From IMG/VR virus record IMGVR_UViG_2695420747_000011, positions 1-14,262 of that record: DNA of 14,262 nucleotides. One strand, given 5' to 3'. Below the pieces are notes generated by a model. The model was not told the origin of the DNA. It did no database searches and was given only the letters and a program-made list of their open reading frames with translations. This DNA comes from a virus. Lineage: Duplodnaviria > Heunggongvirae > Uroviricota > Caudoviricetes. Numbering within the stretch: position 1 is the stretch's first letter; each line of letters opens with the position of its first letter. Shown here one piece after another: positions 1 to 14,262 of the stretch. The position numbers were made by a program, and so were the translations under genes.

Positions 1-198
1 ATCCGGTGGCTCTGCAATCACCTTTATCGCCAGCCTTCCGGACAGGCTTAATTTCAGCCGCTGCTGGCGAACAATAAGCGCCACAGCCCGGCGATAACGC
101 TTTCCCTCCTCCGAGATAAAATATGTGCTGCCACGGCGTCGCCAGTAAGTGTTCACCGTCGGCGGGTAAGGTAAAACAAATTCTATGCGCTCGGTCAT
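1..198 (-). CDS. rusA: RusA-like Holliday junction resolvase, N-terminal 66 codons only (gene runs off the window start)
   Basis: Hand translation of the minus strand from ATG 198-196 gives MTERIEFVLPYPPTVNTYWRRRGSTYFISEEGKRYRRAVALIVRQQRLKLSLSGRLAIKVIAEPPD, open to position 1. The LPxPPxxNxYxR motif matches my recollection of the RusA N-terminus (LPWPPSNNRYYR). The ATG directly follows the TAA stop (201-199) of the upstream minus-strand gene. Not in the ORF track because it is partial. Confidence 0.6.
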   Translation of the reverse strand, partial: MTERIEFVLPYPPTVNTYWRRRGSTYFISEEGKRYRRAVALIVRQQRLKLSLSGRLAIKVIAEPPD

Positions 199-1257
199 TT
201 ATGCTTTCCACTTCAGAACACCCGAATTTCTCGCGTGCATTAAAAAACGAATCAGCAACAACAGCTGACTGCCGTGTTTCTCTTCAAAATCTTTTACTCC
301 GGCATGTAGTTCGTTACGGCATTTACGGCATAACGGAATAACAAACAAATCATCAGCCTTTGTTCCCATCCCTCCCAGTCCATGACCAATGATGTGATGC
401 GGATCATCTGCCTGATTGCCACACGTCATGCATTTCTGCGTTTTTACCCAGCGCGTGTATACAGGCATCTCTTCCCGTTGTGATTTCTGGCGCTGGAGAT
501 ACTGAGCCGGTGACTCCGGATCAACGGCAATGCTGACCACCGTCTTTTCCTGTGGTGGGTTCTGTTGCTGGTGGACGTGAGGCAGTAACGCAATATTTTT
601 TGTGCGCTGCTTCAGTATGCTGGTGGCGGTCTGCTCTCCCGGTATGATGTCGCTTTCACTGTACACAGAGCGAATTTTTTCCGCACGCAACCCCAGCGAA
701 CGACGTAATACCGCTTCCGGTAGCGCGTCCGCCACCTGATTGCGGACCGCCCACCAGGATAATTCAGCCAGAGATAATTCACGCTCCTGCGTACCGCTTA
801 TTGCGTGACCGATGACGTCAATCATCCATGCTGACAGGTTTTGATGAGCAAGTTGCCCGAGTGATTCGGATGTCTGGTCACGCAGCTGGTTGTCGCAGTG
901 CCAGCACAACACCATTGCGCCGGTACCATAACGGTGAATGACGGTTTCGCTGTGATGATAATCGCCGTGTGGCCACTGGCAGGATTTAATATGGCGCAAC
1001 AGCCAGTCAGACAATGCACCAGCACCACCAGCAGCACGAATCACCCGTGCGTTACTGAAAAACGGCAGCAATGTTTTGTCTTCCACCAGCGGCTGGCGAG
1101 CGGCAGGAACGACCCCGGACGGCAGATTACGCATGCTTTTTGGTTCCGGCTCCACCAGTATTCTGCCGTTATGGAATGCTGACATTGATTCACGGCCTGG
1201 CTTAACGATAACCAGACCGAGTTCCGGTACCAGAACAGATCGAAGTAATACCCGCAC
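199..1257 (-). CDS. DUF968/YdfU-like protein with C-terminal Cys/His (HNH-like) zinc-finger motif
   Basis: 352-codon ORF; the first codon is GTG at 1257-1255, preceded by GGAGG (1266-1262). The C-terminus has CMTCGN...DPHHIIGHG...CRKCRNELH, an HNH/His-Me-finger-like arrangement. Position before rusA in a nin-like region. Family name is from memory, not a search. Confidence 0.55.
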   Translation of the reverse strand: MRVLLRSVLVPELGLVIVKPGRESMSAFHNGRILVEPEPKSMRNLPSGVVPAARQPLVEDKTLLPFFSNARVIRAAGGAGALSDWLLRHIKSCQWPHGDYHHSETVIHRYGTGAMVLCWHCDNQLRDQTSESLGQLAHQNLSAWMIDVIGHAISGTQERELSLAELSWWAVRNQVADALPEAVLRRSLGLRAEKIRSVYSESDIIPGEQTATSILKQRTKNIALLPHVHQQQNPPQEKTVVSIAVDPESPAQYLQRQKSQREEMPVYTRWVKTQKCMTCGNQADDPHHIIGHGLGGMGTKADDLFVIPLCRKCRNELHAGVKDFEEKHGSQLLLLIRFLMHARNSGVLKWKA

Positions 1258-1258
1258 A

Positions 1259-1537
1259 TTACCTCCAGATCCGTTGCTGGAATGTGCGGGACGGACGCGC
1301 TGGCCGTTCTGAGTAAGGGAGCCTGACGGAGATTATCCAGTGACGGTAGTCGAGGCTAAGGGCTTTTTTAACCTCGCATCCGCGCCCGCGGTAACACTGA
1401 ATGAGCCATTCAGCCTGTTCTTCGGTGCAGGGGTCGTGCTGATACCAGTCAGATTTGAATGCATGAGAACGCCGCCCGTGCCTGCTGGCAGGGGCGGCAG
1501 AGTTATCCGAATTGTAAAATTTGGTATCGTGCGCCAT
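1259..1537 (-). CDS. hypothetical protein, about 91 aa (occupies the position of rem in Qin-type prophages)
   Basis: The track ORF 1259..1666 would run through an intrinsic terminator at 1607-1636, so the internal ATG at 1537-1535 (MAHDTKFYNSD...) is the more plausible start. Stop TAA at 1261-1259 abuts the GGAGG/GTG start of the next gene. No recognisable motif. Confidence 0.4.
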   Translation of the reverse strand: MAHDTKFYNSDNSAAPASRHGRRSHAFKSDWYQHDPCTEEQAEWLIQCYRGRGCEVKKALSLDYRHWIISVRLPYSERPARPSRTFQQRIWR

Positions 1538-1606
1538 CTGTTTTCTCTGCTGGCGCAGCAGGTGCCAGTTGTTCAGGCTGACGGATGGATTGTAAACCAG
1601 AACGAC

Positions 1607-1636
1607 CAGAAAAAACAAAACCCGCCGAAGCGGGTT
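1607..1636 (-). terminator. Rho-independent terminator downstream of hok
   Basis: On the minus strand: AACCCGC-TTCG-GCGGGTT followed by TTTGTTTTTT (plus-strand stem arms 1619-1625 and 1630-1636; A-run 1609-1620). Confidence 0.6.
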
Positions 1637-1704
1637 AAGTGCGGGTGCGTTGAGGATGCCTGACACATCAGCGGTGGCGAGGGATTTCTCCCCCGCCGGG
1701 TCTC

Positions 1705-1860
1705 TTACTCCTCAGGTTCGTAAGCTGTGAAGACAGCGACCTCCGTCTGGCCGGTTCGGATTCGTACCTCGCAGAGGTCTTTCCTCGTTACCAGTGCCGT
1801 CACCATGACGGTTAAACAGATGACGATCAGGGCGATTAGCATCGCCTTTTGCTGCTTCAT
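1705..1860 (-). CDS. hok: Hok/Gef-family type I toxin (51 aa, membrane-active)
   Basis: MKQQKAMLIALIVICLTVMVTALVTRKDLCEVRIRTGQTEVAVFTAYEPEE has the typical Hok/Gef/RelF N-terminal TM helix plus the conserved C...C periplasmic tail. It is near-identical to what I recall for HokD/RelF. SD AAGGAG lies about 9 nt upstream of ATG 1860. Confidence 0.85.
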   Translation of the reverse strand: MKQQKAMLIALIVICLTVMVTALVTRKDLCEVRIRTGQTEVAVFTAYEPEE

Positions 1861-1917
1861 AGCCTGCTTCTCCTTGCCTTTCGGCACGTAAGAGGCTAAC
1901 CTACGTGTGTAGAGCAT
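1705..1917 (-). CDS. mok: mok-like overlapping reading frame (in-frame N-terminal extension of hok, 70 codons)
   Basis: The track ORF MLYTRRLASYVPKGKEKQA-MKQQKAM... starts 57 nt upstream of the hok ATG in the same frame, as in mokC/hokC. By analogy it would couple hok translation. Confidence 0.55.
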   Translation of the reverse strand: MLYTRRLASYVPKGKEKQAMKQQKAMLIALIVICLTVMVTALVTRKDLCEVRIRTGQTEVAVFTAYEPEE

Positions 1918-2151
1918 AGATATGGCCTCAGATTAATGTTAAGCGTCTTGCCGGACGCGTAATGTTAACTGGGGCTTTTCTCTATCTGCCTTTTGGTGTT
2001 CATGCCTGAGACAGATAGCCTCAAGCACCCGCTGCAATTCTACTTAACTCTCCTTTTCCCGCAAACCGTTTTTATCCCCAGCGGCAAATCGAATACACCA
2101 CCAGCGCCACCGCCATCGCAATTCCTACCGTTGTTAATGCTTCAGGCCAGC

Positions 2152-3054
2152 TCATTGATTCACCTCCTGCGGCGGTTCTGGTAGCGGCATCCAGTGTGAC
2201 GGTTTCCACGACGCACCAGGAATTATCCACCCATCATTAGCGTCAGGATGCCCGGGGATGTAAGTAGCCCATTTCATTCGCCAGTCACCTTTCCTGTCAA
2301 ACTCCACGGCAACAAGAACGGCTGTTTTGGTATTCGGCATTCGCTCACTACAGCTTATCCAACCATCCGGAGTTGCCGGAGAGTTGCCCGATAGTGCATT
2401 CTGCTCCAGTGATGCTTTTACAAACCACGCTGCCTGAACTATAACGCCATGAATCCAGCGCAAATCAGCATCGCGATCTTTCTTTTTCATCTTTTCGCCA
2501 CTTAAGGCCTTGCTTATGTGGCTGCGTACCAGGTCTTCATGTAATTCCTTCGCCTCCTCAATGGTGAAACCACCAGGCAGAAGAGCCGGAGTTACCGGAG
2601 AGCTGGTTGACGCTTCCGGGATTTCCCGAAAATTATTGGTTGACGAATTCTTGCTTTCCCGAAAGTTTCCGGACTGAAGCATGGCGGTGCGGCAGGCGTT
2701 CCATATTTCGGCAGCAATATCGCGCTCGCTATCGGTTAATTTGTACGTGGAAACATAGCCAGAGAGCATTTCTACGTTTTCCGGAGTTGCTTCTTCCGGC
2801 ACTACCGGCGCTGGCGGGGCGATGCGTCCAAGCAACTTATTTACCTCTTTCGCCATCGCGTCATATTTATCTAAATGGCGATTAGCTTCTAAGCAGACTC
2901 GGCGCATCTGATCTGAGTTAACTCGTTTAACTGGATCTGCTTCCAGCGATGCCAGCGCAATCCGTGCCAGTTCCATTTGTTCACCACGGGTAAGCCCGTT
3001 TTCAAGCGGGTTTTTAATGAACAATTCAATACGTTCTTTGGTAATAGTGGTCAT
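2152..3054 (-). CDS. phage protein with C-terminal DUF551-like domain
   Basis: 300 codons. SD AAGGAG lies 6 nt upstream of ATG 3054. The C-terminus (...DGWISCSERMPNTKTAVLVAV...W...WMPLPEPP) matches my recollection of the DUF551 signature common in enterobacterial prophages. Confidence 0.55.
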   Translation of the reverse strand: MTTITKERIELFIKNPLENGLTRGEQMELARIALASLEADPVKRVNSDQMRRVCLEANRHLDKYDAMAKEVNKLLGRIAPPAPVVPEEATPENVEMLSGYVSTYKLTDSERDIAAEIWNACRTAMLQSGNFRESKNSSTNNFREIPEASTSSPVTPALLPGGFTIEEAKELHEDLVRSHISKALSGEKMKKKDRDADLRWIHGVIVQAAWFVKASLEQNALSGNSPATPDGWISCSERMPNTKTAVLVAVEFDRKGDWRMKWATYIPGHPDANDGWIIPGASWKPSHWMPLPEPPQEVNQ

Positions 3055-3064
3055 GTGTTACTCC

Positions 3065-3328
3065 TTAACCCGCAGTGCTTTCAACTGATGAGGGGAACAA
3101 AATCTTTTCATCAAACCCTGCATTCATATCATGGACAGCAACACACCAATCCATTGACGAACGATTATCAAGAGCCTCCATGATTTCATCCATGCGGCGT
3201 AGGTCATACAGGTAAATGCTTTTATCGCCAATGGTGTAAAAACCAATTTTTTTCGGTGATGGACAGCGATCAAGAACGTCCTGTAATTCGTTCAACCATG
3301 CCTGTTCTTTTTTTGTCAAAGTTGCCAT
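3065..3328 (-). CDS. hypothetical protein (87 aa)
   Basis: Start chosen at the internal ATG 3328-3326 (MATLTKKEQAW...), which has AAGGAAAA upstream and sits 1 nt after the stop of the preceding gene. The longer track ORF (to 3418) overlaps that gene. Confidence 0.5.
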   Translation of the reverse strand: MATLTKKEQAWLNELQDVLDRCPSPKKIGFYTIGDKSIYLYDLRRMDEIMEALDNRSSMDWCVAVHDMNAGFDEKILFPSSVESTAG

Positions 3329-3329
3329 A

Positions 3330-3548
3330 TCAGTTTTCCTTATACGGATTAATTTTATTGTGCAGTGTGTTGAACGGAGCCCATACCACGTCGTTATACA
3401 ATTCAATAACTGGCTCAATTATTTTTCCGATTCCCCATACCAGAATTAACGGGGATATCGGTATCATCAACACGATAAACAGAATGAGAAACAAAAATTC
3501 TGTCGCTCTACTTTTTCGCGGATATTCTTTTCTGAATAATGTAGGCAC
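3330..3548 (-). CDS. small single-pass membrane protein (72 aa)
   Basis: GTG start at 3548 with AAGGAG about 7 nt upstream. Contains a 24-residue hydrophobic stretch, FLFLILFIVLMIPISPLILVWGIG. The segment looks AT-rich by eye. Confidence 0.45.
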   Translation of the reverse strand: MPTLFRKEYPRKSRATEFLFLILFIVLMIPISPLILVWGIGKIIEPVIELYNDVVWAPFNTLHNKINPYKEN

Positions 3549-3549
3549 A

Positions 3550-3765
3550 TCACTCTCCTTTGTTGCTCCTCAAAATTTTATGCCTTGGCGCAAAAGCACG
3601 CGTTTTGTCGGCACTTATTCGCCACCCATCTTTACGTGCCTCTTTTGCACAGCCAGCCCATGACGTACCGATATACTCACCAAAATCTGGCGACTGATAT
3701 TTGCCATCCGTACACTGGCGGCAATCACAATAGAGATGCATGGTATAACTTGCGGCAATACCCAT
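3550..3765 (-). CDS. hypothetical Cys-rich small protein (71 aa)
   Basis: ATG 3765 immediately follows the upstream stop (3768-3766) and is preceded by AAGGAGG. Contains CDCRQC. Confidence 0.45.
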   Translation of the reverse strand: MGIAASYTMHLYCDCRQCTDGKYQSPDFGEYIGTSWAGCAKEARKDGWRISADKTRAFAPRHKILRSNKGE

Positions 3766-4125
3766 TCAGCCTCCTTTGATGCCCGTGTTTACAACCAGGC
3801 AGGCCTCCTTGAGTACCCAGTCAATAGCGTCTTTCCATGCTCCGGTTTCAACTGGCGGATCCTCACGCCGTACCTGTTCATAAAAGCGCACAGCTTTAAC
3901 CAGTCCTTCTGATGTCACCGAAGCTGGCGGGGCCGTGAATAACGCCTGAATTTCATAGTTTGGTCTGTCGTTACAATCCTCTTTTGTCGGGACATATTTC
4001 CAGTCACCAACCCACTGCTTCCCCTGAAAGTCTGTAACGCCTTTTTTCACGTAGCGATATCGCCATGCCACTGGTTTTGCCTGCCCTACCTTTTCATGCC
4101 CTTCCTGATAATTAATCTCGCTCAT
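3766..4125 (-). CDS. hypothetical protein (119 aa)
   Basis: ATG 4125-4123 overlaps the stop of the upstream small ORF as ATGA. Protein-like composition; no recognised motif. Confidence 0.5.
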   Translation of the reverse strand: MSEINYQEGHEKVGQAKPVAWRYRYVKKGVTDFQGKQWVGDWKYVPTKEDCNDRPNYEIQALFTAPPASVTSEGLVKAVRFYEQVRREDPPVETGAWKDAIDWVLKEACLVVNTGIKGG

Positions 4126-4298
4126 TCATCGCCCCACTCATCACAATATGCTTCGACCGGTGTTTTCCCTGCTTCATAATCATCACGCCATGCTTCAGCA
4201 TCAGCGGCACTTCCACCGCGTAACTCTGCATAATCCATTAACAGTTCATGCCATTCTTCAAAACTGGCGTTATATTTAGTTGAACCAAAATCAGCCAT
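4122..4298 (-). CDS. hypothetical acidic small protein (58 aa); not in the ORF track (under 60 aa)
   Basis: Hand translation: MADFGSTKYNASFEEWHELLMDYAELRGGSAADAEAWRDDYEAGKTPVEAYCDEWGDE. Start ATG 4298 overlaps the upstream stop (ATGGCTGA); its stop overlaps the next ATG (ATGA). Confidence 0.4.
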   Translation of the reverse strand: MADFGSTKYNASFEEWHELLMDYAELRGGSAADAEAWRDDYEAGKTPVEAYCDEWGDE

Positions 4299-4473
4299 TT
4301 TGTTCTTCCTCTTCGTCTTTTATTTCGTGGTATGAGTAATTGCAGTAGTTAAAGAAAATATCTTTAGCTTCATCCTGTATTTCATCTGGTGTTGCATCAT
4401 CATCCACTTCGAATTCATCCTCGAAATCTCCACCGGCTATTCCCGTTTCAATAATTATTTTGAATTTTCGCAT
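4291..4473 (-). CDS. hypothetical very acidic small protein (60 aa)
   Basis: ATG 4473. About one third of residues are D/E (FEDEFEVDDDATPDEIQDEAKD...KDEEEEQ). Confidence 0.45.
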   Translation of the reverse strand: MRKFKIIIETGIAGGDFEDEFEVDDDATPDEIQDEAKDIFFNYCNYSYHEIKDEEEEQNG

Positions 4474-4601
4474 TTCACTACCGCCCTTTCGGACGGCCTC
4501 CTGATGTTCTGAGGGTGCAGGAATCCCTCCGGTTAAGGATTTAATAAAAATCGTTTCTGATTTAAATCTTCAGTATTTAGTTGTTAGTCGGTTTATAGCC
4601 T

Positions 4602-4913
4602 TTATGCTTCGGCCTTATTTCTCAGCCATACACAAACCGGGCCATCTTCGGTGTCATGTATTGAACCAATAAACCATCCATTGCCCTCTGGTCGTTCCGG
4701 TTCCCATGCAGAAATATCAGCATCACACGCATCAAGGTCAGCACATCCTTCATCTCTGAAGCAGAGGACGTATTGAAGATTATTTTCCTCCATCCAGGCG
4801 TTAAACTCTTCCGTTGAAATATATTCCCGACCGTCACAGAATTTTTCATATTCAGGATGCGTCCAGTAGCCATATTCATCACGTACTACTGGTATTTCTT
4901 TAATTTCATTCAT
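4602..4913 (-). CDS. hypothetical acidic protein (103 aa)
   Basis: ATG 4913 overlaps the upstream stop by 8 nt (ATGAATGA). D/E- and W-rich; no recognised motif. Confidence 0.5.
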   Translation of the reverse strand: MNEIKEIPVVRDEYGYWTHPEYEKFCDGREYISTEEFNAWMEENNLQYVLCFRDEGCADLDACDADISAWEPERPEGNGWFIGSIHDTEDGPVCVWLRNKAEA

Positions 4914-5160
4914 TTCTGTTCTCCCACGTTTTCAGACTTTCACCACAGAACGGACAAAATGAAACCCGAACTGGTAATTTAGAAAATTCACCGGAACGCA
5001 ACATCACAAAATCAGGACCGCGAGTTAAACTCTCATTCCAGATTTTGTATATCAGCAGACCTTTTCGCATCGTGTATTCAGCATCATGCTCAAGGGATTT
5101 TGCCAGGGTCGTACACGGTTCTATCTTGTTGCCATAAACCTGGCATTTTGATTTACCCAC
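4906..5160 (-). CDS. hypothetical protein (84 aa) with two Cys pairs
   Basis: GTG start at 5160 with GAAGGAGG upstream; overlaps the methyltransferase stop by 8 nt. Has C6/C16 and a CPFC pair. Confidence 0.45.
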   Translation of the reverse strand: MGKSKCQVYGNKIEPCTTLAKSLEHDAEYTMRKGLLIYKIWNESLTRGPDFVMLRSGEFSKLPVRVSFCPFCGESLKTWENRNE

Positions 5161-5641
5161 TGGTCGCCTCCTTCACAAAAATAATCCAATGTGTTTTATC
5201 GTTCTTACCGGTGCGCTGGCTGATGATTGGTTTCGCGTCGGTTAGTGCCAATATCTGGCGGACAGATATTTGCGTTTCATTCCATTTAAAAATCAGAACG
5301 CCATGTGGCCACAACACACGAAAAGCTTCTTTAAATCCCTGCCGCAAATCATCACGCCAGGTATCTTTATTCAACCGTCCATATTTCTTTCCCATCCAGG
5401 CTTTATCACCAACACACTCAAGATGCGGAGGGTCGAATACAACAACCGGAAACGATGCGTCTGCAAATGGTAATGCTCGAAAATCTGCTATCAGGTCAGG
5501 ACTGATAATCAGGCGTCGTCCATCACACAATGTGTGCTCTTCTTTTCTGATATCGCTAAATATCGCCCGGTCGTCATTCTTATCGAACCAGAACATACGG
5601 CTGCCACAGCACATATCAAGAATGGTTGCCGGTGCACTCAC
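5153..5641 (-). CDS. small SAM-dependent DNA methyltransferase (N6-adenine/N4-cytosine type, DPPH motif)
   Basis: ILDMCCGSR (glycine-rich SAM-binding motif I) is followed about 55 aa later by VVVFDPPH (catalytic motif IV, D-P-P-aromatic/H). Start set at GTG 5641-5639, which has AGGAGG 7 nt upstream and forms a GTGA overlap with the upstream stop. The track ORF extends to 5710 without an ATG. Confidence 0.6.
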   Translation of the reverse strand: MSAPATILDMCCGSRMFWFDKNDDRAIFSDIRKEEHTLCDGRRLIISPDLIADFRALPFADASFPVVVFDPPHLECVGDKAWMGKKYGRLNKDTWRDDLRQGFKEAFRVLWPHGVLIFKWNETQISVRQILALTDAKPIISQRTGKNDKTHWIIFVKEATSG

Positions 5642-5793
5642 TGCGCTACCTCCTGAAAATTCCCCTGATAAAACGCCAGTACGCGCTGCATAACTTCGCT
5701 CTTCCGGCACTCGCGACAGATTATGTTCTGACGCCTGTCGTAGCGACGTATTTCTCCGTCAGGTAATAGCCAGATAAGGTCCGGATCAACCAC
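5638..5793 (-). CDS. possible small ORF (about 51 aa), or the frameshifted C-terminal part of the upstream HTH gene
   Basis: C-terminal part of track ORF 5638..5961 (VVDPDLIWLLPDGEIRRYDRRQNIICRECRKSEVMQRVLAFYQGNFQEVAQ). Candidate GTG start at 5793 overlaps the upstream stop by 8 nt. Its 3' end carries the SD and GTGA overlap for the methyltransferase. Confidence 0.3.
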   Translation of the reverse strand: MVDPDLIWLLPDGEIRRYDRRQNIICRECRKSEVMQRVLAFYQGNFQEVAQ

Positions 5794-6061
5794 AGATGGT
5801 TTCTTCAGCTTTGCCCTTGAGAGTTTTTTTGCGGGCGTTTTGCCAGTCCTTGCGCGCCTGCTCAGACGGGAATACTCCGTAACCGGAATTGTAAACATCA
5901 CCACTGGCGGCCAGCTCCATGCATAAACGACCGACAGACGTATGACTGACACCAATTTCATCCGATAACTGCCGAATCGTGCCTCGTCCGTTAAGGCGTA
6001 CGAATTCCACGATCAGCCCTTTAATTTTTTCCCGCTCTTCTTGTGTAAAAACTTTTGCCAC
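5786..6061 (-). CDS. small HTH DNA-binding protein (91 aa)
   Basis: GTG start at 6061 with AGGAGG 4 nt upstream. Putative helix-turn-helix TIRQLSDEIGVSHTSVGRL. Lies immediately downstream of the O-like gene. Confidence 0.5.
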   Translation of the reverse strand: MAKVFTQEEREKIKGLIVEFVRLNGRGTIRQLSDEIGVSHTSVGRLCMELAASGDVYNSGYGVFPSEQARKDWQNARKKTLKGKAEETICG

Positions 6062-6101
6062 AAGTCCTCCTGAAAATTACCTCATGACCAGAAATTAACA
6101 C

Positions 6102-10483: not shown

Positions 10484-12958
10484 ATGAGTAAAGTCTTTAT
10501 TTGCGCCGCCATTCCGGACGAACAGGCAATAAAGGAAGAAGGTGCCGTCGCTGTAGCCACTGCCATTGAAGCCGGTGATGAACGTCGCGCCCGCGCAAAA
10601 TTTCACTGGCAATTCCTGGAGCATTATCCGGCTGCTCAGGACTGCGCTTATAAATTTCTTGTCTGCGAGGATAAACCCGGTATACCCCGCCCTGCCCTCG
10701 ATTCCTGGGATGCTGAATATATGCAGGAAAACCGCTGGGATGAGGAGTCTGCTTCCTTTGTCCCGGTTGAGACTGAATCCGATCCGATGAACGTCACTTT
10801 TGACAAGCTGGCCCCTGAAGTACAGAACGCTGTCATGGTTAAGTTCGACACATGTGAAAACATCACCGTTGATATGGTTATTAGCGCACAGGAATTGTTG
10901 CAGGAAGACATGGCAACATTCGACGGACATATCGTTGAAGCGTTGATGAAAATGCCAGAAGTTAACGCCATGTATCCGGAGCTTAAGCTGCATGCCATCG
11001 GGTGGGTTAAGCATAAATGTAAGCCTGGTGCCAAATGGCCCGAAATTCAGGCAGAGATGCGCATCTGGAAAAAACGTCGCGAAGGTGAACGCAAGGAAAC
11101 CGGAAAATACACGTCTGTTGTTGATCTCGCCCGCGCCAGAGTCAATCAACAGAACACTGAAAACTCAGCAGGAAAAATCAACCCAGTCACTGCCGCCATT
11201 TGTCGCGAATACAAGCAGACATGGAAAACGCTGGATGAAGAACTGGCCTACGCTCTCTGGCCTGGCGATATTGATACCGGAAACATTGACGGCAGCATCC
11301 ATCGCTGGGCAAAAAATGAAGTTATCGACAAAGATCGCGAAGACTGGAAGCGCATTTCCGCATCAATGCGCAAACAACCCGATGCCGTTCGCTACGACCG
11401 TCAGACTATTTTTGGCCTTGTCCGTGAGCGTCCGATCGACATTCACAAAGATCCCGTAGCACTGAACAAATACATCACTGAATACCTGACTACCAAGGGC
11501 GTGTTTGAAGATGACGAAGGAACAAATCAGGGCACAGCTGGTACTCTCCCGTCACCAGTACCAGAAACTGATGCAGTGGAAACGGCAATGCCGGACAACG
11601 AAAAAACCGAATGCGAAGTGGAAGACGAACCATCTGTAGAGCGTGAGGGACCGTTCTACTTCCTTTTCACCGATAAGGACGGCGAAAAATACGGTCGCGC
11701 AAACAAACTTTCTGGTCTGGAAAAAGCACTGGCCCTGGGAGCTACGGAAATCACAAAAGAGGAATACTTCGCACGTAAAAACGGTACATACTCAGGTTCA
11801 CAACAAAATACTGGTGCATCTGACACGACCGCACAACCAGAGCCAGTAAAAGTTACCGCTGACGAAGTAAACAAAATTATGCAGGCAGCCAATATCAGCC
11901 AGCCTGACGCCGATGAACTGCTTGCAGTATCACGTGGTGAATTTGTTGAAGGGATTAGCGACCCGAATGATCCGAAATGGGTTAAGGGGAACCAGACCCG
12001 CGATTCTGTGAACCAGAACCAGCAAGAAACGGAACAGAACGACCAGAAAGCGGAACAAAACAGCCCAAATGCGTTACAAAACGAGCCAGAAACGAAACAG
12101 CCTGAATCAGTGGCGCAACAGGAAGTGGAAAAAGTCTGCACCGCCTGCGGTCAGACCGGCGGCGGCAACTGCCCTGATTGTGGCGCGGTAATGGGCGACG
12201 CAACATACCAGGAAACATTCGATGAAGAGTATCAGCCTGAAGTTCAGGAAGATGATCCAGAGGAAATGGAAGGCGCTGAACATCCACACAAGGAGAACAC
12301 TGGCGGCAATCAGCATCACGATAGCGATAATGAAACTGGCGAGACGGCAGATCACTCAATTAAGGTGAACGGTCATCAAGAAATCACATCCACCAGCAGA
12401 ATGTGGCACCACATGATGATCGACCTTGAAACCATGGGAAAAAATCCCGATGCCCCGCTTATCTCAATAGGTGCAATATTTTTCGATCCGCAAACCGGAG
12501 ATATGGGGCCGGAATTTAGTAAGACCATCGATATGGATACTGCTGGCGGAGTCATTGATCGTGGCACCATTAAATGGTGGCTTAAGCAATCACGGGAGGC
12601 GCAATCTGCCATTCTGACCGATGAAATCCCGTTAGATGATGCACTGCTGCAATTGCGGGAATTTATCGACGAAAACTCCGGCGAATTTTTTGTTCAGGTC
12701 TGGGGAAATGGAGCCAACTTCGACAACACGATTTTGCGCCGTTCATACGAACGGCAGGGGATCCCCTGCCCGTGGCGTTACTACAACGATCGCGATGTAC
12801 GCACAATCGTTGAGCTGGGAAAAGCCATGGACTTCGATGCCAGGGCGGCTATTCCATTCGAAGGTGAGCGCCACAATGCGCTGGATGATGCCCGTTACCA
12901 GGCAAAATACGTTTCAACTATCTGGCAAAAACTGATCCCGAATCAGGCTGATTTTTAA
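10484..12958 (+). CDS. prophage exonuclease (824 aa): RecE-like N-terminal/central region, CxxC...CxxC zinc ribbon, C-terminal DEDDh 3'-5' exonuclease domain
   Basis: SD GAGGT precedes ATG 10484. The C-terminal domain has the three DnaQ-like motifs: MMIDLETMG (Exo I), VWGNGANFDNTIL (Exo II) and ERHNALDDARYQ (Exo III with His). A zinc ribbon CTAC...CPDC lies at 12137-12181. Central SRGEFVEGISDPNDPKWVKG and Q/E/N-rich linker resemble what I recall of RecE-type proteins. Confidence 0.7.
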   Translation: MSKVFICAAIPDEQAIKEEGAVAVATAIEAGDERRARAKFHWQFLEHYPAAQDCAYKFLVCEDKPGIPRPALDSWDAEYMQENRWDEESASFVPVETESDPMNVTFDKLAPEVQNAVMVKFDTCENITVDMVISAQELLQEDMATFDGHIVEALMKMPEVNAMYPELKLHAIGWVKHKCKPGAKWPEIQAEMRIWKKRREGERKETGKYTSVVDLARARVNQQNTENSAGKINPVTAAICREYKQTWKTLDEELAYALWPGDIDTGNIDGSIHRWAKNEVIDKDREDWKRISASMRKQPDAVRYDRQTIFGLVRERPIDIHKDPVALNKYITEYLTTKGVFEDDEGTNQGTAGTLPSPVPETDAVETAMPDNEKTECEVEDEPSVEREGPFYFLFTDKDGEKYGRANKLSGLEKALALGATEITKEEYFARKNGTYSGSQQNTGASDTTAQPEPVKVTADEVNKIMQAANISQPDADELLAVSRGEFVEGISDPNDPKWVKGNQTRDSVNQNQQETEQNDQKAEQNSPNALQNEPETKQPESVAQQEVEKVCTACGQTGGGNCPDCGAVMGDATYQETFDEEYQPEVQEDDPEEMEGAEHPHKENTGGNQHHDSDNETGETADHSIKVNGHQEITSTSRMWHHMMIDLETMGKNPDAPLISIGAIFFDPQTGDMGPEFSKTIDMDTAGGVIDRGTIKWWLKQSREAQSAILTDEIPLDDALLQLREFIDENSGEFFVQVWGNGANFDNTILRRSYERQGIPCPWRYYNDRDVRTIVELGKAMDFDARAAIPFEGERHNALDDARYQAKYVSTIWQKLIPNQADF

Positions 12959-13022
12959 TGTTCAACCCCGGTCGTTGCCCACCAGCTATAGTGGCGGCGA
13001 CCATGATTAGCGAACGACGCTC

Positions 13023-13271
13023 ATGGCAAGACTTATTCTGCTCACTGAGTGGGCAAAAGAGGAATTCAGTGAACCGGTCCCTACTCCGAGTACGTTAAGT
13101 AAATACGCTAAAGCCGGAATGATATTTCCTCTCCCCAAAAAAGTTGGAAGACGCTGGCGAGTGGATCCGCAAGCTCGCTTTGTCGGAATGGTAAACAAGC
13201 CGGAGGTGATCGCCACAGATCACCCTGCTTTGAAGAGGATACTGGAAGATGGCGCGCCCGCGAAAATATAA
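13023..13271 (+). CDS. xis: excisionase-like protein (Xis)
   Basis: 82 aa, MARLILLTEWAKEEF...KVGRRWRV..., resembling enterobacterial prophage excisionase-like proteins. It overlaps the integrase start by 23 bp, as xis/int does in lambda. Confidence 0.7.
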   Translation: MARLILLTEWAKEEFSEPVPTPSTLSKYAKAGMIFPLPKKVGRRWRVDPQARFVGMVNKPEVIATDHPALKRILEDGAPAKI

Positions 13272-14262
13272 AACCGATGTTCCGGGATTATCTCCGTATT
13301 TTGACAAAAGAAATAACAAAGTTTACTGGCGTTACAGGCATCCCATAACAGGCAAAAATCACGGTCTCGGCAGTATTGACCAGAAACTGGCAGAAACTAT
13401 TGCAGCAGAAGCGAACAGCCGTCTTGCCCGGCAGCAAATGGAACAAATGCTCAGTCTGCAGGAGAAAATTATTAGTGATACCGGCGGTTCATCAACCGTT
13501 ACCATTTTTCTGAATAATTACAGAAAAATTCAACAGGAAAGATATGAAAACGGCGAGATCAAACTCAACACGCTGAAACAGAAAGCGGCCCCTCTCAGGG
13601 TATTTGATGAACGTTTTGGCACCAGACCGTTAGATGCCATAACCGTAAAAGATGTGGTATCAGTACTGGAAGAGTACAAGGCCAGAGGACATAACAGAAT
13701 GGGACAAATTTTCAGGAAAGTACTGATCGATGTTTTCCGGGAAGCTCAGCAAACGGGCGATGTCCCGCCAGGCTTTAACCCTGCAGAATCGGCAAAAAAA
13801 CCGCAGGTGCGGATATCAAGACAGCGACTGACTTTTGATGAGTGGATGATGATTTATAACGCAGCGGAAAAGGATGGTTACTTTTTACAGCGCGGTATGC
13901 TGCTGGCACTGATGACAGGCCAGCGCCTTTCAGATATTTGCAAAATGCAATTTTCGGATATCCGGGATGGTTATCTTCATGTCGAACAGCAAAAAACAGG
14001 AACCCGGATTGCCATCCCTCTGGCTCTGCGTTGCGATAAATTAAATCTCACCCTGGATGATGTGGTGTCATCCTGCCGCGATTGCGTTCTTAGTCCGTGG
14101 CTATTGCACCACCATCACGCGAAAGGGACAGCTAAGCGCGGCGGGATGGTTAAGCCAGCAACATTAACCGTTGCATTTAAAAAAGCCCGGGATTCTGTGA
14201 GCAGAGATCTTTATCAGAGCGATTGTTCAGAGAGCAGGGGGTTGATACCAAAATTTTGCTAG
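13249..14262 (+). CDS. int: tyrosine integrase, lambda Int family; reading frame broken near the 3' end (probable frameshift or pseudogene; catalytic C-terminus not present in this frame)
   Basis: N-terminal MARPRKYKTD... Strong by-eye similarity to lambda Int through ...LMTGQRLSDICKMQFSDIRDGYLHVEQQKTGTRIAIPLAL (Arg box I). After AFKK the frame ends at TAG 14260-14262 without the HxxR or Tyr motifs, while the frame starting at 14181 encodes ...FCEQRSLSERLFREQGVDTKILL (box II-like) and is open to the window edge. Confidence 0.7.
   Translation: MARPRKYKTDVPGLSPYFDKRNNKVYWRYRHPITGKNHGLGSIDQKLAETIAAEANSRLARQQMEQMLSLQEKIISDTGGSSTVTIFLNNYRKIQQERYENGEIKLNTLKQKAAPLRVFDERFGTRPLDAITVKDVVSVLEEYKARGHNRMGQIFRKVLIDVFREAQQTGDVPPGFNPAESAKKPQVRISRQRLTFDEWMMIYNAAEKDGYFLQRGMLLALMTGQRLSDICKMQFSDIRDGYLHVEQQKTGTRIAIPLALRCDKLNLTLDDVVSSCRDCVLSPWLLHHHHAKGTAKRGGMVKPATLTVAFKKARDSVSRDLYQSDCSESRGLIPKFC

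Follow-up and report, generated by a model that had tools for sequence, protein, structure and literature searches.

The closest described relative of the locus analysed here is hokW/mokW/sokW of the Stx2 phages 933W and Sp5/VT2-Sakai (AF125520, Plunkett 1999 annotation). In Sp5, Takada et al. (2021) found that HokW is toxic but that the native locus is not, that mutation of the sokW -10 restores toxicity, that sokW supplied in trans rescues the cells and that the hokW and SokW RNAs are both detected on Northern blots (PMC8621323). Mitomycin C treatment brings about, in a RecA-dependent manner, the loss of SokW and the appearance of HokW in the inner membrane; deletion of hokW-sokW delays growth arrest by approximately 40 min and halves phage release, and has no effect on growth when the prophage is not induced (PMC8621323). 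The alternative states of the hok mRNA are best described for the plasmid R1 hok/sok (parB) system and are summarised in PMC9841398. Escherichia coli K-12 carries hokB/sokB, hokC/sokC (gef) and, in the Qin prophage, relB-relE-hokD (relF), the HokD of which is listed as one of the assay controls drawn from toxic Hok peptides that had been characterised before (bioRxiv 10.1101/2025.08.07.668861).

The window, which is the whole 14,262-nucleotide stretch analysed (IMG/VR virus record IMGVR_UViG_2695420747_000011), contains what is very probably a complete hok/mok/sok type I toxin-antitoxin cassette of the hokD/hokW allele group, situated in the nin-like region of a lambdoid prophage. This assignment is based on homology, open reading frames, predicted pairings and the conservation of those pairings, and like behaviour of the window copy is suggested by analogy with hokW-sokW. 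The kind of locus is already known, as cassettes of this sort are very common, with phage 933W providing an annotated example and Sp5 a characterised one. The features are listed in Table 1.

Table 1 Features of the hok/mok/sok cassette in the window (minus-strand features drawn with an arrow are given 5' to 3').
Feature	Position	Strand	Sequence or composition	Basis
sok promoter	1874-1902	+	-35 TTGCCT (1874-1879), 17-nt spacer, -10 TAACCT (1897-1902)	identical hexamers and spacing in 933W/Sp5 sokW
Sok antisense RNA	1909-1981	+	predicted 71-77 nt; 3' end between 1979 and 1985	homology with annotated sokC, sokB and sokW
Sok 5' tail	1909-1923	+	15 nt, single-stranded	fold
Sok terminator hairpin	1924-1976	+		fold
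Sok U tract	from 1977	+		fold
Hypervariable patch	1909-1925	both	Sok 5' recognition tail; on the opposite strand, mok SD-AUG spacer and mok codons 1-3	
Putative hok promoter	2037-2064	-	-35 TTGCGG (2064→2059), 16-nt spacer, -10 TAGAAT (2042→2037), predicted +1 G2030	sequence; activity predicted
Predicted full-length hok mRNA	1610-2030	-	approximately 420 nt	5' end from homology, 3' end from the terminator T run
tac (translational activator element)	2019-2030	-	GGGUGCUUGAGG, mRNA nt 1-12	minimum free energy (MFE) folds and conservation
ucb / anti-SD box	1969-1975	-	GCCCCAG, mRNA nt 56-62	paired with mok SD in the full-length MFE fold
mok Shine-Dalgarno (SD)	1926-1929	-	GAGG, 9 nt 5' of the mok ATG (nearest bases)	read from the sequence; sequestered by ucb in the predicted closed form
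mok ORF	1917→1705	-	70 aa (19 aa plus Hok); hok frame, common stop codon	ORF translation
hok Shine-Dalgarno (SD)	1870-1875	-	AAGGAG; complement shares two bases with the sok -35	read from the sequence
hok toxin ORF	1860→1705	-	51 aa, MKQQKAMLIALIVICLTVMVTALVTRKDLCEVRIRTGQTEVAVFTAYEPEE	ORF translation and Pfam PF01848 HOK_GEF
3' UTR stem-loop	1676-1697	-	GGCGGGGGA-GAAA-UCCCUCGCC	MFE fold; compensatory changes at three pairs among homologues
fbi (fold-back inhibitory element)	1643-1655	-	CCUCAACGCACCC	pairs with tac; conserved in K-12 hokD and 933W hokW
Intrinsic terminator	1610-1636	-	GC-rich 7-bp stem (1636→1619), then T run	terminator scan

The initial annotation of this DNA had recognised a hok homologue with a mok-type in-frame upstream reading frame and a terminator of its own, and all three are found. 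The 70-amino acid product matches HOK_GEF (PF01848) in a profile search with 81.4 bits (E 3.5e-23; cut-off 22), and the stem and T run of the terminator are the sole terminator-like site between positions 1500 and 2300. In a protein comparison, the window Hok is HokD with a single substitution, I19M. Hok is almost invariant among homologous loci and this variant is rare, being found in 1 of 102 unique loci; it is a conservative change inside a transmembrane helix. The 19-amino acid in-frame extension that distinguishes Mok from Hok is kept in 83 of the 102 loci, and coupling of hok translation to mok is predicted here from the characterised systems. In a RefSeq copy that is 100% identical, PGAP labels the hok coding sequence hokD and leaves the rest of the cassette unannotated. 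A similarity of the hok 3' UTR to IsrK was below threshold (27 bits versus 50) and this identity was not accepted.

Sok was placed by aligning the locus with R1-type plasmid hok/sok and K-12 hokC and hokB, and projecting the annotated sokC and sokB onto the window. Both project onto positions 1909-1985 of the plus strand, while the annotated 71-nt SokW of 933W maps onto 1909-1979 of the same strand with 65 of 71 nucleotides identical. The predicted first base, G1909, lies seven bases past the sok -10. The initial annotation had expected a Sok-type RNA on the plus strand at around 1870-1990, which agrees with the promoter and RNA as now placed by homology. The Sok sequence (1909-1981) folds with an energy of -29.4 kcal/mol (z -4.3), and none of 200 shuffled sequences was as stable. 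The GCGTC...GACGC hairpin that had been pointed out at 1943-1958 is present, and its arms (1943-1947 and 1954-1958) form the apex of the Sok terminator stem. This tip is part of an 18-nt insertion that SokC, SokB and R1 Sok do not have, and it is because of this insertion that SokW-type RNAs are longer.

The hexamer TTGCCT near 1874 had been described as weak and promoter-like. The position and the weakness both stand, since the promoter matches the consensus at only 7 of 12 positions and was not flagged in a generic promoter scan of the locus, but the hexamer is the true -35 of sok. In R1, the sok promoter (TTGCGC-17-TATCCT) likewise matches at only 7 of 12 positions. The exact TTGCCT-17-TAACCT arrangement is found in 75 of the 102 unique homologous loci, most of the others having TTGACC-18-TAATCT or TTGACC-18-TAACCT, and the copies from Kluyvera retain TAACCT and the hairpin with entirely different tails. 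In Sp5, the primers YO-421/422 change TAGGTTA to CCGGCTC on the hok strand, that is TAACCTA to GAGCCGG on the Sok strand (PMC8621323), so the mutated site is exactly the hexamer assigned here as the sok -10. As that mutation abolished protection, TTGCCT-17-TAACCT is functional in a near-identical locus. Transcription of Sok from the window copy, its instability and cleavage of the duplex by RNase III are predicted by analogy with relatives in which they have been demonstrated, namely R1 and, in part, hokW-sokW.

The homology to 933W and Sp5/VT2-Sakai amounts to 93% DNA identity over 94% of the window locus, extending from a point 5' of the hok promoter to shortly beyond fbi. The two loci have in common the sok -35, spacer and -10, and the Sok hairpin with its 18-nt tip insertion. 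In both, mok is in frame with hok and has the same 19-amino acid extension, and both lie in a lambdoid prophage, co-oriented with early transcription. HokW and the window Hok are identical at 45 of 51 residues and differ at the C-terminus, which reads TAYEPEE in the window (HokD type) and VDYESEK in HokW. All six differences between SokW and the window Sok fall in the first 17 nucleotides, and cross-recognition between the two is doubtful because 6 of these 17 differ. Further differences are that fbi is followed by a canonical terminator in the window but not in 933W, where the homology ends just after fbi, and that the window locus is in the nin region of the pR operon whereas hokW adjoins attR. 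Judged by these comparisons, the window locus is a member of the hokW-sokW allele group, yet a distinct allele that differs in both the Sok recognition sequence and the Hok protein.

On the opposite strand, the putative hok promoter region differs by one nucleotide from that of 933W hokW. In each of the four aligned loci, a -10-like hexamer precedes the conserved GG(G/C)(U)GC 5' end by 6 nt, namely TAGAAT (window), TATGAT (R1-type hok), TATAAT (hokC) and TAGGAT (hokB). The generic promoter scan flagged a different minus-strand sequence, TTAACA-18-TATGCT, inside the leader; this is taken as a chance match because the characterised loci have no counterpart. The Rfam family RF01794 matches over its full length (model positions 1-157 of 157) with 117 bits and E 1e-26, against a gathering score of 59. 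Despite its name, 'sok', the family was rejected as a model of Sok: the match is on the hok strand, runs from 2030 (model position 1) to 1855 and ends at the hok AUG, so that the model describes the hok leader and its coordinates were not used for Sok. The full-length match shows that the hok leader is intact.

The elements known to control R1 hok translation could be identified in this leader and in the 3' UTR. In the MFE fold of the 421-nt mRNA, tac and fbi form 12 base pairs with one bulge, and these pairs are retained in 98-101 of the 102 unique homologues. The pairs between ucb and the mok SD are retained in 97-101 of about 100 homologues, with GC replaced by CG at one pair in five sequences. 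Overall, 95-100% of the 102 loci have standard pairs at the tac/fbi, ucb/SD, target-hairpin and 3'-hairpin positions; double changes at conserved pairs are few (for example TA to CG, AT to GC and GC to AT). The first 30 nt of the mRNA fold by MFE as a 5' metastable hairpin that sequesters tac, and the MFE structure of the first 60 nt is the tac/ucb stem. When the whole 3'-truncated mRNA is folded, by contrast, tac stays in the metastable hairpin and the tac/ucb stem is not formed, so the open tac/ucb form is suggested only by the isolated 60-nt 5' fragment and by analogy with R1. The predicted closed, metastable and tac/ucb states match those summarised for R1 hok mRNA (PMC9841398), and on the same model the stem-loop between hok and fbi is likely to be the 3' protective hairpin of the processed, active mRNA.

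The order of elements is the same in R1 and in the window: promoter, tac, ucb, mok SD, mok, sok promoter overlapping the hok SD, hok, 3' hairpin and fbi, with the same predicted tac/fbi, ucb/SD and metastable pairings. The two Hok proteins share approximately 44% identity. The window Sok (71-77 nt) is longer than that of R1 (approximately 64 nt) owing to the 18-nt hairpin tip, an extra terminator is present 3' of fbi, and the R1 locus is carried on a plasmid rather than in a prophage. K-12 hokC/sokC and hokB/sokB have leader blocks homologous to that of the window, with their annotated Sok RNAs in the same alignment columns. SokC and SokB are shorter than the window Sok as they do not have the 18-nt tip, hokC is disrupted downstream by IS186, and the sok promoters are variants (TTGACC with an 18-nt spacer in hokC; TTGCCG-17-TAAGAT in hokB).

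The comparison with K-12 hokD is different in kind. The homology begins just 5' of the hok Shine-Dalgarno sequence AAGGAG, and from there the two loci are nearly identical through the coding sequence, 3' UTR, fbi and terminator; the proteins differ only at residue 19, and both prophages have dicB and DicF. To the 5' side of AGGAGAAGCAGGCTATG, K-12 hokD has no homology to the window, the leader being replaced by relE, which abuts the hok SD. The hok promoter, tac, ucb, mok start, Sok target and both sok promoter hexamers are therefore missing from K-12 hokD. On this alignment, K-12 relBE-hokD is a truncated form and the window locus the untruncated one. The relBE-hokD (relBEF) arrangement does not apply to the window, as the K-12 homology stops 5' of the hok SD, and the annotation of the 28.8 kb surrounding the identical RefSeq copy contains neither relB nor relE, in keeping with an earlier remark that, unlike in K-12 Qin, no relBE pair precedes hok. 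Pedersen and Gerdes are said to have described hokD as rearranged in 1999; a statement that K-12 hokD is rearranged was not found in open-access text.

A human E. coli isolate matches the 801 bases around the locus with 100% identity, and the genes around the identical RefSeq copy identify the host element as a lambdoid prophage integrated beside ompW. Isolate AF39 (NZ_OZ547136) is one example of a strain with this prophage. Its genes include int, xis, exonuclease, dicB, a cI-like repressor, cro, replication genes, DUF551, hok, DUF968, RusA, Q, lysis genes and terminase. Although dicB and DicF are common to both, the prophage is not Qin itself, given its integration next to ompW and its different immunity and replication region. 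From cro through Q every gene is on the hok strand, which places hok in the nin-like part of the pR early operon; Sok, on the plus strand, would be transcribed head-on against the operon.

The window leader (1861-2045, at least 80% coverage) was detected in 4212 of 5426 complete E. coli genomes (approximately 78%), mostly at 90-95% identity, and in every example inspected the intact leader was in the same prophage module of a lambdoid prophage. The K-12-type relE-hokD junction was found in 1173 of the 5426. By these counts the stand-alone form is the common form. In a 16-mer scan of genome contigs, most matches were dismissed as chance occurrences in unrelated MAGs, and the real matches were confined to Escherichia, Shigella, Kluyvera and a few contaminant contigs.

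Based on these comparisons, the following mechanism is proposed. Transcription of the hok mRNA would begin at approximately G2030 of the minus strand, driven by a promoter of its own, and the 5' end of the nascent transcript would fold into the metastable hairpin. The finished mRNA would be locked by pairing of tac (2030-2019) with fbi (1655-1643), with ucb (1975-1969) sequestering the mok SD. Slow trimming of the 3' end would remove fbi, allowing tac to pair with ucb, which would expose the mok start and permit hok to be translated by coupling to mok. Sok would be made constitutively on the plus strand from TTGCCT-17-TAACCT, beginning at G1909 with a 15-nt tail complementary to the mok start region and followed by the long hairpin. 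On binding the opened mRNA, it would block translation of mok and hok and mark the duplex for RNase III. If Sok synthesis were to stop, the pool of stable mRNA would yield Hok, leading to inner membrane damage. Toxicity of the window Hok and its neutralisation by Sok are predicted on the precedent of hokW-sokW.

Activation may be wired to prophage induction through head-on interference, as early transcription derepressed on induction may shut off sok, which faces the pR operon. The hokW gene of 933W, at the attR end, is encoded on the strand that also carries int and the pL operon; once the prophage has excised and circularised, transcription reading from pL through attP would enter hokW in the hok sense. 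Head-on transcription into the sok promoter in both arrangements would explain the RecA-dependent loss of SokW.

The same molecular mechanism could serve a different main role, namely defence by abortive infection or the killing of cells that lose the prophage, rather than help in lysis. R1 hok/sok partially excludes T4 according to cited literature, but hok is not enriched beside defence systems (bioRxiv 10.1101/2025.08.07.668861) and the sole direct experiment on this allele group points to lysis and phage release (PMC8621323); such a role is possible, though we regard it as the less credible one. The cassette could instead be structurally intact and physiologically silent, with Sok and hok mRNA both made and the toxin never released under natural conditions, as selfish or neutral prophage cargo. 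According to earlier work reviewed in bioRxiv 10.1101/2025.08.07.668861, the native chromosomal hokA, hokB and hokC neither mediate post-segregational killing nor become activated by rifampicin, and by analogy structural integrity would be no guarantee of activity; the normal growth of the uninduced hokW-sokW deletion strain (PMC8621323) also fits a silent cassette. Silence is nevertheless improbable, as every regulatory element is conserved across the 102 unique loci and into Kluyvera, the near invariance of hok argues for selection, and the 93%-identical Sp5 locus did produce HokW on induction, with the effects of its deletion on arrest and phage release described above. A lost or crippled antitoxin, with plus-strand hexamers too weak to act and hok either checked by mRNA folding alone or inactive through I19M, is the least credible reading by far: the consensus match of 7/12, the failure of the scan to flag the promoter and the rarity of I19M speak for it, but the -35, spacer and -10 are base for base those of the functional sokW, the R1 promoter is no closer to consensus, the Sok hairpin and U tract are intact and isoleucine-to-methionine in a transmembrane helix is conservative. 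The doubt raised in the initial annotation as to whether this copy retains antitoxin control is thus not sustained, since the copy has the same promoter, spacing and hairpin as sokW, an experimentally proven antitoxin; the alignment that the annotation had suggested shows the sok promoter and RNA to be intact. A complete cassette with a functional antitoxin, working as proposed, is the preferred reading.

Nucleotide diversity along the cassette is far from uniform. Among 91 unique hokD/W-type loci it is 0.32 in positions 1909-1925, or 0.39 when the mok ATG is left out; the corresponding values are 0.040 for hok third codon positions, 0.024 for the Sok hairpin and 0.04 for the sok promoter, and the tail is thus approximately 8 times as variable as hok third codon positions. 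The variability extends a few bases further, into mok codons 4-5, and Mok residues 2-5 vary accordingly. In 54 rows, 18 tail haplotypes were counted.

In R1, the Sok 5' tail is reportedly the part that first contacts the target, from the work of Franch et al. in 1999, and for this reason the pattern is the one expected of a diversification of antitoxin specificity. The variability may reflect such diversified specificity; alternatively, it could result from missing structural constraint. Tail differences between co-resident copies, seen in 3 of 3 multi-copy genomes, were rejected as evidence, as random pairs differ approximately 89% of the time. We put forward only tentatively, as a conjecture with the odds against it, the combined proposal that the Sok tail is under diversifying selection and the cassettes of lambdoid prophages are mutually orthogonal, together with the related idea that activation is wired to induction by head-on transcription. 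If this were true, co-resident or superinfecting prophages would be unable to neutralise each other's hok mRNA. The latest survey of Hok diversity explicitly left the Sok and Mok elements unanalysed.

The 'hokD' coding sequence called by PGAP in most E. coli prophages is part of a full hok/mok/sok cassette, the Sok RNA and mRNA elements of which are left without annotation; the textbook copy, K-12 relBE-hokD, is the exception, being truncated. For the biology of the window locus itself nothing new is added, and the hypervariability of the Sok tail is the sole point of follow-up interest; the many hok/sok copies found side by side in pathogenic E. coli might fall into specificity classes defined by it.

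Among hokD/hokW-type loci there is a hypervariable patch with sharp limits, which affects both strands and occupies the 5′ tail of Sok. Nucleotide diversity is 0.32 in the patch vs 0.04 at hok third codon positions, with 18 haplotypes among 54 rows, while the flanking promoter and hairpin show almost no variation, Kluyvera included.

Table. Features of the hok locus and of the surrounding prophage (window positions).
Feature	Position	Strand	Description or basis
hok 3′ UTR	1615-1696	-	protective hairpin, fbi and terminator; sub-threshold IsrK match
UACG motif in hok CDS	1719-1722	-	Tyr47 codon (UAC) followed by G; C-terminal Tyr codon
hok codon 19	1804-1806	-	ATG, Met
Hypervariable patch	1909-1925	both	Sok 5′ tail; opposite strand, mok SD-AUG spacer and first mok codons
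27-aa hydrophobic ORF	2072-2155	-	MSWPEALTTVGIAMAVALVVYSICRWG
300-aa ORF, uninterrupted	2152-3054	-	C-terminal DUF551 domain
DicF sRNA, full-length	9789-9840	+	Rfam RF00039, 76.7 bits, E 8e-16

The Hok protein encoded in the window has Met (ATG) at position 19, where K-12 HokD and HokW have Ile (ATA), and the exact protein was found in this sequence alone among the 102 unique homologous loci. The presence of a UACG motif at the Tyr47 codon suggests that editing may also be required for full toxicity of this hok. Near-identical E. coli-type hokD/sok sequences were also found on short contigs labelled Collinsella, Xanthomonas pisi, ‘Candidatus Scatousia’ and Haemophilus (a MAG); these are most likely E. 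coli prophage DNA contaminating the assemblies.

Comparison of phage 933W (AF125520.1, 58400-58460) with window 1610-1640 revealed that homology between the window cassette and hokW stops just past fbi, the element predicted to pair with tac in the hok mRNA. The canonical terminator hairpin is common to the window copy and K-12 hokD but is absent from 933W, where the cassette adjoins attR on the int/pL strand and does not lie in the nin region. Taken together, the end of homology and the missing terminator show that the cassette boundary varies from allele to allele. The hok 3′ UTR also resembles IsrK (RF01394), a family of sRNAs from Salmonella Gifsy-1; the match spans the full length of the model but, at 27 bits (E 2e-4 in a 201-nt search), is below the gathering score of 50. 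This resemblance could be due to chance; it might also point to an origin of IsrK in a 3′ UTR of hok type located in this same part of the prophage, upstream of Q.

Upstream of hok, the 27-aa ORF starts with an ATG that overlaps the stop codon of the preceding DUF551 gene (ATGA). It ends with a stop codon that precedes the putative hok −35 element by 7 nt. A Pfam search with this ORF gave no match. A short hypothetical CDS is annotated at a similar position in an O157 copy, and the homologous stretch lies within the hokW-sokW fragment that Takada et al. cloned using primer YO-432 (PMC8621323). The structure of the DUF551 ORF itself is at odds with the PGAP annotation of the 100%-identical RefSeq copy, in which the same stretch contains only a 62-aa DUF551 CDS and two pseudogene fragments.

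As annotated in the identical RefSeq copy, dicB is located approximately 175 nt downstream of DicF. The module is like that of Qin, while the prophage is integrated beside ompW instead of at the site that Qin occupies. With a full-length DicF followed by dicB, this prophage therefore has a Qin-like dicF-dicB cell-division inhibition module.

Follow-up and report, generated by a model that had tools for sequence, protein, structure and literature searches.

Three adjacent small acidic genes in the early operon of an Escherichia coli lambdoid prophage represent three uncharacterised families in two mosaic cassettes

Three consecutive genes in the rightward early operon of an E. coli prophage, whose small and strongly acidic products we refer to as p103, p60 and p58, encode members of three unrelated protein families and lie in two independent mosaic cassettes, one formed by p84 and p103 and the other by p60 and p58. 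The original prediction had described them as a single run of three and as candidates for anti-defence proteins of the Ocr or ArdA type, with the caution that their function was open. The genes are adjacent and acidic as described but do not form one unit, and the caution was warranted, as all three families are uncharacterised and fall in the PHROG category 'unknown function'. An anti-defence role is plausible and is neither supported nor refuted by the results presented here.

Gene order, charge and coding status

The stretch of DNA analysed (the window, 14.3 kb) is 100% identical to part of the E. coli chromosome NZ_OZ547136.1 and is a Qin/Rac-type lambdoid prophage. Its plus strand carries a LexA/cI-like repressor, DicF, dicB, a RecE-sized 3'-5' exonuclease, xis and int. 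The minus strand carries the rightward early operon, which starts with cro, YdaT, an HTH replication protein, a frameshifted DUF977 gene, a small methyltransferase and p84, and continues after p103, p60 and p58 with p119, p71, DUF4014, DUF551, hokD and DUF968; RusA and a Q-type antiterminator come next in the full record. Because the gene order runs from cro through replication genes to RusA and Q, the three genes are placed, as judged from synteny, in a nin-like accessory region of the delayed-early operon, flanked by replication genes on one side and by RusA and Q on the other, and the same synteny supports the earlier label of 'early operon'.

The coordinates of the three genes (Table 1) match those of RefSeq CDSs with the same products, WP_001002676 (103 aa), WP_001224665 (60 aa, 'DUF7167 family protein') and WP_000753053 (58 aa). 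The genes are closely packed, with 8 nt shared between p84 and p103, an 8 nt overlap of the p60 stop and the p58 start (ATGGCTGA), which bears out the proposed translational coupling of the last two genes, and a 4 nt overlap (ATGA) of the p58 stop with p119.

Table 1. Positions of the acidic genes and of other features within the window
Feature	Coordinates	Strand	Description
p119	3766-4125	-	119 aa, neutral, phrog_660
p58	4122-4298	-	58 aa, acidic, net charge -12, phrog_519
p60	4291-4473	-	60 aa, 33% D/E, net charge -15, Pfam DUF7167 / phrog_1997
p103/p60 spacer	4474-4601	-	128 nt, non-coding, holds the mosaic junction
p103	4602-4913	-	103 aa, acidic, net charge -17, phrog_1372
p84	4906-5160	-	84 aa, basic (pI 8.75), Cys-rich, phrog_4030
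Orphan methyltransferase	5153-5710	-	small, RefSeq 'TRM11 family', DPPH motif; overlaps p84 by 8 nt
DUF977 region	5638-6061	-	frameshifted gene
DUF551 region	2152-3054	-	fragments in the RefSeq annotation, yet the window has an uninterrupted frame of 300 aa
hok/sok locus	1705-2030	-	complete type I toxin-antitoxin locus
hokD ORF	1705-1917	-	part of hok/sok
Sok antisense RNA	1855-2030		Rfam RF01794, 117 bits
DicF small RNA	9789-9840	+	Rfam RF00039, 76.7 bits; leftward early operon; dicB annotated just 3' of it in the identical RefSeq record

Several other features of the window are listed in Table 1. The state of the DUF977 and DUF551 regions indicates that the prophage is either partly decayed or inconsistently annotated. 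The DPPH motif of the small orphan methyltransferase is typical of N6-A/N4-C DNA methyltransferases. None of the 80 related viral contigs with p60 has this gene, which is therefore a rare cassette and possibly a self-modification or anti-restriction gene.

All three products are markedly acidic. There are 25 D/E and 8 K/R residues in p103 (pI 4.14) and 16 and 4, respectively, in p58 (pI 4.05), and 20 of the 60 residues of p60 are D or E (pI 4.05), in agreement with the predicted proportion of about one third. The net charges of -17, -15 and -12 compare with -5 to +12 for the remaining 16 ORFs of the rightward operon. The probability that three marked genes among 19 are consecutive by chance is 17/969, or 1.8%, a figure that overstates the clustering, given the joint inheritance of p60 and p58. 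Acidic character is kept throughout the families of p60 and p103 and, for the most part, in that of p58. Among 69 DUF7167 representatives at 50% identity the mean D/E content is 28% and the mean net charge -11 (range -6 to -18), the mean net charge for the p103 family is -15.6 (range -10 to -20), and relatives of p58 in phage Vi01 and a Morganella phage have charges of -8 and -9. The central loop of p103 is variable in sequence and acidic in every distant homologue. The DUF7167 motif DDATxEEIEE, which matches designed repeat proteins when the family profile is searched against the PDB, looks like a generic helix N-cap, so that some of the conserved acidity of this family may be structural.

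Conservation of the encoded proteins indicates that p103, p60 and p58 are genuine coding genes and not chance ORFs, since the families are conserved down to 30–45% identity in phages of hosts from different phyla or classes. Spurious or decaying frames in which acidity is a compositional accident would be in keeping with the many frameshifted DUF7167 alleles and with other pseudogenes in the prophage, but this explanation is effectively refuted by protein-level conservation across distant phages, and the clear hydrophobic/acidic periodicity also speaks against it, as do the folds predicted with confidence for two of the proteins.

Three families and two cassettes

The p60 and p58 genes travel together, with p58 following p60 in 80 of 80 p60-carrying viral contigs and p119 coming next in most, whereas p84 and p103 are found in only about 20 of the 80, always both together. 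In 53 of these 80 related contigs the similarity to the window ends 60–70 nt upstream of the p60 start, which places a mosaic junction within the 128 nt gap. We found no consensus promoter or terminator above the shuffled background in this gap and no Rfam matches, and its RNA fold is unremarkable (z = -1.9). Counting a gene as present when at least 80% of the query is covered, the p60–p58 pair occurs in 1,750 of 5,426 complete E. coli genomes (about 32%) and p103 in 764 (about 14%). We considered whether each cassette defines a conserved pair of partners, p84 for p103 and p58 for p60, and rejected this idea, as neither pairing persists beyond the lambdoid phages of E. coli. A Klebsiella prophage has a DUF7167 gene followed by a homologue of p71 instead of p58, and in D6 and mEp213 the gene preceding the p103 homologue is unrelated to p84.

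The small ORFs in the nin and early regions of lambdoid phages have the same character, including the location between replication genes and Q, packed and overlapping frames, presence/absence mosaicism with sharp junctions, and dispensability. The three families are absent among the named nin genes of lambda or P22, as judged from PHROG, Pfam and RefSeq annotation.

The p60 protein matches Pfam DUF7167 (PF23768) over profile positions 1–60 of 60 with 54.5 bits (E = 1.2e-14), above the gathering threshold of 24.4 bits, and phrog_1997 with E = 2.7e-30. An exhaustive HMMER search recovered 111 representative DUF7167 clusters, nearly all of them stand-alone proteins of 50–60 aa; strong acidity and an E-V-x-D-D-A-T-x-E-E-I motif are shared by p60 and the family, and no feature sets p60 apart. 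Members are found in lambdoid phages, Klebsiella Guernseyvirinae and Enterococcus Herelleviridae. Two natural proteins with tandem-duplicated DUF7167 domains (P0271 and P0278) give a hint that the domain may dimerise. Frameshifted alleles are frequent and recurrent in E. coli prophages (P0168, P0170, P0177, P0179 and P0188), one of them being present on 107 contigs, which argues that the gene is dispensable in lysogens. A product 95% identical to the E. coli protein is encoded by Actinobacillus phage vB_Apl-pPE4 (H25, PP818812.1), for which the recorded host is Actinobacillus pleuropneumoniae, and one Actinobacillus phage record also matches p58; the p60 copy may reflect either host mis-assignment or recent transfer.

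The p103 protein matches phrog_1372 (E = 8.5e-56) and has homologues in 236 clusters in Enterobacteriaceae. More distant relatives, at 30–45% identity, are encoded by temperate phages of Burkholderia, Pseudomonas, Vibrio, Erwinia and Yersinia and by mEp213, where the gene lies directly 3' of the N gene. An AF2 model (pLDDT 84.6) has two helices, a strand, a low-confidence acidic loop at about residues 53–79 and a conserved C-terminal hairpin. The protein is thus predicted to have an alpha/beta core, with the acidic loop probably flexible and with a conserved motif, GWFxGSIHDTEDG, in the beta-hairpin. A zinc site formed by H19, C26, H86 and C94 was considered and rejected, as the cysteines and H86 are not kept in homologues from Vibrio, Pseudomonas and Burkholderia; these Cys and His residues are conserved among the enterobacterial members and lost in the distant ones, making a metal site unlikely. 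The accompanying p84, which is found wherever p103 occurs in E. coli lambdoid phages, has a C...C...CxxC pattern, is homologous to upf87.4 of P7/P1-like phages, and is possibly a zinc ribbon.

For p58, the match is to phrog_519 (E = 8.5e-23). Its conserved Trp- and Asp-rich motif, F-x-EWH...GSAADAxAW(R)xDYxxGKTPxxAxxDEWG, suggests a small helical domain, and neither the Pfam scan nor the PDB sequence searches returned any match to it. A 'DUF5419' label carried by the homologue in a Morganella phage was not reproduced by Pfam, even at E <= 10, and was set aside. Relatives at 55–60% identity are found in Vi01-like Ackermannviridae, a Morganella phage and others, and the family is common to temperate phages, virulent Ackermannviridae and IncI2 conjugative plasmids. 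A copy of the gene with 87% nucleotide identity is carried by about 500 plasmids, mostly conjugative, and those examined are IncI2 plasmids of the pMCR-1 type. Their operon, which adjoins repA, encodes a CaiF/GrlA regulator, an RcbA-like DUF1187 protein, p58, SPFH and NfeD. In pMCR-1 (NZ_CP030766.1; locus L127, positions 5997-6381) the homologue WP_000753050 overlaps DUF1187 by 8 nt, the same length of overlap as between p58 and the DUF7167 gene in the phage. The homologue in Salmonella phage Vi01, Vi01_151c (locus L087, positions 2501-2695), lies directly 3' of the major capsid protein gene, a position that is not obviously early and that conflicts with the family acting purely as early genes. 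Across the three families, the one trace of a function in the searched literature is that members of phrog_519 in Kuttervirus genomes have been flagged as candidate anti-CRISPR proteins by the machine-learning predictor PaCRISPR (PMC9409062). As a check for linkage to an Aca-type regulator, we scanned the genes between 2152 and 5710 of the window, and none gave an HTH match in Pfam.

The genomic context of DUF7167 bears on the main rival to the reading that we favour below, namely that the acidic proteins act as accessory factors in DNA metabolism or regulation of the phage itself and are not aimed at host defence. They might, for example, serve as acidic modulators or chaperones, either for basic DNA-binding proteins of the phage, such as the coupled p84, or for enzymes of replication and recombination. 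We located 20 diverse DUF7167 loci by a degenerate DNA pattern; the larger neighbours include VapE-like, DnaB_2, SNF2, RecT, SbcC-like, DNA methylase, RNR and HNH proteins, that is, proteins of replication, recombination and nucleotide metabolism. In Guernseyvirinae and Enterococcus Herelleviridae the DUF7167 gene adjoins exonuclease, helicase-primase and polymerase genes, and it directly overlaps exonuclease genes in two unrelated phage groups. The position of the three genes between replication genes and RusA, and the translational coupling of p103 to the basic p84 and of p58 to p60, are likewise consistent with a role in phage DNA metabolism. However, no neighbour family recurs across the 20 loci, both cassette pairings dissolve once one leaves the lambdoid phages of E. 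coli, prophages that are otherwise alike may carry or lack the genes, and p58 is also carried by conjugative plasmids in a different operon. On balance we regard this explanation as unlikely, while treating it as the most serious competitor.

The abundance of both cassettes in E. coli genomes would also fit morons, genes for lysogen benefit or exclusion that a prophage expresses to protect or modify its host, and the same window holds other prophage-expressed elements, hok/sok and DicF. Against this, the genes lie in overlapping frames inside a repressed early lytic operon, where neither promoter nor terminator signals rise above the shuffled background; they lack a PADLOC defence match, and homologues are present in strictly virulent phages. 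We consider a moron function very improbable.

Comparison with known phage inhibitors

The scans of Pfam, NCBIfam and PADLOC with the three proteins and their neighbours returned only DUF7167, DUF4014 and DUF551, and PADLOC gave no defence match for any of them. There is no enzyme signature in p103, p60 or p58 according to Pfam or NCBIfam, and catalytic motifs are absent; no match to an Ocr or ArdA family was seen in Pfam at E <= 0.1. Searches of PDB sequences, with single sequences and with family profiles, yielded nothing beyond spurious matches of helix caps to designed repeat proteins. Across Pfam, NCBIfam, PADLOC and the PDB, no characterised protein with an unrelated function emerged as a clear homologue, the finding that the original prediction had named as refuting an anti-defence role. 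The searched literature, including the supplementary files of the accessory-gene screen of Silas et al., holds no functional study of these families.

The proposed comparison with Ocr (T7 gp0.3) and ArdA stands in part. Like these proteins, p103, p60 and p58 are small, highly acidic, encoded by mobile elements and made early, and their strong net negative charge is conserved family-wide. Their context among early or DNA-metabolism genes and the sharing of p58 between phages and plasmids are also in line with an anti-defence role. They differ in having no sequence match to Ocr or ArdA, in not being encoded at the first-entering end of the genome, and in not forming a functional set. Proteins of the Ocr/ArdA type have a rigid elongated fold in which carboxylates trace the backbone of B-DNA, and are usually dimers. 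In contrast to these elongated, helical, DNA-shaped dimers, the folds predicted for p103 and p60 are compact alpha/beta domains, and the structural check for DNA-mimic folds that had been suggested revealed nothing resembling Ocr or ArdA in either model.

A strict DNA mimic would imitate the phosphate backbone of B-DNA and so block defences that bind DNA, such as type I restriction-modification or BREX. The very high and conserved negative charge, the early expression context and the possible DUF7167 dimer all point in this direction, as does the orphan DNA methyltransferase with the DPPH motif immediately upstream of p84–p103 in this prophage. We nevertheless consider strict mimicry improbable. 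It is the narrower claim and has a low prior, DNA mimics making up 11 of 268 catalogued anti-defence proteins (bioRxiv 10.1101/2025.06.06.658234); the modelled folds of p103 and p60 do not suggest it, similarity to entries of this kind is lacking in Pfam, NCBIfam, PADLOC and the PDB, and cassette pairings that dissolve in distant phages argue against three proteins acting as a set.

Other comparisons are offered by the AF2 model of p60, which was built from a shallow alignment (pLDDT 75.8) and contains beta1 (2–10), beta2 (15–23), an alpha helix (29–40), beta3 (46–51) and a disordered acidic tail. The predicted beta-beta-alpha-beta order may correspond to the fold type of T7 Gp2, an inhibitor of host RNA polymerase (PDB 2WNM, 2LMC), and among solved small folds those closest to this model include Gp2 and T4 Dmd, an antitoxin against RnlA/LsoA (PDB 5HY3 chain B). 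Both are phage-encoded stoichiometric inhibitors. A resemblance to Gp2 had been suspected from sequence ahead of the structure search. The p60 residues aligned with the TRVR strand of Gp2 are HEIKDE. Profile comparisons of DUF7167 by hhalign were not significant, either with T7 Gp2 alone (E = 0.43) or with a 23-sequence alignment of the Gp2 family (E = 0.49 global, 0.15 local). Dmd is 11% identical to p60, below the significance threshold and with no sequence relationship, and a Foldseek search of BFVD with the p60 model matched only unnamed small phage proteins, each with E > 0.03.

A tentative role and its reach

The reading that we favour, with somewhat less than even confidence, is that p103, p60 and p58 are independently mobile accessory genes whose products act as stand-alone binders of nucleic-acid-binding proteins of the host or its defences; both mechanism and target are inferred. 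Each protein would be a non-enzymatic, stoichiometric binder made early after infection or induction, which would titrate or block the basic surface with which a host or defence protein contacts nucleic acid, and the outcome would be host takeover or counter-defence through electrostatic mimicry. This fits best because the proteins are small, lack enzymatic motifs and have a conserved negative charge in an early or DNA-metabolism context, and because the genes have cassette-like mobility, are dispensable and, in the case of p58, occur on conjugative plasmids. We also count in its favour the association with early and DNA-metabolism genes in unrelated phages, the possible DUF7167 dimer, and the presence of Gp2 and Dmd among the folds closest to p60, p103 and p60 both being modelled as small alpha/beta domains. 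Against it we count the non-significant Gp2 profile comparisons, the part of the DUF7167 acidity that looks like a helix N-cap, the capsid-adjacent p58 homologue in Vi01 and the frameshifted DUF7167 alleles.

A bolder joint reading, which we think doubtful, is that DUF7167 is a new family of acidic inhibitors, that p58 and p103 are unrecognised counter-defence proteins, and that the nin-like region is an anti-defence reservoir. DUF7167 would then consist of a Gp2/Dmd-like beta-beta-alpha-beta body with an acidic tail, carried by phages of both Gram-negative and Gram-positive hosts, and would neutralise a broadly conserved nucleic-acid-binding protein of the host or its defences.

The present outcome is mainly a clean annotation, in that the three genes are assigned to catalogued, uncharacterised families of small acidic proteins, and their adjacency, of a kind often met in the early regions of lambdoid phages, is no evidence for a system. 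DUF7167 and the p58 family shared by phages and plasmids are the most worthwhile targets for anti-defence assays. Should any of the three proteins prove to be a counter-defence factor, the approximately 270 known anti-defence proteins would gain a new and very widespread family, with a reach that includes about one third of complete E. coli genomes for p60–p58, Enterococcus phages for DUF7167, and mcr-1-type IncI2 plasmids for p58.

What the first reader, a model, noticed from the sequence alone, without database searches (positions are those of the whole stretch)
5153..5641. Orphan small DNA methyltransferase with no adjacent restriction endonuclease gene
A 162-aa protein with SAM-binding (DMCCGSR) and DPPH catalytic motifs. 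No neighbouring ORF looks like a restriction endonuclease. Orphan phage methyltransferases typically protect phage DNA from host restriction or modulate gene expression. The His in place of the usual Tyr/Phe/Trp in motif IV and the compact size make the target specificity worth determining.
Basis: partly seen in the sequence, partly recalled or inferred. Interest (0 to 1): 0.4.

Follow-up and report, generated by a model that had tools for sequence, protein, structure and literature searches.

The report
Minimal solitary prophage methyltransferase, substrate untested
This is a real, intact 162-residue methyltransferase gene in the early region of an E. coli lambdoid prophage; it belongs to a widespread phage family that probably methylates DNA without a partner restriction enzyme, though nobody has tested what the family methylates.

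Summary
The ORF at 5153..5641 (- strand) is real. It has a GTG start, an AGGAGG ribosome-binding site 7 nt upstream, and start/stop overlaps with both neighbouring genes. The protein is identical to RefSeq WP_001275729.1, and 873 of 5426 complete E. coli genomes carry a copy at ≥80% nucleotide identity.

It belongs to a large phage/prophage family (PHROG 954) of about 150-residue enzymes found in phages of at least five bacterial phyla at 45-62% identity. The DPPH motif is a family hallmark (287 of 294 members), not a local mutation.

The predicted fold (pLDDT 94) is a stripped-down class I SAM methyltransferase with no room for a target-recognition domain. No restriction enzyme or other conserved partner lies beside it, in the window or in 171 related loci.

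No Pfam DNA-methylase model reaches threshold. However, profile comparison shows residues 40-153 are most similar to the catalytic half of beta-class DNA amino-methyltransferases (YhdJ, E 1e-6). The gene always sits in phage replication modules and often abuts true DNA methylases.

My best reading (about 0.5) is a minimal DNA N6-adenine or N4-cytosine methyltransferase with short or relaxed specificity, used against host restriction. RNA or another substrate is not excluded. This is an ordinary kind of gene from an uncharacterised lineage.

The parts
5153..5641 (-). Coding sequence of the 162-aa minimal class I SAM-dependent methyltransferase (GTG start, TAA stop)
   Evidence: ORF list; PGAP CDS WP_001275729.1 at the same coordinates; PHROG 954 at E 2.9e-86; AF2 model with pLDDT 94.4
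5649..5654 (-). Shine-Dalgarno AGGAGG, 7 nt upstream of the GTG start; the start overlaps the stop of the upstream gene (GTGA, 5638-5641)
   Evidence: Read directly from the sequence
5600..5623 (-). Motif I (residues 7-14, ILDMCCGS): strand beta1 plus the SAM-binding loop. CCG replaces the usual GxG
   Evidence: Alignment conservation: L8, D9, C12 and G13 are each >=90% conserved; strand 7-9 in the model
5552..5554 (-). Asp30 at the end of strand beta2 (motif II position, the acidic residue that binds the SAM ribose in class I methyltransferases)
   Evidence: Present in 290 of 294 members; strand 26-30 in the model. The role is inferred from general knowledge of class I methyltransferases
5423..5437 (-). 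Motif IV, FDPPH (residues 69-73), immediately after strand beta4: the putative catalytic tetrapeptide with His in the aromatic position
   Evidence: Sequence; DPPH in 287 of 294 members; aligns with DPPY of YhdJ and of the M.EcoGI/II-type enzyme
5638..6061 (-). Upstream DUF977 ('LygF/Ren-like') gene, split by a +1 frameshift in an A7 run (T-run 5824-5830 on the + strand). Context only, not a functional partner
   Evidence: Pfam DUF977 matches both halves; PGAP flags it 'frameshifted'; alignment to an intact allele
4906..5160 (-). Downstream 84-aa ORF (PHROG 4030, unknown function). Its GTG start overlaps the methyltransferase stop by 8 nt and has its own AGGAGG. Same operon, but not conserved next to the family elsewhere
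   Evidence: neighbour clustering

Best explanation
The gene encodes a self-sufficient, solitary, minimal SAM-dependent methyltransferase of a phage-restricted family (PHROG 954).

Shown: the protein consists only of a reduced Rossmann-type methyltransferase core. Motifs I-III (LDxCCGS, Asp30, Asp53) lie at the N-terminus and DPPH follows strand beta4. There is no target-recognition domain and no conserved partner protein. The gene sits in the early rightward operon of a lambdoid prophage, in the order cro, ydaT-like gene, O-like replication initiator, DUF977, methyltransferase, then small nin-type ORFs, with overlapping stop and start codons.

Inferred: the gene is silent in the lysogen and switched on with DNA replication after induction or infection. 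The enzyme flips a base into the DPPH pocket and methylates an exocyclic amino nitrogen, adenine N6 or cytosine N4. It acts on replicating phage DNA, and incidentally on host DNA. Because there is no recognition domain and the whole sequence is conserved across phages of unrelated hosts, I expect one very short or relaxed specificity shared by the family. Progeny DNA would then be protected against many host restriction systems at once. M.EcoGII and the 141-aa phage Dam PamA are precedents for this kind of role.
For: - Family and state of the gene. PHROG 954 'DNA methyltransferase' at E 2.9e-86. PADLOC MTase_II at 3.7e-71 and orphan MTase at 1e-48. All residues that are >=90% conserved in the family are present in this copy.
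- Fold. The AF2 model has pLDDT 94.4, seven strands and only three helices, with nothing beyond the core.
- Catalytic half. hhalign of the family profile against single proteins gives its best scores to beta-class DNA amino-methyltransferases. YhdJ scores E 1.1e-6 over 103 columns, matching our residues 40-153 to YhdJ 12-124. The 349-aa M.EcoGI/II-type enzyme of the same prophage scores E 2.6e-6. RNA, protein and small-molecule-type controls score worse: RlmK domain 3.1e-5, CmoM 5.8e-4, PrmA 2.9e-3, RsmD 0.039, TrmM 0.049, PrmC 0.064. Fourteen of 43 members give weak Pfam N6_N4_Mtase hits.
- Context. The gene lies in phage replication and recombination modules in phages of Actinobacteria, Firmicutes, Bacteroidetes, Verrucomicrobia and Proteobacteria. 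A verified DNA methylase (C5, N6_N4 or Dam) is directly adjacent in 5 of 10 annotated phages. One lies within 4 kb in 21 of 91 phage-type loci, and within 5 kb in 14 of 80 bacterial genome loci. DNA methylases are the second commonest class of immediate neighbour (8 of 150), after SSB and other replication proteins.
- Solitary status. No neighbour family recurs. The commonest is found in 16 of 83 viral/phage loci. In bacterial genomes, 153 neighbours fall into 138 clusters. No endonuclease family appears.
- Phage restriction. The family is in 254 of 50,697 phage records but only 61 of 72,556 plasmid records.
- Precedents. PamA is 141 aa, carries NPPY and methylates GATC (PMC12435837). M.EcoGII is a non-specific, prophage-borne enzyme that is silent in lysogens (PMC5778455).
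Against: - No experiment on any family member was found (paper searches).
- No Pfam or NCBIfam DNA-methylase model reaches its threshold. The best Pfam matches are the generic Methyltransf_11/25.
- The hhalign margin over an rRNA m7G methyltransferase domain (RlmK) is only about 30-fold. One beta-class phage methylase (Bran gp64) scored poorly, at E 0.38.
- A 'DPP' after beta4 also occurs in RlmI/RlmK-type RNA enzymes, so it does not prove amino-methylation.
- Identity of 45-62% across phyla is unusually high for DNA methyltransferases and would also fit a universally conserved RNA or small-molecule substrate.
- Adjacency to DNA methylases is guilt by association only.
Confidence: 0.5

Rival explanations
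1. It is an RNA methyltransferase. The phage modifies host or phage tRNA or rRNA (m2G, m6A or m7G type), for example to tune translation or to shield tRNA from anticodon nucleases. This matches PGAP's 'TRM11 family' label.
For: - PGAP product name.
- hhalign to the RlmK domain gives E 3.1e-5.
- Very high conservation across phyla fits a universal RNA target.
- In Corynebacterium phage Bran an RtcB RNA ligase and a tRNA gene lie close by.
Against: - There is no THUMP, PUA or other RNA-binding domain, and no Pfam UPF0020 hit.
- No Trm112-like partner is conserved.
- RsmD, TrmM and PrmC score far worse in hhalign than DNA beta-class enzymes do.
- The surrounding genes are DNA replication and DNA methylation genes, not tRNA or translation genes.
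Confidence: 0.2
2. It methylates something other than a nucleic-acid polymer. Candidates are a protein amide or amine (as HemK/PrmC or NRMT do) or a nucleotide or small molecule (for example a defence signalling nucleotide). In that case it would act as a host-takeover or anti-defence factor.
For: - The closest sequence relatives in Pfam and PDB are Methyltransf_11-type enzymes, many of which act on small molecules or lipids.
- HemK and NRMT1 appear in the Foldseek list.
- With no recognition domain and a tiny size, a small substrate would be easy to accommodate.
- The family is restricted to phages and sits among accessory genes.
Against: - PrmC scores only E 0.064 in hhalign.
- No pathway genes or defence-related partners are conserved nearby.
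- The catalytic half aligns best with DNA amino-methyltransferases.
- No literature supports this reading.
Confidence: 0.12
3. It is a DNA methyltransferase, but its main role is regulatory (timing of phage replication or packaging, or lysogenic conversion of host gene expression as with PamA) rather than protection from restriction.
For: - PamA, a 141-aa prophage methylase, rewires S. aureus gene expression (PMC12435837).
- The same prophage already carries an M.EcoGI/II-type, presumably non-specific, adenine methylase that could cover anti-restriction.
Against: - Its position in the repressed early lytic operon, with no promoter of its own above chance, argues against expression in the lysogen.
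- Broad distribution across unrelated hosts argues against a host-specific regulatory target.
- Decayed copies in cryptic prophages show the host does not need it.
Confidence: 0.1
4. It is a non-functional remnant with no activity.
For: - Qin-type alleles are pseudogenes: K119 is replaced by a stop, and a second stop follows.
- 118-aa truncated forms occur in several IMG/VR loci.
- The upstream gene in this window is frameshifted.
Against: - This copy is full length, keeps every residue that is >=90% conserved in the family, and has a strong ribosome-binding site.
- The identical protein is seen on 145 contigs.
- Family-wide conservation implies purifying selection.
Confidence: 0.05

Closest known systems
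Beta-class exocyclic-amino DNA methyltransferases (Pfam N6_N4_Mtase PF01555; E. coli YhdJ, M.EcoGI/M.EcoGII)
   Same: Residues 40-153 align with the N-terminal catalytic half of these enzymes: the strand before motif IV, DPP[Y/H], the following W/Y-containing segment, and the 'RVLkPgG' helix-strand up to motif VIII. The scores are E 1.1e-6 and 2.6e-6. Like them it is prophage-borne, solitary and presumably silent in the lysogen (PMC5778455).
   Different: - Motif order is I-III then IV-VIII, not IV-VIII, TRD, I-III, so it is circularly permuted relative to the beta class.
- It has no target-recognition domain and is about half the size.
- His replaces Tyr/Phe in motif IV, and CCG replaces GxG in motif I.
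- The Pfam model does not reach threshold.
Minimal phage Dam enzymes (Pfam Dam PF05869; S. aureus prophage PamA, 141 aa, NPPY, GATC)
   Same: They are about 140-170-residue phage methyltransferases without a separate recognition domain. They are solitary and lie in the same early modules; one sits 192 nt from a family member in Bacteroides phage BKO1-TP3. They show that such small enzymes can methylate DNA (PMC12435837).
   Different: The family is not homologous at a detectable level: there is no Pfam hit, and hhalign gives E 0.014 over 19 columns. PamA carries NPPY rather than DPPH.
Trm11/UPF0020 tRNA m2G10 methyltransferases (source of the PGAP name)
   Different: There is no THUMP domain, no Trm112-type partner, and no PF01170 hit. 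The profile search against PDB gives Trm11 only E 0.66. The label reflects superfamily-level resemblance, not membership.
Generic Methyltransf_11/25 class I methyltransferases (e.g. Pyrococcus PH0226, PDB 1ve3)
   Different: These families lack the DPPH catalytic tetrapeptide, have the full complement of Rossmann helices, and have no phage association. PH0226 itself is uncharacterised, so the match says nothing about substrate.

Membership tests
Beta-class N6/N4 DNA amino-methyltransferases (PF01555) | Pfam model reaches its gathering score | tested here: not met
   This protein gives no hit. Fourteen of 43 relatives give only weak hits, the best at E 9.7e-4.
Beta-class N6/N4 DNA amino-methyltransferases (PF01555) | (D/N/S)PP(Y/F/W) motif IV directly after strand beta4 | tested here: inconclusive
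   DPPH is at residues 70-73, after strand 64-69. His occupies the aromatic position in 292 of 294 members. It aligns to DPPY of YhdJ and of the EcoGI/II-type enzyme.
Beta-class N6/N4 DNA amino-methyltransferases (PF01555) | Motif order IV-VIII, then TRD, then X and I-III | tested here: not met
   Motif I is at residues 7-14 and motif IV at 69-73, so the order is I-III then IV-VIII, as in the gamma class.
Any sequence-specific DNA methyltransferase (alpha, beta or gamma class) | A target-recognition domain | tested here: not met
   The 162 residues are fully used by the catalytic core. Extensions in homologues are not conserved.
Any DNA methyltransferase | Methyl transfer to DNA demonstrated | not testable with these tools
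   No publication on the family was found.
Type II restriction-modification system | A cognate restriction endonuclease gene adjacent | tested here: not met
   Window ORFs give no endonuclease or defence hit, and PGAP annotates none. No recurrent neighbour appears in 83 viral/phage loci or 80 bacterial genome loci. Pfam scans of 150 immediate neighbours show no REase family; the ResIII hits come with helicase domains.
Trm11 / UPF0020 RNA methyltransferases (PF01170) | THUMP RNA-binding domain plus a UPF0020 catalytic domain that reaches the Pfam threshold | tested here: not met
   No PF01170 or THUMP hit in this protein or in 43 relatives. The protein is core-only.
Trm11 / UPF0020 RNA methyltransferases (PF01170) | Trm112-type activating partner | tested here: not met
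   No conserved neighbouring small protein. The downstream 84-aa ORF (PHROG 4030) is not conserved next to the family.
Phage Dam (PF05869, PamA-like) | Pfam model hit, or detectable homology | tested here: not met
   No Pfam hit. hhalign gives E 0.014 over 19 columns only.
Methyltransf_11 (PF08241), generic class I domain | Pfam gathering score (21.2 bits) | tested here: inconclusive
   This protein scores 19.4-19.9 bits, just below the cut-off. Forty-one of 43 relatives match at E<=0.1, the best at 3.7e-10.
PHROG 954 / PADLOC PDLC03288 (phage 'DNA methyltransferase' cluster) | Full-length profile match | tested here: met
   E 2.9e-86 over residues 24-183 of the 185-aa ORF, and E 3.7e-71. These names are annotations, not tested functions.
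Class I SAM-dependent methyltransferase fold | Seven-stranded sheet with the motif I loop, an acidic residue after beta2, and an acidic residue before beta4 | tested here: met

The most novel reading that the evidence does not exclude
The family may be a distinct minimal lineage of phage methyltransferase: a 150-residue, TRD-less, circularly permuted relative of beta-class enzymes with a DPPH active site. On this reading its activity differs from a classical site-specific DNA methylase in one of two ways. Either it is an essentially sequence-independent DNA or ssDNA amino-methyltransferase, which would make it among the smallest DNA methyltransferases I am aware of (comparable to the 141-aa PamA) and a universal anti-restriction tool. 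Or it acts on a universally conserved RNA or nucleotide as an anti-defence device. Either would explain the 45-62% identity across phages of five phyla.
Probability: 0.3. Interest if true: 0.65.

Novelty: new member of a known kind. Interest (0 to 1): 0.3.

Why it matters
Solitary phage methyltransferases are a standard counter-measure to restriction, so this gene fits a known kind. What is worth knowing is the family, not this copy.

About 2000 clusters at 50% identity, in phages of very different bacteria, share a 150-residue enzyme with no recognition domain and an invariant DPPH. The family is also present in roughly one in six complete E. coli genomes. I found no study in which any member was tested.

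If it proves to be a relaxed-specificity DNA methylase, it would be a very compact tool for footprinting or for bypassing restriction barriers, and a common hidden source of methylation after prophage induction. If it acts on RNA or a nucleotide, the 'DNA methyltransferase' labels in PHROGs, in PADLOC and in deposited phage annotations would be wrong for thousands of genes.

Tried and rejected
- **Longer 185-aa ORF from GTG 5710.** Rejected: homologues, PGAP and the ribosome-binding site all support 5641.
- **N- or C-terminal extensions in homologues as hidden recognition or RNA-binding domains.** They are not conserved and have no informative Pfam domain. The ~248-aa forms simply run into the next gene.
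- **Downstream 84-aa Cys-containing ORF as a Trm112-like partner.** It has no Pfam hit, belongs to PHROG 4030 (unknown function), and is not conserved beside the family.
- **DUF968/HNHc_6 protein (199..1257) as a cognate nuclease.** It is a standard lambdoid late-early gene about 4 kb away, with no PADLOC hit.
- **Sequence search of PDB with the single protein.** No hit.
- **Literature.** Seven searches found no paper on the family. Fang et al. 2012 (PMC3879109) is not held.
- **K-12 gene name.** I checked whether the copy in a 'DH5alpha' assembly meant the gene has a K-12 name. It lies in a Qin-type prophage segment that MG1655 lacks, and it is a pseudogene.
- **Own promoter.** The scan is no better than shuffled sequence.

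Full report
**1. What is in the sequence**

The window is the early region of a Qin/Rac-like lambdoid prophage of E. coli. It is 100% identical to isolate AF39 (NZ_OZ547136.1), where the prophage lies next to ompW.

On the minus strand the gene order is:
- a cro-type repressor gene (7509..7724)
- a YdaT/cII-position gene (7087..7512)
- an O-like replication initiator (6102..7079)
- a frameshifted DUF977 gene (5638..6061)
- the ORF in question (5153..5641)
- a string of small nin-type ORFs, hokD/sok, a DUF968 gene and, outside the window, rusA and Q

The divergent LexA-family repressor is at 7717..8490.

The mechanical ORF extends to GTG 5710 (185 aa), but the real start is GTG 5641. AGGAGG lies 7 nt upstream, and the GTG overlaps the TGA of the upstream gene. 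Homologues start at the equivalent place, and PGAP annotates exactly this CDS as WP_001275729.1. The stop overlaps the GTG start of the next ORF by 8 nt, and that ORF has its own AGGAGG. A promoter scan finds nothing above the shuffled background. The gene therefore reads as part of the early rightward operon.

**2. The protein and its family**

Residues 7-14 (ILDMCCGS) form motif I. Asp30 ends strand beta2, and Asp53 precedes the 'LPF..D.sF' strand. FDPPH (69-73) follows strand beta4.

The family is large:
- 7819 clusters at 90% identity with E<=1e-5
- 1990 representatives of 50%-identity clusters at E<=1e-3, of which 216 are at E<=1e-30

It is spread over phages of Streptococcus, Vibrio, Acinetobacter, Porphyromonas, Listeria, Gordonia, Lactobacillus, Enterococcus, Staphylococcus, Bacteroides, Akkermansia and others, at 45-62% identity to the E. 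coli protein.

Only the ~150-residue core is conserved. N- and C-terminal extensions are unrelated to one another and carry no informative domain.

DPPH is present in 287 of 294 aligned members, and in 156 of 158 of the divergent subset. The His is therefore a lineage signature rather than a degenerate Tyr.

The window copy retains every residue that is >=90% conserved in the family. The identical protein occurs on 145 contigs, including E. coli 55989. In all, 873 of 5426 complete E. coli genomes have a copy at >=80% nucleotide identity. Some of these are decayed: the Qin-type allele carries K119stop.

**3. Structure**

An AlphaFold2 model built on 43 diverse sequences is confident (pLDDT 94.4, pTM 0.89). 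It shows the seven-stranded class I methyltransferase sheet but only three helices (82-87, 95-109, 127-131). The helices that normally follow beta1, beta2 and beta3 are replaced by loops and a beta-hairpin (34-46, carrying the conserved LCDGR). Nothing lies outside the core, so there is no target-recognition domain.

- other Methyltransf_11-type proteins

The first DNA methyltransferase in Foldseek is at rank 46. These searches confirm the fold but do not decide the substrate.

**4. Profile evidence**

Pfam and NCBIfam give nothing above threshold. Methyltransf_11 scores 19.4-19.9 bits against a cut-off of 21.2, and Methyltransf_25 is sub-threshold. Across 43 members, 41 touch Methyltransf_11, 35 touch Methyltransf_25 and 14 touch N6_N4_Mtase weakly. 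A family HMM against PDB sequences finds PH0226 (E 1.2e-5). Amino-methyltransferases (UPF0020, RsmD, a Thermus beta-class methylase, Trm11) appear only at E 0.3-0.7, through the DPPH region. PHROGs and PADLOC recognise the family strongly and call it a DNA, Type II or orphan methyltransferase. Those names are annotations, not tests.

To get a ranked comparison I ran hhalign with the family profile against single reference proteins:

| Reference protein | Type | E-value |
|---|---|---|
| YhdJ | beta-class N6-adenine DNA methylase | 1.1e-6 (91% probability, 103 columns; our 40-153 vs YhdJ 12-124) |
| 349-aa N6_N4 methylase of this prophage | M.EcoGI/II type | 2.6e-6 |
| RlmK domain of RlmL | rRNA m7G | 3.1e-5 |
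| CmoM | Methyltransf_11 type | 5.8e-4 |
| PrmA | protein methyltransferase | 2.9e-3 |
| Bacteroides phage gp24 | PF05869 Dam | 0.014 |
| RsmD | rRNA m2G | 0.039 |
| TrmM | tRNA m6A | 0.049 |
| PrmC | protein glutamine | 0.064 |
| Corynebacterium phage Bran gp64 | N6_N4 methylase | 0.38 |

Residues 40-153 thus look like the N-terminal catalytic half (motifs IV-VIII) of beta-class DNA amino-methyltransferases. They end where the recognition domain of those enzymes would begin. The SAM-binding motifs sit in front rather than behind.

Anatomically, the family is a permuted beta-class-like core without a recognition domain. The margin over an RNA enzyme is modest (about 30-fold) and the templates were single sequences, so I treat this as suggestive rather than decisive.

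**5. Genomic company**

I clustered neighbours in 83 loci: 80 IMG/VR loci, two phage records and the window. No family recurs in more than 16 of them, even among close enterobacterial relatives.

In 80 species-representative bacterial genomes (mostly Firmicutes, with Elusimicrobia, Campylobacter, Treponema and others), 153 immediate neighbours fall into 138 clusters. Their Pfam content is a phage replication module: SSB (6), C5 DNA methylase (5), RusA, YopX, ParB_N, DnaB_2, MazG, helicases, and one each of N6_Mtase, Dam and N6_N4_Mtase. No restriction-endonuclease family is present.

Ten annotated phages from five phyla show the same setting, and in five of them a verified DNA methylase is directly adjacent:
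- C5 methylase in Gordonia phage Nymphadora, Akkermansia phage Chantilly and a Porphyromonas phage
- N6_N4 methylase in Corynebacterium phage Bran
- Dam in Bacteroides phage BKO1-TP3

Overall, 21 of 91 phage-type loci have another DNA methylase within 4 kb, and 13 have one within 300 nt.

The family is rare on plasmids (61 of 72,556 records), and the listed hits are mainly large, non-mobilizable replicons such as Clostridium botulinum and Ralstonia plasmids.

In the window itself, neither Pfam nor PADLOC finds any endonuclease or defence protein. So the gene is solitary, and there is no conserved partner of any kind.

**6. Interpretation**

Shown:
- an intact, strongly conserved, phage-restricted, core-only class I methyltransferase
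- a D-P-P-His motif in the catalytic position
- location in the early lytic operon next to replication genes
- no restriction enzyme or other fixed partner

Inferred:
- expression only after induction or infection
- methylation of an exocyclic amino group of a flipped base in DNA
- a short or relaxed specificity shared across the family, because there is no recognition domain and the putative contact loops are conserved
- benefit through evasion of host restriction

There are precedents for tiny or non-specific prophage DNA methylases. PamA is 141 aa, carries NPPY and methylates GATC (PMC12435837). M.EcoGII is 349 aa, methylates any adenine and is silent in the lysogen (PMC5778455). The prophage that contains this window also carries a 349-aa beta-class methylase of the M.EcoGI/II type downstream of Q, so the small enzyme would add a second activity.

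I put the DNA-methylase reading at about 0.5, an RNA target at about 0.2, another substrate at about 0.12, a mainly regulatory role for a DNA methylase at about 0.1, and inactivity at about 0.05.

**7. Comparison with known families, and novelty**

The protein is a member of PHROG 954. It is not a member of PF01555, PF05869 or the Trm11/UPF0020 family by their defining features (see the membership table). It probably works like a beta-class amino-methyltransferase.

The instance itself is an already catalogued RefSeq protein. The kind, a solitary phage methyltransferase, is well known. The lineage is biochemically uncharacterised as far as seven literature searches could show.

Interest is modest for this copy and higher for the family question of what a 150-residue, recognition-domain-less DPPH enzyme methylates.

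Noticed in passing
window 1705-2030 (- strand): A hok/sok type I toxin-antitoxin module: sok antisense RNA at 1855-2030 (Rfam RF01794, 117 bits), with hokD annotated at 1705-1860.
   Followed up: partly
window 9789-9840 (+), with dicB at 10015-10203 (+): DicF small RNA (Rfam RF00039, 76.7 bits) upstream of the cell-division inhibitor gene dicB, as in the K-12 Qin prophage.
   Followed up: partly
window 5638-6061 (- strand); T-run 5824-5830 on the + strand: The DUF977 ('LygF/Ren-like') gene just upstream of the methyltransferase is split into two frames by one extra A in an A7 run, compared with an intact A6 allele (L089). This could be a real mutation, slippage or a homopolymer sequencing error. 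It may affect translational coupling into the methyltransferase.
   Followed up: partly
L001 376-1425 (same prophage, about 2.6 kb beyond window position 1, downstream of Q, next to tRNA-Ile/tRNA-Arg): A second solitary methyltransferase: 349 aa, beta-class N6_N4_Mtase (E 2e-44). It has the same length and setting as the non-specific adenine methylases M.EcoGI/M.EcoGII.
   Followed up: partly
L089 6001-6489 (Qin-type prophage in an assembly labelled DH5alpha); IMG/VR loci L041, L043-L045, L068, L069: An 86%-identical allele of the small methyltransferase is a pseudogene (K119 replaced by a stop, a second stop, and F69L). 118-aa truncated forms recur. Of the 874 E. coli records with a match, 752 fall in the 80-90% identity band, so many E. 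coli copies may be decayed. MG1655 lacks this segment altogether.
   Followed up: partly
window 10484-12958 (+): An 824-aa ORF whose C-terminal 170 residues are an Rv2179c-like 3'-5' exoribonuclease domain (E 2e-66); PGAP calls it '3'-5' exonuclease'. The long acidic N-terminal part has no Pfam match.
   Followed up: no
IMG/VR loci L023, L035, L037, L039, L042 (and proteins P0013, P0083): About 248-aa variants of the methyltransferase carry a non-conserved C-terminal extension. This ORF overlaps a downstream large C5 cytosine DNA methylase gene by 78 nt, so the two methylase genes are tightly packed.
   Followed up: partly
IMG/VR locus L016 1130-2578: A fusion of a PAPS-reductase-like domain with a PF05869 Dam methylase (482 aa) lies near the small methyltransferase in several enterobacterial prophages. 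A separate PAPS-reductase gene sits in the methylase cluster of Bacteroides phage BKO1-TP3.
   Followed up: no

Follow-up and report, generated by a model that had tools for sequence, protein, structure and literature searches.

A DUF977 gene interrupted at a seven-adenine run in the early region of a Qin/Rac-like lambdoid prophage

Gene content of the locus

The window analyzed here is a stretch of 14,262 nucleotides of tailed-phage DNA (IMG/VR record IMGVR_UViG_2695420747_000011). Judged by its gene content, it is the early region of a Qin/Rac-like lambdoid prophage of Escherichia coli. This assignment is based on a sok antitoxin RNA at 1855–2030 on the minus strand and the small RNA DicF at 9789–9840 on the plus strand (Rfam matches at gathering level, 117 and 76.7 bits, respectively), together with dicB, hokD, a YdaT-family gene and RusA, as named in the annotation of E. 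coli AF39. A replication gene of the replisome organizer type, with HTH_36 and DnaD_N-like character, occupies 6102–7079 on the minus strand. It lies upstream of a DUF977 gene, which is located after the replication module in every relative examined. In the assembly GCA_966502365.1 (L005:2048-2936), a 1-nt gap against the window sequence splits the HTH_36 gene into ORFs of 165 and 112 aa; this further indel of the prophage lineage may be a real mutation or an assembly error.

The DUF977 gene spans 5638–6061 on the minus strand and measures 424 nt. It is read in two overlapping frames. The first is a 91-aa ORF that runs from a GTG start at 6061 to a TGA stop at 5788–5786, and the second is a 107-aa open reading frame from 5961 to 5638. 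The two share 176 bp (5786–5961), where the first-pass annotation had put about 175 bp. Within this overlap, the plus strand carries a run of seven T at 5824–5830, which is gcAAAAAAActc on the coding strand and is read there as CGC AAA AAA A|CT. The 91-aa frame is predicted to hold a winged-helix domain and most of a fourth helix (ancestral residues 1–79). These are followed by an out-of-frame tail of 12 residues, TLKGKAEETICG, and the TGA, and the truncated product would carry the C-terminal peptide ...ARKKTLKGKAEETICG.

The ancestral C-terminal half (residues 80–140) is now found in the +1 frame at 5638–5823. It consists of a variable Lys-rich linker and the motif Y-D-R-x-x-N-x-I-C-x-E-C-R-x-S-x-x-M-Q-R-V-L-A-F-Y, and contains neither a stop codon nor a change at conserved positions. 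A GTG of this frame at 5793–5791 on the minus strand overlaps the end of the first ORF (TGT GGT TGA) and is a candidate start for reinitiation of a 51-aa product. By inspection, it is preceded by a weak Shine–Dalgarno-like sequence and by no strong one.

The stop codon of the second frame overlaps the GTG start of a methyltransferase gene in the sequence GTGA (5641–5638, minus strand), and an AGGAGG at 5654–5649 lies 7 nt upstream of that start. The gene itself (5153–5641, minus strand) encodes a 162-aa class I SAM-dependent (“TRM11 family”) methyltransferase, in which an LDMCCGS motif is followed by DPPH. Its Pfam matches to Methyltransf_11 and Methyltransf_25 are weak and under the gathering thresholds. 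The protein is probably an orphan prophage DNA methyltransferase; the homologous gene of N18-04097 is shorter, at 357 nt. When the minus strand was read again, the first-pass positions of both ORFs, the T7/A7 run, GTG 5793, the AGGAGG and the GTGA overlap were all found to be correct.

A run of seven nucleotides means little on its own, as such runs are not rare in the window (eight runs of at least 7 nt, against 2.8 in mononucleotide shuffles). The significance of the A7 junction comes from the two frames matching consecutive halves of one Pfam profile. A longer run, T8 (A8 on the coding strand), is present at 7687–7694 on the plus strand, near the 5′ end of a cro-like gene. That gene is intact in both the window and AF39, although its run is prone to slippage and longer than the A7 of DUF977.

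Identity of the gene and position of the break

The Pfam profile of DUF977 (PF06163) comprises 134 positions and has a gathering score of 22.1 bits. In a Pfam scan, the first ORF matches positions 1–81 with 55.8 bits and the second frame matches positions 79–134 with 57.6 bits. When one A of the run is deleted in silico, the resulting fusion matches positions 1–134 with 111.6 bits (E = 3.9e-32). It had been proposed that the two frames are halves of a single protein of about 140 aa joined at the homopolymer, and the fusion bears this out. A full-length match above the gathering score is thus obtained once the extra A is removed; as it stands, the gene offers no single uninterrupted ORF of about 130–145 aa, owing to a +1 frameshift after codon 79. 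In the 107-aa frame, only residues 55–103 match a family, and the N-terminal 54 residues match nothing in the Pfam scan, which agrees with the earlier remark that only the C-terminal part of this frame is protein-like. The invariant alignment columns Y107, N112, C115, E117, M124, R126 and F130 (P0011 numbering) all occur in the second frame, which shows no deviation across the 32 columns conserved to at least 95%. By sequence, the window copy is classed as a disrupted member of the DUF977 family, i.e., a pseudogene or a truncated allele.

DUF977 genes are common in E. coli; a megablast of the locus detected them in 3,708 of the 5,426 complete genomes. Phage records, including Rac-SA53 and mEp460, name the protein “LygF”, as does the Sdr I region of Salmonella Enteritidis. 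Among 1.84 billion cluster representatives, an exhaustive search with HMMER returned only 99 that belong to the family. Its distant full-length members (about 30–47% identity and about 117–155 aa) always carry both halves in one ORF. A literature search on DUF977 and LygF returned no functional study and one paper that mentions DUF977. The ydaW gene of K-12, which might be a DUF977 pseudogene, is recorded only as “putative uncharacterized protein YdaW” of 186 aa. The N-terminal domain has the features of a generic winged helix. A Z-alpha identity, which would imply binding of Z-DNA or Z-RNA, was considered and dropped, as the domain is without the key Asn and Tyr of helix 3 that touch the Z-form backbone.

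An AlphaFold2 model was built on P0011, an intact proxy for the repaired window protein. The two are identical through residue 134 and differ at four of the last six residues. The model contains a winged helix of the order H-H-H-E-E at residues 7–64 with pLDDT above 90, and a further helix at 67–85. Confidence falls to about 55–58 over residues 81–110 and recovers partially at the C-terminal helices. In the model, the break thus comes after the confidently predicted N-terminal domain and before the C-terminal module.

Inheritance, rarity and recurrence of the A7 allele

The first-pass annotation had suggested comparing relatives for a single contiguous ORF, and such an ORF is present. The intact relatives AREA_492 (95.7% identity) and N18-04097 (85%) both have a gene of 423 nt that encodes 140 aa. 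At the junction, the relatives read CGC-AAAAAA-CTC and the window reads CGC-AAAAAAA-CTC, the sole length difference there. The ancestral A6 tract codes for Lys78 and Lys79, within Arg-Lys-Lys followed by Leu in the alignment with intact genes, and the window has one further A inside this tract.

The only 100% match to the locus among the 5,426 complete E. coli genomes is in E. coli AF39 (NZ_OZ547136.1, AC9VS5_RS19450). Over a 511-nt probe this copy is identical to the window; it shares the A7 run, and its neighbouring genes are the same. PGAP describes it as “DUF977 family protein, frameshifted”, a pseudogene of 424 nt. RefSeq thus already annotates a frameshifted DUF977 pseudogene at the identical AF39 site. 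The present comparisons establish which gene is affected, what the indel is and where it lies, and that the allele is heritable, rare and recurrent. The window differs from AF39 at three positions and by an extra segment of about 104 nt near dicB. Since this segment is absent in AF39, the window represents a different isolate of the AF39 prophage lineage. The segment is located at about 10262–10365 on the plus strand, in the region of dicB and a DUF1482 fragment, and the two sequences are otherwise 99.97–99.98% identical.

A 121-nt probe across the run gave one 100% match (A7) among the 5,426 genomes and 71 matches at 99.2%. All 59 of the latter that were listed span 120 nt rather than 121, and are A6 for that reason. 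A 61-nt BLAST probe over the run returned no match, as its flanks are shorter than the 28-nt megablast word after masking of the A-run. A gapped pattern scan of IMG/VR gave one A7 contig and about 115 A6 contigs among the matches listed; these A6 contigs all encode long ORFs, mostly of 133–146 aa. Among the loci that were fetched, 117 of 125 have A6. The remaining eight have A7 and all belong to the window haplotype, for which 8/8 fetched loci are A7, with 99.95–100% identity to the window over 2–10 kb. The exact 91-aa product, including the tail TLKGKAEETICG, was found in 36 index blocks and at least 21 contigs. Its sources include Logan assemblies of the SRA runs SRR32301558, SRR20994879 and ERR6052457, ENA metagenome contigs (one of them a SPAdes NODE), and the NCBI entries GCA_966502365.1, CTS68453.1 and STM61802.1.

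These data bear directly on the possibility that the extra A is a sequencing or assembly error, one of the alternatives raised at first pass. Homopolymer indels are a classic error of long reads, and in the singleton relatives P0105, P0087 and P0001 several indels give the impression of a noisy assembly. However, the same A7 allele, always on the same haplotype, is present in the at least 21 contigs from unrelated projects (Logan, SPAdes, NCBI, IMG and AF39) rather than in one assembly or from one platform. At least 59 genomes with identical flanks were called A6, and therefore no systematic bias toward A7 exists. This explanation is left with next to no probability. With A7 in independent sources and A6 in genomes of identical flanks, the extra A is a genuine and heritable mutation.

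The insertion is also not confined to the window haplotype. Searches with the 91-aa ORF retrieved other short DUF977 products that share the out-of-frame tail and have quite different N-terminal sequences. An A7 is found at the same place in at least four further alleles, namely P0095 (L130, L131), P0099 (L132, L133), P0101 (L134) and P0109 (L135). Over their first 225 nt, the 5′ half, these are only about 71–72% identical to the window at the nucleotide level, and in each the downstream frame is intact once repaired. Two of the four have been found in more than one sample. Haplotype probes for L130 and L132 detected no A7 copy among complete E. coli genomes.

One DUF977 lineage carries a second A-run, 24 nt downstream of the first. 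The two runs are A6 and A7 in the intact CDE6306 (L137:427-852), and both are A7 in the frameshifted L132:1501-1930. In P0100 (L136:601-1026), of which CDE6306 is the closest intact relative, the combination is A7 and A6. This allele is compensated, with the frame restored after replacement of eight linker residues (LSRAKLKK to TLKGKAEE). Because the A6-to-A7 change recurs in diverged alleles and is accompanied in one case by a compensating indel downstream, the A-run of the Lys-rich linker is a recurrent indel hotspot, in which the same insertion has arisen independently several times. In other singletons, indels affect the neighbouring CAAAAC and GCCCGC runs.

The immediate intact ancestor of the A7 haplotype is unsampled, given that the exact repaired 140-aa protein is absent from a collection of 15 billion proteins. 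Decay of the A7 alleles was assessed at the columns that are at least 95% conserved. Between zero and one deviation per allele was found, against a background mean of 0.49, a null result that is expected if the A7 alleles are young. The D-to-A and D-to-G substitutions in the VVDPDLIW motif, which had at first suggested decay, are not counted as such, as the test gave no signal. The absence of decay in the downstream frame would fit a young mutation, and would equally fit continued selection.

Interpretation of the interrupted frame and comparison with known systems

In the preferred reading, which has a probability of roughly 85%, the A6 tract of the two Lys codons that open the DUF977 linker recently gained one nucleotide and became A7, a real +1 insertion. 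A real frameshift mutation had been among the alternatives listed at first pass, and it is supported by the single extra A relative to intact genes and by the inheritance of the allele. From established knowledge, replication slippage on the homopolymer would have added one A. Ribosomes would then read CGC AAA AAA ACU and stop 12 codons on. The 91-residue product would keep the winged-helix domain and lose the C-terminal module, which is the most conserved part, and the second frame would owe its protein-like look to the young age of the mutation alone. The 145 nt that precede the methyltransferase start would be left untranslated from the DUF977 start, with a presumed loss of translational coupling. 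The methyltransferase keeps a strong Shine–Dalgarno sequence of its own and should therefore initiate independently. It had been argued that the second frame is very likely translated, given the AGGAGG and the GTGA overlap at its end. This does not follow, because both elements are leftovers of the intact ancestor, the intact N18-04097 having the same GTGA junction, and because the strong Shine–Dalgarno sequence should let the methyltransferase start unaided.

Programmed recoding is extremely improbable and largely refuted by the population data, and so is phase-variable on/off control of DUF977, perhaps together with the coupled methyltransferase. Either would draw on the recurrence of the A6-to-A7 change in at least five diverged alleles, one of them compensated, and on the overlap of the DUF977 stop with the methyltransferase start in the window lineage. 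Against this, the in-frame A6 state is overwhelmingly dominant, and no switching is seen in the A7 lineage, in which 8/8 loci are A7 and the tract does not alternate between ON and OFF among near-identical isolates. A run of 6–7 nt is short next to typical contingency tracts. The other A7 alleles are followed by unrelated genes (DUF4406 and hypothetical proteins), and a specific link to the methyltransferase is therefore absent. Since the A7 lineage is near-clonal, there is no sign of long-term maintenance. A programmed frameshift, as also suggested at first pass, is contradicted by the relatives, where even diverged copies have A6 and one ORF in place of a two-frame arrangement, and by the rarity of A7. 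The shift needed is +1 or −2, and the run is accompanied by neither a slippery motif for that direction nor a stimulatory element. The next 0-frame codon past the run is ACU, which is neither rare nor a stop. Inspection revealed no Shine–Dalgarno-like element upstream of the run, the folding of 131 nt of RNA around it is no better than that of shuffled sequences (z = +0.57), and a promoter and terminator scan around it gave nothing over background. Programmed transcriptional slippage fares no better; the E. coli RNA polymerase reportedly slips detectably only at runs of at least 7 T or more than 7 A (Koscielniak et al. 2018, PMC6260861), and the A7 run is at or under this threshold and is not conserved. 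A looser proposal, that the linker A-runs act as a recurrent and reversible switch uncoupling the winged helix from the C-terminal module, is highly improbable too. If it were true, a protein of the winged helix only would have its own activity, perhaps a dominant-negative one, and the coupling into the downstream DNA methyltransferase would also be changed in lineages like that of the window. Recurrence is expected of a hotspot, but the A7 state could be tolerated or even favoured. Homopolymer replication slippage, followed by purifying selection, reversion or compensation, would produce the same pattern of alleles.

Two further readings concern what the A7 allele may still produce. In one, the gene is split into two products that are both made, the 91-aa winged-helix protein and a 51-aa fragment started at GTG 5793, with coupling to the methyltransferase retained. 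The overlap of this GTG with the end of the first ORF has the geometry of termination-reinitiation, and the break lies in the model between the two parts of the protein. This reading is nonetheless very unlikely, as no strong Shine–Dalgarno sequence precedes the GTG and the relatives offer no natural two-gene layout, full-length homologues down to about 30% identity being single ORFs. The fragment has never been called as a gene on any contig, its sequence and that of the 107-aa ORF are absent from the collection of 15 billion proteins, and other A7 alleles end the first ORF elsewhere (e.g., at 116 aa in P0095). In the other reading, which is unlikely but deserves some weight, a leaky and non-programmed rescue yields a little full-length DUF977, and the allele is not a null but a hypomorph or “bridging intermediate”. 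Either tRNA-Lys would slip by +1 (or −2) on AAA AAA A, or RNA polymerase would leave out one A. Frame-shifting indels in homonucleotide runs of 3–8 nt are often partly bypassed, notably between conserved motifs (Rockah-Shmuel et al. 2013, PMC3812077). The site at the start of a variable linker, the eight replaceable linker residues of P0100 and the intact downstream frame are in keeping with such a rescue. However, the run on the coding strand is A7, where slippage of RNA polymerase needs more than 7 A (PMC6260861), and the surroundings again lack significant structure (131 nt, z = +0.57) and a Shine–Dalgarno-like element, with ACU as the next codon. The A7 alleles are in addition rare and have no persisting diverged clades.

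Under the preferred reading of a young +1 insertion, a protein-like second frame with a conserved Shine–Dalgarno/GTGA junction past a homopolymer has the look of a young frameshift pseudogene and is no evidence of recoding. The 91-aa “putative prophage protein” entries CTS68453.1 and STM61802.1 are accordingly to be viewed as truncated DUF977 alleles, and split DUF977 calls elsewhere can be read likewise, given the hotspot in the A6 tract. The truncated and compensated alleles suggest, at the level of sequence, that the linker can vary in sequence and that both parts normally have to be present in the same polypeptide. The case is an ordinary one and matters little beyond annotation.

In comparison with the rest of the DUF977/LygF family, the window copy retains a winged helix at the N-terminus and, toward the C-terminus, the Y..N..C.EC.R.S..M.R...F motif, and occupies the same genomic place, directly after the lambdoid replication module; it differs in being interrupted by a +1 frameshift past codon 79. 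Programmed sites are exemplified by dnaX (A AAA AAG, −1), prfB (+1) and the A6G and A7 motifs of IS elements. The window resembles these in its A-run and Lys codons, but is without their conserved two-frame layout, stimulator or conserved shifted state. The likeness to the bypassed indels described in PMC3812077 is closer in form, as an A-run of 6–7 nt lies between conserved motifs, is hit recurrently and is matched by a compensating indel in a relative. The location in a prophage on the chromosome and the behaviour of the E. coli RNA polymerase on A7, however, argue for a very low level of rescue.

Follow-up and report, generated by a model that had tools for sequence, protein, structure and literature searches.

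A probable 43-bp internal deletion in the integrase gene of an ompW-inserted PPompW prophage of Escherichia coli

At the right end of the window (the whole 14,262-nucleotide stretch of viral DNA analyzed here, IMG/VR record IMGVR_UViG_2695420747_000011), an integrase gene starts in one reading frame and its remainder lies in another. This locus raises the question of what caused the change of frame and what it means for the prophage. We put a probability of about 0.86 on the answer that the lambda-type int (intE) of a PPompW prophage inserted at ompW carries a real 43-bp internal deletion (14197-14200) in one isolate, with a predicted loss of excision.

The two reading frames of int and the missing 43 bases

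The occurrence of the features discussed here is shown in Table 1. The first-pass annotation of the window had listed the int ORF with its TAG stop, a run of six adenines (A6), a TAA closing the second frame, and a frame open from there to the window end, and all of them were found in the sequence. Without any stop, that second frame encodes KSPGFCEQRSLSERLFREQGVDTKILL. The start of int overlaps the end of xis by 23 nt, and xis is annotated as excisionase WP_000113189.1 or xisE in the three loci with an intact int that were used for comparison (L001, L002, and L003).

Table 1. Position of the features of the window, with the basis of each assignment
Feature	Position	Strand	Basis
hok/sok-type toxin-antitoxin	1705..2030	-	Rfam sok 1855-2030 (117 bits) beside hokD-like ORF 1705-1860
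Continuous 300-aa ORF, DUF551 domain at C terminus	2152..3054	-	
DUF977 gene, split region	5638..6061	-	ORF 5786-6061 (Pfam DUF977, profile positions 2-81), overlapped by ORF 5638-5961 (79-134)
A-run of the DUF977 gene	5824..5830		Alignment to WP_001151262.1
DicF antisense sRNA	9789..9840	+	Rfam RF00039, 76.7 bits
dicB homologue	about 10015..10203		
DUF1482 gene	about 10200..10391		
104-bp segment	10262..10365		Comparison with AF39
xis (excisionase, 82 aa), intact	13023..13271	+	ORF; Pfam PF07825 Exc, E=1.3e-07
int ORF, 337 aa, TAG stop at 14260-14262	13249..14262	+	Window ORFs, translation
Native int 5' part, M1-V317	13249..14199	+	100% identical to intact gene up to junction
TAA closing the second frame	14178..14180		Translation
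A6 run, codons K311 and K312, same as intact genes	14179..14184	+	Shared 28-mer
Second frame, open to the window end	from 14181		Translation
Cys codon TGT across the junction	14196..14198		
Junction of the 43-bp deletion	14197..14200	+	Global alignment, BLAST vs L001 and L003
First native codon of the second frame, GAG (E332)	14199..14201		Alignment
Stranded native int 3' part from E332, EQRSLSERLFREQGVDTKILL..., second frame	14199..14262	+	Identical to L001 4242-4306
Out-of-frame tail SRDLYQSDCSESRGLIPKFC and TAG stop	14200..14262	+	Translation

The intact integrase is encoded by a single uninterrupted ORF of 1,131 bp (376 aa; WP_000113674.1, BCI49261.1). Alignment to intact genes bore out the reading of an integrase whose frame is disrupted and whose remainder lies in the other frame, which is 100% identical to the intact 3' part from its GAG codon onward and is thus genuine integrase sequence and no chance match. 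The exact place of the change differs from what had been described. The native frame does not end at ...AFKK, but goes on for five residues (ARDSV) to V317 (14197-14199); the tail of 20 unrelated residues starts after that valine and runs to TAG. In the second frame, K-S-P-G-F is native codons K312-S316 read out of frame.

Global alignment to L001 and BLAST to L003 showed that the window and the intact int are identical except for 43 absent bases, TGGATTACAACTGGCGTGCTAATGGCACCCCTCCCTCTTTCCA, between window positions 14197 and 14198. The dinucleotide TG at both ends of this segment (2-bp microhomology) allows the junction to be placed anywhere in 14197-14200. The deletion takes out 14 codons, D318-H331, and with them the HxxR histidine; one further base is lost as well, and the frame shifts. 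Full-length matches in E. coli genomes and phage records accordingly split into two pieces, with 1,306 subject bases for a 1,263-base query. The cysteine that the first-pass annotation had seen in place of the expected histidine is no substitution, since its codon spans the junction and the His codon itself is deleted.

The frame switch had been assigned to the A6 run, either as a 1-nt indel in a pseudogene or as a homopolymer sequencing error. The deletion lies 13-16 bp downstream of this run and is the sole difference from the intact gene in the region. The run is wild type and not the switch point, because intact genes carry the identical A6 and flanks: the 28-mer GTTGCATTTAAAAAAGCCCGGGATTCTG, which includes it, is the same in the window, in L001-L003, and in the two source contigs (L004 and L005), and is followed by TGAGCAGAGATC in the window versus TGGATTACAACT in L001-L003. 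A 46-mer of the intact allele that spans the left boundary of the deletion together with A6 was present in 1,691 complete E. coli genomes (1,549 with matches of at least 99%). What made an indel at A6 attractive was the TAA just upstream of the run, after which the second frame is open, but this stop is incidental. Moreover, one added A would give ...FKKSPGFCEQR..., still lacking A313-H331 of the real protein, so that the run neither differs in length nor yields the protein when corrected. We therefore give almost no credence to an error or indel at A6; of the earlier proposal, the defective integrase pseudogene stands and its 1-nt cause does not.

A second explanation that centers on the same run is that a programmed -1 ribosomal frameshift, or slippage in transcription, at AAAAAAG produces a functional integrase from both frames. 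The heptamer A_AAA_AAG, well known as a slippery site from dnaX and IS elements, is present here, and what lies downstream is read in the -1 frame. The int codons, however, read TTT AAA AAA GCC, which leaves the heptamer out of X_XXY_YYZ phase, and homologues with the same sequence have an uninterrupted 376-aa ORF and not a two-frame layout. The fusion product would also still lack D318-H331 with the catalytic His. On the grounds of codon phase and single-ORF homologues we rejected this explanation, which is scarcely credible. Taken at the level of sequence, the frame change is real, and the integrase appears to be a pseudogene by a 43-bp internal deletion and not by a homopolymer indel or a programmed frameshift.

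Catalytic residues and domains of the predicted product

The intact 376-aa protein aligned over residues 14-375 with lambda Int (5J0N, 1Z1G, and others; E=8.5e-56). In the alignment to 5J0N, lambda H308 and R311 fall on FHEQR, and H333 and Y342 on LLGH...DIY. The equivalents of lambda R212 and K235 (R226 and K249) are kept in the window ORF. The equivalent of H308 (H331) is deleted and that of R311 (R334) is out of frame; those of H333 and Y342 (H354 and Y363) are past the ORF's stop, in the second frame. The absence of the catalytic His, Arg, and Tyr from the 337-aa product, as proposed earlier, was thus confirmed by the lambda Int alignment and by Pfam.

The part M1-V317 holds the arm-binding and core-binding domains and the first stretch of the catalytic domain. 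The arm-binding domain, PF09003, is complete in the window ORF (residues 2-71, E=6.2e-22), and gives it the N-terminal arm-type DNA-binding domain of a lambda-type tyrosine integrase. Of the 172 profile positions of PF00589, the window ORF matches only 2-100 and the intact protein 2-169, and the full R-K-H-R-H-Y catalytic domain is not contained in one frame. The ORF thus has the sequence features of a pseudogene of the lambda-type tyrosine integrase family and not of a functional member.

A tyrosine recombinase without its tyrosine nucleophile is unable to cleave DNA. With the equivalents of H308, R311, H333, and Y342 missing, the 337-aa product is predicted to be catalytically dead; it should therefore not cleave DNA, and the prophage should be unable to excise via its own Int, judging by the residues known from lambda Int.

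Because the arm-binding domain, the core-binding region, and xis are all intact, we also considered that the truncated Int is kept as a useful protein, with a DNA-binding, dominant-negative, or regulatory role at the att sites of related phages. An allele present in a single isolate gives no sign of selection, and the 20-residue out-of-frame tail and partial catalytic domain may destabilize the protein, so we regard such retention as very unlikely. Less likely still is that the truncated Int is made in stable form and, at att sites of the ompW type, inhibits in a trans-dominant manner or plays an architectural role. If this were true, PPompW-type phages entering the cell would be kept from integrating or excising, and superinfection interference would here derive from an integrase.

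Source contig, chromosomal context, and distribution of the allele

The exact 337-aa product was also found on contig CXZO01000028.1 (56 kb) of an E. coli draft assembly at NCBI (GCA_001284665.1) and on a contig of the Logan assembly of run ERR134546. The final 11,014 bases of the window are the first 11,014 of the CXZO01000028.1 locus, and by coordinates the window corresponds to the start of that contig (~14.3 kb) up to the stop of the truncated int. What it contains of the lambdoid PPompW prophage is the early region. Its left edge (position 1) is at or beside the contig start, within a RusA gene. The right edge, 14262, is the stop codon of the truncated int, and the source contig runs ~42 kb further; it appears to have been trimmed, as proviruses are, to the boundary of a called gene, and is not a DNA end. 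The premature stop set the window edge, and therefore the int 3' end, attR, and ompW fell outside.

Beyond the edge, both source contigs continue the second frame as ...EQRSLSERLFREQGVDTKILLGHSNQKMTDIYNDARGKEWKKLVI, which includes LLGH...DIY, to the native stop, so that the stranded 3' part runs to LLGHSNQKMTDIYNDARGKEWKKLVI and a stop; the catalytic motifs expected from extending the sequence were indeed there. Next in both contigs come the 121-bp att repeat of PPompW, in an exact copy (attR), and then ompW on the opposite strand. With the overlapping xis upstream, int has the context of a prophage end.

Of the 5,426 complete E. coli genomes, 1,729 contained the xis-int segment, most of them with an identity of at least 99%. 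Genome annotations name the intact int 'phage integrase Arm DNA-binding domain-containing protein', with an adjacent excisionase. The segment also matched 12 records of PPompW or Stx2a phages, in which the genes are named intE and xisE; in these records the intact int is followed by the 121-bp att duplication and then by ompW. In PMC8112680, a prophage is counted as PPompW if its integrase matches the PPompW int at >90% in both identity and coverage and it is inserted at ompW; the locus had 99.7-99.9% identity and 100% coverage to the 12 records, with ompW immediately downstream.

The deletion junction itself gave a different result. A 46-mer across it had no match in the phage records or in any of the 5,426 complete E. 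coli genomes, and a 31-mer had none in IMG/VR viral contigs or in a set with one genome per GTDB species. These negatives are meaningful, because the positive control with the intact allele found its 1,691 genomes. The junction being absent from all other collections searched, the deletion allele is private to one E. coli isolate, with no second independent lineage.

Among complete genomes, that of E. coli AF39 is the closest, and 3 SNPs, a 104-bp indel, and the 43-bp deletion separate it from the window. The AF39 int is intact and belongs to a largely complete lambdoid prophage of ~50 kb, located between a partial duplicate of ompW and ompW. The window has a 104-bp segment that the otherwise near-identical AF39 prophage lacks; the DUF1482 gene is intact in the window and truncated in AF39. 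The 300-aa ORF with the DUF551 domain is continuous in the window, and PGAP divides the identical DNA of AF39 among three fragments, of which one is a DUF551 gene and the other two are partial pseudogenes; annotation and ORF structure thus conflict at this place. The window also has a hok/sok-type system and a DicF gene upstream of the dicB homologue, and the latter two are a Qin-like dicF-dicB cell-division inhibition module within the prophage.

An allele unique to the data of one isolate, and known from a short-read draft assembly, could be a sequencing, library, or assembly artefact, in which case the isolate would truly have the intact 376-aa integrase. The NCBI and Logan assemblies share the same junction although their contigs break at different points. 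They have 0 mismatches over 11,473 bp, and are therefore probably from the same isolate or the same reads; together they exclude an error specific to one assembler, but not a library artefact, and provide no independent biological replication. Clean 43-bp deletions are atypical of short-read errors. Comparison of the window with the intact gene revealed no direct repeats at the deletion ends longer than the exact TG, and folding gave no significant hairpin across the deleted segment (intact 71-nt region folded as DNA, -6.3 kcal/mol, z=0.51). Collapse of a repeat is thus unlikely. Overall we hold an artefact to be improbable, and prefer a real deletion in this isolate.

Origin of the deletion, prophage decay, and comparison with known systems

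Illegitimate recombination or slippage during replication over the TG microhomology is the simplest mechanism for the deletion and its probable origin. A hairpin as its cause was rejected, as the intact region folds no better than shuffled sequence. After the loss of the 14 codons and one base, the ribosome would read the 20 out-of-frame codons to TAG, and the product would keep the two DNA-binding domains and the first two catalytic residues without the last four. The prophage would then be locked in the chromosome, with no excision or re-integration by its own Int, unless a related integrase acts in trans.

A second inactivated gene in the same window favors the deletion reading. In the window the DUF977 gene is broken into two ORFs that overlap, and its A-run is A7, versus A6 in the intact homologue WP_001151262.1. 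By this alignment, the lesion is a true homopolymer +1 frameshift, the type of lesion earlier proposed for int. AF39 carries the identical DUF977 lesion, annotated 'frameshifted'.

PPompW prophages are reported to be lambda-like, to use a 121-bp att in ompW, and to be as a rule defective, owing to a number of gene inactivations and deletions (PMC8112680). A broken int in such a prophage therefore fits the expected decay, and this kind of event is well known. The coding sequence should be labeled an integrase pseudogene with a 43-bp internal deletion, and neither a 337-aa integrase nor a homopolymer error. Beyond annotation, its importance is small: the prophage of this isolate should be counted as incapable of excision on its own, which matters for any assessment of the mobility of this PPompW element, since Stx2a phages and T3SS effector loci can occur in the family (PMC8112680). 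The case also teaches that a stop closing an alternative frame beside an A-run can misplace a lesion, and that comparison with an intact homologue is needed.

Lambda integrase (PDB 5J0N, 1Z1G, 1P7D, and 1AE9) has the same three-domain architecture as the intact homologue, which conserves lambda R212, K235, H308, R311, H333, and Y342. The two differ in that sequence similarity is only moderate and the att site is ompW, and the window copy is without the last four catalytic residues. The closest known system is the PPompW intE (WP_000113674.1 / BCI49261.1; Nakamura et al., PLoS Pathog 2021, PMC8112680), with 99.9-100% nucleotide identity over xis-int and the same xis-int overlap, 121-bp att repeat, and ompW neighbor; in the window allele, 43 bp are missing and the product has 337 aa, against 376 for intE.

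The cryptic prophages of E. coli K-12 carry int pseudogenes. Integrase-deficient prophages have also been noted in the PPydfJ group (PMC8112680). The window copy resembles the degraded integrases of cryptic or defective E. coli prophages in that a mutation of int would fix the prophage and that the element contains other pseudogenes (here DUF977). In contrast to those, its lesion is a small, recent, isolate-specific internal deletion and not an IS insertion or large truncation, and its nearest relative, AF39, keeps an intact int.
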